DNA of 64,000 nucleotides from assembly GCA_019120615.1 (NCBI GenBank), contig DWUT01000013.1, positions 2,519-66,518 on the forward strand. The letters run 5' to 3'. Below the pieces are notes generated by a model, which ran no database searches, was not told where the DNA came from, and worked only from the letters and a program-made list of their open reading frames with translations. A program made the translations under genes and the position numbers. Source of the stretch: Candidatus Mediterraneibacter norfolkensis. Lineage in GTDB: Bacteria; Bacillota; Clostridia; Lachnospirales; Lachnospiraceae. Within the stretch, counting starts at the first letter, position 1; each line of letters begins with the position of its first letter. This document shows, piece by piece, positions 1 to 64,000 of this stretch.

Positions 1-1776
1 CTTTGTGGATACCTGGTCGTTGATCAGTTCAAGAATCTCATTGTATTCATTGATCATCTGGGTGACCGTCTCAACAATCTTGTCTGTGTCCGCCTTGGCC
101 GTGAATGTCACAGCCTCCGTATTCTGAATCCGGTCCCCCTTCTCGTCATAGCCGAAGGTGCCGTTTACCGTGATATTCAGACCATCCACGCTCACCGTGT
201 TGGAGTCCCTGACGATCTCGGTCACTTTATTGCTTCCCGCATACTGTACGGCGATGATAGCGTCCTTCCCCTCTGAAACAGTATAACCGCCGGCATCCTT
301 TGTGCCAAACAGGGCGTCCGCCACGTTCCCTGACACCGTCACATGCCCGCTGGCGCCGTTCTGCGTCGCAGTGATGATAAAGCGGTCTGTGTTCTCCTGG
401 TAAGAGATAGTCACACCGGCCTCCGGATCGTTGTTGACCGCGTCTATGATATCCTGGATCGTGCTGTCCGCTGTGATTCCATCTATGGTCTTTCCGTTGA
501 TGACCAGGGACAGAGGCTGAGTTGTATCAAGACTGTTCTTCAGTCCGGACTCAGCGATCGTGGCAGACAGATTCAATCTGTTAGAAACTCCATTCTGGAC
601 TCCAAACAGGGAGTCCTCGCCGGTCAGATAGCCTGTGGATGACGTAATGGAAAGAGTGGAAGAATTATCGTCCGCTCCCGAGGTCACCCTGCCGTCAGCA
701 CCCGTTACGGGTGTGGTCGTCTTAAATGAAAGGGATCCATTCCCACTGCCATCCGTTGTCAGGTCTACCCTGATCCTTCCGTTTCCGAACGCGCTGTTGA
801 GTTCGTCCTGAAGATAGGTCTGCAGTTGATCCAGTGTATTGATCGAATTAAACTCATCCTCAGAGGGCATCTCAATCCATTTGATCGTGCCGTTGTACTC
901 GAAGCTGATGGACTGTCCCGCCAGTTGTTCTTTGATCGTCTTAGACTGAATTGCCGTATTTGTGTTATCTGCTGTAACAGATCTGTTGGTCGCGATCTCA
1001 ATCCCGCCACTCGGCACGGTGAATCCAAGCGTTTCCATGATCTTATTGGATCCCCCTGTGATTGTGATCGTATTTCCCGCACTGTCCTTATTATTAATAA
1101 CCAGCTTATCACCGTCAAGGGATACCTCCATTACGTCAGCCAGAGTTTTTCCGTCGCTCATCGTCACTTCCTTCAGTGATTTGTTGATAGAATCCGCCAC
1201 ATCCTGGGGAGTGTTATAGGAATATCCGTCGCCTCTGCCCAGTGTTACAGTATAGCTGGTATTTCCGTACTTCAACCTAATGGATGATCCCCCAGCGGTG
1301 TTCACTTGCACATTAGCATTAAGATTAGTTGAAATATTCCCCAGAGAAAGTTCTCTGTCTGATGCGTTCTGAGTTGTGGTGAGAGTCGCCTTCTGAGCCA
1401 TCTGTTTTACGCCCAGCACTGTGAGAAGATTCGCAGACTGCGCGGATCCGCTCACTGAGATATACTTGCTGTTCTCTCCGTTTACCGTAACGTCTGAAAG
1501 CCCGAAAAGGGCAGATCCCAGCAGGTTGGTGCTGGAGCTATAAGATGTATACTTCTGTGTAAAATCATAAATCTTGTCCGTGATCTCTCTGATCGCTTCC
1601 TGTTCCCACTCGAGCTTTGTCTTCTGCTGATTTAAACTATCAATCTTGGACTGTGTGCCGGATGTAAGCTGTTCGATCAGTGTATCACGATCCAAACCAC
1701 TCGCCAGTCCGCCGTAACCTCTGATCGAACTTGTGCTCGCAGAAGTTGTGGATGAAAGGCCTCCTATTGTCGCCAT
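1..1776 (-). CDS. fliD: Flagellar filament cap protein FliD (hook-associated protein 2), N-terminal 592 codons; the C-terminus lies beyond the window start
   Basis: Not in the ORF track because no stop falls inside the window. The minus frame is open for all 592 codons from ATG 1774-1776, with GGAG about 10 nt upstream. The N-terminus MATIGGLSSTTS..IRGYGGLASGLDRDTLIEQL..KIDSLNQQKTKLEWEQEAIREI is the conserved FliD N-terminal region. Confidence 0.85.
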   Translation of the reverse strand, partial: MATIGGLSSTTSASTSSIRGYGGLASGLDRDTLIEQLTSGTQSKIDSLNQQKTKLEWEQEAIREITDKIYDFTQKYTSYSSSTNLLGSALFGLSDVTVNGENSKYISVSGSAQSANLLTVLGVKQMAQKATLTTTQNASDRELSLGNISTNLNANVQVNTAGGSSIRLKYGNTSYTVTLGRGDGYSYNTPQDVADSINKSLKEVTMSDGKTLADVMEVSLDGDKLVINNKDSAGNTITITGGSNKIMETLGFTVPSGGIEIATNRSVTADNTNTAIQSKTIKEQLAGQSISFEYNGTIKWIEMPSEDEFNSINTLDQLQTYLQDELNSAFGNGRIRVDLTTDGSGNGSLSFKTTTPVTGADGRVTSGADDNSSTLSITSSTGYLTGEDSLFGVQNGVSNRLNLSATIAESGLKNSLDTTQPLSLVINGKTIDGITADSTIQDIIDAVNNDPEAGVTISYQENTDRFIITATQNGASGHVTVSGNVADALFGTKDAGGYTVSEGKDAIIAVQYAGSNKVTEIVRDSNTVSVDGLNITVNGTFGYDEKGDRIQNTEAVTFTAKADTDKIVETVTQMINEYNEILELINDQVSTK

Positions 1777-1828
1777 AAATCACATCTCCTTTTCTAACAA
1801 TGAATAAAATAAATAGATTCTATAAGAA

Positions 1829-1855
1829 TTATCGTCACTTTTTTATTTTTCTAAA
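1829..1855 (-). promoter_or_regulatory. Candidate sigma-28 (SigD/FliA)-type promoter for fliD
   Basis: The minus strand reads TTTA-N15-GACGATAA. The -10 octamer matches the sigma-28 consensus GCCGATAA at 7/8, but the -35 (consensus TAAA) is poor. It sits in the 102-nt gap between the ComFB-like gene and fliD. Confidence 0.35.
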
Positions 1856-1878
1856 GTTTTCGGAGAAAAATGATCTTT

Positions 1879-2466
1879 TTATTTGTGATGAGGGTTCTTC
1901 TGAACCGCCATGCATGCTTTTGTCACTTCTACTGTTATCCTTCCCGCGTACTTTGTCGAATAGAAATTCATCAGCGGAGAGACTGCGCTCCGGTTGATCA
2001 CAACATACTTGGCCGGCAGCTCCGTGAGCGCAAGAGCGGTCACATCCGCAAGACATCTGCGGCATCCGCAAACATGGAACTGACTGATATACTGCGGTAC
2101 TTTCTCCTTGACCAGACGCTCCATCACATTAACAATAAAGAAATCGTCCTCCTCTTCCTCTGCCTTCTCGGAAGAAGGTTCCTGGGCCTTTTTCGGAGGT
2201 TCTTCTTTTTTTTCAGAGACCGGCGCTTTCTGCTTCTGTGCTTCCTGCTCTTTCTTCGCCTCTTTCTCATCCATCTCCTCTTTCACGGCTGTCTGGAACT
2301 CTTTCTCCAGCGTATCCCGTATCTGATCAGCCACACCGTCGTCGTTTTTGCGCACGATGGATACGCTGGGCGGCTGTCCTGCCGGGGTCTCCGTCTCGGA
2401 AGCCGCTTTCACTCCCGATGTGAGAAGGTTCAGTACATGGTTTGTCTTATTTGTTTTCCTGCTCAT
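1879..2466 (-). CDS. ComFB-domain protein with a long charged low-complexity N-terminal region
   Basis: 195 aa, ATG 2464-2466. The C-terminal ~85 aa (VNVMERLVKEKVPQYISQFHVCGCRRCLADVTALALTELPAKYVV..KACMAVQKNPHH) fit the ComFB family, including the CxCxxC cysteines. The N-terminal ~110 aa are K/E/A/P-rich. Confidence 0.7.
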   Translation of the reverse strand: MSRKTNKTNHVLNLLTSGVKAASETETPAGQPPSVSIVRKNDDGVADQIRDTLEKEFQTAVKEEMDEKEAKKEQEAQKQKAPVSEKKEEPPKKAQEPSSEKAEEEEDDFFIVNVMERLVKEKVPQYISQFHVCGCRRCLADVTALALTELPAKYVVINRSAVSPLMNFYSTKYAGRITVEVTKACMAVQKNPHHK

Positions 2467-2489
2467 ATGATGTGTTCCTTCTCTCTTAT

Positions 2490-3263
2490 TTATTGTCCGG
2501 ATCCGATTCTGCCCATGACCTCATCCACAAACATGGAATAGTCTTTTGCCGGATTTGATCTGGGGGCATAGGAAAAGATATCGCTCCCATGGGCCGGTGC
2601 TTCCGCCGCCGCCACACCAGAACGAATCTTTGCGTCAAAAAGCGCTGTTTTTGTCTGCTCAGCCACAGCTTCGGCCATCTCCAGCACATCGGCGGCAAGC
2701 CGTGTCCTGCGGTTGTATTTCGTCAGCAGGATTCCGAGAACCCGAAGTCTCGGATTCACGGACGCCTTTACTTCACTGACCGTCTCCTGGAGCTGGATCA
2801 GCCCTACCAGGCTCAGGATCTCTGATGCCATGGGGATGATCAGATAATCGGAGGCCGCGTATCCGTTCAGTGTCAGTATGTTCAGCGAAGGAGGGGTGTC
2901 AATGATAATGAAGTCGTAATCATTTCTCACCTGATCCAGCGATTCCCGCAGGAGCATTACCCTGTTCGCGGACTGGAACTCGATCTCCGCTTCACTTAGA
3001 AGAATATTGGACGGAATCACATGATATCCGTCCTCTGTTGTATGAATGACCTCATTTACCGGAGTCCTGTTCTTGAGCATATCATAGACAGTGAGGGAAT
3101 TATCGATATCCATCCCTAGGCTGAACCCAAGGTTTCCCTGTGGATCCAGGTCTATGGCAAGGACTCTTTTTCCCCGGCGTACCAGCCCGGCTGTGAGAGC
3201 CGCCGCAGTCGTTGTTTTCCCGACTCCGCCCTTCTGATTCGTCAATACGATTGTAACAGCCAC
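2490..3263 (-). CDS. ParA/Soj-family ATPase (orphan, no adjacent ParB)
   Basis: GTG start at 3263 with GGAGG 8 nt upstream. Carries the deviant Walker A NQKGGVGKTT, plus AIDLDPQGN and IIIDTPPS. It is collinear with Soj/ParA rather than with the MinD/FlhG signature. Confidence 0.85.
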   Translation of the reverse strand: MAVTIVLTNQKGGVGKTTTAAALTAGLVRRGKRVLAIDLDPQGNLGFSLGMDIDNSLTVYDMLKNRTPVNEVIHTTEDGYHVIPSNILLSEAEIEFQSANRVMLLRESLDQVRNDYDFIIIDTPPSLNILTLNGYAASDYLIIPMASEILSLVGLIQLQETVSEVKASVNPRLRVLGILLTKYNRRTRLAADVLEMAEAVAEQTKTALFDAKIRSGVAAAEAPAHGSDIFSYAPRSNPAKDYSMFVDEVMGRIGSGQ

Positions 3264-3275
3264 TTTTTTCCTCCT

Positions 3276-4583
3276 TTACTGCAGCACATCCTCGATTTTT
3301 TCCCCGGTATTCTCCCGTGGCTTGAACATGCTGTCTTCGCCTGGCCTTGTATACTCTCCGGTCAGGCTGTCCCAGACAGAACTTACCTCTTCCACGCAGT
3401 TGATATAAATCTGGGACAGAAGGGAAGTCGGAACGTCCATCTCTTTTGCGAGGATCTGGCACTGTTTCCAATCTGCTTTCTCGTAGCAGATCACAAGGTC
3501 AAGCAGCTTGCCCGCGTCGCCTTCCCTTCGGATCAGGGCGTTCTTTATCACCGTGTCGATCGGGATTTCACCGATGATCTCCTCTATGGAAGCGTCTACC
3601 ATATATTCCAGAGTAGAAAACATTCCCATCATATAAGCTTCTGAAGGAGTGATGAATTTCATTCCTGTATTCTGGATCAATTCTTCTGCAAATTTCGCGC
3701 GGAGGAACGAAAGCCTTAAGATCTCATCAGATCCCTCGCTTCCCTCGTTGTTCAGACTCAGCATATAGATCCACTGGCGGAGCTGGCTGATACCCATGGT
3801 CATGATCGCCTGCTGGATCGATGCGGTTCTCCTGCGAAGAGCAAAATAGGCAGAATTGACCAGCTTCAGGAGAGAGTAACTCAGTCCCGCGTCCCTGCTG
3901 ATGATCTCTTCGATCTCAGAGATATCCGGCTCATCGCGTGATACCGCAACAACAAGCTGGAAGAAGTTCCCCTGAAGGTAATCCACTTTCTCAGCCTTTA
4001 CAGAAAGAGTTTCCGCTACATAATTCCCTTCGATATAATCCGCCTTCAGGTCAATCGCCTGTTCATATTCTTCTTTTGTATCCGCATCAGTGACGATACA
4101 CTTTTTCCCGAATCCATGAGTCATGTTGATCACATTCTCCATAGACACTTTCTCTTTTGACGACAGATTTTTCTTCATCCTCAGCCGGATAAAATCAGCA
4201 TATTCCAGCAGACTGAAGTATTTTGGAGAAAACTGGAAATCATTGATGGCAAAACGGTAACCTTCCTTGTGGTATTTCTCGATGATCGGCATTGCCAGCG
4301 GATGAACGATCAGGTTGTCGCCAATTTGTATCACAACTTTGTCTTTCTGGAAGATCTTGGGAGTGTTCCTCAAAAGCAAAGACGGTGTAAAAGTCAGGAA
4401 TATCTGCTTCTCTCGGAATATCTTATCACTGTTGTTCATCAGGAAGCTGGCAATCGTGTCTGCTGCAGAATTACTGTTTTCTCCGTACAGATCCTCTCCT
4501 CCTTTTTCGAACAAAAGCTCATATCCGAGAATGTGGTCCGAGTCCACCGACCTTATTGCACGTTTAACTACGAACTGTTTCAT
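3276..4583 (-). CDS. EAL-like (degenerate) plus HDOD domain signalling protein, PdeH/YuxH architecture (COG3434-like)
   Basis: Start moved to ATG 4583 (GGAGG RBS); the ORF-track start at 4697 would overlap cheV by 134 nt. The N-terminus has an EAL-fold signature (GYELLF). The C-terminus has an HDOD-like segment (LLKLVNSAYFALRRRTASIQQAIMTMGISQLRQW). Confidence 0.7.
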   Translation of the reverse strand: MKQFVVKRAIRSVDSDHILGYELLFEKGGEDLYGENSNSAADTIASFLMNNSDKIFREKQIFLTFTPSLLLRNTPKIFQKDKVVIQIGDNLIVHPLAMPIIEKYHKEGYRFAINDFQFSPKYFSLLEYADFIRLRMKKNLSSKEKVSMENVINMTHGFGKKCIVTDADTKEEYEQAIDLKADYIEGNYVAETLSVKAEKVDYLQGNFFQLVVAVSRDEPDISEIEEIISRDAGLSYSLLKLVNSAYFALRRRTASIQQAIMTMGISQLRQWIYMLSLNNEGSEGSDEILRLSFLRAKFAEELIQNTGMKFITPSEAYMMGMFSTLEYMVDASIEEIIGEIPIDTVIKNALIRREGDAGKLLDLVICYEKADWKQCQILAKEMDVPTSLLSQIYINCVEEVSSVWDSLTGEYTRPGEDSMFKPRENTGEKIEDVLQ

Positions 4584-5499
4584 CTTTCTTCCTCCTTTCG
4601 ATAAGTTCATCCATGATGGAGACCAGATGGCCGATCTCCGGTTTGGAGAGTTGCTCGTCAGCGCCAAGCTCTCTTCCTTTTCTTTCCATCTCCTCATTGA
4701 TAAGTGAAGAGAATATGATCAGAGGTATTTTTTTGAGCTTTTCATCGCTTTTTACCAGTTTTGTGAGATGATGCCCGTCCATCTGCGGCATCTCAATATC
4801 TGTAATGATCAGGGCCGCCTTCTCTGAGAGATCGGAATCATTACGGATCGACTCAAGATAATTCCAGGCTTCCTGACCGTTATTGAATTTCTTGATATTG
4901 TGATATCCCGCCTTATTCAGGGACTGTTCCACCATGCGCGACAGGAGCAGGGAGTCTTCCGCAAAGATGATCGACTCGTTCTTCCTCACTTCCTCCGGCA
5001 CCTGCTTCACTTCGTCCAGCTGTATCCCGGTCTCGGGCGCGATCTCAGCCACGATCTTCTCAAAGTCAAGGATGGTGACGAGATCCGTGCCGCACTGAGC
5101 GATCCCTGTCGCTATCCCTTCCTCTTTTCCGCTGTTGAGCGTCTTGTCCGGCTTGCGGATATCCGCCCAGGAAATCCTCCGTATCCCTACTACAGTATGC
5201 ACGCGGAACGCAATATTCATCTTGTTAAAATTTGTAATGATAAAAAGATCTTTCTCCTGGGGAGTGGTCGTCCTGCCGGTCAGATAGAAAGGAAGATCCA
5301 CCACAGTCAGCATGATATCTCTGGGTTTAAATATTCCCTCCACAGCGGAATCCGAGTGAGGAATTGGTTTTACATGGGCGGACATCATGATCTCTTTGAC
5401 TTTCGCCACATTGATCCCATACAGCTCCCCGTAGATTGTAAATTCCATGATCTCAATTTCATTCGTCCCTGATTCCAGCAATATCGATGTTTCTGCCAT
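4564..5499 (-). CDS. cheV: Chemotaxis coupling protein CheV (CheW-like domain plus receiver domain)
   Basis: N-terminal CheW-like domain (EIEIMEFTIYGELYGINVAKVKEI) followed by a receiver domain (IIFAEDS..IITDIEMPQMDGHHL..LSKP). GGAGG RBS. Confidence 0.9.
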   Translation of the reverse strand: MAETSILLESGTNEIEIMEFTIYGELYGINVAKVKEIMMSAHVKPIPHSDSAVEGIFKPRDIMLTVVDLPFYLTGRTTTPQEKDLFIITNFNKMNIAFRVHTVVGIRRISWADIRKPDKTLNSGKEEGIATGIAQCGTDLVTILDFEKIVAEIAPETGIQLDEVKQVPEEVRKNESIIFAEDSLLLSRMVEQSLNKAGYHNIKKFNNGQEAWNYLESIRNDSDLSEKAALIITDIEMPQMDGHHLTKLVKSDEKLKKIPLIIFSSLINEEMERKGRELGADEQLSKPEIGHLVSIMDELIERRKKDETVRS

Positions 5500-5540
5500 C
5501 CTGATTTTCCTCCTTTTTCAACTTTTTACGGTATGGTCAT

Positions 5541-6020
5541 CTACAGTATGACTTCATTTCGGCCCATGGTCCGGACCCTGACTATCCCGCTGCTGACATC
5601 GATCAGCATCGTCCTGGCATAGTTTTTCCCCACATCCTCTCCCTGGATCCGGATCCTTTCCTGTGCCAGAGTTTCTCTTACGCTTGCAATATTCCTCTCT
5701 CCGATATTTCCGATCGGTCCCGTCATCTGGAACATCTGTGCCCCTCCGGCAATCTTGCATACATACCTGCTTTTCACACCGCCGTAAGCCGCCATTTTCC
5801 GGAGCATCTCCTGGATTCCCGAATCGGCGAACTTAAACGGCGTCGCAGCCGCCTGTGCCCCGGCCTTTGGGAGCATGACATGGAGAAGCCCGCCAAGCTT
5901 TATGACGGGATCATACAGTGTGATCCCGATGCAGGATCCAAGGGCGTATGTGATCAGAGTACCTTCCATCCTCAATACCTTCATATCGCCGATCCCGATC
6001 TTTACTTCATTATTCCTCAT
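5541..6020 (-). CDS. cheD: Chemoreceptor glutamine deamidase CheD
   Basis: 159 aa. IGIGDMKV..ITYALGSCIGITLYDP..GGLLHVMLP is typical of CheD. It overlaps the cheC stop by 11 nt. Confidence 0.9.
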   Translation of the reverse strand: MRNNEVKIGIGDMKVLRMEGTLITYALGSCIGITLYDPVIKLGGLLHVMLPKAGAQAAATPFKFADSGIQEMLRKMAAYGGVKSRYVCKIAGGAQMFQMTGPIGNIGERNIASVRETLAQERIRIQGEDVGKNYARTMLIDVSSGIVRVRTMGRNEVIL

Positions 6021-6639
6021 AGACTTTCCCCAGTTCGTTCATCAGTACGTTCAGAGACTCAATATCCGGCATCATCAGGATTGTGCTGTCTAATTTTTTA
6101 TCATCCACGACCAGGCCGCCGTCCATCAGGAGAAGTTTATCTGTCACATATCCGAATTCGGCCATCGGGACGGTTAAGATTCCGCCAAGCATGTTAATGG
6201 ATGTGGAAGGTACGCTGAGCTTTATGGTTATTCCTGTAAGAGAGGAAATGGCGTTGGCATAAGATGAAATAATGATATTTCCGACCTCTGAGAGAACAGA
6301 CATCTCCATCGTCGTCATATCGTTGTAGCTCTCTATTGTCTGATTCAGCATTTTCTTAAGTACTTCGTTAATAAAGTCAAGTCTCAGGAGAAAGAGCATG
6401 ATCCCCTGGATCTCTCCGCTCATGCATGTGAGCACCGCAGCGATCCCCTCCTCGGGATCGCCGACTTTATCAATCGTCTCTGAATACCCGAGGATGCTGA
6501 TCTCAGGTATCGTCATTCTGACTTTTGTCCCGAGCATGCTCGCAAGGGAGGTCGCTGCATAGCCGGTTCCCATGCTCGCGATCTCCCTGAGGATATCCAG
6601 TTCTCTTTCTCCCATCTCATCATATCTGTTTATCTTCAT
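6010..6639 (-). CDS. cheC: CheY-P phosphatase CheC
   Basis: 209 aa with two CheC-type repeats (ELDILREIASMGTGYAATSLASML and EMSVLSEVGNIIISSYANAIS). Sits in cheC-cheD order as in Bacillus. Confidence 0.85.
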   Translation of the reverse strand: MKINRYDEMGERELDILREIASMGTGYAATSLASMLGTKVRMTIPEISILGYSETIDKVGDPEEGIAAVLTCMSGEIQGIMLFLLRLDFINEVLKKMLNQTIESYNDMTTMEMSVLSEVGNIIISSYANAISSLTGITIKLSVPSTSINMLGGILTVPMAEFGYVTDKLLLMDGGLVVDDKKLDSTILMMPDIESLNVLMNELGKVYEE

Positions 6640-6645
6640 AGTTTA

Positions 6646-7347
6646 CTATCCCCGCAATTCGTTTATTGTCTGCTCCACTTCGTCTGCTGTCTGCACCATA
6701 CGGAGCATATAGGAGTAGGACCTCTGTGAAATGATCACTTTTGACATCTGATCCGCAAGGTCAACATTGGAGTTCTCCAGTGATCCCTGGACCAGCGTCG
6801 CGTTTCCCGCCTGCATTACCGGGCCATTTTTATCTACCGGGACAAAGTAGTTGTCTCCGACACTCATCATACCGTTGGTGTTGGCAAAATCAAACATTCC
6901 CGGAAGAGCAGTCAGTTCTCCGTTCACATACCGGATCGGATTCTGCTGGGCATCCAACACAAGATTCCCCTCAGAGTCAGCCAGATACATGCCGTCCGCC
7001 CTCTCTGAGAGAGAAAAGCTTCCGCTTCTCGTATAAGTGATATCACCGTCCGCGGGATCCTGGATCATAAAAAAACCATTTCCCTGGATCGCGAAATCAA
7101 AGTCCCTTCCTGTACGCAGCAACGCTGCCCCGCTGAAGTCCGTATCCGTCTGTCGGACGATCGTGCCGGTTCCGGCCTGCATATCCTCGTCCAGCCCTCT
7201 CAGACCGTAATACATCAGATCCTGAAAGGAAGCGTCTTTTGTCTTATATCCGCTGGTGTTAATATTCGCGATGTTGTTGGAAAGAATATCCATATGTGTC
7301 TGCTGCGTCATTGCGCCGCGAACCGCTGTATAAAATGAAGTGTCCAT
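6646..7347 (-). CDS. flgG: Flagellar basal-body rod protein, FlgG family
   Basis: N-terminal rod motif (AMTQQTHMDILSNNIANINTSGYK) and C-terminal motif (LENSNVDLADQMSKVIISQRSYS). GGAGG RBS. The F versus G naming is by gene order only. Confidence 0.75.
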   Translation of the reverse strand: MDTSFYTAVRGAMTQQTHMDILSNNIANINTSGYKTKDASFQDLMYYGLRGLDEDMQAGTGTIVRQTDTDFSGAALLRTGRDFDFAIQGNGFFMIQDPADGDITYTRSGSFSLSERADGMYLADSEGNLVLDAQQNPIRYVNGELTALPGMFDFANTNGMMSVGDNYFVPVDKNGPVMQAGNATLVQGSLENSNVDLADQMSKVIISQRSYSYMLRMVQTADEVEQTINELRG

Positions 7348-7367
7348 CCGTATCTCTCCTCCTTATG

Positions 7368-8120
7368 TTACTGTGTCGGGCCAAGGTTGGTCGTCATCTG
7401 GCTGATCAGCTGATCGTATATCCTCATGATCTGAGCAGAACTCTGAAGCGCTCTCTGGCTTGCCATCATGCGTGTCATCTGCTCTACCGGGTCTGCGTTG
7501 GAATTTTCCAGTGTTCTCCAGCTGATCTGCGCGTCAGTCTGCACGGCATTCCCCGCAGAGGTAAAGATATTGCCTTCACCTTTGAGAAGCTGGTCGTAAT
7601 CCTGGAAATCAACGACCATCAGCTGGCCCAGCAGTGCGTCGGACTGCTCATCATAGATGCGGCCCTGACTGTCTGCGGTCACTCTGTCTGTACCCAGATA
7701 GATGGGGCCGTTTTCGCCGAGCACACGGCCGACGCCGGGAAGCGTAAGATAGCCCTCATCGTCCAGGGAGAAACTTCCGTCCCTCGTATACACTGTCCCG
7801 TCGTCAGTCTGAACCGGGAAAAACCCGTTTCCGCTGATGGCAAAATCCAGCGCGCTGTCCGTTGTGGAGAAAGTTCCCTGAGAGTAATCCGTCACAGTTC
7901 CGTCTCCGGCAGTGATCATAGACTTATCTCCGATCACAGTCGTACCGGCTTTGACCTTATTTCCGGTCCTCAGAAGAAGTTCACTCTGAAAATCAGATAT
8001 GATGAACCGATCCTCCTTAAATCCCGGAGTCGTGACATTGGACATGTTGTTGCTGATCACATCGAGGTTTCTGCTCTGAGTGAGCATCCCTGATGTCAGT
8101 CTGTAAAACCCTTGAAACAT
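7368..8120 (-). CDS. flgF: Flagellar basal-body rod protein, FlgF/FlgG family
   Basis: N-terminal MLTQSRNLDVISNNMSNVTTPGFK and C-terminal LENSNADPVEQMTRMMASQRALQ. It is the upstream gene of the pair, and the naming is by order only. Confidence 0.7.
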   Translation of the reverse strand: MFQGFYRLTSGMLTQSRNLDVISNNMSNVTTPGFKEDRFIISDFQSELLLRTGNKVKAGTTVIGDKSMITAGDGTVTDYSQGTFSTTDSALDFAISGNGFFPVQTDDGTVYTRDGSFSLDDEGYLTLPGVGRVLGENGPIYLGTDRVTADSQGRIYDEQSDALLGQLMVVDFQDYDQLLKGEGNIFTSAGNAVQTDAQISWRTLENSNADPVEQMTRMMASQRALQSSAQIMRIYDQLISQMTTNLGPTQ

Positions 8121-8126
8121 ATTGCG

Positions 8127-8924
8127 TCATCCTTTCTTTGCATTTATCTGCAGTTCCTGCTCTATATAATTGCGGAGTTTTCTGATCGCTCCTGAGTGGA
8201 GCTGGGAAATCCTCGGCTCACTTACATTCATAACCTGCGCAATCTCCCTCATATTTAATTCTTCGACATAATAGAGGGAAATAATAATCCTTTCTTTCTC
8301 TTTCAGCATCTCAATTCCTTTAACCAGGATCTCTGACATCTCTTTTTTGAGGTAGGTCTCTTCCGGCTGCTGAGCTTCATCAGCCGTCGGAATCTGCGAT
8401 GATCTCTGCTTTTCCTGAGCTTCCATCATAATCATATCAAGGGATACGATGGACAGGAGACTTTTCTTCCCGATAATTTCCTGATATTTTGAATAAGGCA
8501 TCTGCAGATATTCCGCAACTGCCCTCGAATCAGGGGTTTTCCCGTTTTTCACCGTGAGCTCGGCGATAGCGTTATCTATCATTTTCATGTTTTTACGCAC
8601 ATTTCGGGAACCCCATTCCTGTTTCCTGGCAATATCTATGATCATACCACGGATCCTCCGGGACAGGTAAGTCTCAAATTTCGCATTTTTCTGGCTGTCA
8701 TACTTGTCCAGCAGATTCATCAGTGTGATGACTCCCTCCTGGACGATATCTTCTACCTGCGCAAAATTCAGATAAACGTCCCTCATCTGGATCGCGATCA
8801 TCCTCACAACATACATGTATCTTTTGACAAGCTCATGCTTCAGCTCCAGGCTTTGTGTCCGCGCATACTCATCAAGCATTTCTTCATTTGTCATATCTTT
8901 ATATTTGCCGTCAACCTGATTCAT
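8127..8924 (-). CDS. sigD: Flagellar sigma factor sigma-28 (SigD/FliA family)
   Basis: Sigma-70 family regions 2-4, with region 4 HTH LNMREIAQVMNVSEPRISQLHSGAIRKLR. ATG 8924 is preferred (AAAGAGGAAG RBS); the GTG at 8951 used by the ORF track is an alternative. Confidence 0.85.
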   Translation of the reverse strand: MNQVDGKYKDMTNEEMLDEYARTQSLELKHELVKRYMYVVRMIAIQMRDVYLNFAQVEDIVQEGVITLMNLLDKYDSQKNAKFETYLSRRIRGMIIDIARKQEWGSRNVRKNMKMIDNAIAELTVKNGKTPDSRAVAEYLQMPYSKYQEIIGKKSLLSIVSLDMIMMEAQEKQRSSQIPTADEAQQPEETYLKKEMSEILVKGIEMLKEKERIIISLYYVEELNMREIAQVMNVSEPRISQLHSGAIRKLRNYIEQELQINAKKG

Positions 8925-8961
8925 CTTATCTTCCTCTTTCGTGATGCTCACTCACATCATT

Positions 8962-11031
8962 TTACGGTGTGATACTGCCGATCACCTGAATCTGGATATT
9001 GTTTGTCACTTCCTGGAAGGACAGGACATTCAGATCAGGATAGATCGGTTCCAAAAGCTGATAGACATATAAGCGCAGGACCTGGCTTGTAAGCAGGACC
9101 GGCTCTCTGGAAAGCTCGGCGAACTTTTTCATCTCGTTTCCGAGCTGAGTGATCATATTCTGCACTACATCCGGTTTCAGGGAGATCTGAACCCCTGAAT
9201 CTCCGCGGACAAGGCTTTCCACCATCATACGCTCCAGATCCGCATCCAGTGTGATCACATTCATCTGCCCGTCGCGGCAGAACTTCCTCGTTATGGTCCG
9301 TGACAGCGCGCTTCGGACGTTTTCGGTCACTGCGTTTAGATCCGATGTGTTCGGAATGCTGTCCGCCGCGAACTCCACGATGGTCTCCAGATCCTTGATC
9401 GGGATATTCTCCTTCAGCAGACTGACAAGGATCTTCTGAAGAGAACTGTATGACAGGATCCCTGGGATACTGTCCTCCACGAGTTCGGGTGCCGTCTTCT
9501 TCAGACTTTCCACGAGCTGAACCGTCTCCTGACGGCTGAGCAGTTCATATGCATGCCTGCGGACAGTCTCTGAGAGGTGGGTCACCATGACGGAGAGAGG
9601 ATCGATCACTGTATATCCGTATATCTCAGCCATCTCCCTGTTTTCCGGAAGGATCCATTTACTTGGGATGCCGTATGCCGGTTCTATCGTCTCGATTCCG
9701 TCTATCTCTCCGGAAGGCTCAGACGGCTCCAGAGCCAGGTAATAGTCCACAAGGATCTCTCCTCTTGCCACTTCCTCTCCCTTGATCTTTATCCGGTACT
9801 GATTCGTATTCAGGGCGGAACTGTCTCTCAGCCGGATGGACGGGATGACAAGCCCCATCTCCTGAGCGTACTGGCGCCGGAAGATCACGATCCGGTTCAT
9901 CATCTTTCCACCGCTGCCCTCATCCACCAGGGGAATCAGGCTGTACCCGAATTCCATCTCGATGGGCTCAACCCCGATCAGGGAATACACATGGTTGATA
10001 TCCCTGTAGTATTCGTCCGGAGACGTTTCCTGCTGTTCCGCAGCAGCCTTTGCCTGTTCCCGGACCGCCTCCTCTTCCTTCACCGCAGCTTCCCGCATGC
10101 TCTGAGAGAGACGGAAACCGGCAAACAGGAGCACAGCGCCCAGCACAATCAACTGAAGGCGAGGCATCCCCGGTATAAAGACAAGTACAAGAAGAACGAT
10201 ACCTGCAATCATGATCGCTCTCGGCTGAGCCAGGAACTGCTTGGACACATCCTCGTTCAGGCTTCCCTCTGAGACGGATCTGGTAACGATCATACCTGTC
10301 GCTGTAGAAATCAGGAGGGCCGGTATCTGGGATACAAGTCCGTCACCGATCGTAGCGATAGAATAGACCGTAAGAACCTCTGTGAGTTCCATGCCGCCCT
10401 GCAGCATTCCGATGACAGAGCCTCCAACCAGATTGATCACCGTGATCAGGAGGGACATGATGGCATCACCTTTGACGATCTTTGTAGCACCGTCCATCGC
10501 GCCATAGAAGTCCGCCTCCCTCTGGATGTCGGAACGTCGCTTTCTCGCCTGCTCCTCCGTGATCAGTCCGGAACTTAAATCCGCGTCCACGGCCATCTGT
10601 TTTCCGGGCATGGCGTCCAGGGTAAATCTGGCAGCGACCTCAGCCACACGCTCGGCTCCCTTTGTGATAACCAGGAACTGAACGAGGAGGATAATGATAA
10701 ATACGATAAATCCGACAACAGCATTTCCCTGGAGTACAAAATCACCGAACGCCTGAATAACCTGTCCGGCCTGTCCCTGGTTCGTCAGGATGTTTCTGGT
10801 AGAAGAAACGTTAATGCCCAGACGGAACAAGGTGGTCACCAGGAGCAGGGACGGGAAAATTGAAAACTCCAGCGGAGACTTGATATTCATGCTTATAAGC
10901 AGAATAATCATGGATATGGAAATATTTATAATAATCAGTACGTCCAGAAGAAACGGACTTAATGGTATAATCAGCAGTAAAACAATCGTGATCACAAAAA
11001 GTGATACTGCATTGTTCAGTAGTCTTCTCAT
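8962..11031 (-). CDS. flhA: Flagellar type III export gate protein FlhA
   Basis: 689 aa. N-terminal multi-TM region with FHIPEP-type motifs (GDGLVSQIPALLISTATGMIVTR) and a large cytoplasmic C-terminal domain. Confidence 0.95.
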   Translation of the reverse strand: MRRLLNNAVSLFVITIVLLLIIPLSPFLLDVLIIINISISMIILLISMNIKSPLEFSIFPSLLLVTTLFRLGINVSSTRNILTNQGQAGQVIQAFGDFVLQGNAVVGFIVFIIILLVQFLVITKGAERVAEVAARFTLDAMPGKQMAVDADLSSGLITEEQARKRRSDIQREADFYGAMDGATKIVKGDAIMSLLITVINLVGGSVIGMLQGGMELTEVLTVYSIATIGDGLVSQIPALLISTATGMIVTRSVSEGSLNEDVSKQFLAQPRAIMIAGIVLLVLVFIPGMPRLQLIVLGAVLLFAGFRLSQSMREAAVKEEEAVREQAKAAAEQQETSPDEYYRDINHVYSLIGVEPIEMEFGYSLIPLVDEGSGGKMMNRIVIFRRQYAQEMGLVIPSIRLRDSSALNTNQYRIKIKGEEVARGEILVDYYLALEPSEPSGEIDGIETIEPAYGIPSKWILPENREMAEIYGYTVIDPLSVMVTHLSETVRRHAYELLSRQETVQLVESLKKTAPELVEDSIPGILSYSSLQKILVSLLKENIPIKDLETIVEFAADSIPNTSDLNAVTENVRSALSRTITRKFCRDGQMNVITLDADLERMMVESLVRGDSGVQISLKPDVVQNMITQLGNEMKKFAELSREPVLLTSQVLRLYVYQLLEPIYPDLNVLSFQEVTNNIQIQVIGSITP

Positions 11032-11034
11032 AGT

Positions 11035-12096
11035 TTACTCCAATTTGTTTTTCAGACGGTATACATACACAAGGACCTCCGCCACAGCGCCGTAATACTC
11101 TCTCGGAATCTCCCTGTCCAGTTCGGCCGACGCGTAGAGCGACCTCGCGAGAGGTTTGTTCTCGATCACTGTCACGCCGTTTTCTTCCGCCACGCGCACG
11201 ATCCTTAGCGCCAGTTCATCCTGTCCTTTGGCCACGACAACAGGAGCTCCATTGACATTCATATCATACTTAAGGGCAACTGCATAGTGGGTAGGGTTCC
11301 TGATGACCACATCGGCTCCCGGAACCGCCTGCATCATCCTGGACTGGGCACGCTGTCTCTGCATGTTCCTGATCTTGCCCTTGATCTCGGGATTTCCCTC
11401 TGTCTGCTTGATCTCCTCTTTAATCTCCTGCTTGGACATCTTGATCTGTCTCTCGTATTCCCACCACTGATACAGATAATCAAACGCGGCCACTACAGCG
11501 AATACCAGCACTGTCTTCAGCACCATATCCATAGAAAGATTCAGCATAAAGACAGCTGAAACGGCGATATCCATGTCCATTGTCCTGACGACCGCGATAA
11601 AATCTTCCCGAAGCGCCATGTAAAGTATGACACAGAGAATGATGATCTTGAGCATATTCTTTAACAGCTCCACCACATTCCTCAGGGAAAAAAGCTTCTT
11701 AATCCCCTGAAGGGGGCTGATATTCCTCAGTTTGGGCATGAACTTCTTCCCGGTAAAGAGGAACCTGGTCTGAGCCCCGGTAGCCACGATGGCAAGCAGC
11801 ATGCAGATCAGCATGATGGGCAGTGTGGAACTGACAAAAGCGTTGAGAAATTCTCTGAGCACCCTGTTAAGTTCATCCCCCGAAGTGTCGGTCAATCCCC
11901 CGCCCATGGTGATCAGCTCCCTCATAAAGCTGCTGACGGTCTCATAGATAGTCGGAAAAAATATTTTGATCGAATAAAAAGATCCCAGTACACAGACGAC
12001 GGTCACCACGTCAGCGCTGAAGAATATATTTCCTTCTTTTCTCTCGTCCTTCCGCTTTTTGGGAGTGGCTTTTTCTGTTTTTGAATCATCTGCCAA
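11035..12096 (-). CDS. flhB: Flagellar export switch protein FlhB
   Basis: TTG start with GGAG 10 nt upstream. N-terminus MADDSKTEKATPKKRKDERKEGN, 4 TM segments, and the autocleavage site VVIRNPTHYAVAL. Confidence 0.95.
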   Translation of the reverse strand: MADDSKTEKATPKKRKDERKEGNIFFSADVVTVVCVLGSFYSIKIFFPTIYETVSSFMRELITMGGGLTDTSGDELNRVLREFLNAFVSSTLPIMLICMLLAIVATGAQTRFLFTGKKFMPKLRNISPLQGIKKLFSLRNVVELLKNMLKIIILCVILYMALREDFIAVVRTMDMDIAVSAVFMLNLSMDMVLKTVLVFAVVAAFDYLYQWWEYERQIKMSKQEIKEEIKQTEGNPEIKGKIRNMQRQRAQSRMMQAVPGADVVIRNPTHYAVALKYDMNVNGAPVVVAKGQDELALRIVRVAEENGVTVIENKPLARSLYASAELDREIPREYYGAVAEVLVYVYRLKNKLE

Positions 12097-12142
12097 TGTA
12101 TCTCAACTCCTTTTTATGACAGGGCGTCAAAGACACCCTGCG

Positions 12143-12925
12143 TTATCCCGCGATCAGCACGAGCATGCTCTGTATTTCCTGAAGCATCTGTGTGATCAGC
12201 CCCCTCAGATACTCTCCGATGGGAGAGATCAGAAGGATCAGCACGAGGATTCCGATGACGACTTTCAGTTCGATATTGAGAACAAAAAGATTGATCTGCG
12301 GTATGATCTTTGTCAACAGACCTATTGCGATCTCCGTCAGGAATTCGATCGCGATGATGGGAAATGCCAGCTTCATTGCGAGCACAACGCATTCCGTAAA
12401 AAGTGTGACAGCCGCATCCGCCTGAAGCCTTCCGATAACCGCAGCCCCGTAGGGGACCACATCACCCGAGGCAAGAAGGATCCGCATCAATGTCAGGTGT
12501 CCGTCCACCGCAAAAAAAAGAAGCATATAATAGATCTGAAGTACCTGGCCGGTCAGGGCGATCTGCACTCCGTTCTGAGGATCGTATACTGTCGCCATAG
12601 ACAGCCCCATCTGGAAGTCGATCACCGATCCTGCTCCTGTCATGACAAAATCAAAGAGCTGCATGATAAAACCCAACACATATCCGATGCCGAATTCGAT
12701 CAGAAGCATCAGACCGAACTGAACCGAATTCACCGGTTCCGGCAGCTGTGTTCCCGCCGCGTACTCCGCCTGGCAGATGACAACGGTAAGCACCAGAGTC
12801 AGCCCTGTGCGGAACTGGGCGGGTATATTTCCACGTCCGAGCACCGGGTTTAGAAATACAAAACCGGACATGCGCATAAGGACCAGGCAGAAATACATAA
12901 ATTCCGGGGTCCCCGCAATAAGCAT
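12143..12925 (-). CDS. fliR: Flagellar export apparatus protein FliR
   Basis: 260-aa polytopic membrane protein in the conserved fliP-fliQ-fliR-flhB order. GGAGG RBS. Confidence 0.9.
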   Translation of the reverse strand: MLIAGTPEFMYFCLVLMRMSGFVFLNPVLGRGNIPAQFRTGLTLVLTVVICQAEYAAGTQLPEPVNSVQFGLMLLIEFGIGYVLGFIMQLFDFVMTGAGSVIDFQMGLSMATVYDPQNGVQIALTGQVLQIYYMLLFFAVDGHLTLMRILLASGDVVPYGAAVIGRLQADAAVTLFTECVVLAMKLAFPIIAIEFLTEIAIGLLTKIIPQINLFVLNIELKVVIGILVLILLISPIGEYLRGLITQMLQEIQSMLVLIAG

Positions 12926-12935
12926 CGTATTCCTC

Positions 12936-13199
12936 CTATCCTGCGATCATTTCAAAAATCTGAACAGTAAAATCCTGCAGACGCTGCATCATTGTGCCGC
13001 CCGTTATGACCAGGATACAGCCGATCACGATCAGCTTCGGCACAAAAGTAAGCGTCTGCTCATGGATCTGGGTGGCGGCCTGGAGGATCGAAATGATAAC
13101 ACCTATCGCCATACTGATGATCAGAACCGGCGCTCCGATCTGCACCGCCAAAATGAACATCTGATACATCAGGTTATTTATCTCACCGGATGTAAGCAT
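12936..13199 (-). CDS. fliQ: Flagellar export apparatus protein FliQ
   Basis: 87 aa with two TM segments (..VQIGAPVLIISMAIGVIISILQAATQIHEQTLTFVPKL..), a typical FliQ. Confidence 0.95.
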   Translation of the reverse strand: MLTSGEINNLMYQMFILAVQIGAPVLIISMAIGVIISILQAATQIHEQTLTFVPKLIVIGCILVITGGTMMQRLQDFTVQIFEMIAG

Positions 13200-13231
13200 A
13201 ATAGATCAGTCCTTCCTTAGAGCGCAGTGCG

Positions 13232-13897
13232 CTAATAATTAAAACTTGTGATGATCGAGGAGAATAACAGTTCCCATCCATTTACGGTTACAAAGAGCAG
13301 CAGCTTAAACGGAAGCGAGATCGTCGCAGGGGGAAGCATGATCATTCCCATTGACATCAGTACGCTTGCAACGATAATGTCTATCAGAAGGAACGGGATA
13401 AAGATCAGAAATCCCGCCATAAACCCTCTCTCCAGCTCACTGGTCATAAAAGAAGGGATCACTACAGTCATGGGGATGTCCTGAACATCTTCAGGCTGCT
13501 CCTCAATCCCGGCAAAATCCAGAAACAGATTCAGCGTACCCACCTCAGTCTGACGGAGCATGAAATCCTTCATCGGGACCGTAGCGGCGTCCAGCGCCTC
13601 TTCCTGAGTCATTGTTCCCTCCACATAAGGCTGATAGGCGGTCTCGTTGATATCCGAGATCACCGGATTCATGATAAACAGCGTCAGGAACAGTGAAATC
13701 CCCACAAGAACCATGTTCGGAGGAGTCTGCTGGATTCCCAGGGCATTCCTCGTAAACGAAAGAATAATCAATATTCTGGTAAACGACGTCATCATGATCA
13801 AAATAGACGGAAGAAGCATGATAACTGTCATCAGGATCAGAATATCCAGTGTAGGTACGCCGTTCCCGTTTATATTGATCAGCGGATTATTTTCCAT
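13232..13897 (-). CDS. fliP: Flagellar export apparatus protein FliP
   Basis: Start moved to ATG 13897 (GGAAGGAG RBS). The ORF-track N-terminal 44 aa are R-rich and overlap fliO. Conserved SFTRILIILSFTRNALGIQQTPPN motif. Confidence 0.9.
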   Translation of the reverse strand: MENNPLININGNGVPTLDILILMTVIMLLPSILIMMTSFTRILIILSFTRNALGIQQTPPNMVLVGISLFLTLFIMNPVISDINETAYQPYVEGTMTQEEALDAATVPMKDFMLRQTEVGTLNLFLDFAGIEEQPEDVQDIPMTVVIPSFMTSELERGFMAGFLIFIPFLLIDIIVASVLMSMGMIMLPPATISLPFKLLLFVTVNGWELLFSSIITSFNY

Positions 13898-14234
13898 GGT
13901 TTCTCCTTCCTGCTTTCTGGAACAGCTCCCTGAAATTAATCTCCGGGGGCGTCGCAGACGGCTGTCCTGTAAGTGCTTCCGGTTCCTGATCAAGCTCGGC
14001 AAGGAGCGTGATCTGAGACGCGGTAACACCTGCCATATAGACTTTTTCCTCCACTTGTATCAGGACGACAAAGCGGTCCTGAGAAAGAGGAATACGGTCT
14101 ATGATCTTCATATAGCGGGACTGTGGAGAAAAGCTGCCTCCTGAGGCAAGCTTTCTTGTAAACCACCAGGCCGCGAAAAGTACTGCTATGATTACGATCA
14201 GGGTGGAAAAAGCTGTGATAATACCTTCTAACAT
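13887..14234 (-). CDS. fliO: Flagellar biosynthesis protein FliO (FliZ of Bacillus)
   Basis: Start moved to ATG 14234, just downstream of the fliY stop. Single TM (IITAFSTLIVIIAVLFAAWWF). Position between fliY and fliP. Confidence 0.75.
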   Translation of the reverse strand: MLEGIITAFSTLIVIIAVLFAAWWFTRKLASGGSFSPQSRYMKIIDRIPLSQDRFVVLIQVEEKVYMAGVTASQITLLAELDQEPEALTGQPSATPPEINFRELFQKAGRRNHGK

Positions 14235-14241
14235 CCTGTTT

Positions 14242-15471
14242 TTATTCCTCCAACTCGGTCTCGTCCTGGATGATCTCCGTAATTCGGATACCGAAATTAT
14301 CATCCACCACAACAACATCGCCCTTCGCGATGCACTCTCCGTTCACATACAAATCCACAGGCTCTCCCGCGATCCTGTCCAGAACTACAAGAGACCCTTT
14401 GTTGAGCTCCAGGATATCTTTTACCAGTTTTTTTGTCCGCCCGATCTCCACGGACAGTTCAAGCGGCACGCCCATAAGAAGATCCAGGTTCGCTTCCGGT
14501 TCGGACGCAGTGTCAGAGCTTTTCAGCGGAGACATCGGAGCATTTTTCACTGAGATCTGTCTCGGCGCCTGTGCGTTCTGCATCTGTACCATCTGCTGCT
14601 GCATCATCTGCATTGTATTGAGCATCTGCTGCATCACGCTGTCAGAAGGCTGCCCGGACGCCTGAACTGAAGCCGGAGCAGGCTGTGCCTGAGTAACAGT
14701 ATCCTGCACAGGCTGTGCAGCGGCCGATGAAGCAGTGCCGGCCGGGATAACGTTCTCGTTCCCTGAGGGAAGAACTGTTTCTTCTGCCGGGGCAGGCTCT
14801 GTTTTCTGAACTGATTCCGGTACTTCCTGTGCGGACTCACTCCCGCCGCTGGCTGCCTGATTCCCTCTGTCTCCAAGTCCGTCGGGAAAGAAGCCGTCAA
14901 CAAGCTCTCTGGCGAGATCAACCGTCATCAGGTTCATGAACTCGCTCTTCATCTTGTCTTCAATGCTGAGTGTAAACCCGATGACCACCATCGGTTCGTC
15001 AACATCAAAGTATTTTTCTTTAAAAGTATCTTCTCCTTCCACCTCAAAGGCCTGAGGAGTGGAGATATTGACTGCGCGTCCGAACAGTTCAGAAAGCGCC
15101 GTTGCAGACGCTCCCATCATCTGATTCATAACCTCACTGATCGCGCTGACATTCATTTCATTGAGCTCGAATTCTTCGTCCGTAAAACTCATGCCCATCA
15201 GCATCTCAACGATGACCTTTACGTCACTCCGCTTTAAAAGCATGACATTCTTGCCGGAAAGTCCGTCTATGTAGGAAATTTCAACGGCAATAGCAGGCTT
15301 CAGATTGGAAAAAGAAAAATCTTCTTTTTTTACTACACGAACGACAGGGGTGGTAATATCTACCCTCGCGTTAAGCATTGTAGAGACGGCAGTTGCAGAC
15401 GCGCCAAGACTGATATTCAGTATTTCCCCTATGGCATCGATTTCCATAGGACTTAAATTCTTTTCATTCAT
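14242..15471 (-). CDS. fliY: Flagellar motor switch phosphatase FliY (CheC-like domain plus FliN domain)
   Basis: N-terminal CheC-like segment (EIDAIGEILNISLGASATAVSTML), a Q/A/P-rich linker, and a C-terminal FliN/SpoA domain (LELSVEIGRTKKLVKDILELNKGSLVVLDR..DDNFGIRITEI). Confidence 0.9.
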   Translation of the reverse strand: MNEKNLSPMEIDAIGEILNISLGASATAVSTMLNARVDITTPVVRVVKKEDFSFSNLKPAIAVEISYIDGLSGKNVMLLKRSDVKVIVEMLMGMSFTDEEFELNEMNVSAISEVMNQMMGASATALSELFGRAVNISTPQAFEVEGEDTFKEKYFDVDEPMVVIGFTLSIEDKMKSEFMNLMTVDLARELVDGFFPDGLGDRGNQAASGGSESAQEVPESVQKTEPAPAEETVLPSGNENVIPAGTASSAAAQPVQDTVTQAQPAPASVQASGQPSDSVMQQMLNTMQMMQQQMVQMQNAQAPRQISVKNAPMSPLKSSDTASEPEANLDLLMGVPLELSVEIGRTKKLVKDILELNKGSLVVLDRIAGEPVDLYVNGECIAKGDVVVVDDNFGIRITEIIQDETELEE

Positions 15472-15495
15472 CCTTATTCTCTCCTACTTATCAAG

Positions 15496-15942
15496 TTATC
15501 GTCCGATCTCAAGGGCACTCTGCGCCATCTGTCTCGTCGTATTAAATGCCGTGATATTTGCCTGGTAAGCGTGAGATGCAGCCATTGCATCCGCAGTCTC
15601 TTTTACCAGATCGATATTCGGCATCTGCACATAACCATTTGCATCCGCATCCGGATGATCCGGATCGTATACCTGTTTTAAATCAGTCTCATCATCTACT
15701 ACTTCAGCGGCTCTCACGCCGTTGCCTGCCGGGTTAATCTGCTGTCCTGCGGCCGTACTTGCGAGAATCTGGGCGAAAGACGGCTGTTTTGCCTCAAGCA
15801 CTACCATCTTTCTGCGGTATGGTTCACCGTTCTCTGTACGGGTTGTCTCAATATTTGCGATATTGTCCGCGGCCACATCCAGACGAAGACGCTGGGCGGT
15901 CATTCCGCTTCCGCTGATATTCAGTGTGCTTAAAAAAGACAT
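15496..15942 (-). CDS. flgC: Flagellar basal-body rod protein FlgC (displaced from flgB)
   Basis: 148 aa. LNISGSGMTAQRLRLDVAADNIANIETTRT..GEPYRRKMVV..DPDADANGYVQMPNIDLVKE..SHAYQANI..ALEIGR is collinear with FlgC. Confidence 0.9.
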   Translation of the reverse strand: MSFLSTLNISGSGMTAQRLRLDVAADNIANIETTRTENGEPYRRKMVVLEAKQPSFAQILASTAAGQQINPAGNGVRAAEVVDDETDLKQVYDPDHPDADANGYVQMPNIDLVKETADAMAASHAYQANITAFNTTRQMAQSALEIGR

Positions 15943-15960
15943 ATAACTCTCTCCTTCCGC

Positions 15961-16320
15961 TTATCCGATAATATTTGAAACTGTACTCAGGATTCTGTCC
16001 GGTTTGAACGGTTTTACGATAAAGTCCTTAGCGCCTGATTTGATCGCTTCAATGACCATGCTCTCCTGGCCCATGGCAGAACACATGACAACCTGAGCGT
16101 CAGCGTCCTCCTGCTTGATTGCCTTTAAAGCTTCCAGGCCGTCCATATTAGGCATGGTGATATCCATGATCACAAGATCCGGACGGATCGACTTGAATTT
16201 TTCCAGGGCCTCCGCTCCGTCAACCGCTTCCTCAACATCGGTGTAACCGCCCTTTGCCAGAGCATCTTTTACCATCATTCTCATAAATGCCGCATCATCA
16301 ACAATTAATATTTTAGCCAT
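15961..16320 (-). CDS. cheY: Chemotaxis response regulator CheY
   Basis: 119-aa single receiver domain (ILIVDDAAFMR..LVIMDITMPNMDG..FIVKPF). Confidence 0.95.
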   Translation of the reverse strand: MAKILIVDDAAFMRMMVKDALAKGGYTDVEEAVDGAEALEKFKSIRPDLVIMDITMPNMDGLEALKAIKQEDADAQVVMCSAMGQESMVIEAIKSGAKDFIVKPFKPDRILSTVSNIIG

Positions 16321-16365
16321 TTTAAAGTCCTCTCTTTTTCTTAAAATTTTATTGACACAGCAGAA

Positions 16366-17433
16366 TTACTCTGCCGGTACTGACACAATATCTTCTTTCT
16401 CTTTTTCCTCTGCGCTCTCCTCGTCCGTCACTTTGTCCAACCGGCCGCTCACAAGTACTGCAGAGTTCTTTTTTAAAGTTCCAAGCGTTCCGGAAAACCA
16501 TTGTTTTCCTCCGATTAACAATTCGATCTCTGACCCGCTCTGTTTTCCCAGATCGATCACGTCTCCCGGTCTCAGATCGCGGATATCCTGTACGGATACC
16601 TCACTCTTGCCCAGACTGGCCTGTACGGTCAGAGACGACCTTGTAATTTTCGATAATATGGTGTTCCTGCTGTCAATTTCGTCTACCTCATTTATGTCAG
16701 CTCTGTGCTTACTGGAATCAATAATGGCAAACATCTCTGAAAGCAGCATTCTTGGGAAACAAACAGTGATCTTTCCCTCTGTTGATCCCGTGACAATATT
16801 GAGAATGATAATGGCGATCGTCTCATCCAGACTGATCTCCTGGAACAGGCTGGGATTCTCCTCTAAAGCCACACTCTCAGTTTCCAGATGTATATAGCTG
16901 GCCCATGCATCCAGCGTAAAATCCAAAAAGTATCCCATGATCTTCTGATAAAGGGAAAGCTCGATATCTGTATAGCTGTAACTGCTGTCAACGCCTTCCA
17001 TATCCGAACCGTCCCCACCCAGGAGCCGGTCAATCATGCTCAGCATCGGCGCCTGGCTGATGTGCACCAGAACAGGCGGTTTCTTGCTGACCCCCGGAAG
17101 TTTCAGCGACTGCGTGATAAAGATGTCATTCTCGCTCAGCGCATTGCTGAATTCGTAGAACCTTTGTTCCTCTACCGCCAGAACCCCCAGTTCACAGTTG
17201 ATCCGCAGGATACCGTTAAGGCGGGAGGATGCGATCCTGGAATAATTGTCGTAAATACCCTTCAGCAGTTTTATCTTATCTTTTGTTATCTTTTTCGGAC
17301 TGTAGAAATCATATTTGCGGTACTTTTTCTCCTCTTTCCCGCTGTCCTCCTTTTTCTGAGACTTCCCTCCGCTCCGCATTTCTTTCATCAGAGCGTCGAT
17401 CTGACTCTGTGACAATACTTCTGCCATGTTCAT
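16366..17433 (-). CDS. fliM: Flagellar motor switch protein FliM
   Basis: 355 aa. N-terminal CheY-P binding peptide (LSQSQIDALM), then KYDFYSPKKI and a C-terminal SpoA-like domain. Confidence 0.95.
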   Translation of the reverse strand: MNMAEVLSQSQIDALMKEMRSGGKSQKKEDSGKEEKKYRKYDFYSPKKITKDKIKLLKGIYDNYSRIASSRLNGILRINCELGVLAVEEQRFYEFSNALSENDIFITQSLKLPGVSKKPPVLVHISQAPMLSMIDRLLGGDGSDMEGVDSSYSYTDIELSLYQKIMGYFLDFTLDAWASYIHLETESVALEENPSLFQEISLDETIAIIILNIVTGSTEGKITVCFPRMLLSEMFAIIDSSKHRADINEVDEIDSRNTILSKITRSSLTVQASLGKSEVSVQDIRDLRPGDVIDLGKQSGSEIELLIGGKQWFSGTLGTLKKNSAVLVSGRLDKVTDEESAEEKEKEDIVSVPAE

Positions 17434-17469
17434 CCTCCTACGAATATGCGGCCTGCGACGCCGCGGTAT

Positions 17470-18270
17470 TTATTCAGCACCGGATCCACCGGGATTTCCT
17501 GTCTGTGTATCCTGGTAGAGATTCGCATCGGGCTGCATAGCGGCCACATCCTGGCCATATACTTCCGAATAGTACTCTGTCAGGCTCTTCATCACAGCTT
17601 CGTCATTCGTGATCAGGATTTCCACACGGCGGTTCCTGCTTCTGCCCTCGGGGGTATTGATATCCGCAATGGGCCGGAACTGTCCGAATCCGAGGCTGAC
17701 AAGCCTTGCCGGATCGATCACGTTTTTCTGCTGGATATACGCGGCGACCTGAGCCGCTCGCTCCGAGGAAAGCATCCGGTCCTCCACCACGTTCAGGTGG
17801 TCCGGCACCTCTGTTGTATGGCCGAGTACCTGTATCTCATGAATCTCCTCAGACGCAGGCTCGATCGCCTGACAGAAAGCATCAAGTACAGCGCGTCCGT
17901 TTTCTGTCACGCTGTAGCTGTCTGCCTCAAAGAAAACTTCGTCGCTGAAAGAGATAAAATTATAGCCGTCGCCCTGAATGACGTCCACATTTGCGTCCAG
18001 ACCCATGGCTTCGAATTGGCTCCTGAGATTCTCGTACATCGTCTCGATCGCGGCATTCTGTGCCTGCTGCTCCGCGGCTTCGGCGCTCCGCATCTCCTGA
18101 AGCTCTTCCGCCATCTCCGGATTCACGCTGGCGACAAGATTCTGATATTTGTTCTGATCAACAGAGGAGATGGCGTAGAGGAGGACGAAAAAGCACAGAA
18201 GCAGTGTGACCATATCTCCGTAAGTGTCCATCCATGAACCGCCGTCTGCTCCTTTTCTCTGTTTTTTCAT
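17470..18270 (-). CDS. motB: Flagellar stator protein MotB
   Basis: N-terminus GSWMDTYGDMVTLLLCFFVLLY with the conserved Asp, and a C-terminal OmpA-like domain (..RSRNRRVEILI). Confidence 0.9.
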   Translation of the reverse strand: MKKQRKGADGGSWMDTYGDMVTLLLCFFVLLYAISSVDQNKYQNLVASVNPEMAEELQEMRSAEAAEQQAQNAAIETMYENLRSQFEAMGLDANVDVIQGDGYNFISFSDEVFFEADSYSVTENGRAVLDAFCQAIEPASEEIHEIQVLGHTTEVPDHLNVVEDRMLSSERAAQVAAYIQQKNVIDPARLVSLGFGQFRPIADINTPEGRSRNRRVEILITNDEAVMKSLTEYYSEVYGQDVAAMQPDANLYQDTQTGNPGGSGAE

Positions 18271-18285
18271 AATAGGCCCCCTCCT

Positions 18286-19116
18286 CTATTTCTTTTTTCT
18301 TCCCCTTCTCGCCTTCTTTGCCGAACCGCCGCCGTCTTCAGAATCAAGCAGCATCTGCTGGCGCTTCTGGGAAAGCGTGGAGGCGAGCCTCTCCCTTAAC
18401 ATTTTCGGGTTATCTCCTTCCTGGATTCCCAGGACTCCCTCCACGATGATCTCTTTATAGAGTCTCTCTTCCTCATCTCTGATGTTCAGTTTTGAGGTGA
18501 TCGGATGGAATATAAGGTTGGCTAGCATACATCCGTAAAACGTTGTGACCAGCGCAACAGACATGTTTGCTCCCAGACTGGCGGATGATCCGGACGAGAG
18601 ATCCATATCCTTTAACATATTGATCAGTCCGATCAGTGTTCCGATCATACCGAAAGCAGGAGCGTAAGCGGAACCCCTGATATACATATCAATCTGCTGT
18701 GCGTGCCGCTGGGATGTATTTTCAATATCCTGCTCCAGAGTGCTTCGGATCTTCTCAGGATCCAGCGCATCCACCACGTACATCACGCTTTTTTTCAGAA
18801 AAGGCTCCTCCACTTCAGCCACCCGTGATTCCAGGGCCAGAAGTCCGTCTTTCCTCGCAACCTGCGCGAAATCAGTAAATATATCAAGAAGCGGTTCGGG
18901 TTGATAGCGCTTGGAACTGCAGATGATTATCAGGTGCTTTCCCACATTCTTCAGAACATTGAACGGGAAACTGGCGATAATCGAGCTGATCGTACCGCCG
19001 ACAACGATCAGCACACTGGGAATATCCACAAAATTCCATATACTTCCGCTGCCCAGAATACCGTATATGCAAAAAGCAAATCCGGCTACTATACCAACAA
19101 TACTTGTTATGTCCAT
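18286..19116 (-). CDS. motA: Flagellar stator protein MotA
   Basis: 276 aa with 4 TM segments and a MotA/TolQ/ExbB channel signature (APAFGMIGTLIGLI). Immediately upstream of motB. Confidence 0.9.
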   Translation of the reverse strand: MDITSIVGIVAGFAFCIYGILGSGSIWNFVDIPSVLIVVGGTISSIIASFPFNVLKNVGKHLIIICSSKRYQPEPLLDIFTDFAQVARKDGLLALESRVAEVEEPFLKKSVMYVVDALDPEKIRSTLEQDIENTSQRHAQQIDMYIRGSAYAPAFGMIGTLIGLINMLKDMDLSSGSSASLGANMSVALVTTFYGCMLANLIFHPITSKLNIRDEEERLYKEIIVEGVLGIQEGDNPKMLRERLASTLSQKRQQMLLDSEDGGGSAKKARRGRKKK

Positions 19117-19119
19117 CGT

Positions 19120-19320
19120 CTATACCTCCAAATCTGCCCTCTCACAGATTGCTCTTCTGTATTGTGTGATCCTGCGTATGATCTCATCCTCATCTTCTCT
19201 CACGATATGAAAGTGTCCGTTCATCATGATGATCTTGGACTCGGGGATCAGTTCCACATACTCGATCTGAAACGGATTGATCAGGATGATACTTCCGTTT
19301 AATCTGGTAAATTCAACCAT
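19120..19320 (-). CDS. flbD: Flagellar protein FlbD
   Basis: Start moved to ATG 19320 (GGAGG RBS). MVEFTRLNGSIILINPFQIEYVELIPESKIIMMNGHFHIVRE is the FlbD family signature. Usual position upstream of motA. Confidence 0.85.
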   Translation of the reverse strand: MVEFTRLNGSIILINPFQIEYVELIPESKIIMMNGHFHIVREDEDEIIRRITQYRRAICERADLEV

Positions 19321-19347
19321 AAAAACCTCCAAACATACCGGAGCATA

Positions 19348-19378
19348 CCGGAAACGCCCCGGCATAAGGCGTTTCCGG
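19348..19378 (-). other. GC-rich intercistronic stem-loop directly downstream of flgE
   Basis: Perfect 11-bp arms (ccggaaacgcc at 19348-19358, ggcgtttccgg at 19368-19378) with a 9-nt loop. No clear U-tract follows on the minus strand. Confidence 0.55.
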
Positions 19379-19405
19379 CTGTCAGAAATCCTTACTCTCT
19401 CTTCA

Positions 19406-20335
19406 CTATCTCTTCATGTTTACAAGCTCTTCAAGCATCTCGTCAGAGACTGTGATCATCCTTGTGTTTGCCTGGTAACCTCTCTGCGTCGTGATCATGT
19501 ACGACATCTCCGTTGCCAGATCCACATTGGACATCTCCAGATTGCTGCTGAGGATGCTTCCGGTAGCATCGTTTGATCCCATGACTGTAACATTTCCAGC
19601 ATTCTGCCCAACTCCGTAGAGGAATCCGCCCTGCTGCTCAAGGCCGCCTACGTTCTCAACCATCGCCACCGCAATCTTTCCTACGACATGAGCCACACTG
19701 TCATTGTCCACAACTGTGATCGTACCGTCGTCCGCTATTCTAATGGAGTTGAAATCAATCGGACCTCTTGTATTATTACCAGTAATTGCCATATTCAGCT
19801 GAATCGGCTGAATCTCACCTGTATCAGTCACCGTGACATTGCCATCGCCATCTATACTTCCATTGACATAGCCGTACACGTAATTTCCCGTATCGTCTAC
19901 CAGATATCCATTGCTGTCGATGCCGAAGGCCCCAACTCTGCTCAGGCTCAGCCCGCTCCCCGCAAGTCCATTGTTAGCTGGATCAACAACTCCATTATTT
20001 CCCGTCATGGGACCGACAATGAAGAACGCCGGTCCGTTGATCATACAGTCCCAACCGTTTCCTGTATAGAACTGGCTCCCTGTTGTGGTGTTTGTGACGA
20101 TAGAGCTGACGTTGGCACCGAAACCGATGACGGATGAATTGACGCCTCCGAGGTTGCCCTGGGTATTGTTTCCGGCACGTCCGGAGAGATAACTCTGGTA
20201 CATGGAATCCGAGAAGTTGGCGCTCTTTGACTTGTAGCCCCATGTGTTTACGTTCGCGATATTGTTACCGATTACGTCCATTTTTGTCTGATGTGACTTT
20301 AATCCGGCGATAGCCGACTGCATTGATCTTATCAT
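19406..20335 (-). CDS. flgE: Flagellar hook protein FlgE
   Basis: 309 aa. N-terminus MQSAIAGLKSHQTKMDVIGNNIANVNTWGYK and C-terminus LEMSNVDLATEMSYMITTQRGYQANTRMITVSDEML. Confidence 0.9.
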   Translation of the reverse strand: MIRSMQSAIAGLKSHQTKMDVIGNNIANVNTWGYKSKSANFSDSMYQSYLSGRAGNNTQGNLGGVNSSVIGFGANVSSIVTNTTTGSQFYTGNGWDCMINGPAFFIVGPMTGNNGVVDPANNGLAGSGLSLSRVGAFGIDSNGYLVDDTGNYVYGYVNGSIDGDGNVTVTDTGEIQPIQLNMAITGNNTRGPIDFNSIRIADDGTITVVDNDSVAHVVGKIAVAMVENVGGLEQQGGFLYGVGQNAGNVTVMGSNDATGSILSSNLEMSNVDLATEMSYMITTQRGYQANTRMITVSDEMLEELVNMKR

Positions 20336-20380
20336 TTTGCTGCATTCTCCTTTTTTCTTTTTTACTGAAAACGCTGCCTC

Positions 20381-20430
20381 GTCCGTCTGTCAGTCGCACA
20401 GGCGGACAGAGCCTCCTCCCGGAGGTCCGG
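20381..20430 (-). other. GC-rich structured spacer upstream of flgE (two adjacent hairpins)
   Basis: gtccgtctg (20381-20389) pairs with caggcggac (20399-20407), 9 bp with one mismatch or wobble. cctcc (20412-20416) pairs with ggagg (20421-20425). Lies inside the 97-nt gap at 20336-20432. Confidence 0.4.
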
Positions 20431-20432
20431 CC

Positions 20433-20819
20433 CTACATAAAGACAGCGCTGTCGATGTTGGTAAATATGTTCTGTCTCATTTCCTGTTCCGTGATCGTTG
20501 TCACGACGATATTGTTGGGCACGTTCACGATAAACGCTCCCTGTTTTCCGATCACCACCGTTTCTTTTGAGCCTTTCAGTCTGGCCCGCTCTACCGCCTG
20601 GGTCAGGTCTCTGATGTTATCACCTGACAGACTGACTCCGCGCTGGACCATCCTCTGCTCGGCATGCCTGGAAAACTGGATCTGCCCTGCCTGAGACTGG
20701 CTGTTCTCCGCCTGCTCCCTCAGACACGCGGCAAAGTCTGTGCCACTGTTTCCCTGTATCCCGGACTCATGCTGAATCCTGAGCGACTGGGCGCTTACCA
20801 CTTTCCCGACCTGCGTCAT
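20433..20819 (-). CDS. Small flagellar operon protein of unknown function (TIGR02530-like family found between flgD and flgE)
   Basis: 128 aa. FSRHAEQRMVQRGVSLS..L..AVERARLKGSKETVVIG..GAFIVNV..N.VVT matches the conserved small protein usually encoded between flgD and flgE in Firmicutes and spirochetes. Confidence 0.65.
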   Translation of the reverse strand: MTQVGKVVSAQSLRIQHESGIQGNSGTDFAACLREQAENSQSQAGQIQFSRHAEQRMVQRGVSLSGDNIRDLTQAVERARLKGSKETVVIGKQGAFIVNVPNNIVVTTITEQEMRQNIFTNIDSAVFM

Positions 20820-20857
20820 ATCCTCTCACCTCATTCCCCTGACTTCGGGCTGTCTCA

Positions 20858-21403
20858 TCAGATGCTCTCAGTCTGTGTGCCGTCCCCGGTTTCCGGAGTC
20901 TCCGTATCAGGAACTTCTGTATCCTGAGGTACCTGACCGACACTCATGATCTGTACGATGCTGTATTCCTTCCCGTTTACGATCACAGAAGGGGTGGTGC
21001 CAAGGGTGACGCCTGTCACGACTCCTGTCGTCTCTTCTCCTGTGTAATTTCCAGAGGAGTCCACCTCTGCGAGAGTTACTTCTTTCCCCATCATGGATGA
21101 AGAATAGCTCATCAGGTTCACTGTTGTCAGATCCGATATGGCCGAGGTCATCTGATCAAGCATCTGAGACATCTGAGTCTGCACGAGCTGGTCCATCATT
21201 TCGGACGTATCCATCGGATTATCCGCGTCCTGGTACTGAAGCTGCGTGGCGAGAAGCTCGTAAAAATCTGTCATGGACAGGGAATTTACAGCCTTCTCAG
21301 AAAGCGAGCTGTTCGTTGTTGACGTGCTGCCTGTAGAACGTGTATTCTGCGTTGTGTTTCCGGCATACAAGCTCGTTGTTGCCAGTGCTGATATATCAGG
21401 CAT
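20858..21403 (-). CDS. flgD: Flagellar hook capping/assembly protein FlgD
   Basis: Start moved to ATG 21403 (GGAGG RBS). SMTDFYELLATQLQYQDADNPMDTSEMMDQLVQ is the FlgD N-terminal motif. Confidence 0.85.
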   Translation of the reverse strand: MPDISALATTSLYAGNTTQNTRSTGSTSTTNSSLSEKAVNSLSMTDFYELLATQLQYQDADNPMDTSEMMDQLVQTQMSQMLDQMTSAISDLTTVNLMSYSSSMMGKEVTLAEVDSSGNYTGEETTGVVTGVTLGTTPSVIVNGKEYSIVQIMSVGQVPQDTEVPDTETPETGDGTQTESI

Positions 21404-21437
21404 ATTTATTTCCTCCTTTGTATCGATCCAAGCCTGC

Positions 21438-22760
21438 CTACATAATCCCAAGTCTGAGTTGATGAAGGAAATCTCCATCCAGTTCTCTGGACCTGTCTTT
21501 CTGTCTGCGGCTCTGTTCTCTGGCGCTCTCCTGCCGGTCTTCCCGGCCCGGATTCTGATCATACTGTTCTGTGTAGCTATCCGGCTGTCTGTCAACAATA
21601 ACTTCCGTGGGCTGACCCATGCGCTCCTGAAGGATCACTCCAAGATCCGCTGCATAATGGGAAAGGCGCTCTGCCCCGCCCGGGTCACTGCATGTGATCA
21701 GAACAGATGCGGTTCCATGCTCATATACCGCTTTGATCGTGATCTTCCCAAGGTGTTCCGGCTCCAGCTGGAGACTGATCTCACCTTTATCAGACACAAA
21801 AGCTTTCTCTGTCATATCGAGCAGCTTCTGTATATCCGCTGTCCGGTCAGTGCCGCTTAAATGCAGGGTTTCTGAAACTGTCCCCTGTCCGGCCGCCGCT
21901 CCGGTGCGTGTGTGCTCAGCATTTCCGGTTACACCTGCTGATCCGTCGGGAACATTCTCCCCGGAACTCTCTGTTTTGCCATCCTCACCGCCATTCAATG
22001 CCTGCACCTTTATTCCAGATGCGCTTTCCAATGTCTGACCTGCTGTTGTGCCGTCAGAGATTTCCACGGAAGTCCGGTTTTCCGCCTCCCTGTTCTTAAG
22101 GTCCGCATTGGCAAAATCCTGCACTGTCCTGGCTGAAGCATCCTGAGCTTCCTCCGTCATGGATATCCTTTCTCCGAAAACGCCGGTCCCACTGTGATCC
22201 ATTGACGCCTCCGGCTCCATCTCACCGGCTGCGGCAGTCAGTGTAGCCGCTGTACTGTACTCTCCCTGGGTTGTCTGCACGTCCCCGGCGTTTTCCTGAC
22301 CGGTGATGATCTGCATGTCCACACCGCTTTCCAGACCGGCATCTGCCTGAGACTGTAAAGTGATATCAGCTGCTCCCTGCCCGGTCGCCAGCGGCTGGGT
22401 TCCCGAAACAGCTGTCATCTGTTCTGCAGTTACTGCCAGCCCTGTCAGTGTGGGATCAGTCATCTCTGTCAATGGACTGTTCCACCAGAGCGCCGCCTGA
22501 AACATCCCGGCGCCGACATACACAGCTGCTGACTCCTCCTGGCCGTCCGGCTGATTCTCAGCGGAAGCGAATGGCTTCTCAGAAGTCTGCAGTGTATTCT
22601 GCATCTCCTTGAGCATACCTGAAAACAGGCCGGAACCTTCCCCGTCAGACACTGCTGTCTCTGAACCGGAATCCGACGAACCGCCCGAAACCATCTGCGT
22701 GCCCGGCTTGATCATGTTCTGCATGATCATGCTCTGCATCGACATATCCATCTTTCTCAC
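21438..22760 (-). CDS. fliK: Flagellar hook-length control protein FliK
   Basis: 440 aa. Low-complexity S/T/G/A/E-rich central part and a C-terminal Flg_hook-type domain (ISLQLEPEHLGKITIKAVYEHGTASVLITCSD). Confidence 0.8.
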   Translation of the reverse strand: MRKMDMSMQSMIMQNMIKPGTQMVSGGSSDSGSETAVSDGEGSGLFSGMLKEMQNTLQTSEKPFASAENQPDGQEESAAVYVGAGMFQAALWWNSPLTEMTDPTLTGLAVTAEQMTAVSGTQPLATGQGAADITLQSQADAGLESGVDMQIITGQENAGDVQTTQGEYSTAATLTAAAGEMEPEASMDHSGTGVFGERISMTEEAQDASARTVQDFANADLKNREAENRTSVEISDGTTAGQTLESASGIKVQALNGGEDGKTESSGENVPDGSAGVTGNAEHTRTGAAAGQGTVSETLHLSGTDRTADIQKLLDMTEKAFVSDKGEISLQLEPEHLGKITIKAVYEHGTASVLITCSDPGGAERLSHYAADLGVILQERMGQPTEVIVDRQPDSYTEQYDQNPGREDRQESAREQSRRQKDRSRELDGDFLHQLRLGIM

Positions 22761-22817
22761 CTCCCTTTTTTTAATATCTATGGCAATCCGTCCCGATATC
22801 GGAACAGAGTTACCAGC

Positions 22818-23270
22818 TTAATCCTTTCCTTTGGCGGAGATCATGCGGTTTGAAACAAACTCTTCGATCTCCAGCTCTCTGGCTTTTTCCTCAGCGGCAT
22901 CGTATTCCTGTCTTTTTTTCTCTTTGAGCATCTGTATGGACGAGGTCTCCTGCTTTGCATGGATCACCTCTTCTCTCTTCTGCTCCTCCTGTTTCTTCAG
23001 TTCGCCGAGTGCCATCTTCTCATTTCTGATCCTGCCGATCAGCAGATTCATGTAATCAGACCGCCCGCGTAACCGGGCCACTGATATCTGTCGGGTTTCG
23101 TCCAGACCTGCCTTATCCCGGTACTGAACAAACTCATCCTCCAGGCCGCTGATCTGCTCTTCCTTATCCCTGACCTTTTTTACTGCCTGACCGTGCTCAT
23201 TTCTCAGGCTCTGCTCCACCTGTTCTTTATAATTGAGCACTCTCTCCAGGGAAAACGAAAACTTTTTCAT
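22818..23270 (-). CDS. fliJ: Flagellar export chaperone FliJ
   Basis: 150-aa coiled-coil protein (MKKFSFSLERVLNYKEQVE..) directly downstream of fliI. Confidence 0.8.
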   Translation of the reverse strand: MKKFSFSLERVLNYKEQVEQSLRNEHGQAVKKVRDKEEQISGLEDEFVQYRDKAGLDETRQISVARLRGRSDYMNLLIGRIRNEKMALGELKKQEEQKREEVIHAKQETSSIQMLKEKKRQEYDAAEEKARELEIEEFVSNRMISAKGKD

Positions 23271-23297
23271 CGCTGCTCCCTTCCCGACCTTGCATCA

Positions 23298-24614
23298 TCA
23301 TTTCTCTTCCAGGATCTTCCTCATTATACTTACCGTCTCCTCAAGAGTGAAGTTTTCATCGGTTTTCTGCATGAGAAAACTATTGATCTTATTGATCTTC
23401 GAAATTGCATAATCAAGTTTTGGATTGGTTCCTGCCTTGTACGCCCCGATGGAGATCAGGTCTTCATTCTGTGCATAAAGGCTTAAGATATCCCGCATTC
23501 TGGATGCCAGAGATTTATGCCCCTCATCCACGATGTCCGCCATCAGCCTCGATATGCTGGCGTTTACGTCAATCGCCGGGAAATGATTGGAATTCGCGAG
23601 TTTCCTTGAGAGTACAATATGTCCGTCAAGGATACCGCGGACAGTATCCGCAACGGGTTCATTCGTGTCATCCCCTTCTACAAGCACTGTGTAAACACCG
23701 GTTATGGAGCCCTTCTCAAAATTCCCGCTGCGCTCCAGAAGCTTCGGGAACTCAGCGTAGATCGAAGGGGTATATCCTCTTGCCACAGGCGGCTCTCCGG
23801 TGGCAAGCCCGATTTCCCTCTGCGCCATGGCAAACCTAGTGAGGGAATCCATCATGAGCATGACGTCTTTTCCCTGGTCTTTAAAGTATTCGGCAATCGT
23901 AGTGGCTACAAGGGGGCATTTCATACGCAGCATTGCCGGCTGATCTGAAGTTGCCACAACAAGCACAGACCGCTTCATTCCCTCCGGGCCCAGGTCCTTC
24001 TCCACGAACTCAAGGACCTCCCTTCCACGTTCTCCCACAAGGGCGATCACGTTGATATCTGACTCCACGTTTCTCGCGATCATTCCCATCAGCGTACTCT
24101 TTCCGACGCCGCTGCCGGCGAAGATTCCGATACGCTGGCCTTTGCCGATCGTGTTAAGTCCGTCGATCGCCTTGATCCCGAAATTCAGCGTCTGAGAGAT
24201 CCGCGGCCTGCTCAGTGGATTGATTCTCGGATTTTCGACATAATAATACCGGGGAGAAGTAAAGCTGCCTTTTTCATCCATCGGACGCCCCAGCGCGTCT
24301 ATAATCCGGCCTCTAAGAAACTCACCCACCGGTATCTTTAATCTCTTTTTTGTATTTCTGACAAAACTGTTTGACCCTATTCCGCTGATGCTCTCATAAG
24401 CCATAAGCTGAACGCGGTCGTCGCGGAATCCTACTACTTCCGCCTGGATCTGCCGATGCTGTTCCTCGTCATAGATCATGACGATATCACCGATATTCGC
24501 ACTGCCGCCGGACGCTTCCATTGACATTCCGGTAATATTCTCGATCCGCCCTGTATGGTTGATCGTTTCTGCCTGCATTATTAACTTCGGTATTTCTTTC
24601 AGCATTCTTAACAC
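23298..24614 (-). CDS. fliI: Flagellum-specific ATPase FliI
   Basis: 438 aa with Walker A GSGVGKST and Walker B VMLMMDSLTR. F1-ATPase beta-like. Confidence 0.95.
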   Translation of the reverse strand: MLRMLKEIPKLIMQAETINHTGRIENITGMSMEASGGSANIGDIVMIYDEEQHRQIQAEVVGFRDDRVQLMAYESISGIGSNSFVRNTKKRLKIPVGEFLRGRIIDALGRPMDEKGSFTSPRYYYVENPRINPLSRPRISQTLNFGIKAIDGLNTIGKGQRIGIFAGSGVGKSTLMGMIARNVESDINVIALVGERGREVLEFVEKDLGPEGMKRSVLVVATSDQPAMLRMKCPLVATTIAEYFKDQGKDVMLMMDSLTRFAMAQREIGLATGEPPVARGYTPSIYAEFPKLLERSGNFEKGSITGVYTVLVEGDDTNEPVADTVRGILDGHIVLSRKLANSNHFPAIDVNASISRLMADIVDEGHKSLASRMRDILSLYAQNEDLISIGAYKAGTNPKLDYAISKINKINSFLMQKTDENFTLEETVSIMRKILEEK

Positions 24615-24623
24615 CCCGCAATA

Positions 24624-25403
24624 CTATACCTTCGCATTATTCAGAATCTCCTGAATATTCTCGAGCTGGGTCCCTACACTGATGTCCATCACTTCATCGG
24701 GCAGCTCGATCAGACATGTTCCCGGAGCTGCGTCATCTATTGCGATGATCTTGACATTGTCCGAAATCTTAGACAACTCATGGAGCAGTTCCGCGTCACC
24801 CTGTATCTCAGCAAACCCTTCTTCCGGGTCTTCGGATATGTAGATTTTTGCCCATGCCGTCTTTTTCAGCTTCCCGACCGCGGCAAGGATCATATTTTTT
24901 ACAACAGCCCCGCTGGACTTCAGGCTCGCCTGGATGATCTTTTCACCGATGGCAAGAGCAATGTCTTTCAGATCATCCAGATACTCTTCCATCACGCGTT
25001 CCTTCGCGTGCTCCATCTCGAGAACATAGTCGCTGATCTTCTTCTCCAGTTCCCTGCACTCTGAGGAGAGTTCTGCCCTGTGCTCTTCATACGCCTTCTC
25101 GCGTCCTTCATCGCACCCCTGCTTCATCCCCTTGATGTAGCCTGCCTCATAGGCATCTTTCCTGATCTTCGCGGCCTCTTCCCGCGCCCGGGCCAGGATC
25201 TCCTGAGCTTTCCGAATGCTCTCTTCCTCCGCGGCGATCCGTTCGCGGTGCAGACGTTCCTCTTCATCAGTGAGAGAAGACATCTCCGCCTCTTCCCCTG
25301 CCTCTTCCGGGTGCAGGGCGGCATCCATCAGGTCAGGGAGACTGACTTCATGCCAGGCCGCCCCTTCCTGACTGTTTACTATAACTTTAGACAATGATCT
25401 CAT
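24624..25403 (-). CDS. fliH: Flagellar assembly protein FliH
   Basis: 259 aa with an E/A/K-rich coiled coil followed by a FliH C-terminal domain. Position between fliG and fliI. Confidence 0.8.
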   Translation of the reverse strand: MRSLSKVIVNSQEGAAWHEVSLPDLMDAALHPEEAGEEAEMSSLTDEEERLHRERIAAEEESIRKAQEILARAREEAAKIRKDAYEAGYIKGMKQGCDEGREKAYEEHRAELSSECRELEKKISDYVLEMEHAKERVMEEYLDDLKDIALAIGEKIIQASLKSSGAVVKNMILAAVGKLKKTAWAKIYISEDPEEGFAEIQGDAELLHELSKISDNVKIIAIDDAAPGTCLIELPDEVMDISVGTQLENIQEILNNAKV

Positions 25404-26409
25404 CCTTTCCGCCCTTGCTGATCACAAGTTCGCCTTCCTCATCAAGCCGCCTGATGATATTGACGATATGCTGCTGCGCTTCTTCCACATCTCTCAGACG
25501 TACATTGACCGTAATCTCCAGGTCGGACTTGACGGTATCCGCCATACGGGTCGACATATTCGCGTAAAACAGAGACGCGATGGAATCGTCCGCTCCCTTG
25601 AGGGCATAGACAATATCCTTCATATCGCACTCCCTGATAAAACGCTGGATTGAACGGTTGTCCATAGTAGCGATATCCTCGAACACGAACATCTTCTTCC
25701 GGATCGTATCGGCAAGTTCCGGCTCTGTCTTGTTCATCTCGTCGAAGATGTACTTCTCGTTTGACCGGTCCATGTTGTTCATGACATCCGCAATGTAGTC
25801 CACGCCGCCGATCGTTGTAAAATCAGTGGTAAGGATGCTGTTGAATTTCTCCCTGAGCTTCTGCTCCACAATCTTGATCGCGTCCGGCGAAGCACTTTCC
25901 ATCTTGGCAATCGCCTCCACGACTTTGATCCTTTTTTTCTCCGGAAGCTCCGTGATCACCTCCGCAGCCTGCTGGGCATCCGAGTAAGAGAGAACCATGG
26001 CGATCGTCTGGGGACGCTCATACTGGAGAACCGCAAACAGGTTTTTGCTGTCCATTTTGTGCAGGAACTCAAAAGACCTGTTCTGCAGGAACTTCGCCAC
26101 TTTCTGCAGAAGCTCCCTGGCCGTAGATTCGCCGTAAGCTTTCTCAAGAACAGATCTTGCATACTCCATGCCGCCGTCCGTGACTACTTTTCTCGTCAGA
26201 CAGGTTTTGTAGAAGTCGTCCAGGACCTCTTCTGTCCTGGCAGACTCCACATGGCCGAGCTTTGCGACTTCCAGTGTCAGCTTCTCTACTTCTTCCGCAT
26301 TCAGATACTTGTACACTTTTGACGCCTTATCCGCCCCCAGGGCGACGACAACGGTAGCTGCCTTCTGTTCCGGGGTAAGACTCGGCTGACTAGTTTGCGT
26401 CTGGCTCAT
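25387..26409 (-). CDS. fliG: Flagellar motor switch protein FliG
   Basis: ATG 26409 is preferred (GGAGG 9 nt upstream); ATG 26424 is an alternative. LTPEQKAATVVVALGADKASKVYKYL and the C-terminal torque helix region are typical of FliG. Confidence 0.9.
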   Translation of the reverse strand: MSQTQTSQPSLTPEQKAATVVVALGADKASKVYKYLNAEEVEKLTLEVAKLGHVESARTEEVLDDFYKTCLTRKVVTDGGMEYARSVLEKAYGESTARELLQKVAKFLQNRSFEFLHKMDSKNLFAVLQYERPQTIAMVLSYSDAQQAAEVITELPEKKRIKVVEAIAKMESASPDAIKIVEQKLREKFNSILTTDFTTIGGVDYIADVMNNMDRSNEKYIFDEMNKTEPELADTIRKKMFVFEDIATMDNRSIQRFIRECDMKDIVYALKGADDSIASLFYANMSTRMADTVKSDLEITVNVRLRDVEEAQQHIVNIIRRLDEEGELVISKGGKDEIIV

Positions 26410-27997
26410 CGTCTTTTCCTCCATTCAGCCATGACCTCAGCATTTGTGCTGAGATCTCAGGATTTGTCTCGGCGAAATCTCTTATATTCTCACGCAGCTC
26501 TCTGCTGCGTTCATTCTGTACGCTGAGGATATCCCTTCCCTCATCCTCTTCCTGCTGTTCAGGCATCAGAAGCGGCTCAGTCTCAAGTTCCTCTTCTTCA
26601 AGGCGTTTCTTTCTGCGCCTGCGCCTGATAATCGATCCGATGATCAGAGTCAATATCAGGAGTACAAGCAGTGCCGACCCGATAATTATGAACGGGATCA
26701 TCTGCTCAGTCAGCAGGGCCTGTACATCAGCGCCTGTATCCTGCGCTGTGTCATCCGTATAGAACGGAGCGGCAACAGCCGTGATCTTCTGGTCGATCCC
26801 ATCCATGCCGATTCCGGTGGCATTGGCCACAAGCTGGCGCACCTCGTCATAAGTAAGATTTCCAAAGTTGTTCCCGTTGATCGAGACAGAAACGGTCAGA
26901 TCATCCATAACTCCGGGATCGATCTCAGTCTGTTCTTTTACCTGATTGACAAGATAATCCCGGTCATAGGTCTCCGTGTTATAAGTGTCGGTTCCGTTTC
27001 CGTTCTGCTGATTATATTCTGTGATATCAGCATTTTCTTCCGTTCCAGCAACGCCGGCCGCAGCATCCGTACCGGTTCCCTCAGAAGTGGAACCGGATTC
27101 ACTGGAAATGATCCCGGTCTTATCATTCTCGTCGATCTTGTCCGGTGTTGTATATGTAGTGGACTCTCTGATGATCCGGTCCATGTTGACGCTTCCATTG
27201 GCGGATACTCTCACATTGCCGTCTCCATAGAACGGCGTGAGGATATTGATCACTTTCTGTTCAATCTTCTGCTCAATAATGCGGGACAGTTCCGCCTCAG
27301 TGGATCCGGAGCCTGTTTCGTCCGTGGAATCAGTCAGTTCGATTCCGTTCTGATCAAAAACAGAGACATTCTCCATCTGCATGTCCGGCACGCTTCGCGC
27401 AACCAGTCTCTGGATCGCTGCCGCCTGTTTGCTGCTCAGCTCAGCACCGCTCTTCATCGTTACAACGACAGAAGCGCTGGCTTCTGTTCCGGAGTTATCC
27501 TCCAGCACATACTGCTGTTCATCGCCGAGCGCAATGGTCACCTTCGCGTCGCTGACACCGTCAAAAAGCCCGATCGTAGCGCCTATCCGGTTCTGAAGTT
27601 CATAGAGCTTATACGTCTGCTGCTCAGAATCTGTTGCCATTCCGCCAGCGTTTTGTGTAAAAATATCATAGGTAAAACCGCTGCTTGGGTATCCCTCGTA
27701 GACAAGAGTTGCCCGGGTGCTGTCGGCCTGAGATTCTTCAACAAGAATTGTTCCATCGCCCTCATATCGGTAATCGACTCCCTCTTCCTGGAGTCTTCCG
27801 ACGATCTCCGAGACTTCTTCCTGAGAGATATCTGTAAACAGAGGGACATAATCTTTCTGGTTCAGGACCAGGGCGATCACCACTGCGCCGATGACCACTG
27901 CCGCTGCGACAACGGCTGATATGATCTTTACCCTCTTATCAAGCTGACTGACAAACTGCCTGAGCTCTGTGAATTTCTTTTTTATATCCGGCTTCAT
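26390..27997 (-). CDS. fliF: Flagellar MS-ring protein FliF
   Basis: 535 aa with an N-terminal TM, a YscJ/FliF ring domain, a C-terminal TM (IIGSALLVLLILTLIIGSII) and a FliG-binding tail. Confidence 0.9.
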   Translation of the reverse strand: MKPDIKKKFTELRQFVSQLDKRVKIISAVVAAAVVIGAVVIALVLNQKDYVPLFTDISQEEVSEIVGRLQEEGVDYRYEGDGTILVEESQADSTRATLVYEGYPSSGFTYDIFTQNAGGMATDSEQQTYKLYELQNRIGATIGLFDGVSDAKVTIALGDEQQYVLEDNSGTEASASVVVTMKSGAELSSKQAAAIQRLVARSVPDMQMENVSVFDQNGIELTDSTDETGSGSTEAELSRIIEQKIEQKVINILTPFYGDGNVRVSANGSVNMDRIIRESTTYTTPDKIDENDKTGIISSESGSTSEGTGTDAAAGVAGTEENADITEYNQQNGNGTDTYNTETYDRDYLVNQVKEQTEIDPGVMDDLTVSVSINGNNFGNLTYDEVRQLVANATGIGMDGIDQKITAVAAPFYTDDTAQDTGADVQALLTEQMIPFIIIGSALLVLLILTLIIGSIIRRRRRKKRLEEEELETEPLLMPEQQEEDEGRDILSVQNERSRELRENIRDFAETNPEISAQMLRSWLNGGKDDEPDAN

Positions 27998-28021
27998 CTC
28001 ATGTACCTTCTTTCGTCATGT

Positions 28022-28336
28022 CTATAAACTGATTCTCATCAGTTCATTATAGGCATCCAGTGCTTTGTTGCGAAGCTGGACCAGCATATTAGTTGCAAGC
28101 TGTGCCTCAGATGCTGCGATCTGTACCGTATGCGGGTCGTCGATCTGCCCTGTCGAAAGAAGATACTGCTGTGACTGAAGATTGCTCTCCGTATTTCTTA
28201 CATCCTGTATGGCATTTTGAAATATGTCCTGAAACATACCGCCCGCGGACACAGACTGGGTATCCTGCGTGGAATCCGCGCTGATCCCGCCGATCGTCTG
28301 CCACGGCTGAATAGGTGTGATAAAACTAGTCTCCAT
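28022..28336 (-). CDS. fliE: Flagellar hook-basal body complex protein FliE
   Basis: 104 aa. FQDIFQNAIQDV..TGQIDDPHTVQIAASEAQLATNMLVQLRNKALDAYNELMRI is the FliE signature. Confidence 0.9.
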   Translation of the reverse strand: METSFITPIQPWQTIGGISADSTQDTQSVSAGGMFQDIFQNAIQDVRNTESNLQSQQYLLSTGQIDDPHTVQIAASEAQLATNMLVQLRNKALDAYNELMRISL

Positions 28337-28379
28337 TCTTTCTGTCTCCTTTATTATCTGCTATATATACCGATCATTC

Positions 28380-28772
28380 TTACTGACCTGTGATCACAGT
28401 ATTCAGACGGCTGATGTCACTGCTGACACTGCGCAGCAGATACTGGTACTGGAGTGAAGTTCTTGTAAGCTCCATTAATTCAGCGTCCGCATTCACATTG
28501 TTTCCGTCAGCCCGCGCAGTCTCCCCCTGGGAAGTATGTACTCTGTATGTGCTGCCAGTGACCGCGTCTCTGACTGCCGCTCCGCTTGGATCTGCAGAAG
28601 CGGCTCTCAGCCTATTCTGGAACTCTTCCTCAAAAGTTACATATTGTGATTTATATCCGGGAGTTTCTACATTTGCCAGGTTGTTTGAGATCACCGACTC
28701 CTTCTCCCACAGAAAATCCAGCGCCTTTGACATCATCGCCATTGAATTGCCATATATGCCATAAACCGCCAT
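28380..28772 (-). CDS. flgB: Flagellar basal-body rod protein FlgB
   Basis: Start moved to ATG 28772 (GAGAGGAGG RBS). The GTG at 28832 used by the ORF track lies about 10 nt from the predicted transcription start. LDFLWEKESVISNNLANVETPGYK and NNVNADAELMELT are FlgB motifs. Confidence 0.85.
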   Translation of the reverse strand: MAVYGIYGNSMAMMSKALDFLWEKESVISNNLANVETPGYKSQYVTFEEEFQNRLRAASADPSGAAVRDAVTGSTYRVHTSQGETARADGNNVNADAELMELTRTSLQYQYLLRSVSSDISRLNTVITGQ

Positions 28773-28849
28773 AAAACAACCTCCTCTCTTAATCAGACTG
28801 AAATCGATATCGTTTCCGATCATTTTCTGCACTTTTCGACTTCTTAGAA

Positions 28850-28878
28850 ATTTTAGAACAGTATCAGAGTGTTGTCAA
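28850..28878 (-). promoter_or_regulatory. Sigma-A-type promoter of the flgB flagellar operon
   Basis: The minus strand reads TTGACA (28878-28873), a 17-nt spacer, then TAAAAT (28855-28850). It lies about 75 nt upstream of the flgB ATG. Confidence 0.7.
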
Positions 28879-28911
28879 TAATTTTTTTTCGATTTTACAA
28901 TTTTTAGCCCC

Positions 28912-28941
28912 TTATTTTTTCTGAATATCTGTCGAAATATA
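28912..28941 (+). promoter_or_regulatory. Conserved 30-nt motif upstream of the mcp gene, a candidate alternative-sigma (sigma-28-like) promoter
   Basis: TTATTTTTTCTGAATATCTGTCGAAATATA matches 32297-32326 at 26/30. It can be read as TTAT-N15-GTCGAAAT (6/8 to GCCGATAT). It ends 63 nt before the mcp ATG. Confidence 0.4.
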
Positions 28942-29004
28942 AATGTATCGATAACCATATTTGTTCTCGATACAAACATTCATAAGAAGAGAGGAGCACA
29001 CAAA

Positions 29005-30414
29005 ATGAACCAGAAATCAGCTTTAAAGTGGAAAATGCGTATCGCCTGTTTCTTACTCACATTGATCGCCTGTATTGCTTCGGTGATCGGCATCATCACA
29101 TCTTTAGGGAATGGTTCCTCGTTGATCCTTACTGTGATTGAGATCATTCTGTTGGTAGCGGCCCTGATCCTTCCTTTCCTTTTTATTTATATGACAAGAG
29201 CACTGCTGTTCACTCCTCTGGAGGAATGTGCAGAGAGACTGCATGCCCTTGCCGAAGGCGATCTGGACAGCCCCATCCCTGCACACGATGCCGATGGCGA
29301 GATCGGATATCTTGTGAAGAGCACGGAACAGATCGTTAAAAATCTTCGCACGATCATTTCAGACGAAAGCCGTATCCTGACTTCCATGAGTTCCGGAGAT
29401 TTTACTATCAACAGTGAATGCCGGGAGCTGTACGTCAATGGCTTCGCACCGATTCTGGAATCCATGAGGAAGATTTGTTTCCGCCTGAATTCTACCCTTC
29501 ACCAGATCCAGGAATCTTCGGTTCAGGTAGACGCCGGTGCGGATCAGGTATCCACCGGCGCCCAGGCACTTTCACAGGGTGCCACAGAGCAGGCGAGTTC
29601 GGTTCAGGAGCTGGCCGCAACCATCAACGACATTTCGAATCAGGTTTCAGAAGCCGCGAAAAATGCTGAATCTGCAAGCAACCTTGCAAGCAGTGTTGGA
29701 AATGACATGATGGACAGTAATCTCCATATGAGTGAGATGACAAATGCAATGGCCGAGATCAAGGAGACATCCAACCAGATCCATAAGATCATCAAGACGA
29801 TCGAGGATATTGCATTCCAGACAAACATTCTTGCGCTGAATGCCGCAGTCGAAGCTGCAAGGGCGGGCTCCGCCGGAAAAGGATTTGCCGTTGTTGCGGA
29901 AGAAGTCCGTAATCTCGCTGGCAAGAGTCAGGATGCAGCCCAGGATACCACAGTCATGATCCAGAACGCCATCGCCGCAGTGGATAAGGGAATCCATATT
30001 GCAGATGAGACCGCTGAATCCATGAACAAAGTTGTAGCGAATGCGCAGCTTGTCGTTGATCAGATCTCATCCATCTCCGGCACTTCCCGTGCTCAGGCTG
30101 ATGCGATCTCACAGGTTACAACCGGCATCGACCAGATTTCCAGTGTTGTACAGACAAATTCGGCCACAGCCGAGGAAAGCGCCGCTGCCAGCGAAGAACT
30201 GTCAGGTCAGGCTGCTCTGTTAAAAAATCTTCTTGCAGGCTTCAAGTTCCGTCATGATCATGATGCAGAATGCATACAGCCAGCGTCTGTATCTGCTGCT
30301 GAAGAACCGGAATTTGAAGAGTCCTCCTTTGAAGAGCCGTCTTATTTGCAGAACGATACATATACTCCAAATGAGACAACAGCTCCATTTACAGGAAACA
30401 GCGATAAATACTGA
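29005..30414 (+). CDS. Methyl-accepting chemotaxis protein with two TM segments, almost no external loop, a HAMP domain and a signalling domain
   Basis: 469 aa. Highly conserved hairpin tip [41 protein letters not shown]1 and TM2 are separated by only about 5 residues (GNGSS). Confidence 0.95.
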
Positions 30415-30429
30415 TTTGACAAATGTATG

Positions 30430-30463
30430 AAAAACGCCCGGGTCAACAGTCCGGACGTTTTTT
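30430..30463. terminator. Bidirectional rho-independent terminator between the convergent mcp and flhB-C-like genes
   Basis: aaaaacgcccgg..ccggacgtttttt is a stem with one mismatch, flanked by an A-run and a T-run. Confidence 0.65.
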
Positions 30464-30498
30464 CTTTTCTGTATTCCTTTTTATCTGGCGCTTCTTTC

Positions 30499-30843
30499 CT
30501 ATTGCTCATCTGCTGCGTCATCTGTGCCTTCCTCCTGCGGGAGCTGCTCCGCTGTACCCCCGTTCTCCTTCCTTTGCTTCCCGTAATTCAGGAAATACAC
30601 ATAGATATCAACAATCGCAGCGTAAAGCTCCTCAGGTATCTCACTTCCCAGATCAAGCTGGGTAAGCACTGTGGCAAGAGAATTATCCTCGTAGATCGGG
30701 ACCCCGCTGTCTTTCGCCGCCTCTATAATCCGCTGAGCCATATATCCCATGCCCGAAGCAACAATAACCGGCGCCGCGTTTCCTGCCTCATCATAAGACA
30801 GAGCAACGGCTTTCTGATTCAGTACATCATCAAACACTGACAT
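30499..30843 (-). CDS. Stand-alone FlhB C-terminal-domain protein (YlqH-like, EscU/YscU/HrcU family fragment)
   Basis: 114 aa. KAVALSYDEAGNAAPVIVASGMGYMAQRIIEAAKDSGVPIYEDNSLATVL..EIPEELYAAIVDIYVYF is collinear with the part of FlhB after NPTH (compare the FlhB in this window, HYAVALKYD..APVVVAKG). The NPTH site itself is absent. Confidence 0.85.
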   Translation of the reverse strand: MSVFDDVLNQKAVALSYDEAGNAAPVIVASGMGYMAQRIIEAAKDSGVPIYEDNSLATVLTQLDLGSEIPEELYAAIVDIYVYFLNYGKQRKENGGTAEQLPQEEGTDDAADEQ

Positions 30844-32278
30844 TGATCGAATTCTTCCTTTCTCTCAGTCTTGGAAACGCTTCTGTTATCGGAATGGATA
30901 TATTACTCTTTCCGAGCACAAGCTCTTCCGTCTCTATTGAATGTTCACTCAGGATACGCCTGATGTCTTCCTGGATTTTCCTGCTGTCTTCCTCAAGCCC
31001 GTCCGGGATATTGATCTGCATGGATACCCTCTCCCTTCCATAGGAAAAGAACATGTCAAAAAATCCCAGATCTTCTATATCAAATTTCACCAGTCCGCGG
31101 ATGTTTCGCTGCCCTCCACTCTCCCTGGCCTGTTCGCCGCCGTTTCCATCTGCGTCCGGATCCACCCACATTTCAGAAAACATCATTTGTCCGTCCACGC
31201 AGACGGGCATCATAACATGCAGAACCGGCATATAGACGCTCTCATTAAGCACGACAGCCTCCATGATTCTCATAAAAGCCTGACTGTTTTCTGGCCCGGC
31301 TTCTCCCGATGCGCCTTTTCTTATGATATCAGCCAGTTTGCCCATCTCCTGGTTCTGTTGGATCGCTTTTTCATATTCTGTTCCGGCAAGCACGTCGAAA
31401 AGTTTCCCTATATCAAATCCCTGGAAATACTGCTGCATAGTCTGGTAATCAAACAGCTTTTCAAAAGCTTTGAGCACCCCTTCGCTCTGACCGTTTTCAT
31501 ATCTTCCCGTCAGATCCGCCATATGCGCAACCGTATCCCTCAGCACGCCTCTGTCATGTGTTTTGGAAATATAGCTGTTCAGATAGGGAAGAAGATCTGA
31601 TTTCAGAGTGCGCAGATTTTCCGCCTTCTGTTCCGGCGTTCCACCTCCACTGTCTGTGTTATATATCATCCTCTGTTCAAAATGCTCCGCCTGTTCTCTG
31701 GCTTTTGGCATCATTCTCTGCCGAATCTCATTCATATCGCGCTGAATATCAGACAGAACATTCCCTCCCTCGGCCATATCTGTATACTTCTTCAGAAAAT
31801 TCAGGATCCCGTTTTTCAGTTCCACTGACTGCGTCTCCGAAAGCACCCTGCGCAGCAAAGCGAAAAATGCACCTGTATAGCGGACCGAAGACTGAACCTG
31901 TGCTTTGAGCAGACTTCCAATATTCTCAGGACTCACATTGATCATTTTCAAAAACTCGGCAACCTCAGCCGCGAACCCGCTCCCCATTCCAGATTCTACC
32001 GTCATACCTGCAAATTCATTGAGGAGCTTTGGGAGTTCTTCCGCAAGCACAGGCATGTTTTTCAGCTGCTGGACAAATGTATCAAAATTTGTCTCGAACT
32101 GAAACCTCATGTCATCAGGCTGCCCGGAAGCGTCGCTTCTTGCATCGGGTTTGACGACTTTTGCAGGATTTACAGCGCCCTGGACATTGACCGGATTCTG
32201 CAGTTCAGGATTGGCTTTTACGTTGTTCATATTGTCATATCCTGTTGTCGGGGTAGTGACTTTTAAAATATTTGGCAT
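30830..32278 (-). CDS. Hypothetical protein, translationally coupled to the FlhB-C-like gene; C-terminus weakly FliK-C-like
   Basis: 482 aa with no TM. The 14-nt overlap with the downstream gene suggests coupling. The C-terminal VKFDIEDLGFFDMFFSYGRERVSMQINIPD resembles the LxLxPxxLGxIxI..V.I pattern of FliK C-domains (by eye only). Confidence 0.5.
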   Translation of the reverse strand: MPNILKVTTPTTGYDNMNNVKANPELQNPVNVQGAVNPAKVVKPDARSDASGQPDDMRFQFETNFDTFVQQLKNMPVLAEELPKLLNEFAGMTVESGMGSGFAAEVAEFLKMINVSPENIGSLLKAQVQSSVRYTGAFFALLRRVLSETQSVELKNGILNFLKKYTDMAEGGNVLSDIQRDMNEIRQRMMPKAREQAEHFEQRMIYNTDSGGGTPEQKAENLRTLKSDLLPYLNSYISKTHDRGVLRDTVAHMADLTGRYENGQSEGVLKAFEKLFDYQTMQQYFQGFDIGKLFDVLAGTEYEKAIQQNQEMGKLADIIRKGASGEAGPENSQAFMRIMEAVVLNESVYMPVLHVMMPVCVDGQMMFSEMWVDPDADGNGGEQARESGGQRNIRGLVKFDIEDLGFFDMFFSYGRERVSMQINIPDGLEEDSRKIQEDIRRILSEHSIETEELVLGKSNISIPITEAFPRLRERKNSINVSV

Positions 32279-32296
32279 TTTTTCACCTCATGGCAA

Positions 32297-32326
32297 TTAT
32301 TTTTTTTCTATTTCTGTCGAAATATA
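32297..32326 (+). promoter_or_regulatory. Second copy of the conserved 30-nt motif, upstream of cheA; a candidate sigma-28-like promoter
   Basis: TTATTTTTTTTCTATTTCTGTCGAAATATA has the same TTAT-N15-GTCGAAAT geometry as 28912-28941. It ends 89 nt before the cheA ATG. Confidence 0.4.
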
Positions 32327-32415
32327 GAACGACAGAGGTATCTGAGACGGTGTATTCACACAGAACAGCAACCGACTGTCAACATAAATAAATTTAATCA
32401 AAGGCGGTGCAAAAC

Positions 32416-34485
32416 ATGGATAACGGAACTGACAGCTTACTCGATACATATCTATTTGAAACCAATTCGCTGCTTGAACGGTTGGATGAACTTCTTATCG
32501 AGGCTGAGCAGAATAAAGACTTCACGGAGGACGAGGTCAATGAAATCTTCCGCAGCATGCATACAATCAAAGGTTCCTCCGCCATGCTGGAATTTAACTC
32601 TCTGATGGAGATTGCCCATCACATCGAGGATCTGTTTTTCTACATCAGGGAAAACGGAATGTCTGCCCTTGATGCACAGCAAAAGACTGAGTTATTCAAT
32701 CTGATGTTTAAATCTGTTGACCGGCTTCGCGAAGAAGTCGAGAAAGTAGAGAACAGTGAACCTCTCAGTACTAATATCGACAGTTTTATTAAGGAGATAA
32801 ACGATTTTTTATCTAAAATAAGCAATCAGGAACAGGCGGCACAGAATGATTCAGACACCGGCTCAGCGCCGTTGTCTGCGGCGGGCAGGCCTTCAGCTTC
32901 TGTTCTGCCGGAGTGTCCTTACTGCATCCGTGTTTTCTTTCAGGATGGATGCGGTATGGAGAATCTGAGAGCATTCATGCTGGTCACTACCCTGAACGAA
33001 AGCGGGTACGATTTTTCTTATTATCCTTCGGATGTGGAAACAAACAGCGCCTCATCCCAGCAGATCATTGAAAACGGGTTCTACATCGGATTTCAGGATG
33101 AGGAGTCTGCCAATAAGGCATCTGTGATCGTGGCGGGCAGCAACAATATTCATTCCTATGAGATCATTCAAAATGAAGCCGGATCCGAGGAGCCCGAAAA
33201 GCAGGAAACATCCTCACCTGACCAAAAAAAGCCGGATACTGTCAAGGCTGCAGAGCCCAAAAAGCAGGCCGTGCCTGTACACCATGCTCCGGTCAAGCAG
33301 AATCTGATCAGCGTTAATCTTTCAAAGCTGGACAGCCTTATGGCACTTGTTGGAGAGATTGTTATCACGGAATCCATGGTAACTTCCTCCCCGGACTTAA
33401 AAGGATTAAAGCTTGATAATTTTATGAAATCTGCTCGTCAGCTCCGAAAGCTGACCGACGACCTTCAGGATATATCTATGTCCCTTCGCATGGTCTCTGT
33501 TTCAGGCGTGTTTCAGAAGATGAACCGTATCGTACGGGATATGAAAAATACGCTGGGCAAGGACGTCCGTCTCACACTTGTGGGAGAAGATACAGAGCTT
33601 GACAAATCCATCGTGGATAATATAAGCGATCCTATCATGCATATTGTCCGCAATTCCATGGATCACGGGATTGAGGATTCTGTGGACGAGAGGCTTGCCG
33701 CGGGGAAGGACGCTCAGGGAGAGATCATACTCTCCGCCGTCCATACTGGAAACGAAGTGATCATCTCCATCCAGGATGACGGCCAGGGTGTTGATACTGA
33801 TAAAGTTCTCGCCAAAGCAAAAGCCAACGGATTCCTCACAAGGCCGGAGGAGGAATATTCTAAAAAAGATATTCTTGCTCTCCTGATGGAACCTGGATTT
33901 TCTACCAATACCGAGGTTACGGAATATTCAGGCCGGGGCGTCGGCATGGATGTTGTAAAGAAGAATATAGAGTCGCTGGGCGGAACTGTGACCATGTCCA
34001 GTGAAAAGGGGCAGGGTTCCTGTACAACACTGAAGATCCCGCTCACGCTCGCTATTGTGGACGGAATGGAAATCTCTGTGGGAAACTCTGTATTTACAGT
34101 TCCAATCGCAAATATCCGTCAGTCGTTTAAAGTGACGGCTGATAACATCATCTTTGATGCGGCGGGAAATGAACTGATCAAATGCATGGATGACTTCTAT
34201 CCCGTAATACGTCTTCACAAGCTCTACGGCATTTATGAGAATGTACGCACAAATGTGGAAGATGGAATACTGATGTGGGTGGAGGCAAACGACAAGTCAT
34301 ATTGCCTTTTCGTAGACAGTCTGCTGGGCGAACAGCAGGTTGTTGTAAAGCCGCTTCCTTCCTATCTGAATAATTTCGGCATCAAGGATTACGGCATCAG
34401 TGGATTTACGATACTCGGTGATGGAAACATCAGCATTATACTCGACATCGCTGCGATCCACTCTGCGGCCATGAACTCATACTAA
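32416..34485 (+). CDS. cheA: Chemotaxis histidine kinase CheA
   Basis: ATG 32416 is preferred over GTG 32407. P1 Hpt box FRSMHTIKGSSAML, P4 ATPase motifs (HIVRNSMDHGIE, DDGQGVD, GRGVGMDVV) and a P5 CheW-like domain. Confidence 0.95.
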   Translation: MDNGTDSLLDTYLFETNSLLERLDELLIEAEQNKDFTEDEVNEIFRSMHTIKGSSAMLEFNSLMEIAHHIEDLFFYIRENGMSALDAQQKTELFNLMFKSVDRLREEVEKVENSEPLSTNIDSFIKEINDFLSKISNQEQAAQNDSDTGSAPLSAAGRPSASVLPECPYCIRVFFQDGCGMENLRAFMLVTTLNESGYDFSYYPSDVETNSASSQQIIENGFYIGFQDEESANKASVIVAGSNNIHSYEIIQNEAGSEEPEKQETSSPDQKKPDTVKAAEPKKQAVPVHHAPVKQNLISVNLSKLDSLMALVGEIVITESMVTSSPDLKGLKLDNFMKSARQLRKLTDDLQDISMSLRMVSVSGVFQKMNRIVRDMKNTLGKDVRLTLVGEDTELDKSIVDNISDPIMHIVRNSMDHGIEDSVDERLAAGKDAQGEIILSAVHTGNEVIISIQDDGQGVDTDKVLAKAKANGFLTRPEEEYSKKDILALLMEPGFSTNTEVTEYSGRGVGMDVVKKNIESLGGTVTMSSEKGQGSCTTLKIPLTLAIVDGMEISVGNSVFTVPIANIRQSFKVTADNIIFDAAGNELIKCMDDFYPVIRLHKLYGIYENVRTNVEDGILMWVEANDKSYCLFVDSLLGEQQVVVKPLPSYLNNFGIKDYGISGFTILGDGNISIILDIAAIHSAAMNSY

Positions 34486-34513
34486 TCATCAAATATTTAG
34501 GAGGAAATCGATC

Positions 34514-35008
34514 ATGTCAAATGTTAACGAAGAGACAGAGGTCCTCGAAGTATCGGACGCGATGGATGAATTTGCTTCTTCTGACGGCCAGGATTCCGTG
34601 AAAGGATTCCTGACTTTTGTATCCGACGGGCTTACATATGCTGTTCCCACGGAGCAGGTGATTGAGATTATTACAAACCACAGTATCCGTCCCCTTCCGC
34701 TGGTGCCGGATTATGTCAGAGGCATCATCAATCTCAGGGGACAGATCATTCCGATCATTGATATCCGGCTGCGGCTCGGAAAACCTTTTCTGGAGTACAG
34801 CTCCACTACCTGTATTATAATACTTGATATCGGATCGGACCGGATCGGCATTTGTGTGGATTCTGTATCCCAGGTTCTTTCGATAGATACGTCCAACGCC
34901 TCTCCTGTCCCGCTTGAGAACAGGCAGAAGTTTGCCAACTATATGGTATCGGTTGACGATGGAAAAGTTGTTCTTTTCATGGACTGTGCCGCTATCATCG
35001 AACCTTAA
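34514..35008 (+). CDS. cheW: Chemotaxis coupling protein CheW
   Basis: 164 aa. FLTFVSDGLTYAVPTEQVIEI..VPDYVRGIINLRGQIIPIIDIR is the CheW signature. Confidence 0.9.
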   Translation: MSNVNEETEVLEVSDAMDEFASSDGQDSVKGFLTFVSDGLTYAVPTEQVIEIITNHSIRPLPLVPDYVRGIINLRGQIIPIIDIRLRLGKPFLEYSSTTCIIILDIGSDRIGICVDSVSQVLSIDTSNASPVPLENRQKFANYMVSVDDGKVVLFMDCAAIIEP

Positions 35009-35032
35009 AACGACGAAAGGGAAACACCTATC

Positions 35033-35851
35033 ATGATGACACTAAGCAATGAAGACTTCCAGCGCCTTGTAAACTTTGTAAAAAGTAATTACGGAATTGA
35101 CCTGAGCAAAAAAAAGCAGCTTATCGTCGGCCGTCTTACAAATACGATCCACTCTCTTGGTCTGAACTCTTTCAAGGAATATGTAGACCGAATCATTCAA
35201 CAGAAAAACAAAGAGGATATTGAGATACTTCTGAATCATCTCACTACAAACTACACTTTTTTCATGCGTGAGGAGGCTCATTTCAAATTTTTCTCAGAAA
35301 CGATCCTTCCCTGGCTGGAACAGGTAAAGAAGAATCGGGTTTTGAGTATATGGAGCGCTGGATGCTCTACTGGTCAGGAACCATATACTCTCTCTATTCT
35401 TTTGAAAGAATATTTCGGGACCAGGTCCGCAATGTGGGATACACGTGTCCTTGCCACTGATATTTCGCAGAATGTGCTTAAAGCTGCACAGTCAGCTGTC
35501 TATGATAAGGAGTCGCTGAGCAAGCTCCCCGCTTCCTGGATCCGGAAATACTTTCTTCCGGCCGGGGAGCCCGGGCTGTATACGGTGACGCCGTCTCTCA
35601 AAAATAATGTGATTTTCCGGACATTCAATCTTATGGATCCGATTCAGTTCAAGCTGAAGTTTGATGTGATCTTCTGCCGGAATGTTATGATCTATTTTGA
35701 CCAGCCTACGAAGGCTGCCCTTATCCAGCGCTTCTATGACGCGATGGTTCCGGGGGGCTACCTCCTGATCGGACACTCTGAGTCACTGGATCGCACTGGA
35801 TTAAAGTTTCAATATGTTCAGCCTTCTGTATACAGAAAACCGCTGAATTAG
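35033..35851 (+). CDS. cheR: Chemotaxis protein methyltransferase CheR
   Basis: 272 aa with TNYTFFMRE, the SAM-binding motif IWSAGCSTGQEPYT, and IFCRNVMIYF. Confidence 0.9.
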   Translation: MMTLSNEDFQRLVNFVKSNYGIDLSKKKQLIVGRLTNTIHSLGLNSFKEYVDRIIQQKNKEDIEILLNHLTTNYTFFMREEAHFKFFSETILPWLEQVKKNRVLSIWSAGCSTGQEPYTLSILLKEYFGTRSAMWDTRVLATDISQNVLKAAQSAVYDKESLSKLPASWIRKYFLPAGEPGLYTVTPSLKNNVIFRTFNLMDPIQFKLKFDVIFCRNVMIYFDQPTKAALIQRFYDAMVPGGYLLIGHSESLDRTGLKFQYVQPSVYRKPLN

Positions 35852-35870
35852 AAAGGGGAACTCTTATTTC

Positions 35871-37037
35871 ATGAACAGAGATAATAAAATCAGGCTGCTT
35901 ATCGTGGATGACTCTCTTGTCTTCTGCCGTTTTTTAAGCACTCAGCTCCCAAAGATCAATTCAAAGATCACAGTTGCAGGCCACGCGATGAACGCGTTTG
36001 ACGCAATGAAAAAGGTGTCTGCGCTGAAACCGGATGTGATTTCTCTTGATGTGGAAATGCCGGGAATGAACGGAATCGATTTTCTGAAAAAGCTGATCCC
36101 CGAACATCCCATTCCTGTTGTTCTTGTTTCCTCGCTGAATGTAGGCGTATTTGATGCTCTCTCCTACGGGGCTGTGGACTTTGTGAGGAAACCGGATATG
36201 ACGAAAGAGTATACAACGGCGGCCTTTGCCCGAAGTCTCGCCGCTAAGATTCTTATGGCGTCAAGGGCCTCGGTTAAACTTCCGCGCTCAACGGATACTG
36301 ATCAAAAAGCTGCTCTGCCCAGGCAGGAGCATGTTGCTCATACTGCATCCGGAAGTTTCACACCAGCCACAGACAAGTCAAATTCCCGCATTCACATCAA
36401 TCTTCCTAAGCTTTCTGCCGGACAGCTCAGGCTTATGAATCCCTCCTCACTCAAATTGAAAAATACAGTGATCGCCCTGGGCGCGTCTACCGGGGGGACG
36501 GAGGCAACGCTGGAGGTATTGAAGGATCTGCCGGCAGATACACCGGGTATTGTCGTGACACAACATATGCCGGAAGGATTTACCAAAATGTATGCGGAGC
36601 GTCTGAACCGCCTGTGCGCCATGGAAGTAAAAGAAGCCGAAAACGGTGACGTCATCCGACAGGGGCGTGTCCTGATCGCTCCGGGTGGAGACTTCCATAT
36701 GAAGGTTGTGAAGAAAGGGGTCAACTACTCTGTCACCTGTACTCCCGGGCAAAAGGTGAACGGGCACCGGCCGTCTGTGGACGTGCTTTTTCATTCTGTC
36801 GCCCAGTCTGTGAAAAGCGATGCCGTCGGCATTATTCTGACAGGTATGGGCGCGGACGGCGCGGAAGGTCTGCTTGCCATGCGAAAAAATGGCGCATACA
36901 CAATCGGACAGGACGAGGAGTCCTGCGTTGTCTATGGAATGCCAATGGTCGCTAAAAAGATCGGCGCGGTATGTTCGCAGGCTCCCTGCTCAAAAATTGC
37001 GACACTGCTGGTCAATCATCTCAATTCATTAGGATGA
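35871..37037 (+). CDS. cheB: Chemotaxis response regulator protein-glutamate methylesterase CheB
   Basis: Receiver domain (LLIVDDS..ISLDVEMPGMNG), a roughly 70-aa linker, and a methylesterase domain (ALGASTGGTEA, QHMP, GHRPSVD, GMGADG). Confidence 0.9.
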   Translation: MNRDNKIRLLIVDDSLVFCRFLSTQLPKINSKITVAGHAMNAFDAMKKVSALKPDVISLDVEMPGMNGIDFLKKLIPEHPIPVVLVSSLNVGVFDALSYGAVDFVRKPDMTKEYTTAAFARSLAAKILMASRASVKLPRSTDTDQKAALPRQEHVAHTASGSFTPATDKSNSRIHINLPKLSAGQLRLMNPSSLKLKNTVIALGASTGGTEATLEVLKDLPADTPGIVVTQHMPEGFTKMYAERLNRLCAMEVKEAENGDVIRQGRVLIAPGGDFHMKVVKKGVNYSVTCTPGQKVNGHRPSVDVLFHSVAQSVKSDAVGIILTGMGADGAEGLLAMRKNGAYTIGQDEESCVVYGMPMVAKKIGAVCSQAPCSKIATLLVNHLNSLG

Positions 37038-37061
37038 CGCCCAATTTTTTTCCAATATACC

Positions 37062-37090
37062 TTGATTATTTTTAACTAATCAGGTATTAT
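37062..37090 (+). promoter_or_regulatory. Sigma-A-type promoter for the amino-acid ABC transporter operon
   Basis: TTGATT (37062-37067), a 17-nt spacer, then TATTAT (37085-37090). It lies about 55 nt upstream of the ATG at 37146. Confidence 0.55.
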
Positions 37091-37145
37091 TAATAAACAT
37101 GAATTTATTTACATATTTATTCAATCAACTTTTAGGAGGATCATT

Positions 37146-38045
37146 ATGAAAAAGAGATTATTGGCAGTACTTCTTGCCGCGTGTACAGTAATGTCTTTTG
37201 CCGCATGCGGAAGCAGCAGTGATGACACTTCGTCAGACAGTTCTTCTGAGACAACAGACTCTTCTTCCGGGGACTCTGGAGAGGGAACGGTTCAGACTGT
37301 TACTGACGGTAAACTTACTGTGGCTACCAGTCCTGACTTTGCGCCATATGAGTTCTACGCGATTGACGAAGACGGCAATCCCACACTTGCAGGTTTTGAC
37401 ATGGCTCTTGCTCAGTATATCGCGGACTATATGGGACTTGAGCTGGAGGTCGTGACCGTTGACTTCGACGGTGTGCTCAGCGAACTTCAGACAAAGTCTG
37501 TCGACCTTGGTATGGCAGGGCTTTCTCCTGACCCGAACAGAGAATCCATCATGGAATTCTCCGATATCTATTATGGAGGCGGACAGTCTCTTGTGACGAC
37601 AAAGGATAACGCAGATACTTACAATTCTTTCGAATCCATCAACAGTCCTGATGTGACGGTGGGTGCTCAGACCGGTTCCATCCAGCTTGACCTTGCTAAC
37701 GAGAACTCTCCGGACGCGGATATCATCTCCCTTCCGAAGGTAACCGACATCATCTCCGAGCTTCTTGCCGGAACAATGGATGCAGCTTATATTGAGACAG
37801 CGGTAGCTGAGAGCTATCAGAAGAATTATCCGGATCTTGAGATCGTTATGGACGTTCCTTATGATGTAGAGGGGTCTGCGATCGGTGTGGTAAAAGACAA
37901 CCCGGAACTGCTCGCGGCAGTCAATGAGGCGATCGCTGCGGCGCTCGAGGACGGAAGCATGGATCAGTTTGTTGCGGAAGCATCCGAACAGGCAGCAGGG
38001 CAGACGTACGAAGGACTGCTTGACGGCAGTGGAGACGCTCAGTAA
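37146..38045 (+). CDS. Amino-acid ABC transporter substrate-binding lipoprotein (PBP family 3)
   Basis: Signal peptide with lipobox (LLAACTVMSFAACGSS), an S/D/T-rich tether, then a type-3 SBP fold (LTVATSPDFAPYEF..VDLGMAGLSP). Confidence 0.85.
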   Translation: MKKRLLAVLLAACTVMSFAACGSSSDDTSSDSSSETTDSSSGDSGEGTVQTVTDGKLTVATSPDFAPYEFYAIDEDGNPTLAGFDMALAQYIADYMGLELEVVTVDFDGVLSELQTKSVDLGMAGLSPDPNRESIMEFSDIYYGGGQSLVTTKDNADTYNSFESINSPDVTVGAQTGSIQLDLANENSPDADIISLPKVTDIISELLAGTMDAAYIETAVAESYQKNYPDLEIVMDVPYDVEGSAIGVVKDNPELLAAVNEAIAAALEDGSMDQFVAEASEQAAGQTYEGLLDGSGDAQ

Positions 38046-38064
38046 GAATCTGATAAATGAACGA

Positions 38065-38092
38065 CAGGGCTCCCTTCCGGGAGCCTGTTTTT
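38065..38092 (+). terminator. Intra-operon rho-independent terminator/attenuator after the SBP gene
   Basis: cagggctccc-ttcc-gggagcctg is a 9-bp stem with one bulged g, followed by ttttt. It is followed directly by the permease RBS (AAGGAG). Confidence 0.6.
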
Positions 38093-38111
38093 CTGAGTGA
38101 AAGGAGTAATT

Positions 38112-38897
38112 ATGGATCATTTTATTCAGCTGGAAAATTTTCCAAAAATCGCGCCCTATGCAGAATTATTCTGGCAGGGAACTGTGGTGACGATCCTTCT
38201 TGCATTGTTTACAGTCGTCATCGGTTTTTGTCTTGCACTGATACTTGCCCTCATGAGAATGTCCAATATCAGGCCCCTTCGTTTTCTTGGCATCGATTCT
38301 GACGGACATATGCGTGAAAGCGGATTTCTGGCGGTTGTAAGCCGTTTTAATCCGCTGGATTTCATTGCCACAGCGTATGTTGAGATCCTTCGTTCCACCC
38401 CGGTGCTGGTTCAGGTCTTCATTATTTACTACGGAGTCTTCAGTATGCTGGAACTTCCCAGTTTTCAGCTTTTCGGTTTTATCCGGTTTGAGCGTTTTCT
38501 CCCCGGTGTGGTAGCGCTGGGAATGAACTCCGGGGCATATCTCTGTGAGATCATACGCTCCGGTATCCAGTCCATCGATTCCGGACAGACCGAAGCTGCC
38601 CGCTCGCTGGGTCTTTCTCAGGGACAGAATTTAAGGTATATTATCCTGCCCCAGGCGATCAAGAATATCCTTCCGGCGATCGCCAATGAGTTCGTCGTCA
38701 TCATCAAAGAATCTGCCATCACCTATACCATAGGTGTGCAGGATATCATGTCCGCAGTCAATGCGGTGCGCGGAGCTACATTTATCATCATTGAACCCTT
38801 GCTGGTGGCAACAGCGATCTATTTCTGTCTCTGTTTCCCCACCTCCAAAGTCATCGCATATGTAGAAAGGAGGATGAGCCGTGGAGACAAGAGATAG
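38112..38897 (+). CDS. Amino-acid ABC transporter permease (HisM/HisQ family)
   Basis: ATG 38112 with an AAGGAG RBS. Polytopic, with the EAA-type loop [23 protein letters not shown]. Confidence 0.85.
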
Positions 38898-38898
38898 C

Positions 38899-39657
38899 AT
38901 GATCCGGGTAACCGGTCTGAAGAAACACTACAAAGGCGGAGCCATCAAAGCGCTGGACGGCGTGACCGTAGATATAAACAAAGGGGATGTGATCGCCGTG
39001 ATCGGTCCTTCCGGTTCCGGTAAATCCACATTTCTGAGAAGCCTGAACCTGCTGGAGGAACCCACAGGCGGCTCCATCATCTTCAAAGGGGTCGATATTA
39101 CCAGGAAGAAATATAAAAACGCCGAAGGAAAGACGGTCAGGCTCAATATCGATGAGCTTCGTCAGAAAATGGGAATGGTATTCCAGCACTTTAATCTCTT
39201 CCCCCATATGACGATCCTTGACAATATGACCCTTGCCCCGATGAAGGTAAAAGGGATCTCTAAAGCAGATGCTGAAAAGAAAGCTCTGGAACTTCTTGAC
39301 CGGGTCGGACTGAAGGACCGTGCAGACGCATATCCGATCCAGCTCTCCGGAGGTCAGAAGCAGCGTGTCGCTATCGTCCGTGCCCTTGCCATGGAGCCCG
39401 AAGTCATGCTCTTTGACGAGCCCACGTCCGCCCTTGACCCGGAGATGGTAGGTGAGGTTCTCGATGTTATGAAGGAGCTGGCAGAGGAAGGGATGACTAT
39501 GGTCGTTGTCACACATGAAATGGGATTCGCCAGAGAGGTCGGCAACCGCCTTCTCTTTATGGCTGATGGAAGGCTTCTGGAGCAGGGAGATCCAAAAGAT
39601 CTCTTTGATCACCCCCAGAATCCACGTCTTCAGGATTTTCTTTCAAAAGTTCTGTGA
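38899..39657 (+). CDS. Amino-acid ABC transporter ATP-binding protein
   Basis: ATG 38899, 1 nt after the permease stop. Walker [10 protein letters not shown], signature [15 protein letters not shown] and Walker [12 protein letters not shown]. Confidence 0.95.
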
Positions 39658-39723
39658 AAATCCCTGATCTGTACTGCTTTAAAGATATTGATTTAGAGAT
39701 ATTGATACGAGGAGAATCAGGAA

Positions 39724-41166
39724 ATGACACATCAAAAACAGACTGCACTAAATGCGATTGAGAAGAAACAGGAACTGATCTGCCAGACTGCCGATCATAT
39801 CTGGAGCCATCCGGAACTCTCTCTTCAGGAAGATCAGTCGGCCGAATACTACTGCACCCTTCTCGAAAAAGAAGGATTTCAGGTTGAGCGCGGGATCTGC
39901 GGGATCCGCACCGCGTTCTCTGCAAGTTTCGGAAAAGGGAGCCCGAAAATCGGCATCCTTGCGGAATACGACGCTCTCTCCGGTCTTTCCCAGGAAGCGG
40001 GAAGCCTGGAGCAAAAAGAGCTTGTTCCCGGAGGCTGCGGACACGGCTGCGGACATAACCTGCTGGGAGCTGGAGCTTTCGGCGCCGCTCTCGGCGTAAA
40101 GGCCTATCTGGAAGAGAGCGGACATGAAGGCACTGTGATCCTCTTCGGCTGCCCTGGTGAGGAAGGCGGAGCGGCAAAAGCGTTCATGGCAAGGGACGGC
40201 CTGTGGAAGTCACTGGACGCGGCGCTCACCTGGCATCCTGAGGATGTAAATGAAGTCCGGACCGGTTCCTCCAACTCCTGTATCCAGATCCAGTACAAGT
40301 TTACGGGAACTGCCTCCCACGCGGCAGGCGCCCCCGAGATGGGACGCAGTGCCCTTGACGCGGTGGAGCTGATGAATATCGGCGTCCAGTTCCTGCGCGA
40401 GCATATGAGTGACCGGGCACGGGTACATTATGCCATCACGGATGCCGGGGGCGTAAGCCCTAACGTGGTACAGCCAAAAGCCAGCGTGCTCTATATGATT
40501 CGTTCCAACCATGTATCAGAGGCTGTGGAGCTGCAGGCCAGAGTCGACCGGATCGCGGATGGAGCCGCACTGATGACCGACACTGCTGTAGAGCGCAGGT
40601 TTATCGACGGGCTTGCGGATACAGTCAGCAATCACACACTGGAAAGCGTTCTGTACCGCAATTTCGAGGAGATCGGTGTTCCACAGCACACTCCGGAGGA
40701 ACTGGATTTTGCCGATAAACTGGCGCAGACTTATGAAGGAAATGATCATGTACCCGGATTTGGAGCTGAGAACGACGCTGATCTGCGCGAGGAAGTGATC
40801 CGGCTTCAGAAGGAGAACGGACATGCGATGAACGATTTCCTCTGCCCTCTCTATCAGGGTGAGGCATTCAGTGCAGGCTCCACGGATGTAGGCGATGTGA
40901 GCTGGCTCACTCCCACGGCCCAGATCCATGTGGCCGCATGGCCTAACGGATGTCCGGGACACAGCTGGCAGAATGTCTCCTGCGACGGCACTTCCATCGG
41001 AAGGAAAGCGGCTGTCTGCGCAGCGAAAGTAATTGCTGCCTCCGCAGTGGATCTTTTCGAAGATCCTGAACTTCTGAAACTGGCCCGCGCGGAATTTGAG
41101 AAGAATACAAGATCCGGGTATGTGTGCCCGATCCCTGAGAATGCAGTTCCGACAATTCCCGATTAA
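39724..41166 (+). CDS. M20-family amidohydrolase (AbgB-like aminoacylase/peptidase)
   Basis: 480 aa with IWSHPELSLQE, ILAEYDAL, GCGHGCGHNLLGAG and LFGCPGEEGGAAKAFM, typical of the M20D/AbgB family. Confidence 0.8.
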   Translation: MTHQKQTALNAIEKKQELICQTADHIWSHPELSLQEDQSAEYYCTLLEKEGFQVERGICGIRTAFSASFGKGSPKIGILAEYDALSGLSQEAGSLEQKELVPGGCGHGCGHNLLGAGAFGAALGVKAYLEESGHEGTVILFGCPGEEGGAAKAFMARDGLWKSLDAALTWHPEDVNEVRTGSSNSCIQIQYKFTGTASHAAGAPEMGRSALDAVELMNIGVQFLREHMSDRARVHYAITDAGGVSPNVVQPKASVLYMIRSNHVSEAVELQARVDRIADGAALMTDTAVERRFIDGLADTVSNHTLESVLYRNFEEIGVPQHTPEELDFADKLAQTYEGNDHVPGFGAENDADLREEVIRLQKENGHAMNDFLCPLYQGEAFSAGSTDVGDVSWLTPTAQIHVAAWPNGCPGHSWQNVSCDGTSIGRKAAVCAAKVIAASAVDLFEDPELLKLARAEFEKNTRSGYVCPIPENAVPTIPD

Positions 41167-41187
41167 ATCTGATAATCAATGAGGATT

Positions 41188-41259
41188 CAGAATGTTCTAA
41201 AAAAGGTGCTCATCCGGACCGAATTTGTTCCGGATGAGCACCTTTTTTAGAACATTCTG
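41188..41259. terminator. Bidirectional rho-independent terminator built on a perfect 31-bp inverted repeat
   Basis: Arms at 41188-41218 and 41229-41259 are perfectly complementary with a 10-nt loop. The core is aaaaaaggtgctcatccgga..tccggatgagcacctttttt. Lies between convergent genes. Confidence 0.85.
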
Positions 41260-41271
41260 CAGGATTTTTCG

Positions 41272-41697
41272 TCAGACGGCGTCTTTTTTCTTCCGGCACA
41301 TGGGATACCACAGGATCCCGATCACAAAGCTGCATAAGGCAGATATCCCGGCAGAGAGAAGACCTGCCATGTCCAGAAACCCATAAGACATTTTAAGCAC
41401 TCCCGGTAATGCCATCGCACCAAAGCAGATCAGCGCGATCACGGGATGACAGATCAGCCAGAGTCCGTTCACACATCCAATCACATATTTCATAGCCCGT
41501 ATATTCAGGCAGTACAAAGCCAACGGGATCAGATAACTTCCGCCTCCCATATAAAGGTTATAAAACATTCCGCTGCTCCCGAACCGCGTTCCGTTCCCGA
41601 TCTTTGCCAGCGGTGTCAGGCTGACCAGGATCAGCTCTATGCAGAACAGCCCCGCCGCCAGACAGGTCCACAGGATTACTCTTCTCTTCTCACTCAT
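41272..41697 (-). CDS. Hypothetical small polytopic membrane protein (about 4 TM segments)
   Basis: ATG 41697 (GAGGAG RBS). 141 aa, hydrophobic and Cys-rich. No family recognised. Divergent from the LytTR two-component operon. Confidence 0.6.
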   Translation of the reverse strand: MSEKRRVILWTCLAAGLFCIELILVSLTPLAKIGNGTRFGSSGMFYNLYMGGGSYLIPLALYCLNIRAMKYVIGCVNGLWLICHPVIALICFGAMALPGVLKMSYGFLDMAGLLSAGISALCSFVIGILWYPMCRKKKDAV

Positions 41698-41796
41698 TTT
41701 TTCAGCTCCTCTCAAAAGTTACCAGGCGCCGCAGGGCGCCGGTTATTCTCTCTGTTCATCCTCATCATATCAGGAAAAACAGCGTGGAAATCGAAA

Positions 41797-41831
41797 CTGT
41801 CATTTTCGGTACCGGAGTCTGTCATTTTTGG
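41797..41831 (+). promoter_or_regulatory. Direct repeats resembling a LytTR-family response-regulator binding site
   Basis: CTGTCATTTTCGG (41797-41809) and CTGTCATTTTTGG (41819-41831) match at 12/13 with 22 bp start-to-start spacing. They lie between the divergent promoters of the membrane protein gene and the LytTR operon. Confidence 0.5.
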
Positions 41832-41844
41832 CATCCTGATCTTC

Positions 41845-41873
41845 TTGTCATGTCCGGGGAAAAGAACTATACT
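41845..41873 (+). promoter_or_regulatory. Sigma-A-type promoter of the LytTR two-component operon
   Basis: TTGTCA (41845-41850), a 17-nt spacer, then TATACT (41868-41873). It starts 14 nt downstream of the second direct repeat. Confidence 0.55.
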
Positions 41874-41914
41874 GTAATCATGAAAAACAAGCTGAATAAA
41901 AAGGAGAGAACCCC

Positions 41915-42625
41915 ATGATCACCATTGCGATCTGCGAGGACAGCGTTCCCGTACAGTCCCAGATTGATAACTACATATCCGAGCTACTTCAAGACTGCCC
42001 GGTGGAAGTGTTTTCTTCCGGGGAGGAACTGCTCTCCTTTCTCTCCAATGGGAAGCAGAGATTCTCCCTCTATCTCATGGACATCTCTCTGCCCGGCATC
42101 TCCGGGATTGAGACATCCGCTGAGATCCGGGAAAAAGATCCCTACGCTCTCATTATCTATATTACCGACTACAAGGAATATGTGTATCAGATCTTTGAGA
42201 CACTTCCCTACCGTTTCATAACCAAACCTGTTGAGAAAGCGGTATTTCAAAAAGCGCTGACAGATGCGGTAAACTATATGACTGACCGGGGCGGACTGTT
42301 CCACTTTCATATAGACCGGGACCAGTACCAGATCCCGTTTCAGGAGATCGTGTATTTTGAATCCCGCCTGCGCAGGCTCATGCTGCACACAGCGGATGAG
42401 ATCTACTCTTTCTATGGAAAGCTTAACGAGATCGCACGGGATCTGAATCCCCTGCTCTTTGTCCGGGCTCATGTCTCCTATCTGATCAACATGGAATACA
42501 TCCGGAGCATCCGCGATACAGAGATTCTTCTTCAGTCGGGAGAGTTCATCCCAATGAGCCGGAAATACCGTCCCCAGGTGCGTCAGAAGCATCTGGAATA
42601 TATGAAATGGAGGTCACTGCAATGA
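41915..42625 (+). CDS. LytTR/AgrA-family response regulator
   Basis: Receiver domain (ITIAICEDS..LYLMDISLPGISG) plus a LytTR DNA-binding domain (..LFVRAHVSYLINMEYI..). Confidence 0.9.
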   Translation: MITIAICEDSVPVQSQIDNYISELLQDCPVEVFSSGEELLSFLSNGKQRFSLYLMDISLPGISGIETSAEIREKDPYALIIYITDYKEYVYQIFETLPYRFITKPVEKAVFQKALTDAVNYMTDRGGLFHFHIDRDQYQIPFQEIVYFESRLRRLMLHTADEIYSFYGKLNEIARDLNPLLFVRAHVSYLINMEYIRSIRDTEILLQSGEFIPMSRKYRPQVRQKHLEYMKWRSLQ

Positions 42626-43938
42626 TGTACTATCACGACTATGACATCGTACTTAACATTTTTCTCTGTGTGGTAGATATGGTCCTGCTCTGGGAACTGA
42701 GAGAACAGCTCTATGGCCGTATCCGAAGAGGAAGGAAACTCTGCGCTCTTTCCGCCGCGATCCTGATCGGGATCCTTATGCTTCTTCCCTCAAAATTCGA
42801 GAATTCCATGTATGTAGTCCCGGCAAGCTGGCTGCTTCTGCCCTTTTACCCGAAAGATCTGAAAAAGAAGCTTTTTTTCGAGACCTGGCTGTTTTCGATC
42901 CTGTTTTCCTGCCTGATGATACTCAATGACTTTACAAATATGCTTCCCAAATTCAGCCACTGGGTCATGACCTATCTCCTGATCGTCCATGTGGTGATCT
43001 GGCTGGTTCTTTTCTTCTGCCTCAGATGGTGCAGAAGTATCGCTACAGATCTTCCGCTGTCACTGTGGATTCTTTTCCTTTTTATCCCGATCCTCAGCTT
43101 CGCAAGTTCTGTGACACTGATTGTTCTGTTTAACGGAAATTCCGTCCCCAGACCAGTGAAAGATCTCTGCCATCTGGTCATCCAGACAACTTTTCTGTTC
43201 ATTGATCTTGCACTGCTCGTGTTTATGAGACGATTCACAGGATTTTTTCAGAGAGAGAAAGAGCGGCAGCTCCTGAAACAGCAGCTCCGCCTTCAGGAAG
43301 CACATTATAAAGAACTGATCGGATCCGCAGAGCATGTCCGCAGGATACGCCACGATATGAAGAACCATCTGAATACCATCTCGCTGTTGTACAGCGAAGG
43401 ACGACAGGAAGAACTCGCAGATTATCTTCACACTGTCTCAGACAGGATCGGGCAGACCGAACAGGTCGTATCTACCGGAAATCCGGCTTTCGACGCAGTC
43501 CTGAACATCAAGCTGGGTGAAATGAAAGAGAAAGGCATCAGCTGCTCTCCTTCCCTCTCTGTTCCACAGAATATGGGACTTCCCTTTTCAGACACTGTGA
43601 CGATCCTTGGAAATCTGCTGGACAATGCGATCCATGCTGCGGTGGACCAAAAGGAACAGACGAATCCTGCCAAAGGGGAAGCGCTGGTTATTTCCCTGTC
43701 CGTCACCTGGCAGCACGGGAGTCTTCTCCTCCATCTTATCAATCCCTGCATGGAAACAGCGGTGCCGGAGTACGGCATCGGAATGAAAAATGTGGAAGAG
43801 ACTGTAAAGAACTATTCCGGGACCATGCAGACTGATGTACAGAACGGGGAGTATATCACTGATATCATTCTTTATCTTCCTGCCCCAGGGATTTCAGATT
43901 ATGTCTTCCGTAAAGCACCAGAGAAATCACCATCATGA
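42622..43938 (+). CDS. AgrC-like (HPK10) membrane sensor histidine kinase, GHKL ATPase
   Basis: ATG 42622 (GGAGG RBS, ATGA overlap with the regulator stop). About 6 TM segments, H-box RRIRHDMKNHLNTI and N-box ILGNLLDNAIHA. Confidence 0.85.
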   Translation: MMYYHDYDIVLNIFLCVVDMVLLWELREQLYGRIRRGRKLCALSAAILIGILMLLPSKFENSMYVVPASWLLLPFYPKDLKKKLFFETWLFSILFSCLMILNDFTNMLPKFSHWVMTYLLIVHVVIWLVLFFCLRWCRSIATDLPLSLWILFLFIPILSFASSVTLIVLFNGNSVPRPVKDLCHLVIQTTFLFIDLALLVFMRRFTGFFQREKERQLLKQQLRLQEAHYKELIGSAEHVRRIRHDMKNHLNTISLLYSEGRQEELADYLHTVSDRIGQTEQVVSTGNPAFDAVLNIKLGEMKEKGISCSPSLSVPQNMGLPFSDTVTILGNLLDNAIHAAVDQKEQTNPAKGEALVISLSVTWQHGSLLLHLINPCMETAVPEYGIGMKNVEETVKNYSGTMQTDVQNGEYITDIILYLPAPGISDYVFRKAPEKSPS

Positions 43939-44443
43939 CTACACAGGCACCGATCAGAACTCCGGACACGATATCCGGGATATTAAACCAGAATACATGC
44001 AGGATCATCATGATATAAAGGAGCCAGGTGGATACTTTCCCGTGCCATTCCGCCCCAAATACTTTTCCTGTCTTCTGTATGACTAGAAGTCCTGTCACGC
44101 CCATGAAAAACTCTTTGAGTACCATAAGACCGAGAGGCAGGATCATAAGAGGGAAACGGGTGAGCAGGCAGAACAGCATGGCTGCCTGAGTCATCTTATC
44201 CGCGATCGGATCCAGTATTTTTCCCAGATCACTAACCATATTGAAATGTCTTGCAACGAAGCCATCCACTGTGTCTGTGATGCCGGATATGATCAGGACG
44301 ATCCCTGTCCACAAATATTCCTTTTCTACACAATACATCCACATGAAGATCGGGATCAGACAGTGCCGGAAAAGTGACAGCATATTCGGAATCGTCAGGA
44401 TCTTACTGCGCACACTGTTTGTGTTTTCTGCTTTTGATTTCAT
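43865..44443 (-). CDS. pgsA: CDP-alcohol phosphatidyltransferase (PgsA-like)
   Basis: 192 aa carrying the family motif D-x2-DG-x2-AR..G-x3-D-x3-D (GITDTVDGFVARHFNMVSDLGKILDPIADK). Confidence 0.8.
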   Translation of the reverse strand: MKSKAENTNSVRSKILTIPNMLSLFRHCLIPIFMWMYCVEKEYLWTGIVLIISGITDTVDGFVARHFNMVSDLGKILDPIADKMTQAAMLFCLLTRFPLMILPLGLMVLKEFFMGVTGLLVIQKTGKVFGAEWHGKVSTWLLYIMMILHVFWFNIPDIVSGVLIGACVVMMVISLVLYGRHNLKSLGQEDKE

Positions 44444-44635
44444 TCGTTCATCCTCTTTACCTTTTTACTTTTTCTTTCTGTTGTTTTAAATTATAAGTTA
44501 CTTCTCCCCATATACATTACGGTAAGTATACATTTATACATGTATACAAACATATGTTTCTAAATTCATATCCCTGTGTAGACAGCTATGTATATATGTA
44601 TACATGTATTCCTGTCGCATACATTATACACAATA

Positions 44636-44665
44636 ATGATAGGCTGACTTCTCCCATCCTGTCAA
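44636..44665 (-). promoter_or_regulatory. Candidate sigma-A promoter giving a roughly 190-nt leader for the pgsA-like gene
   Basis: The minus strand reads TTGACA (44665-44660), an 18-nt spacer, then TATCAT (44641-44636). Confidence 0.45.
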
Positions 44666-44682
44666 CATTTTTCTCAAAACAT

Positions 44683-44729
44683 CAGCCCCCTTCTGACTGT
44701 TCAGGCCGCCAGAGCGATAGCGGGGGCTG
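44683..44729 (-). terminator. Branched GC-rich hairpin downstream of the 106-aa gene (probable terminator)
   Basis: The outer 8-bp stem cagccccc (44683-44690) / gggggctg (44722-44729) encloses two short helices (ctga/tcag and ccgc/gcgg). On the minus strand it is followed by GATGTTTTG. Confidence 0.45.
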
Positions 44730-44768
44730 CGTGACAACACCTCTCTTCCGCTTCGGAACCTGCCTCAG

Positions 44769-45089
44769 TCACAGATTTTTCCAAACCTCTTTTATCGTAT
44801 CCGCATCTATATCTTTCTCGATCTGGTTTACGATTGCGGTGCTGTCCACTTCCGCTACGCTTACCTTGCTCTGATCCATGTATACGAAGCATATAAAGCA
44901 CAGAATCCCTATCACAAGCCTTATGTAAAAACTGCCTCCGGAGGATGCCTGTTCTTCCTCTTCATTGTCGTAAAGGCTGTGGTAGATCCTTCCATACCGT
45001 GGGTGCACTGCGGGAATATCCCGTCTTTCATCATAAAGCTTCCTTGTCTGTCTCAGCAGTTCTCTCCGGCGCATTTCCGAATCGGTCAT
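44769..45089 (-). CDS. Hypothetical single-pass membrane protein
   Basis: 106 aa: a charged N-terminal part, an acidic stretch (DNEEEEQ), one TM (FYIRLVIGILCFICFVYM) and a roughly 40-aa tail. No family recognised. Confidence 0.5.
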   Translation of the reverse strand: MTDSEMRRRELLRQTRKLYDERRDIPAVHPRYGRIYHSLYDNEEEEQASSGGSFYIRLVIGILCFICFVYMDQSKVSVAEVDSTAIVNQIEKDIDADTIKEVWKNL

Positions 45090-45131
45090 TTAAACTTCCT
45101 TTTCCGTCCCTATGCCTGCAGGGCTATCCGC

Positions 45132-45179
45132 ACAAAAGGGACATAAGTTCTTTATTACAATAAACTATGTCCCTTTTGT
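45132..45179 (-). other. 14-bp perfect hairpin between the AbrB-like gene and the 106-aa gene
   Basis: acaaaagggacata (45132-45145) pairs with tatgtcccttttgt (45166-45179), with a 20-nt AT-rich loop. It is flanked by cctgcagg (45115-45122) and cctgcag (45191-45197), which can pair with each other. Confidence 0.5.
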
Positions 45180-45273
45180 AATTGATAGAACCTGCAGTTC
45201 TGCTCCTTCCGCTTGACAGATCAAACGCATTACTGTCTTGCTGCCGGAGGAAGGAATCGTACTTCCGTCATAA

Positions 45274-45648
45274 CTACTCCTCCATCTTAAATACTTCATC
45301 ATAAGAAAACGATTTCGTTTCCCCATGAGCCGCTTTTTCCGCCTCCGATATTAAAGATTCGACCGCAGGCCGCACCATTCTCTGGCGCTCCTTAAATTTA
45401 TGCAGGAGTTCTTCTCCACTGAATCCTTCCCGGATCAGTTCCTCAAGGATCTGTTCTGAAAACTCGCCACCGCCCCCTTCTTTCAGCGGCCGGAGAACAA
45501 GCTCATTTCCTCTGACAATACACTCGGCCTCATGGCCGAATCCAAGCATTTTAAAAAATTTCTGAGGAATCGTGACTTGTCTCTTCGACGAAATACTTAC
45601 TTTTTTTATTTCCACAGGTCTGTTTCCTTTCATGATCGATGCCGTCAT
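45274..45648 (-). CDS. AbrB/MazE/SpoVT-family DNA-binding protein (antitoxin-like, no cognate toxin gene seen)
   Basis: 124 aa. The N-terminal swapped-hairpin motif VSISSKRQVTIPQKFFKMLGFGHEAECIVRGNELVLRPL is followed by an unrelated helical C-terminal half. Confidence 0.7.
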   Translation of the reverse strand: MTASIMKGNRPVEIKKVSISSKRQVTIPQKFFKMLGFGHEAECIVRGNELVLRPLKEGGGGEFSEQILEELIREGFSGEELLHKFKERQRMVRPAVESLISEAEKAAHGETKSFSYDEVFKMEE

Positions 45649-45704
45649 ATTTTTCTCCTATATTTTATGCAGAATTTCACAGGTTATAATTTCTCATTTC
45701 CCGG

Positions 45705-45728
45705 GTTTCTTTGTTTCTTTGTTTCTTT
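45705..45728. repeat. Tandem 8-nt repeat, three copies (plus strand GTTTCTTT; minus strand AAAGAAAC)
   Basis: gtttctttgtttctttgtttcttt is three perfect units. It lies just downstream of the predicted -10 of the AbrB-like gene, inside its leader. Confidence 0.9.
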
Positions 45729-45732
45729 GAAT

Positions 45733-45761
45733 ATTATACTTCTTTTTTTCCGATCTGGCAA
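45733..45761 (-). promoter_or_regulatory. Sigma-A-type promoter of the AbrB-like gene
   Basis: The minus strand reads TTGCCA (45761-45756), a 17-nt spacer, then TATAAT (45738-45733). Confidence 0.65.
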
Positions 45762-45787
45762 GCTCGGACTTTGGCTCGTCGCGTTGC

Positions 45788-45818
45788 AAAAAAGACAGAG
45801 AACAAAATGCTCTCTGCC
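45788..45818 (-). terminator. Rho-independent terminator of the his operon
   Basis: The minus strand reads GGCAGAG-agcattttgtt-CTCTGTC followed by TTTTTT, starting 36 nt after the hisIE stop. Confidence 0.6.
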
Positions 45819-45853
45819 TTCTTTCTCTTTTCCGCCAGCCTGAACTTTTACTG

Positions 45854-47137
45854 TTATCTCTCTGCCAGCTCGTTCGTGATATCCTCCCAGGTCACACCCC
45901 GATCCACCATAAGCACCATGGCATGATAAAGGAAATCACAGATCTCATATTTTATCTCCTCCGGATTCGGATTCTTTGCGGCAATGACGATCTCCGTCGC
46001 CTCCTCCCCCACTTTCTTCAGGATCTTGTCAATCCCCTTTTCAAAGAGATAATTGGTGTAGGAGCCTTCTTTCGGATTCTCTCTGCGATCCAGTATTGTG
46101 GAATAGACAGATTCGAATACCTGAAGCGGGTTTTTCGCGTCATAATCATTTCCGACAATGGGAGTGTAGAAACAGGAACGGTTCCCCGTATGGCATGCGG
46201 CACCGATCTGATCCACTTTCGCCAGAAGCGTATCCTTATCACAGTCCACCGAGATTCCTTTTACATACTGGAAATGCCCGGATGTCTCGCCTTTCACCCA
46301 GAGGCACTGCCTGCTCCTGCTGTAGTAGGTCATCCGTCCGGTCTTGACCGTGTTATCGAATGCCTCTTCATTCATGTATGCCATCATCAGCACTTCATTC
46401 GTCTTGTAATCCTGCACGATGACCGGGATAAGCCCGTCTGAGTTCAGCTTGAATTCGGAAAAATCCATCAGGCTTTCGAAGGACGTCATTTGGATTCCTT
46501 CCTTCGCGCAGATCTCCTTAAATGCGCTGAAATCCATCTCCGGACGGCTGATGAACATTCCGGAAACGCCCTTCACGCCGTCACATTTCAAGATCCTCAG
46601 AATCTCGCTCTGCTCCATTGTATCCGTGAGGACAACGCACGGAAGTTCCGTCACGTTCATAACCGAATTCAGGTCCAGACGGTGCATGAAAACGATCTCT
46701 GTACTGTACTCCTCGATCAGGTGCTGCTGCTTGAACAGCGCGTCGAAATCGTTCAGGGAAACTGCGATTCTCTCCTTTCCAAAACGCTTTGACACCTCCT
46801 CGATCAAATCGATGGAGACTCGCTTTGAGAAATTAAGCAGCGCACGTTTTGCTCCTGCATAGAGGATCTTTTTCACGTCCTCCATCCTGCGTATGTTTCC
46901 GCCCGCGATCATCGGGATACTGATGACGCGGCTGATCTTTTTGAGCAGATCAATGGATTCGTCATGCTCTTCATCCGAATTGGACAGATCGAACACGATC
47001 AGTTCATCCGCCCCTCTCTCGCAGTACTGTTTTGCAAGCCCGATGACGTCTTCCGAGACAATGCTACTGTCATCGAACCACTTTACCGCCTTCCCCTGAC
47101 TGATGAAGATAGACGGGGTTAATCTTTTATAACTCAT
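45854..47137 (-). CDS. hisIE: Tri-domain fusion: HisF-like (apparently degenerate) TIM-barrel domain, phosphoribosyl-AMP cyclohydrolase (HisI) and phosphoribosyl-ATP pyrophosphatase (HisE)
   Basis: Residues 1 to about 225 are HisF-like ([39 protein letters not shown]). HisI follows ([34 protein letters not shown]), then HisE ([24 protein letters not shown]). Confidence 0.8.
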
Positions 47138-47152
47138 GTAACGTACTCTCCT

Positions 47153-47743
47153 TTATAAACTGCCTTTTGTAGACCAGACATCCTTTATCCTGGGTTCCTC
47201 TGACACCGCCATGTCAAGCGCTTTTCCAAACGCCTTGAACAGAGCCTCTGCCATATGGTGGTTATTCCCGGCATCCAGGATCTTCAGATGCAGGTTCATC
47301 GCGGCGCTGTAAGAGACCGCGTAGAAAAATTCCCGTACCATCTCTGTGTCCATCTCTCCCAGACGCGGCACGGTAAACTCCGCCTGGTAATTCAGATACG
47401 GCCTTCCTGACAGATCCACAGCTCCCAGGGCCAGTGTCTCATCCATGGGCAGGATAAAATATCCATACCTCTTGATCCCTTTCTTATCTCCAAGCGCCTG
47501 GGCGATCGCCTGCCCGAGCACGATTCCGGTATCCTCTATCGTATGGTGGCCGTCCACCTCAACATCTCCCTTTACCGATACCTCAAGGTCGAACAGGCCG
47601 TGGCGTGCAAAGCCGTCCAGCATATGGTCAAAGAACGGAATCCCGGTGTCGATCCGGTTCTTCCCCTGTCCGTCAAGATTGATGCTCAGGGAGATATCTG
47701 TCTCTTTTGTCATTCTCGATATCTTTCCGACCCTTTCTCTCAT
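47153..47743 (-). CDS. hisB: Imidazoleglycerol-phosphate dehydratase HisB
   Basis: 196 aa with TKETDISLSINLDG, FFDHMLDGFARHG, DGHHTIEDTGI and NNHHMAEALFKAFG. Confidence 0.95.
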   Translation of the reverse strand: MRERVGKISRMTKETDISLSINLDGQGKNRIDTGIPFFDHMLDGFARHGLFDLEVSVKGDVEVDGHHTIEDTGIVLGQAIAQALGDKKGIKRYGYFILPMDETLALGAVDLSGRPYLNYQAEFTVPRLGEMDTEMVREFFYAVSYSAAMNLHLKILDAGNNHHMAEALFKAFGKALDMAVSEEPRIKDVWSTKGSL

Positions 47744-47770
47744 ATCATTCTACCTCCGAATCCTGTCTTC

Positions 47771-49066
47771 TCACTTTCCGTCGAAACGCACGCGGATCGA
47801 GTTTGCGTGCGCTGTCAGGTGCTCCGCCTCAGCAAACTTCTCGATATCCGTATGGATCTTCTCAAGGGCATCTCTGGAGTAAGAGATAATGCTGGATTTC
47901 TTGATAAAATCATCCACAGAGAGGGGCGAGAAGAACTTCGCTGTACCGTTTGTCGGAAGGACATGGTTCGGCCCTGCGAAATAATCTCCCAGCGGTTCGC
48001 TGGAGTACTCTCCGATAAAGATCGCCCCTGCGTTTCGGATCTTTGTCATCACTTCAAACGGATTTGCAGTCACGATCTCCATATGTTCGGAAGCGATCTC
48101 ATTGGCCGCCTCAATGGCGTCCTCCAGAGTCTCCGCAACCAGGATATGTCCGTAGTTGTCCAGGGATTTCTGTATGATCTCGCCGCGGGAGAGCTCTTTG
48201 ATGAATTCATCTGTCTGAGCGGATACTTTCTCCGCCAGTTCCATGCTCGTCGTGACAAGGATCGCACTTGCCATCTCGTCATGCTCCGCCTGGGATAACA
48301 GATCCGCCGCCACATAGCGCGGATTGGCAGTCTCATCCGCCAGCACCAGTATCTCGCTCGGTCCGGCGATCGAGTCAATGCTCACATGTCCGTACACCGC
48401 TTTCTTTGCCAGAGCCACATAGATATTTCCGGGGCCTACGATCTTATCCACTTTGGGAATGCTCTCTGTACCGTAGGCGAGTGCGGCCACAGCCTGAGCC
48501 CCGCCCACTTTATAGACCTTGTCCGCTCCAGCCTCTTTTGCGGCCACCAGTGTAGTCGGCGTGACTTTCCCGTCTTTCCCCGGAGGAGTCACCATAATGA
48601 TCTCGTCCACTCCCGCCACTTTCGCCGGCATGATATTCATGAGGACGGAAGACGGATAGGCTGCCTTCCCTCCCGGGACATACACTCCCACTCTCTGGAG
48701 AGCCGTCACTTTCTGTCCCAGTATGGTCCCGTCCGGTCTGCTGTCAAACCAGCTGTACTGCATCTGTTTGGCATGATAGGACTCAATGTTCTTCAGTGCC
48801 TTCCGGATGATTCCCAGAAGTTCCTCTCCCACTTCTTTGTAGGCATCCTGTACCTCCTCATCGGTCACAAGGATATTGGAGGCGCTGATCTCCACGCCGT
48901 CAAATTTCTTTGTGTAAGCAAAAACCGCCTCATCCCTTTTCTCCTTAACATCGTCAAGGATCTGACGGACGCTCTCTTCATATTTGCCATAACTGTTGGG
49001 ACTGCGCTTCAGCAGATCCTCAAGCAGGTTCTTTTTCGTACTTTCATCCAGTTTCTCGATTCGCAT
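47771..49066 (-). CDS. hisD: Histidinol dehydrogenase HisD
   Basis: 431 aa with VYVPGGKAAYPSSVLM, SIAGPSEILVLAD and QAEHDEMA motifs. Confidence 0.95.
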   Translation of the reverse strand: MRIEKLDESTKKNLLEDLLKRSPNSYGKYEESVRQILDDVKEKRDEAVFAYTKKFDGVEISASNILVTDEEVQDAYKEVGEELLGIIRKALKNIESYHAKQMQYSWFDSRPDGTILGQKVTALQRVGVYVPGGKAAYPSSVLMNIMPAKVAGVDEIIMVTPPGKDGKVTPTTLVAAKEAGADKVYKVGGAQAVAALAYGTESIPKVDKIVGPGNIYVALAKKAVYGHVSIDSIAGPSEILVLADETANPRYVAADLLSQAEHDEMASAILVTTSMELAEKVSAQTDEFIKELSRGEIIQKSLDNYGHILVAETLEDAIEAANEIASEHMEIVTANPFEVMTKIRNAGAIFIGEYSSEPLGDYFAGPNHVLPTNGTAKFFSPLSVDDFIKKSSIISYSRDALEKIHTDIEKFAEAEHLTAHANSIRVRFDGK

Positions 49067-49071
49067 AACTT

Positions 49072-49716
49072 TTAACCCTCCCTGACCAGATTTCTCAGAT
49101 TGTTGATCAGTTCTCTGATCCTGTCGTTTTCCATACGCATGCTGACCGGATTGACGATCATGCGGGCGGACAGCGGGCAGACCTCTTCCAGAACGACAAG
49201 CCCGTTCTCTTTCAGTGTAGAACCGGTCTCAACGATATCCACGATCACCTCTGACAGCCCGACAATAGGCGCCAGCTCGATGGATCCGTTCATCTTGATG
49301 ATCTCCACGGTCTGATGCTTCTTATTATAAAAATAGTCTTTTGCTATATTGGGATACTTTGTAGCCACGCGGATCAGCTCGTGGTGCTTCAGACACTCCG
49401 CAGCGCTCTCATAGCCGCAGACACACATGCGGCATTTGCCGAATCCCAGATCCAGCACTTCATGGACCTTCCTGCCTTCTTCAATGATCGTATCCTTCCC
49501 CACAACGCCGATGTCCGCCGCGCCGTACTCTACATAGGTGGGCACATCCGGTCCTTTTGCAAGGAAAAACTTCAGCTTCAGTTCCTCGTTTACGAAGATC
49601 AGCTTCCGTGAATCCTTGTCCTTCATCTCATCGCAGGTGATCCCAAGCTGTTCCAGCATATCAAGCGTCTTGCTGGCGAGACGCCCCTTTGTCAGGGCAA
49701 ATGTCAGATATCTCAT
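49072..49716 (-). CDS. hisG: ATP phosphoribosyltransferase catalytic subunit HisG (short form)
   Basis: 214 aa with LTFALTKGRL, DVPTYVEYGAADIGVVGKD and IVETGSTLKENGL. The short form matches the adjacent hisZ. Confidence 0.95.
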   Translation of the reverse strand: MRYLTFALTKGRLASKTLDMLEQLGITCDEMKDKDSRKLIFVNEELKLKFFLAKGPDVPTYVEYGAADIGVVGKDTIIEEGRKVHEVLDLGFGKCRMCVCGYESAAECLKHHELIRVATKYPNIAKDYFYNKKHQTVEIIKMNGSIELAPIVGLSEVIVDIVETGSTLKENGLVVLEEVCPLSARMIVNPVSMRMENDRIRELINNLRNLVREG

Positions 49717-49729
49717 AAGTTCTGCTCCT

Positions 49730-50983
49730 TTATCTCCGCTTCTTCTTTGCGTCTATGATCTTTTCTTCGCCTGTACGGAGATTCACCATCTCGATCTTAA
49801 AGTCATCTCTGAGATAGAGCATACTGATAATGCCGTTTCTTTTTCCGTACTTCTCGTATTTCTCACGTAGGTCTTCCTGCTCTCTCTTGAGCATCTCGAT
49901 ATTTTTCCCTTTGTCCCGGAAGTCCCTGGCAAGATAGATGGCCCACCTCTGCGTCTCCTCCGTATAGACCAGGAGGTTCCGGCGGGAAGTCTCCACACTG
50001 ATCTTCTGCCGACTCAACGCGCTCATCAGTTCATCCACGATGATGGCGAAACCGATGGACGGTGTGCTCTTGCCGAATTTCTCAAGAAGGTGGTCATATC
50101 GGCCGCCTCTCACCACGGCATCCCCTGTTCCGTATGTATATGCCCTGAAAATGATCCCTGTATAATATCCGTAACTTCCCATCATGCTCAGATCAAATGT
50201 AATATGGTCTTCCGCCTTGTAGATCATGAGAAGACGGTAGATCTGCTGAAGCCGTGTGAGCGCCAGCCGCGCATTCACGCTTGGGGCAATCCGCGCGGCT
50301 CTCTCCAGAACTTCCTGTCCTCCCACCAGTTCGGGAAGAATGCGAAATGCCTCTTTCACACTGCCCTTCACACTGCGGTTGTCCAGGATTTCCTCCACAC
50401 CGAAATAGTTCCGGTTGGTGATCAGTTCCCGGATCTCCTCCTTCTCTTCCTCTTCCAGACCTGTGGATTCCAGAAGACTCTGGATAAAGTCAATGTGTCC
50501 GATATTCACCTGGAATTCCGTGAGTCCGATCTTCTTCAGTCCGTCCACCACCATGGCAAGCATCTCGGCATCTGCCTCCACAGAATCCAGCCCGATCAGC
50601 TCCGCTCCCATCTGGGTGTTCTCTTTCAGTCTTCCCTGATAGCTGGAATGATTGATAAACGTATTCCCGACATAGCACAATCGGATCGGAAGATCCTCTC
50701 CCTCGAACAACGTCGCCGCTGCCCTGGCGACAGAAGGCGTGATATCCGGGCGCAGCGCGAGTATATTTCCCTCCCTGTCAAAGAAACGGTACAGCTCCTT
50801 TGTGGAGGTGGATCCGATCTCCTTGCGGAACACATCGTCGTATTCAAATGTCGGCGTCTGTATATCCTGATATCCGTACAGATGCAGCACGGTGCTCAGC
50901 TTCTGCTGTAATGTAAGTTTCGTCTCGCATTCTCTGTTGTATATATCCCGTACTCCCTCCGGAGTATGTAGTTTCTGTTCCAT
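49730..50983 (-). CDS. hisZ: ATP phosphoribosyltransferase regulatory subunit HisZ (HisRS paralog)
   Basis: 417 aa with PEGVRDIY, the class-II aaRS-like motif ALRPDITPSVAR, and no anticodon-binding domain signature. Immediately upstream of hisG. Confidence 0.85.
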   Translation of the reverse strand: MEQKLHTPEGVRDIYNRECETKLTLQQKLSTVLHLYGYQDIQTPTFEYDDVFRKEIGSTSTKELYRFFDREGNILALRPDITPSVARAAATLFEGEDLPIRLCYVGNTFINHSSYQGRLKENTQMGAELIGLDSVEADAEMLAMVVDGLKKIGLTEFQVNIGHIDFIQSLLESTGLEEEEKEEIRELITNRNYFGVEEILDNRSVKGSVKEAFRILPELVGGQEVLERAARIAPSVNARLALTRLQQIYRLLMIYKAEDHITFDLSMMGSYGYYTGIIFRAYTYGTGDAVVRGGRYDHLLEKFGKSTPSIGFAIIVDELMSALSRQKISVETSRRNLLVYTEETQRWAIYLARDFRDKGKNIEMLKREQEDLREKYEKYGKRNGIISMLYLRDDFKIEMVNLRTGEEKIIDAKKKRR

Positions 50984-51000
50984 ATACAGTCCCCTTTCAC

Positions 51001-51022
51001 TTTAACGTGCTACCACGTTAAA
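51001..51022 (-). promoter_or_regulatory. Palindrome in the his operon leader (candidate operator or 5' stem-loop)
   Basis: tttaacgtg (51001-51009) and cacgttaaa (51014-51022) form perfect 9-bp arms with a 4-nt spacer. It lies between the predicted -10 and the hisZ RBS. Confidence 0.45.
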
Positions 51023-51033
51023 AACCTTTTGCT

Positions 51034-51063
51034 ATTATATCGAATTTAGTATCTGTCTGTCAA
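51034..51063 (-). promoter_or_regulatory. Consensus sigma-A promoter of the his operon
   Basis: The minus strand reads TTGACA (51063-51058, overlapping the recU stop), an 18-nt spacer, then TATAAT (51039-51034). Confidence 0.7.
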
Positions 51064-51593
51064 TCCCTGAGATCCAAATCCTTCTGGATATAGTCCAGAT
51101 AAGGAACAAAGCACCCGTTTTTCAGTTCCATGAACCATCCGGGTTCCAGTTCCTCCAGCCGGAAGCTCTTTCTTCCCCCCTGCTCTGCCCTGTCCCAGAA
51201 CTTTTTGATCTGTTCAAAGCGCATATAATACAGTTCGTTTCTCGCACTGTAATAGATCAGCAGAAAAGAGATCCCTCCCTGTTTTTCGAACTTTTCCATA
51301 AAATCCATCTGATGCGCGTGTACATTCTGGAGAGGAAATGTATCCGCACTGCACTCCTTCGCGTCGAAGCATACCGGGATCCCCTGAACCGCTCCGATGT
51401 AATCCACGGTGCTGATCTTGTCAAAATAGGCAAGCGTGATGTGTCTGTGTTTCTTATCGATCCGCACAGGAGTGATCGGAGTCGGGATCTTCTGGATCAG
51501 CGCCAGCCCCAGTTCACCGTATCGGTCATTTGTCCGGTTTACAAGTTCCTCCAGCGTGGATCCCCGGAGTCCTCTTGAATTCCATGTCGCCAT
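51060..51593 (-). CDS. recU: Holliday junction resolvase RecU
   Basis: 177 aa with GLALIQKIPTP, VDYIGAVQGIPVCFDAKE and FLLIYYS, typical of RecU. Confidence 0.9.
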   Translation of the reverse strand: MATWNSRGLRGSTLEELVNRTNDRYGELGLALIQKIPTPITPVRIDKKHRHITLAYFDKISTVDYIGAVQGIPVCFDAKECSADTFPLQNVHAHQMDFMEKFEKQGGISFLLIYYSARNELYYMRFEQIKKFWDRAEQGGRKSFRLEELEPGWFMELKNGCFVPYLDYIQKDLDLRD

Positions 51594-51594
51594 C

Positions 51595-52590
51595 TCACAT
51601 CACCCCTCTGTCCGCGCAGATCTTCCGGAACAGTTCCGGCACCGGCGCTTTGATCTCTTTCCCTGAAAGTCCAGCCAGTTCTCCGTCACACTCAGGAAAA
51701 CAGAGTCTGTACGAATGAAGGAGCTGGGACGTCAGTCCGTACTTTCTGCGGAACCTGTCGTTTACATCCCTGTTCCCGTATTTATAGTCCCCGATGATCG
51801 GATGTCCTTCCGTGGCAAGATGTGCCCTGATCTGATGGGTCTTTCCGGTGATCAGATGCACTTCCAGAAGAGTCACTTCTCCATCTGACCGGAGAGCCCG
51901 GTATTCTGTCTCAATAAAGCTTTCTTTTCCGTCCGGTATGTCCGCCCCGTTGTTCCGTGTTCCCTTTTTTCTCTCTACTGTAACACGGTTTGTCCTGCCA
52001 TCCTTAGTCAGAAAGGCACGGATCTTCTTTTCTCCGGAAACAGCGCCGCACACAAGACAGAGATAGTACTTTTTCACGCTCCGTTCCCGGAACATGGTGC
52101 CCAGCGTCTGCAGCGCTGCCAGTGTCTTGCCCGCTGCCACGATCCCGCTGGTATTCCGGTCCAGCCGGTTGCAGACTGACGGATGGAAGGTGCGCAGTTC
52201 CTCTTCTGTGAGCTGTCCGGAGTCCAAAAGATAAGCCGTCAGATACTCTACAAGAGACTGGTCGGAATGTTTTGCTTTCTGAGAGAGCATCCCCACTGGC
52301 TTATTGATAAAAAGAGTATGCCCGTCCTCGTAAAGTATGTCTAATTCTTTCTTTTTATAGACACTCTGCTTCTGCGTAAACTTTTCGATCGTTTCGTCGG
52401 AGAAAAAGAGCTTCACCAGGTCTCCCTTTTTCAGATGTTCATTTCCCTGAGCCTTTTTGCCGTTCAGCGTAATGTTTTTCTTCCTCAGCATTTTATAGAA
52501 GAAACTCTTCGGCGCGAGTGACATATATTTTGCAAGAAATTTATCCAGCCGCTGACCGGACTCATTTTCACGGATCACGATCTCTTTCAT
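51595..52590 (-). CDS. RluA-family 23S rRNA pseudouridine synthase (RluC/RluD-like) with an S4 domain
   Basis: 331 aa. S4-like N-terminus (QRLDKFLAKYM), the catalytic motif HRLDRNTSGIV, and GKTHQIRAHL. Confidence 0.85.
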   Translation of the reverse strand: MKEIVIRENESGQRLDKFLAKYMSLAPKSFFYKMLRKKNITLNGKKAQGNEHLKKGDLVKLFFSDETIEKFTQKQSVYKKKELDILYEDGHTLFINKPVGMLSQKAKHSDQSLVEYLTAYLLDSGQLTEEELRTFHPSVCNRLDRNTSGIVAAGKTLAALQTLGTMFRERSVKKYYLCLVCGAVSGEKKIRAFLTKDGRTNRVTVERKKGTRNNGADIPDGKESFIETEYRALRSDGEVTLLEVHLITGKTHQIRAHLATEGHPIIGDYKYGNRDVNDRFRRKYGLTSQLLHSYRLCFPECDGELAGLSGKEIKAPVPELFRKICADRGVM

Positions 52591-53411
52591 GTTTTTCCCC
52601 GTCCTGTCCCATTCTTTCTTCTGATTCTTTTTTCTTTAAGATTCATACTAACCTTTCCGAATCCCATGATCAGCCTGTGGGGGATCAGTCCCACACCCAG
52701 ATATGCCGCCTTCATGGGAATGCCGTAGATCGAGAGTTCCTTCCCGGCACGGCTGTCTTTCAATGCCCGGTGCACTACCTTCGGTGCTTTCGCCATCGTC
52801 CATTTCTTCCATGGATTATCTGTTCTGCCGCTGACGTCAAAAAATTCCGTATCAACCGGTCCCGGGCACACCGCTGTGACCAGGATGCCTCTGCCGGAGA
52901 GTTCCGCCCTGAGTGCCCTGGAAAAGCTGAGTACATAGGACTTTGTCGCCGCATATACGGCAAAGGACGGCTGGGGACAGAACGCCGCCGCAGACGCAAG
53001 GTTCACGATGCGGCTGCCCCGGCTCATACGGGGCAGGCACAGAAGCGTCATCCTGGTCAGTGCCCTGCAGTTCAGGTCCACCATATCCGGCTGAAGACGG
53101 AAGGACTCTTCTGCTATCTCTGTAACTGTCCCGGATTTCCCAAATCCTGCGCTGTTGACCAGCATCCGGATATCCGGCCGTTCCCTGTCAAATGCTTCGC
53201 GCAGTCTTCTATATACCTTTTTCTTCTGAAGATCTCCGTCGAAGATCCTCAGAGGAACTCTGCTCTTTTGTGCAAGCTCCTCCAGCCTCTCTTTCCGCCG
53301 TGCGATCACCCAGATCTCATCCAGATTTCTGTAGAAATATCCGAGCTGCAGTACGAATTCTCTTCCCATACCGGAGGATGCTCCGGTCACAACTGCGATC
53401 CTCATTGCCAA
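52587..53411 (-). CDS. SDR-family NAD(P)-dependent oxidoreductase
   Basis: 274 aa with the cofactor motif VVTGASSGMG, plus NSAG and YAATKSY (YxxxK). Confidence 0.85.
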   Translation of the reverse strand: MAMRIAVVTGASSGMGREFVLQLGYFYRNLDEIWVIARRKERLEELAQKSRVPLRIFDGDLQKKKVYRRLREAFDRERPDIRMLVNSAGFGKSGTVTEIAEESFRLQPDMVDLNCRALTRMTLLCLPRMSRGSRIVNLASAAAFCPQPSFAVYAATKSYVLSFSRALRAELSGRGILVTAVCPGPVDTEFFDVSGRTDNPWKKWTMAKAPKVVHRALKDSRAGKELSIYGIPMKAAYLGVGLIPHRLIMGFGKVSMNLKEKRIRRKNGTGRGKT

Positions 53412-53447
53412 TGCTCCATTACTCCTGATTTTACTCCCGACTTATCA

Positions 53448-55367
53448 TCACTTTTTTCTGTGGATGTTTCTTATCGTTTTCTTCTTTGTACGGCGATCTG
53501 TACTCCGCCTGTTTTGATCATGCCCCTTCTTGTCTGTCCCGGGCCGGTTCTGATTTTGCCCCTTTTTGTCTGCCCGGGGCCGGATCAGGCATTTCGGTCC
53601 GTATCCCACCAGATCCATCCTCCCCGCCTTCTGGAGCGCTTCATAGACAAGGTCGTAAAGTTTCGGGTTGCGGTACTGGATCAGCGCCCTCTGCATTGCT
53701 TTTTCATGAGGATTCTTCGGCACATAGACCGGCTTCCTGTTTCTTGGATCAAGCCCGGTATAATACATGCAGGTAGATAAAGTGGATGGCGTAGGATAAA
53801 AATCCTGTACCTGCTCCGGCATATATCCCAGGTCCCTGCAGTATTCCGCCAGTTCCACAGCCTCTTTCATGCCGGAGCCGGGGTGGGACGACATCAGATA
53901 GGGAACCAGGTACTGTTTCTTTCCGATACGCTGATTCATCCTGTCAAACTGTCGTGTGAATTCCTCATATACTCTGTGTTCCGGCTTTCCCATCAGAGCC
54001 AGCACCGGCGCCGCCACATGCTCCGGAGCCACCTTCAGCTGTCCGCTGACGTGATACTCACAGAGTTCCCGCAGAAAATCCTTTTTCTTATCAGCCAGAA
54101 GATAGTCAAACCGGATCCCCGAGCGAATAAATACCTTCTTCACCCCGGGGATCTCTCTGAGCTTCTTAAGCAGTTTTACATAGTCGCTGTGATCCGCGTC
54201 CAGGTTGCGGCAGGGCGTCGGGAAAAGGCACTGTCTGTTCCTGCATACGCCGTGAGACGTCTGTTTTTTGCAGGACGGATGTCTGAAGTTTGCCGTAGGA
54301 CCGCCCACGTCATGGATGTATCCTTTAAAGTCCTTTTCTTTCGTGATCTCCTTCGCCTCTCTGAGCAGTGAGTCATGGCTCCGCACCTGGACGATCCTTC
54401 CCTGGTGGAATGTCAGGGCACAGAAACTGCATCCCCCGAAACATCCACGGCTGCTGGTCAGGCTGAACCTGATCTCCGAGATCGCCGGTACGCCGCCGGC
54501 TTCTTCATAGGAAGGATGATAAGTCCTCATGTAGGGCAGTCCGTACACATCATCCATTTCCGTCTCTGTCAAAGGTTTTGCGGGAGGATTCTGAACCACA
54601 TACAGATGGTCGGAATAGGGTTCCACAAGACGCTTCCCGGTAAACGGATCTGTGTTCAGGTACTGGGTATAGAAACTCTTTGCATATTCCCTCTTATCCT
54701 TTTTCAGGTCTTCAAAAGAAGGCAGTATCTCCGCATCGTAAACGCTCTCCAGAGACTTTACCTTCACTGCCGTCCCGTCAATATATGTCAGTTCTTCCAC
54801 GGGGATCCCCGCATCCAGTGCATCCGCTATCTCAGTGATGGAGTGCTCTCCCATCCCGTAGGAGATCATGTCCGCGCCTGAGTCCAGCAGCACAGACCGT
54901 TTCAGCTGATCGGACCAGTAATCATAATGAGCCAGACGCCGAAGACTGGCCTCAATCCCTCCCAGGATCACCGGCGTCTTTTTGTATGTCCGGCGGATCA
55001 GATTTCCATAGACCGTACAGGCATGATCCGGGCGCTTTCCCATCACTCTGCCGGGAGTATAGGCGTCGGTCTTTCTCCTCTTTTTGGAAACTGAATAATG
55101 GTTCACCATGGAATCCATATTTCCAGCCGAGACAAGAAAAGCAAGCCTTGGCTCTCCGTATATGGCGATGCTTTCAGGCTCTCTCCAGTCCGGCTGTGAG
55201 ATGATCCCCACACGATAGCCTTTGGACTCCAGCAGACGGCTTATGATGGCATGTCCGAAAGAAGGATGATCCACATAGGCATCCCCGATCACATATACAA
55301 AATCAACCTGTTCCCATCCCCGGTCTTCCATATCCTTTCTGCACACCGGCAAAAATCTATTTCCCAT
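53448..55367 (-). CDS. ygiQ: YgiQ-family radical SAM protein (UPF0313)
   Basis: Start moved to ATG 55367; the ORF-track extension of 69 aa overlaps the HAD gene. Carries DAYVDHPSFGHAIISR, the radical SAM cluster site GCFGGCSFCAL, and a basic K/R/Q/N-rich tail. Confidence 0.85.
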   Translation of the reverse strand: MGNRFLPVCRKDMEDRGWEQVDFVYVIGDAYVDHPSFGHAIISRLLESKGYRVGIISQPDWREPESIAIYGEPRLAFLVSAGNMDSMVNHYSVSKKRRKTDAYTPGRVMGKRPDHACTVYGNLIRRTYKKTPVILGGIEASLRRLAHYDYWSDQLKRSVLLDSGADMISYGMGEHSITEIADALDAGIPVEELTYIDGTAVKVKSLESVYDAEILPSFEDLKKDKREYAKSFYTQYLNTDPFTGKRLVEPYSDHLYVVQNPPAKPLTETEMDDVYGLPYMRTYHPSYEEAGGVPAISEIRFSLTSSRGCFGGCSFCALTFHQGRIVQVRSHDSLLREAKEITKEKDFKGYIHDVGGPTANFRHPSCKKQTSHGVCRNRQCLFPTPCRNLDADHSDYVKLLKKLREIPGVKKVFIRSGIRFDYLLADKKKDFLRELCEYHVSGQLKVAPEHVAAPVLALMGKPEHRVYEEFTRQFDRMNQRIGKKQYLVPYLMSSHPGSGMKEAVELAEYCRDLGYMPEQVQDFYPTPSTLSTCMYYTGLDPRNRKPVYVPKNPHEKAMQRALIQYRNPKLYDLVYEALQKAGRMDLVGYGPKCLIRPRADKKGQNQNRPGTDKKGHDQNRRSTDRRTKKKTIRNIHRKK

Positions 55368-56040
55368 CCTGTCCGCACCTTTCGTAGGTATTGTCTCTGA
55401 TCTCATAAAAATCATGGATGAAGTAATCCGCCAGACGCTTCTTTTCCTCCTCATCCGGTCTGGAAAACGCATCATCAACGGCGCACACTTCCATCCCCGC
55501 GTTCTTCCCCGCAAGGATCCCGTTGGGAACGTCCTCAAACACAAGACAGGCCGACGGTCGGACCTGCAGGTCATCCGCGACCTTCAGGTACACATCCGGG
55601 GCAGGTTTTCCGGCAGCCACTTCACAGGAAGTGCGCACGGAATCAAAGTATTCCAGTATCCCCTGAGCCTTCAGCGCCGCCTCCGCAAGGTCCCTGTCAT
55701 TGCTGGTGGCGATGCCGAGAAGTACGCCCCTCTGCTGCATGGCGCGGAGGAAGTCCACCGCTCCCGGTTTGGGAAGGACCTTTGTTGAATAAAGTTCCAT
55801 TGTCATATCTTTCCACTCTTCCTTGACCTGTTCTACCGTCCGGTGAAGGTTGTGGAAAGTGTCAACAAAATACTGCGCCGTCTCGGTATAGCTTTTCCCC
55901 TCGATTGCCTTGTGGAAGTCATCCGGCTGCACCAGCCCGTATTTATTCATATAGATGCGATCCACTTCCGGCCAGATCCACATGGAATCCACAAGGGAAC
56001 CGTCCATGTCAAATATGACTGCTTTCTTTCCTGTCAGCAT
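55357..56040 (-). CDS. HAD-IA family hydrolase (beta-phosphoglucomutase-like phosphatase)
   Basis: 227 aa with motif I VIFDMDGSLVDS, motif II IATSN, and motif IV FEDVPNGILAGKNAGM. Confidence 0.85.
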   Translation of the reverse strand: MLTGKKAVIFDMDGSLVDSMWIWPEVDRIYMNKYGLVQPDDFHKAIEGKSYTETAQYFVDTFHNLHRTVEQVKEEWKDMTMELYSTKVLPKPGAVDFLRAMQQRGVLLGIATSNDRDLAEAALKAQGILEYFDSVRTSCEVAAGKPAPDVYLKVADDLQVRPSACLVFEDVPNGILAGKNAGMEVCAVDDAFSRPDEEEKKRLADYFIHDFYEIRDNTYERCGQDGK

Positions 56041-56759
56041 AATCCGTCCCTTTCTTCCTTCGTCAGTTTTCTGTATTCTCCCGGTTTCAGGTTTTCATCC
56101 AGCACAAGAGTTCCCATTCTGAGACGTTTCAGATATACGACCTCTTTGCCAAGTGCATGGAACATCCGCTTCACCTGATGGAACTTTCCTTCCTGTATGG
56201 TGATCTCAGCCTCAGAGGTCTGCCCGCTTTTGAGGATCACAAGCTGCGCCGGCAGGGTCGGCTTCTCATCTCCGATATCGATCCCTTCCGCAAGCCTTCT
56301 GATATCCTCCTCAGAGAGGCTCCCCTGTACTCTGACATAATAGATCTTGTCCACATGTTTCTTCGGCGAGAGCAGACGATGGGCAAGTTCCCCGTCATTT
56401 GTTATGAGAAGGAGCCCTTCGGTGTCCCTGTCGAGCCTTCCCACCGGAAACAGATCCTTTCTCTGCTTTTCTTCGATCAGATCAAGGACTGTCTTCTCTT
56501 TTTTGTCTGTGGTCGCAGAGATCACTCCCGCCGGTTTATTCAGCATATAGTATTCATATTTCTCGTACACGGCAGGCTGATCCTTGTATGCCACCTCGTC
56601 CTTTTCCGTGTCGATCTTTGTCTCAGGCTTTCTGACAGGAACCCCGTTGATCTTCACGTTTCCTCTGGCAATCTCCCTTTTTGCCTCGCTCCGTGTCCCG
56701 TATCGCATATCTGCCAAAAATTTATCCAGTCTGATCTTCACAATGACTGCCACCGCCAT
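56034..56759 (-). CDS. RsuA/RluB-family pseudouridine synthase with an S4 domain
   Basis: ATG 56759 is chosen; a GTG at 56741 (GTGA overlap with the upstream stop) is an alternative. Carries IRLDKFLADM, GRLDRDTEGLLL and GKFHQVKRMF. Confidence 0.8.
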   Translation of the reverse strand: MAVAVIVKIRLDKFLADMRYGTRSEAKREIARGNVKINGVPVRKPETKIDTEKDEVAYKDQPAVYEKYEYYMLNKPAGVISATTDKKEKTVLDLIEEKQRKDLFPVGRLDRDTEGLLLITNDGELAHRLLSPKKHVDKIYYVRVQGSLSEEDIRRLAEGIDIGDEKPTLPAQLVILKSGQTSEAEITIQEGKFHQVKRMFHALGKEVVYLKRLRMGTLVLDENLKPGEYRKLTKEERDGLC

Positions 56760-58123
56760 CCCGGGAGATATTTGTTCTTCAGAGTCTGGTTTCCCAGTTT
56801 TCCAAACCCCAGCGGATACCCGTCCGCACAGACCAGATACCATCCTTTTTCCTTCGCGGAGACCAGATCGCCCACATCCAGAGTCTCCCCCCTCAGATAG
56901 CGGATCACCCGCTCGTCTGACGCAGGAAAATCCAGAATATACCTGTACTCTTCTTTTTTTAAATTCATGGCAAGAGCCTGGCTTGGTTCAAACCGTTTCT
57001 TCTTAAGTTCCCCCAGGAGCAGCCCGGTCCTCAAGAAACGGACGCCCTTCAGATCCGGGATCCCTTCCGGCATATAATAAACTTTTTCTCCGCGGATCTC
57101 AATCCTGGATAGATCAAACTCCCTGTTCACTGCTCCCAGGAACTCCTCCAGTTCTTCCGGAAGTTTCTTTGCTCTTCCCTTTCCTGAGACATCATGACCG
57201 GATATACCCTCACCTTTTTTCAGCAGGGCGATAAAGTGTCCTTCCCCTTTCATGCGGTGAGGGAAAATACGGACCGTCTTCTTCAGGTTTTCATCCTTCT
57301 GCTCCGTCACTTCCGGCATTCCTGCTGAAAAGCCCTCATAGCCTTCCATCTCACAGATCTCAAACTCAGGATACTGCTCCAGAAGATACTCGATCGTCTG
57401 CTCGTTTTCCAGAGGCGAAAAGGTACACGTGGAGTAGAGCAGCATACCGCCCGGACGGAGCATCTGGGCCGCCTGGGTCACGATACTCCTCTGGATCTTT
57501 GAAAAATATTCCGGACCGTGTTCCTCCCACGCACGGACCATCTTCCGGTCCTTCCGGAACATCCCTTCCCCGGAGCAGGGTGCATCGATCAGTATCTTGT
57601 CAAAATACTCCCGGAAGTAAGGCACCAGTTTTCCCGGTTCCTCGCTGAACACGAGCACATTTCCGATACCGAAGAGTTCCAGGTTCTTTAAAAGCCCCTT
57701 CGCCCGGGAACTGCTCAGATCATTCGCCGCAAGCACTCCCGTTCCCTGAAGCTTTGCCCCCAGTTCCGTCGCCTTTCCTCCCGGCGCCGCGCATACATCC
57801 AGCACACGGTCGCCGGGTTCCACCGGAAGCCGGTCAGCCGGAGTCATGGCGCTGGGTTCCTGAAGATAATACAGCCCCGCGAAGTAGTATGGATGCTTTG
57901 CCGGCTGAACTTTATCTCCATCATAATAAAATCCGTTTCGGATCCAGGGCACTCTCTCAAGGGGCCAGGGTGCGATCTTCAGGAAATCATCCACTGAGAT
58001 CTTCGCCGTGTTCACTCTGAGCCCATAGTGCCTGCTCTCTCCAAAACAGTCTGTATATCTCTTATAGTCCTCCGCTCCCAGCAGAGCGGTCATCTCCTCT
58101 TCAAACGCCTTTGGTAAATTCAT
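56738..58123 (-). CDS. RsmB/RsmF-family rRNA cytosine-C5 methyltransferase
   Basis: 461 aa with VLDVCAAPGGKAT, ILIDAPCSGEGMFRKD and YSTCTF, plus a C-terminal PUA-like extension. Confidence 0.85.
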   Translation of the reverse strand: MNLPKAFEEEMTALLGAEDYKRYTDCFGESRHYGLRVNTAKISVDDFLKIAPWPLERVPWIRNGFYYDGDKVQPAKHPYYFAGLYYLQEPSAMTPADRLPVEPGDRVLDVCAAPGGKATELGAKLQGTGVLAANDLSSSRAKGLLKNLELFGIGNVLVFSEEPGKLVPYFREYFDKILIDAPCSGEGMFRKDRKMVRAWEEHGPEYFSKIQRSIVTQAAQMLRPGGMLLYSTCTFSPLENEQTIEYLLEQYPEFEICEMEGYEGFSAGMPEVTEQKDENLKKTVRIFPHRMKGEGHFIALLKKGEGISGHDVSGKGRAKKLPEELEEFLGAVNREFDLSRIEIRGEKVYYMPEGIPDLKGVRFLRTGLLLGELKKKRFEPSQALAMNLKKEEYRYILDFPASDERVIRYLRGETLDVGDLVSAKEKGWYLVCADGYPLGFGKLGNQTLKNKYLPGWRWQSL

Positions 58124-58177
58124 CGTTTTTCCTCCATAGTGGACAGTATATCATGATTTCCACAGCCGATAAACCCC

Positions 58178-59023
58178 TTACCGGAAATTACATTCCAACC
58201 TTCTGTCCTCCACCATCTTCAATACAGGATAGGGGTTGACGCTGATCTCCTCTCCGTCAGGAGAAAGATAAATCCCCACATGAAGGTGGACCGGAAAATT
58301 ACCTGTGGTCCCCTCAACTTTACTGTATCCCGTATCCCCCATGTAACCGAGCAGGTCTCCCGCCTTCACCTGGTCTCCTTCCTCGATCTCCGCATAGGAA
58401 TCAAGGTGGGCATAGTAAAAATATGCTCCCTGCGGCGCACGGATGCCCAGCCGGTACCCGCCCAGCTCCAGCCACCCTTTGCTCTCCACGATCCCGTCGG
58501 TCATGCTTACCACCGGGTAAAGCCCCCGTTCATTGACCGACGCCATGATATCTGTCCCCTCGTGTCCCCTCTCACCTCCGTAGCTTCTCCCGAACAGCCA
58601 GGAATTTTCAAAACTGACAGCCACATCCTTCCGGTTGGACGCACTGGCCACCGGAAAATACGCGACGTCATCCCAGACTGCCTGACACGCCGCAAGGTAT
58701 GTACTCCATCCGGGAAGAACCGCCCATCTCTCTCTTCGTTCCGTCAGATTTTCCACGGACAGATCCGTCTTCTCCCGGAGGAAATCGCTTTCCAGCCAGA
58801 ACAGTCCCACAGCCTCTCCGGGAGAGTCCCACGACTTTACAAACCGCATCATCTCATCGCTGACAGGCTGACTCCTGAAATCCGCCGAAGAAAGAATCTC
58901 CTCTGTCAGTCTGCCGGTCTGGCTTATATATCTCAGACGGGGAATCCAGAGCGCTGTGAAAAGGGCAAGCAGGAACAGGAAAAATACCGGCACCGGCAGT
59001 TTTACCTTTCTCAGAAAAATCAC
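58178..59023 (-). CDS. M23-family metallopeptidase (membrane anchored)
   Basis: 281 aa with an N-terminal TM, then HEGTDIM, YYAHLDSY, GDTGYS and VHLHVGIY motifs. Confidence 0.85.
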   Translation of the reverse strand: MIFLRKVKLPVPVFFLFLLALFTALWIPRLRYISQTGRLTEEILSSADFRSQPVSDEMMRFVKSWDSPGEAVGLFWLESDFLREKTDLSVENLTERRERWAVLPGWSTYLAACQAVWDDVAYFPVASASNRKDVAVSFENSWLFGRSYGGERGHEGTDIMASVNERGLYPVVSMTDGIVESKGWLELGGYRLGIRAPQGAYFYYAHLDSYAEIEEGDQVKAGDLLGYMGDTGYSKVEGTTGNFPVHLHVGIYLSPDGEEISVNPYPVLKMVEDRRLECNFR

Positions 59024-59111
59024 CTTTTTCTTTTACCATATGTACCTCTCATAAAAATCATTCCCCGGTCATATACCTGAAATAACACCGGATATAAGGG
59101 TGGATCTTCCT

Positions 59112-60050
59112 ATGAAACATTTCCCGGCGGGGATCGTCGTCACCGCGCTGTTCGCGACCATGCTCCTTTTTCCGAAAGCAGTTTTTAACGGGGCAAGTGA
59201 AGGGCTTCTCCTGTGGTTTCAGATCATCTTCCCGACACTCTTTCCCTTTCTGGTCGTCACCAGCCTGCTGATGTCGACCGGAGGACTGCGCTTCGTTGCC
59301 GGGCTGTTCGGAAAACCGCTGCGTCACCTTCTTAGAGTCTCTCACCCCGGGGCATTCGCTGTCCTGGCAGGATTCCTGTGCGGATACCCCATGGGAGCAA
59401 AAGTAACCGCGGATCTTCTGAAAAAAGATCTGATCACCCGGGATGAGGCTGAGTATCTGCTCTCCTTCTGCAATAATACAAGCCCGATCTTTATCATTAA
59501 TTTCATTGTCTGGAAGACATTCGGCCAGGAGGAACTGCTTTTCCCCACTCTGGGTATTCTTATCCTCACGCCTCTCCTTTTGAGCTTCCTGTTCCGGAGA
59601 TTTTACCTTCACGGCAGAAGATTTTTCCCGGAACCGGACCAGGAGACGCTTTCCGCAAAGAGTTCCTTTCGTTTTTCCGACCTGGACGCCTGTCTTATGG
59701 ACAGCTTTGAAGCCATCGTGAAAGTGGGCGGCTATATCATCGTGTTCTCCGTCCTTCTGTCCCTTCTGAACATGCTCCCGATATCCCGGCAGCTCTTCCT
59801 TCTTGCCGCCCCATCACTGGAGATGACCAACGGAATTATGCTCCTGAAAGAGAATCTGCCGGCCCCGCTTATCTGCTATCCTGCTGTCATCGGGCTGACC
59901 TCTTTCGGCGGATTCTGCTCTGCCGCCCAGACACGCTGTATGCTGGACGGAACCGGGCTTAAGATCCTGCCCTATATCATAGAAAAACTGGCTGCCGCAT
60001 TGGCAGCCAGTCTGCTGGCAGTCCTCTGTCTTCTTTTTTCCGGCACCTAG
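59112..60050 (+). CDS. ylbJ: Sporulation integral membrane protein YlbJ
   Basis: GASEGLLLWFQIIFPTLFPFLVVTSLL..GYPMGAKVTADL..EAEYLLSFCNNTSPIFI is the YlbJ family signature. ATG 59112 is preferred over GTG 59100. Confidence 0.8.
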   Translation: MKHFPAGIVVTALFATMLLFPKAVFNGASEGLLLWFQIIFPTLFPFLVVTSLLMSTGGLRFVAGLFGKPLRHLLRVSHPGAFAVLAGFLCGYPMGAKVTADLLKKDLITRDEAEYLLSFCNNTSPIFIINFIVWKTFGQEELLFPTLGILILTPLLLSFLFRRFYLHGRRFFPEPDQETLSAKSSFRFSDLDACLMDSFEAIVKVGGYIIVFSVLLSLLNMLPISRQLFLLAAPSLEMTNGIMLLKENLPAPLICYPAVIGLTSFGGFCSAAQTRCMLDGTGLKILPYIIEKLAAALAASLLAVLCLLFSGT

Positions 60051-60625
60051 CCGATATCATCCTGGGAATCATACCCTTCCTCCTCCGGAACCTCCAGTTC
60101 GGCACGGTTGGAACGGACAGTGTCATAGCACTCCTGGAGAGAATTGATCAGGCCGTCGTATTTTGTAGTATAACTGTCGAGTGTATGTCCGATGATGCTC
60201 TCTGCGTTTGCAAGAAGATCGTCCGTGTACTGGATCGCCCCGATGCGGATCGTATTCGCGTCTCTTGTCGCATTATCAATGATCTCCTGGGCCTGCGCGG
60301 TCGCCTGAGTCACGATCTCATTTGCCTGCGCGTAGGCCTGCTGCATGATCTCATGCTCGCTGACAAGCTCTGTTGTCTGAACCTGAGCTTCTTCGATCAT
60401 GGCGTCCGCCTTCGCCTTCGCATCTGCCAGGATCGCGTCCCGGTTCGCGATGATCTTCTGATAACGCTTGATCTCATCCGGAGTCTTCATGCGCAGTTCC
60501 CGAAGGAGCTCGTCCAGATGTTCCTTATTTACAATGATCTTGGTCGTAGAAAGAGGCTGAAACTTACAGTCTCTGTCGATGTACTCCTCGATCTCTTCAA
60601 TAATCTGCTCAATACGGCTGCTCAT
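60047..60625 (-). CDS. Hypothetical coiled-coil protein (resembles proteins annotated as ATPase subunit-H/b-like downstream of coaD)
   Basis: 192 aa, A/E/Q-rich helical repeats. Its stop overlaps the ylbJ stop (CTAG at 60047-60050). No catalytic motif seen. Confidence 0.4.
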   Translation of the reverse strand: MSSRIEQIIEEIEEYIDRDCKFQPLSTTKIIVNKEHLDELLRELRMKTPDEIKRYQKIIANRDAILADAKAKADAMIEEAQVQTTELVSEHEIMQQAYAQANEIVTQATAQAQEIIDNATRDANTIRIGAIQYTDDLLANAESIIGHTLDSYTTKYDGLINSLQECYDTVRSNRAELEVPEEEGYDSQDDIG

Positions 60626-60627
60626 TG

Positions 60628-61119
60628 TTACACTCTCCTTTTTGTATTCATCTTTTTCCGAAGTTCTTCGGCCACTGCTTCCGGCACAAACTGTGACAGA
60701 TCTCCCCCAAAAGCAGCGATTTCCCTTACTGTAGTAGAACTTAAATAAGAATATTCTATACTCGTCGTCAGAAACATGGTCTCCACATTCGGAGCCAGCT
60801 TGTGATTCGTCTGTGACATCTGCAGTTCATATTCAAAATCAGTGATCGCCCTCAGTCCTCTGATCACGACGTCTGCGTTTACTCTCGTCGCGAAATCCAC
60901 CAGAAGCCCGTCAAAAGGCTGAATCCTGACATTCGGCAGATCTTTCGTCACTTCCTTTAACATTTTAACACGTTCTTCCACAGAAAACAACGGCATTTTC
61001 GCTTTATTGTTCAACACTCCGACAATTAATTCGTCCACGATCTTGCAGGATCTTAAAACGATATCATAATGTCCGTATGTAACCGGGTCAAAGCTCCCCG
61101 GATAGACTGCTCTCAACAT
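60628..61119 (-). CDS. coaD: Phosphopantetheine adenylyltransferase CoaD
   Basis: 163 aa with [18 protein letters not shown] and ISSTTVREI motifs. Confidence 0.95.
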
Positions 61120-61682
61120 ATTTCTTCCTTTCCCGCTCTTACCAGAAACACATGCTTGTTTGTCTTATATAATTTCTCTCTGGTCACTTCAAATCCCAGT
61201 CTCTCCGCATAGGAAAAATCCGTTTCCTTCGAAGCCTCGGCAATGATGACCGTGTCCTCATACACCAGTTCTGAACCGGCAAGATATTCAAGGACTGTTT
61301 TCTCCAGTCCGCGGTCATAAGGCGGATCCATGAAAATAAAATCAAAGGTCTTTTCGCCTTCCAGCTGATAAAGCGCGTTCATCACATCTCTCGTCATGGT
61401 GACCGCTCTGCCCTCCAGCCTCGTAAACCTTAAGTTTTCCTTTATACACGCCATCGCCCTGGGGTTGTTCTCCACAAACACGGCCTCCCGGGCTCCCCGG
61501 CTCAGCGCCTCGATCCCAATCCCTCCGCTTCCGCTGAAGAGATCCAGAAATCTGCAGTCATACATGGACGGCCCGATCATATTGAACAGAGTCTCCTTGA
61601 TCCGGTCCGTGGTCGGTCTGGTATCCATGCCCTCCAAAGTCTTAAGTCGGAGTCTTTTCGCGCTTCCGGCAATCACTCTCAT
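61113..61682 (-). CDS. rsmD: 16S rRNA (guanine966-N2)-methyltransferase RsmD
   Basis: 189 aa with [32 protein letters not shown] and FMDPPY. Confidence 0.9.
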
Positions 61683-61724
61683 ATCCCGACACCTCTCTTA
61701 TCTAACTATGCTGAATTTTAGCAG

Positions 61725-61753
61725 AAAAAAGCACTCAGGTCAATCCCGAGTGC
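61725..61753 (-). terminator. Rho-independent terminator after the SASP gene
   Basis: The minus strand reads GCACTCGGG-attga-CCTGAGTGC followed by TTTTTT. Confidence 0.7.
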
Positions 61754-61825
61754 CTTTCCCTTCTGCGGCTCTGTCATCCTGTTCCGATCAGGGACAGGCC
61801 GCGTCATTTTCTCCGGTCCGGGATG

Positions 61826-62032
61826 TTATTTCCCAGCCATCTGTTTTTCCTGCTGTTCGATCATTTTCTTGACCATATATCCACCTACAGATCCGTTCTG
61901 CTTGGAGGTAAGGTCTCCGTTGTAGCCGTCAGATAACGGTACCCCGAGTTCGTTAGCCACCTCGTACTTGAATTTGTCCAGCGCGCCCTTTGCCTCAGGC
62001 ACTGCTGCTCTGTTAGATGAACGACTTGCCAT
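61826..62032 (-). CDS. Alpha/beta-type small acid-soluble spore protein (SASP)
   Basis: Start moved to ATG 62032 (AAAGGAGGAAAC RBS). 68 aa. EAKGALDKFKYEVANELGV and GSVGGYMVKKMIE are SASP signature motifs. Confidence 0.9.
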   Translation of the reverse strand: MASRSSNRAAVPEAKGALDKFKYEVANELGVPLSDGYNGDLTSKQNGSVGGYMVKKMIEQQEKQMAGK

Positions 62033-62265
62033 TTTTGTTTCCTCCTTTTGCATTTTAGTAACTTTGACAGTCACTTTCCTGTGTTCTGTAACAGATCCTT
62101 CCGGCTGCATCTGTATGTAGTCCGCCGCTTTGATGCAGCCATCTGTCATACATCCGCTTCCGTTCGTTTCTGTTACGATGTTAGTATATGGAGGACAAAA
62201 TCTTTTAAACTGGAAATTTGTGTTATCATGATTTTTAAGTACGCATGCGTACAGGAGCGCTTCTG

Positions 62266-64000
62266 TTACAATGTCGCCTCCAGATTCTGATCTGTTATAT
62301 ACCTCTGAAGCGCCTCCGAAAGTTTTGTGTATTCCGGTCTTTTCAGTTCGGGATCCTCTCTCAGGATCCGTCCGGCGGCTTCCGCCGCCTGTTTGAGGAT
62401 CACAGAATCCTGGAACACATCACCCAGCTTAAAGTCCATGATCCCGCTCTGCCGGATGCCGAAAAGATCGCCGGGTCCCCGGAGACGGAGATCCTCACCC
62501 GCGATAAAGAAGCCGTCGTTGGAATGGTTCAGGATATCAAGCCTCTCTTTCGTCTCATCCGACTTTGAACCGGTCATAAAGATACAGTACGACTGATATT
62601 TTCCTCTTCCCACTCTCCCCCGAAGCTGGTGAAGCTGTGCAAGTCCGAATCGCTCCGCGTTTTCGATCATGATCACCGTGGCGTTTGGCACATCGATCCC
62701 CACCTCCACAACGGTCGTCGAGACCAGGATCTGTATTTCATTTTTTCCGAATGCCTCCATGATCTCATCCTTTTCCTGCTGTTTCATCCTTCCATGAAGA
62801 CATCCTACCTTTACAGTATCCCCCATAACCTCCGAGAGCATCTCCGAATAATCCAGAACATTTTCCGCCTCCAGAGCCTCGCTCTCCTCCACCATAGGAC
62901 AGATCACATAGCACTGTCTGCCTTCCCCGACCTGCTTTTTCATAAAGCTGTATGCTTTCTTTCGATAACCTGTGTCTACAACGCAGTTCTTGATGGGAAG
63001 CCGGTTCTTCGGCATCTCGTCGATCACCGAGATGTCCAGATCGCCGTAGAGGATGATCGCCAGAGTCCTCGGGATCGGAGTCGCGCTCATCACAAGGATA
63101 TGAGGCATACTTCCTTTCCCAGCCAGCGCCTCCCTCTGTTTTACGCCGAACCGATGCTGCTCGTCTGTCACCACCAGCGCCAGATTCCGGTAAACCACCT
63201 TGTCCTGGATCAGGGCATGGGTCCCGATCACGATCGAGACCTCCCCACATTCGATCCTTTCGTACGCCTCCCGTTTCTGTTTTGCCGTCATAGATCCTGT
63301 GAGAAGTTCAGCTCTCAGAGGAAGGCCATACTCTGAGAGCATGCCGGATATATTTTCAAAATGCTGTCTTGCCAGCACTTCCGTCGGAGCCATCAGCGCC
63401 CCCTGATACCCGTTCAGTCCTGCCAGAAGAAGCGCGAGAAATGCGATCACCGTCTTTCCGGATCCCACATCCCCCTGGACAAGTCTGGACATGACAAACT
63501 CTCCCTGCATGTCAGACCGGATTTCTTTCCAGACTTTCTGCTGAGCTCCGGTAAGGCTGTACGGAAGCGCTTCCAGAAAGCGTTCGATCTCAGGCCGGTC
63601 AGCCATTGCAAAGGAGTTGACCATCCGGTCATCCCTGTCCTTCAGCTTTCTCAGAGAGAGCGTAAAGACAAGAAATTCCTCGAAAACAAATCGCTTCCTC
63701 GCCTCAGAAAACTCTGCTTTATTTTCCGGAAAATGCATTTTCTTTACCGCTGTCTCATAAGGCATGAAATGATACTTCTCCGCCAGAGACTGAGGGAGGA
63801 TATCCATCCTGTCGCTTGCATGCTCCAGCGCCTGTCTGACCGACTTGATCACCGCGTTGTTTGTCAGTCCCGCTGTCAGTGTGTACGCCGGCTGCATGGA
63901 ATCTTTCTTTTCTTCGTATTTGGACGCCGGATAATAGATCTCCGGATGTTCCATTACCAGCCCATCCCGCTTTCGGAGCACACGTCCCCGCAAGGTAAGC
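62266..64000 (-). CDS. recG: ATP-dependent DNA helicase RecG, C-terminal ~577 codons; the N-terminus lies beyond the window end
   Basis: The frame stays open to the window edge, and the TTG start used by the ORF track at 63993 is an artefact. Helicase motifs GDVGSGKT, DEQHRFG, MSATPIPRT and QLRGRVGRG are present. Confidence 0.9.
   Translation of the reverse strand, partial: LTLRGRVLRKRDGLVMEHPEIYYPASKYEEKKDSMQPAYTLTAGLTNNAVIKSVRQALEHASDRMDILPQSLAEKYHFMPYETAVKKMHFPENKAEFSEARKRFVFEEFLVFTLSLRKLKDRDDRMVNSFAMADRPEIERFLEALPYSLTGAQQKVWKEIRSDMQGEFVMSRLVQGDVGSGKTVIAFLALLLAGLNGYQGALMAPTEVLARQHFENISGMLSEYGLPLRAELLTGSMTAKQKREAYERIECGEVSIVIGTHALIQDKVVYRNLALVVTDEQHRFGVKQREALAGKGSMPHILVMSATPIPRTLAIILYGDLDISVIDEMPKNRLPIKNCVVDTGYRKKAYSFMKKQVGEGRQCYVICPMVEESEALEAENVLDYSEMLSEVMGDTVKVGCLHGRMKQQEKDEIMEAFGKNEIQILVSTTVVEVGIDVPNATVIMIENAERFGLAQLHQLRGRVGRGKYQSYCIFMTGSKSDETKERLDILNHSNDGFFIAGEDLRLRGPGDLFGIRQSGIMDFKLGDVFQDSVILKQAAEAAGRILREDPELKRPEYTKLSEALQRYITDQNLEATL

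Follow-up and report, generated by a model that had tools for sequence, protein, structure and literature searches.

Gene layout between cheV and fliD

The window (the whole 64,000-nucleotide stretch of Candidatus Mediterraneibacter norfolkensis DNA that was analysed) carries three closely packed genes between cheV and fliD, encoding an EAL-HDOD protein, a ParA ATPase and a ComFB-domain protein. The three ORFs of the preliminary description, with their coordinates, spacings and position, were all reproduced:

1..1775, minus strand: 5' part of fliD (filament cap), which continues beyond the window edge
1829..1851, minus strand: sigma-28/SigD-like promoter-like element in the fliD leader, GAAA-N11-GACGATAA, by consensus resemblance only
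1879..2466, minus strand: ComFB-domain gene, 195 aa, 23 nt past the ParA stop; candidate ParA adaptor
2490..3263, minus strand: Soj-type ParA/MinD-family ATPase, 257 aa, GTG start, 12 nt past the EAL-HDOD stop
3276..4583, minus strand: degenerate EAL-HDOD gene, 435 aa
3999-4583, minus strand: degenerate EAL domain (Pfam), approximately aa 1-195
3384-3965, minus strand: HDOD domain (Pfam), approximately aa 207-400
4564..5499, minus strand: cheV (CheW-REC, Pfam), lying upstream; stop overlapping the EAL-HDOD start

The EAL-HDOD start codon is M39 of a longer ORF and is preceded by GGAGG, giving a 20-nt overlap with the cheV stop at 4564. At the other end, fliD starts at 1775, across a 103-nt AT-rich gap from the ComFB gene, and a terminator scan predicted no terminator-like hairpin between the two. 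The fliD leader contains no match to a strict sigma-28 pattern, the element listed above representing a looser resemblance; a near-invariant relative of it, TAAAGTATACTATATGCCGATAA, is found upstream of fliD in divergent-type loci. An Rfam scan of the window matched no family, and therefore no c-di-GMP riboswitch was found there. NCBIfam assigned no family to the EAL-HDOD protein and provided only sub-threshold matches for the ParA and ComFB proteins.

Pfam identifies CheW and REC domains in the cheV product, and both EAL (4e-10, profile positions 113-235 only) and HDOD (1e-19) domains in the protein encoded next to it. The EAL fold is confirmed by Foldseek, with a model that made use of database homologues matching EAL structures at E 4e-8. 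When scored against the canonical PdeH-like protein of locus L056 and PDB 6IFQ, the first Glu is the sole residue of the catalytic set to be kept. The EALxR Arg is replaced by E/Q, Asn by Thr, ExxE by QxxD, DD by ND, Lys by Arg, the EGVE Glu by Thr and Gln by Glu, and these changes are family-wide. The alignment thus bears out the earlier suggestion that the catalytic residues are substituted. An active phosphodiesterase of the PdeH/YuxH type was rejected on the grounds that all catalytic and metal-binding residues other than the first Glu are changed. Because the Arg and the metal ligands are lost, ligand binding by this domain is not inferable. An apparent EAL-HDOD-ParA fusion in locus L041 proved to be an artefact of ORF extension, with stop codons present.

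Degenerate EAL proteins are known in flagellar control, as in E. coli/Salmonella YdiV and Caulobacter TipF, and the residue loss observed here resembles that of YdiV, TipF, FimX and LapD. B. subtilis PdeH (YuxH) is itself an EAL-HDOD protein, and thus shares the architecture of the window protein. In contrast to the active PdeH, the EAL domain here appears catalytically dead; unlike YdiV, TipF and PdeH, the gene is translationally coupled to cheV and the EALxR Arg is also lost. The gene is a frequent neighbour of the ParA and ComFB genes, yet many loci lack it. Its reading frame overlaps that of cheV by 14-19 nt in 47 of 51 loci, is missing in 14 loci that have cheV, and remains with the fla/che operon where the ParA and ComFB genes are located on the other strand. 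On balance, we favour a catalytically dead, cheV-coupled sensor or adaptor belonging to the fla/che operon, and not to the obligatory core of the cassette described below.

A Soj-type ParA and its ComFB-domain neighbour

The ParA protein matches Pfam AAA_31 (1e-53) and aligns over nearly its full length with Thermus thermophilus Soj (1WCV/2BEK; E 3e-48, bit score 168), with an identity to Soj proteins of approximately 40-45%. The deviant Walker A motif NQKGGVGKTTT, as well as the DLDPQGN and DFIIIDTPP motifs, are at least 90% conserved across 78 orthologues. The YNRRT segment lines up with ydgRt in T. thermophilus Soj and with DART in B. subtilis Soj, and the Arg equivalent to the DNA-binding R189 of the latter is kept. 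The N-terminus begins MAVTIVLTNQKGG, with no extension and without the FlhG N-terminal motif, while the C-terminus aligns with the last Soj helix and has no membrane-targeting helix. Identification as FlhG was rejected, given the lack of an N-terminal FlhF-activating motif, the Soj-like C-terminus and a position that is not after flhF. Source databases name the protein merely 'ParA family protein' or 'Soj'. No ParB-like gene is present in the Pfam-annotated flanks (5-10 kb each side) of 11 representative loci, nor does one occur within 10 kb in near-identical relatives (94% for the ComFB protein) whose loci were annotated with Pfam, in agreement with the earlier view of a Soj-like ParA without ParB.

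The ComFB-domain protein consists of the following segments:

2419..2466, minus strand: N-terminal peptide MSRKTNKTNHVLNLLT, aa 1-16, basic; candidate ParA-docking and ATPase-stimulating motif
2143..2418, minus strand: acidic, charged low-complexity linker, aa 17-108
2233-2337, minus strand: helix in the linker, aa 44-78, moderately conserved, V-x-V-V...[IV]AD-x-I-x-x-x-LE-x-E[LF]
1882..2142, minus strand: C-terminal ComFB domain, aa 109-195, with Zn-type Cys triad C133/C135/C138

The description of this protein as a ComFB domain preceded by a short basic N-terminus and about 100 aa of low-complexity sequence is therefore correct. The peptide is near-invariant in the family, M-x-[RK]-K-[TS]-N-K-T-x-H-V-L-[NG]-L-L, with N6, K7, T8, H10, V11 and L12 invariant; this rests on an alignment of matches of a whole-protein search and on position counts over 82 sequences. 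An AF2 model predicts a short helix for residues 8-16, with a low pLDDT in keeping with folding upon binding. Across the family, the linker ranges from 52 to 381 aa, with a median D/E content of 27% and a median net charge of -24. It is modelled as disordered at 18-41 and 80-102 with the intervening helix at 44-78, in which L53 is approximately 90% conserved.

Pfam places the ComFB domain at residues 112-192 (2e-18; 66.4 bits versus a curated cut-off of 25, PF10719), and it is modelled at pLDDT >92. The best Foldseek matches are 4WAI (TM 0.72-0.77, by target length) and 8HJA, the c-di-GMP-bound CdgR. In Firmicute ComFB, Zn is bound by Cys25/27/30, the dimerisation residues are N4, E7, D33, N40 and Y46, and c-di-GMP is contacted by D33, N40, K/R41, A36, L37, V47 and Y55; both N40 and K41 are required for dimerisation and c-di-GMP binding in the B. 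subtilis protein (PMC12448109). Using this numbering (in which Y55 is not alignable), the window protein retains D141, A144, L145, Y154 and V155, equivalent to D33, A36, L37, Y46 and V47. It thus shares the fold, the Zn Cys triad and these five residues with B. subtilis ComFB and cyanobacterial CdgR (PMC12448109, PMC12265714, PMC10068817). Within the subfamily, the Cys triad and D33 are conserved at 100%, Y46 at 96%, E7 at 90% and N4 at 78%. Unlike in B. subtilis ComFB and cyanobacterial CdgR, the two polar contact residues N40 and K/R41 are unconserved: the N40 position is Thr in 71% and Asn in 18% of the subfamily (T148 in the window protein), and only 13/82 sequences (16%) retain K/R41 (E149 here). 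An invariant, subfamily-specific Lys (K153, the S45 position) is located four residues downstream of the K41 position. Further differences are an additional N-terminal extension of 110-400 aa that carries the invariant peptide, and an obligate ParA neighbour. With N40 and K41 unconserved as canonical contacts for c-di-GMP, nucleotide gating is conjectural; with T/E at these positions, and an EAL domain that lacks its Arg and metal ligands, the second-messenger gating originally proposed for the locus is weakened.

Conservation of the ParA-ComFB pair and its flagellar context

In 84 of 85 related loci, the ParA gene immediately precedes the ComFB gene. These loci are from Lachnospiraceae, Zhenpiania and Proteocatella, and the sole exception is a 937-bp contig. 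The median gap is 9 nt and the reading frames often overlap. The cassette is conserved in at least approximately 250 species of gut Clostridia. As the 80 genome loci were retrieved using the N-peptide pattern itself, invariance of the peptide in that set is partly by construction; independent support comes from the whole-protein search and from ParA-first sampling of homologues, which returned the same pair in 3/3 cases. One seemingly peptide-less homologue (P0081) was rejected as such, the gene being frameshifted with the peptide still encoded. A phmmer search with the N-terminal 60 aa against 1.84 billion representatives yielded 8 matches, 2 of which are low-complexity false positives; this search was underpowered, and the peptide may also occur on domains other than ComFB.

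The conserved unit is ParA plus ComFB, two genes as opposed to three. Of the three-gene module put forward in the preliminary description, the ParA-ComFB part stands, while the EAL-HDOD gene is separable. In all likelihood, as had been suspected, the ComFB protein serves this orphan ParA as its dedicated partner: the genes are adjacent and usually translationally coupled, and a near-invariant peptide is followed by a hypervariable linker. The opposing view, that adjacency is meaningless and that an ATPase for chromosome or plasmid partition merely lies beside an unrelated ComFB gene, could draw on the database names and the level of identity to Soj. We consider it extremely improbable in view of adjacency across families with overlapping or near-touching frames, the conserved peptide on the partner, the lack of a ParB gene nearby, and the fact that the pair has stayed together where it is inverted with respect to the fla/che operon.

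The most constant neighbour of the pair is fliD-fliS, which abuts it in 78 of 85 loci, with six loci that have sufficient flanks lacking an adjacent fliD. This adjacency occurs in two gene orders, and the linkage thus survives rearrangement, upholding the flagellar connection originally suggested. A genomic link to late flagellar genes is also a feature of ComFB in B. subtilis and Treponema denticola, and an EAL-HDOD protein of the PdeH type is a further shared element of the functional setting. Genes related to c-di-GMP recur beside the pair, examples being the degenerate EAL-HDOD gene, the canonical PdeH-like gene of L056 and the GGDEF genes of L087 and L066, 51-54 nt downstream. In 63/63 loci, flhA is followed by a sigma gene with a gap of at most 67 nt, and therefore no flhF/flhG is located at that place.

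The synteny bears on two further readings. The pair could position or segregate chemoreceptor arrays on the nucleoid, similar to Vibrio ParC/ParP or Rhodobacter PpfA/TlpT: cheC, cheD and cheV are located just upstream in the co-directional arrangement, many divergent-type loci have MCP genes no more than a few kb away (immediately downstream in L083), and a che operon is present elsewhere in the window. We regard this as quite unlikely. The constant neighbour is fliD-fliS as opposed to che genes, and 13 divergent-type loci have the pair but no che gene within 8-10 kb; moreover, the partner lacks any CheW-like or MCP domain, and the phenotypes known for ComFB relate to the function of flagella or pili. 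The link to chemoreceptor arrays that had been raised for this locus finds nothing specific in its favour. Alternatively, the cassette could be a transcriptional or regulatory device, in which DNA-bound ParA recruits, or is controlled by, the ComFB protein to tune late flagellar genes such as fliD. In divergent-type loci, the ParA start is approximately 45 nt from the near-invariant sigma-28-like fliD promoter element, FlhG-FlrA control offers a parallel, and cyanobacterial ComFB/CdgR is reported to act through the binding of transcription factors (PMC10068817; 10.64898/2026.03.27.713163). We nevertheless give this reading little credence: ParA has no sequence-specific DNA-binding domain, and in loci of the co-directional type the pair is simply read along with the rest of the long operon.

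A candidate nucleoid-templated system for flagella

We lean, with modest confidence, towards a two-gene cassette in which a Soj-type ParA ATPase acts with its dedicated partner as follows. ParA-ATP dimers would bind the nucleoid non-specifically, and the invariant Lys-bearing N-terminal helix of the partner (KTNKTxHVLNLL) would dock on ParA and stimulate ATP hydrolysis, by analogy with the peptides through which ParB/Spo0J, McdB, ParP/TlpT and MinE act on their own ATPases. The long acidic disordered linker would serve as a flexible spacer, with the dimeric Zn-ComFB domain gripping a flagellum-related target. In net terms, a flagellar component or regulator would be distributed or sequestered with the nucleoid as template. 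Binding of c-di-GMP or c-di-AMP may modulate the contact between ComFB and its target, as in B. subtilis ComFB, although this step is uncertain.

Partners of ParA/MinD ATPases bind via a charged, disordered N-terminus (PMC10241942, PMC11407121). Like the ParA-ParB, McdA-McdB, ParC-ParP, PpfA-TlpT and MinD-MinE systems, the cassette combines a Soj-like deviant Walker A ATPase with a partner gene immediately downstream, and the pair adjoins genes of the presumed cargo. The ComFB protein further resembles ParB, McdB and ParP in having a short charged disordered N-terminal peptide, a linker and a cargo-binding domain. It differs from the partners in these systems in that the cargo domain is ComFB, a c-di-NMP receptor family, and in the lack of a centromere-binding, CheW-like or MCP domain. 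Membership of the ParC/ParP or PpfA/TlpT groups was rejected, since the partner has a ComFB domain only, without CheW-like/AIF or MCP signalling domains. ComFB as a cargo domain is absent from reviews of ParA/MinD positioning systems, and our literature search found no paper linking ComFB to ParA and none relevant for a ParA-like protein with fliD, in line with the earlier impression that the combination had not been described. The cassette has the look of a ParA-based system, of a kind not yet described, for the positioning or regulation of flagella.

In both B. subtilis and Shewanella, c-di-NMP receptors of the ComFB family inhibit flagellar motility (PMC12448109, PMC12265714), and their targets in motility control are explicitly stated to be unknown (PMC12265714). 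As has been proposed for B. subtilis ComFB, the protein could act chiefly to brake or declutch the flagellar motor in response to c-di-GMP. ParA would then have no part in positioning flagella and would only buffer the brake through nucleoid holding and ATP-dependent release or partition. B. subtilis ComFB-c-di-GMP inhibits flagellar function and not production, an effect enhanced by loss of PdeH; the fold and most ligand-pocket residues are retained here, and c-di-GMP genes are found nearby in several arrangements. The scarcity of K/R41 and the prevalence of Thr at N40 nonetheless make this reading rather unlikely, as does the fact that no characterised ComFB has a known ParA partner; it also leaves the long variable linker unexplained.

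A more ambitious version of the nucleoid-templated reading, which we put forward tentatively and think rather doubtful, is that in Lachnospiraceae and relatives the ParA takes over the job of FlhF/FlhG in flagellar number, spacing or inheritance, gated by c-di-GMP or c-di-AMP. As with FlhF/FlhG, a ParA/MinD-family ATPase is encoded with flagellar genes and could play a comparable role. Unlike FlhG, this ATPase is Soj-like and not MinD-like, with neither an FlhF-activating motif nor a C-terminal amphipathic membrane helix; there is no FlhF partner, and the gene is located beside fliD and not after flhA. Should this version be true, the adaptor being a cyclic-dinucleotide receptor, c-di-GMP or c-di-AMP would directly gate ParA-type positioning, and ParA/MinD ATPases would be candidate targets of ComFB proteins generally, including that of B. 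subtilis.

Chromosomes, carboxysomes, flagella and chemoreceptor arrays all have ParA/MinD ATPases that organise them, in each case via a dedicated partner, and we know of no second-messenger-binding partner described for any of them. Recognition of ComFB proteins as a third class of c-di-GMP/c-di-AMP receptors with a wide distribution dates only from 2023-2025, and the cassette provides a concrete candidate partner for one of their number. It also suggests a route to flagellar organisation in Firmicutes without flhF/flhG in the flagellar operon. The carriers include abundant flagellated gut commensals of the genera Mediterraneibacter, Dorea, Faecalicatena and Enterocloster, whose flagellins are relevant to host immunity.

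Gene order in the window and in related loci

Three minus-strand genes occupy the interval between cheV and fliD; open reading frame positions and Pfam domains agree with the coordinates and spacings in the preliminary description. The features are as follows:

4583-3276, minus strand: EAL-HDOD gene, 435 aa; start at a Met with GGAGG before it, inside a longer ORF
3263-2490, minus strand: ParA gene, 257 aa, GTG start; 12 nt 3' of the EAL-HDOD gene
2466-1879, minus strand: ComFB-domain gene, 195 aa; 23 nt 3' of ParA
1775 to beyond the window edge, minus strand: fliD, separated from the ComFB gene by a 103-nt AT-rich gap

The cheV stop and the EAL-HDOD start overlap by 20 nt (window 4564-4583). 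Pfam searches identified EAL (4e-10, C-terminal half of the profile only) and HDOD (1e-19) in the first product, AAA_31 (1e-53) in ParA, ComFB (2e-18) at residues 112-192 of the third, and CheW plus REC in the cheV product. The genes further upstream, also on the minus strand, are flhA, one for a SigD/FliA-type sigma factor, two flgG-like rod genes, cheC and cheD, and a Mediterraneibacter MAG matches the window at 94-99% protein identity. Elsewhere in the window, a 482-aa ORF (30830-32278, minus strand) flanked by an MCP gene (29005-30414, plus) and cheA (32407-34485, plus) has no Pfam match at E<=1e-5.

An alignment of 33 ComFB homologues retrieved by whole-protein search revealed a near-invariant N-terminal peptide of 15 residues, M-x-[RK]-K-[TS]-N-K-T-x-H-V-L-[NG]-L-[LI], while overall identity drops to ~32%. 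Scanning 185,579 species, each represented by a single genome, with this pattern gave 270 stretches, 248 of which encode a ComFB relative. We analysed 85 loci, comprising 80 of these 248 and 5 non-redundant loci from protein look-ups. Most are from Lachnospiraceae (Mediterraneibacter, Dorea, Faecalicatena, Muricomes, C. symbiosum, E. bolteae and Blautia), together with Zhenpiania, Proteocatella and some MAGs labelled Oscillospiraceae; many of the 85 are MAGs with loose taxonomic labels. As the peptide was used for retrieval, its invariance in the 80 genome loci is partly by construction. Two checks address this circularity: a homologue apparently devoid of the peptide turned out to carry a frameshift, with the peptide still encoded, and sampling from ParA first (homologues 59-64% identical) led in three of three cases to the same gene downstream and to fliD as a neighbour. 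The frameshift (L083:7745-8555, a long-read-style metagenome contig) splits the ComFB gene after the peptide, leaving only the 3' part annotated by the gene caller, and may reflect either misassembly or a pseudogene.

In 84/85 loci the gene immediately preceding the ComFB gene encodes a ParA orthologue, with a median gap of 9 nt and many overlaps; the exception is a 937-bp contig. That this adjacency is meaningless is hardly credible. The fliD-fliS genes adjoin the pair in 78/85 loci, either downstream in the same direction, which is the arrangement of the window (48 loci), or upstream and divergent (30 loci), and the pair persists through inversion relative to the fla/che operon. The conserved module is the ParA-ComFB pair, linked to late flagellar genes, its pairing, anatomy, conservation and synteny being directly observed. 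In 35/85 loci the degenerate EAL-HDOD gene precedes the pair in the same direction, in 17 it is convergent at the fla/che operon end, and in 14 it is missing although cheV is present; in the other 19 both cheV and EAL-HDOD are beyond the reach of the sequence. EAL-HDOD is part of the cheV end of the fla/che operon and dispensable for the pair. Thus the three-gene module syntenic with flagellar genes that had been proposed is only partly right: the ParA-ComFB pair and its flagellar linkage stand, and EAL-HDOD is separable. In 47/51 loci that have the gene, its start and the end of cheV share 14-19 nt (20 nt in the window), which suggests translational coupling and a functional tie to CheV, not to ParA. 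Positioning of chemoreceptor arrays by the pair, one of the readings in the earlier proposal, is improbable given the fliD-fliS linkage of the pair. In L084 (6043-7149, plus) an uncharacterised gene of ~368 aa stands between cheV and ParA instead of EAL-HDOD, as it does in L068, L075 (an Enterocloster bolteae MAG) and L079; its domain matches are sub-threshold only, to choline-binding repeats.

Flagellar surroundings

In B. subtilis and many Firmicutes, flhF-flhG are located after flhA. Here, in 63/63 loci (window junction 8951-8962), no more than 67 nt separate flhA from the SigD/FliA-type sigma gene after it, hence flhF/flhG are not at their usual position; both, like a second soj-spo0J, may lie elsewhere in the genomes. 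In divergent-type loci, the fliD/ParA intergenic region of 130-190 nt contains, on the fliD strand, a near-invariant element, TAAAGTATACTATATGCCGATAAATAAGTACAGAG, ~45-60 nt upstream of the ParA start (L024, L025, L043, L053, L054, L057, L063, L069, L070, L076, L078 and others). It carries a sigma-28-like -10 box, and a loose sigma-28 pattern was found on the fliD strand in 17/24 of these loci and on the ParA strand in 0/24. The spacing from TAAA to GCCGATAA is 11 nt, that of B. subtilis SigD being longer; the fliD leader of the window (1829-1851, minus) reads GAAA-N11-GACGATAA. Control of late-gene transcription by the ParA-ComFB pair, a reading on which this element bears, appears unlikely to us. 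FliD itself is ~790-860 aa in the clade of the window (window 1-1775, minus; L081:10708-13134), much longer than the E. coli and B. subtilis caps, at ~470-500 aa. Genes for an ABC-transporter ATPase and an NTP_transf_5 nucleotidyltransferase lie inside the late flagellar cluster of L081 (14079-15973, plus), between fliS/fliT-like genes and flgM-flgN-flgK, and in the same place in L082, L084, L088 and L090.

Properties of the three proteins and a possible cyclic-dinucleotide link

EAL residues of the window protein were compared with 18 orthologues, the canonical PdeH-like EAL-HDOD protein of locus L056 and solved EAL structures. The EAL motif Glu is the only residue of the catalytic set left: the Arg of EALxR is replaced by E/Q, the metal-binding Asn by Thr (FLTFT), ExxE by QxxD, DD by ND, the catalytic Lys by Arg in the window protein, the EGVE Glu by Thr and the Gln by Glu. 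These substitutions are common to the entire orthologous family, in keeping with the degenerate domain first noted. The predicted model retains the beta/alpha pattern and recovers EAL structures at E ~4e-8 (Foldseek). Judged by the residues established as necessary for EAL catalysis, the protein is not a phosphodiesterase.

The closest solved relative of ParA is 8RAY, a 'ParA family protein' (E 6e-49), with T. thermophilus Soj at E 3e-48, both alignments being nearly full-length; identity to B. subtilis Soj is ~40%. All three Walker motifs (deviant A, A' and B) are intact, with conservation of 90% or more among 78 orthologues, and YNRRT keeps the Arg matching DNA-binding R189 of B. subtilis Soj. 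No ParB gene was found in the annotated flanks of any locus examined, as expected of the orphan ATPase initially described. Judged by its sequence, the protein is a standard Soj-type ParA, a member of the ParA/Soj branch without ParB/parS. Neither an FlhG-type N-terminal motif nor a C-terminal amphipathic helix is present. Membership in FlhG was ruled out, as was assignment of ParA and its partner to ParC/ParP.

Across 82 distinct family members, the N-terminal peptide precedes a linker of 52-381 aa (median 27% Asp/Glu, median net charge -24) holding one moderately conserved helix, VxVV...[IV]ADxIxxxLExE[LF], and a conserved C-terminal ComFB domain, an anatomy matching the N-terminal peptide and charged low-complexity stretch reported for the window protein. 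The AlphaFold model contains a low-confidence short helix (8-16), disorder, a helix (44-78), disorder and the ComFB domain (pLDDT >92); by structure it compares best with B. subtilis ComFB (4WAI, TM 0.72-0.77) and c-di-GMP-bound CdgR (8HJA). Residues from PMC12448109 were placed on the subfamily through HMMER alignments (B. subtilis numbering). Zn-binding Cys25/27/30, D33 and A36 are 100% conserved, and L37, Y46, V47, E7 and N4 mostly so; the N40 position is Thr in 71% of sequences and the c-di-GMP-binding K/R41 is retained in only 16%, being Glu in the window protein. Four residues after the lost K41, K153 (numbering of the window protein; LPAKY motif, window 2008-2010, minus) is Lys in 81 and Arg in 1 of 82 sequences; it may have taken over the ligand contact at a shifted position or belong to a new interface.

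ComFB family proteins are experimentally established c-di-GMP/c-di-AMP receptors that inhibit flagellar motility in B. subtilis and Shewanella, and in B. subtilis inhibition is enhanced upon loss of the EAL-HDOD enzyme PdeH (PMC12448109, PMC12265714). In favour of a cyclic-dinucleotide link, c-di-GMP-related genes recur beside ParA-ComFB in independent arrangements: a canonical PdeH-like gene in L056, and, in L087 (8792-11229, plus) and L066 (~7428-9862, plus), a tandem of two membrane-anchored GGDEF genes that begins 51-54 nt after the pair. The first L087 gene has intact GGDEF and RxxD I-site motifs; the second is without the motif. Against the link count the loss of N40 and K41, an EAL domain without its ligand-holding Arg and metal ligands, and the lack of a c-di-GMP riboswitch in the window. 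Nucleotide gating of ParA-ComFB is thus possible and unproven, and a c-di-GMP brake in which ParA is a mere buffer is a doubtful alternative.

A proposed ParA-partner mechanism

As a general rule for ParA/MinD ATPases, the partner's charged, disordered N-terminus contacts and stimulates the ATPase and the remainder binds cargo, the nucleoid serving as matrix for ParA-like members (PMC10241942, PMC11407121). The ComFB protein has exactly the build of such a partner, and we therefore propose a three-step mechanism. The nucleoid would carry ParA-ATP dimers; the KTNKTxHVLNLL helix would dock on ParA and trigger hydrolysis; and the ComFB dimer, on its long acidic tether, would bind a flagellum-related target, which would be distributed or sequestered in a nucleoid-templated manner. 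We infer the ParA-peptide contact, DNA binding, the cargo and any ligand control. By eye, the peptide presumably resembles the Lys/Arg-containing ParB/Spo0J N-terminus, with a basic residue followed 4-5 positions on by hydrophobic-Leu-x-x-Leu.

Literature searches returned no paper joining ComFB with ParA and none on ParA-like genes next to fliD, consistent with the combination being previously undescribed. A ComFB survey lists combinations with REC, CheR, PATAN, PspA-like, Ig-like and GGDEF domains and several neighbourhoods, and does not mention a ParA neighbourhood. Database names are limited to 'ParA family protein' or 'Soj' for the ATPase, 'late competence development ComFB family protein' for its partner and 'EAL and HDOD domain-containing protein' for the EAL-HDOD product. 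Domain and fold place the window partner in the ComFB family, from which it differs at two ligand/dimer residues and by a unique N-terminal extension; the ATPase belongs to the ParA/Soj branch, but without ParB/parS. We rate ParA-ComFB as a known kind of system, a ParA with its partner, in which the type of partner is new.
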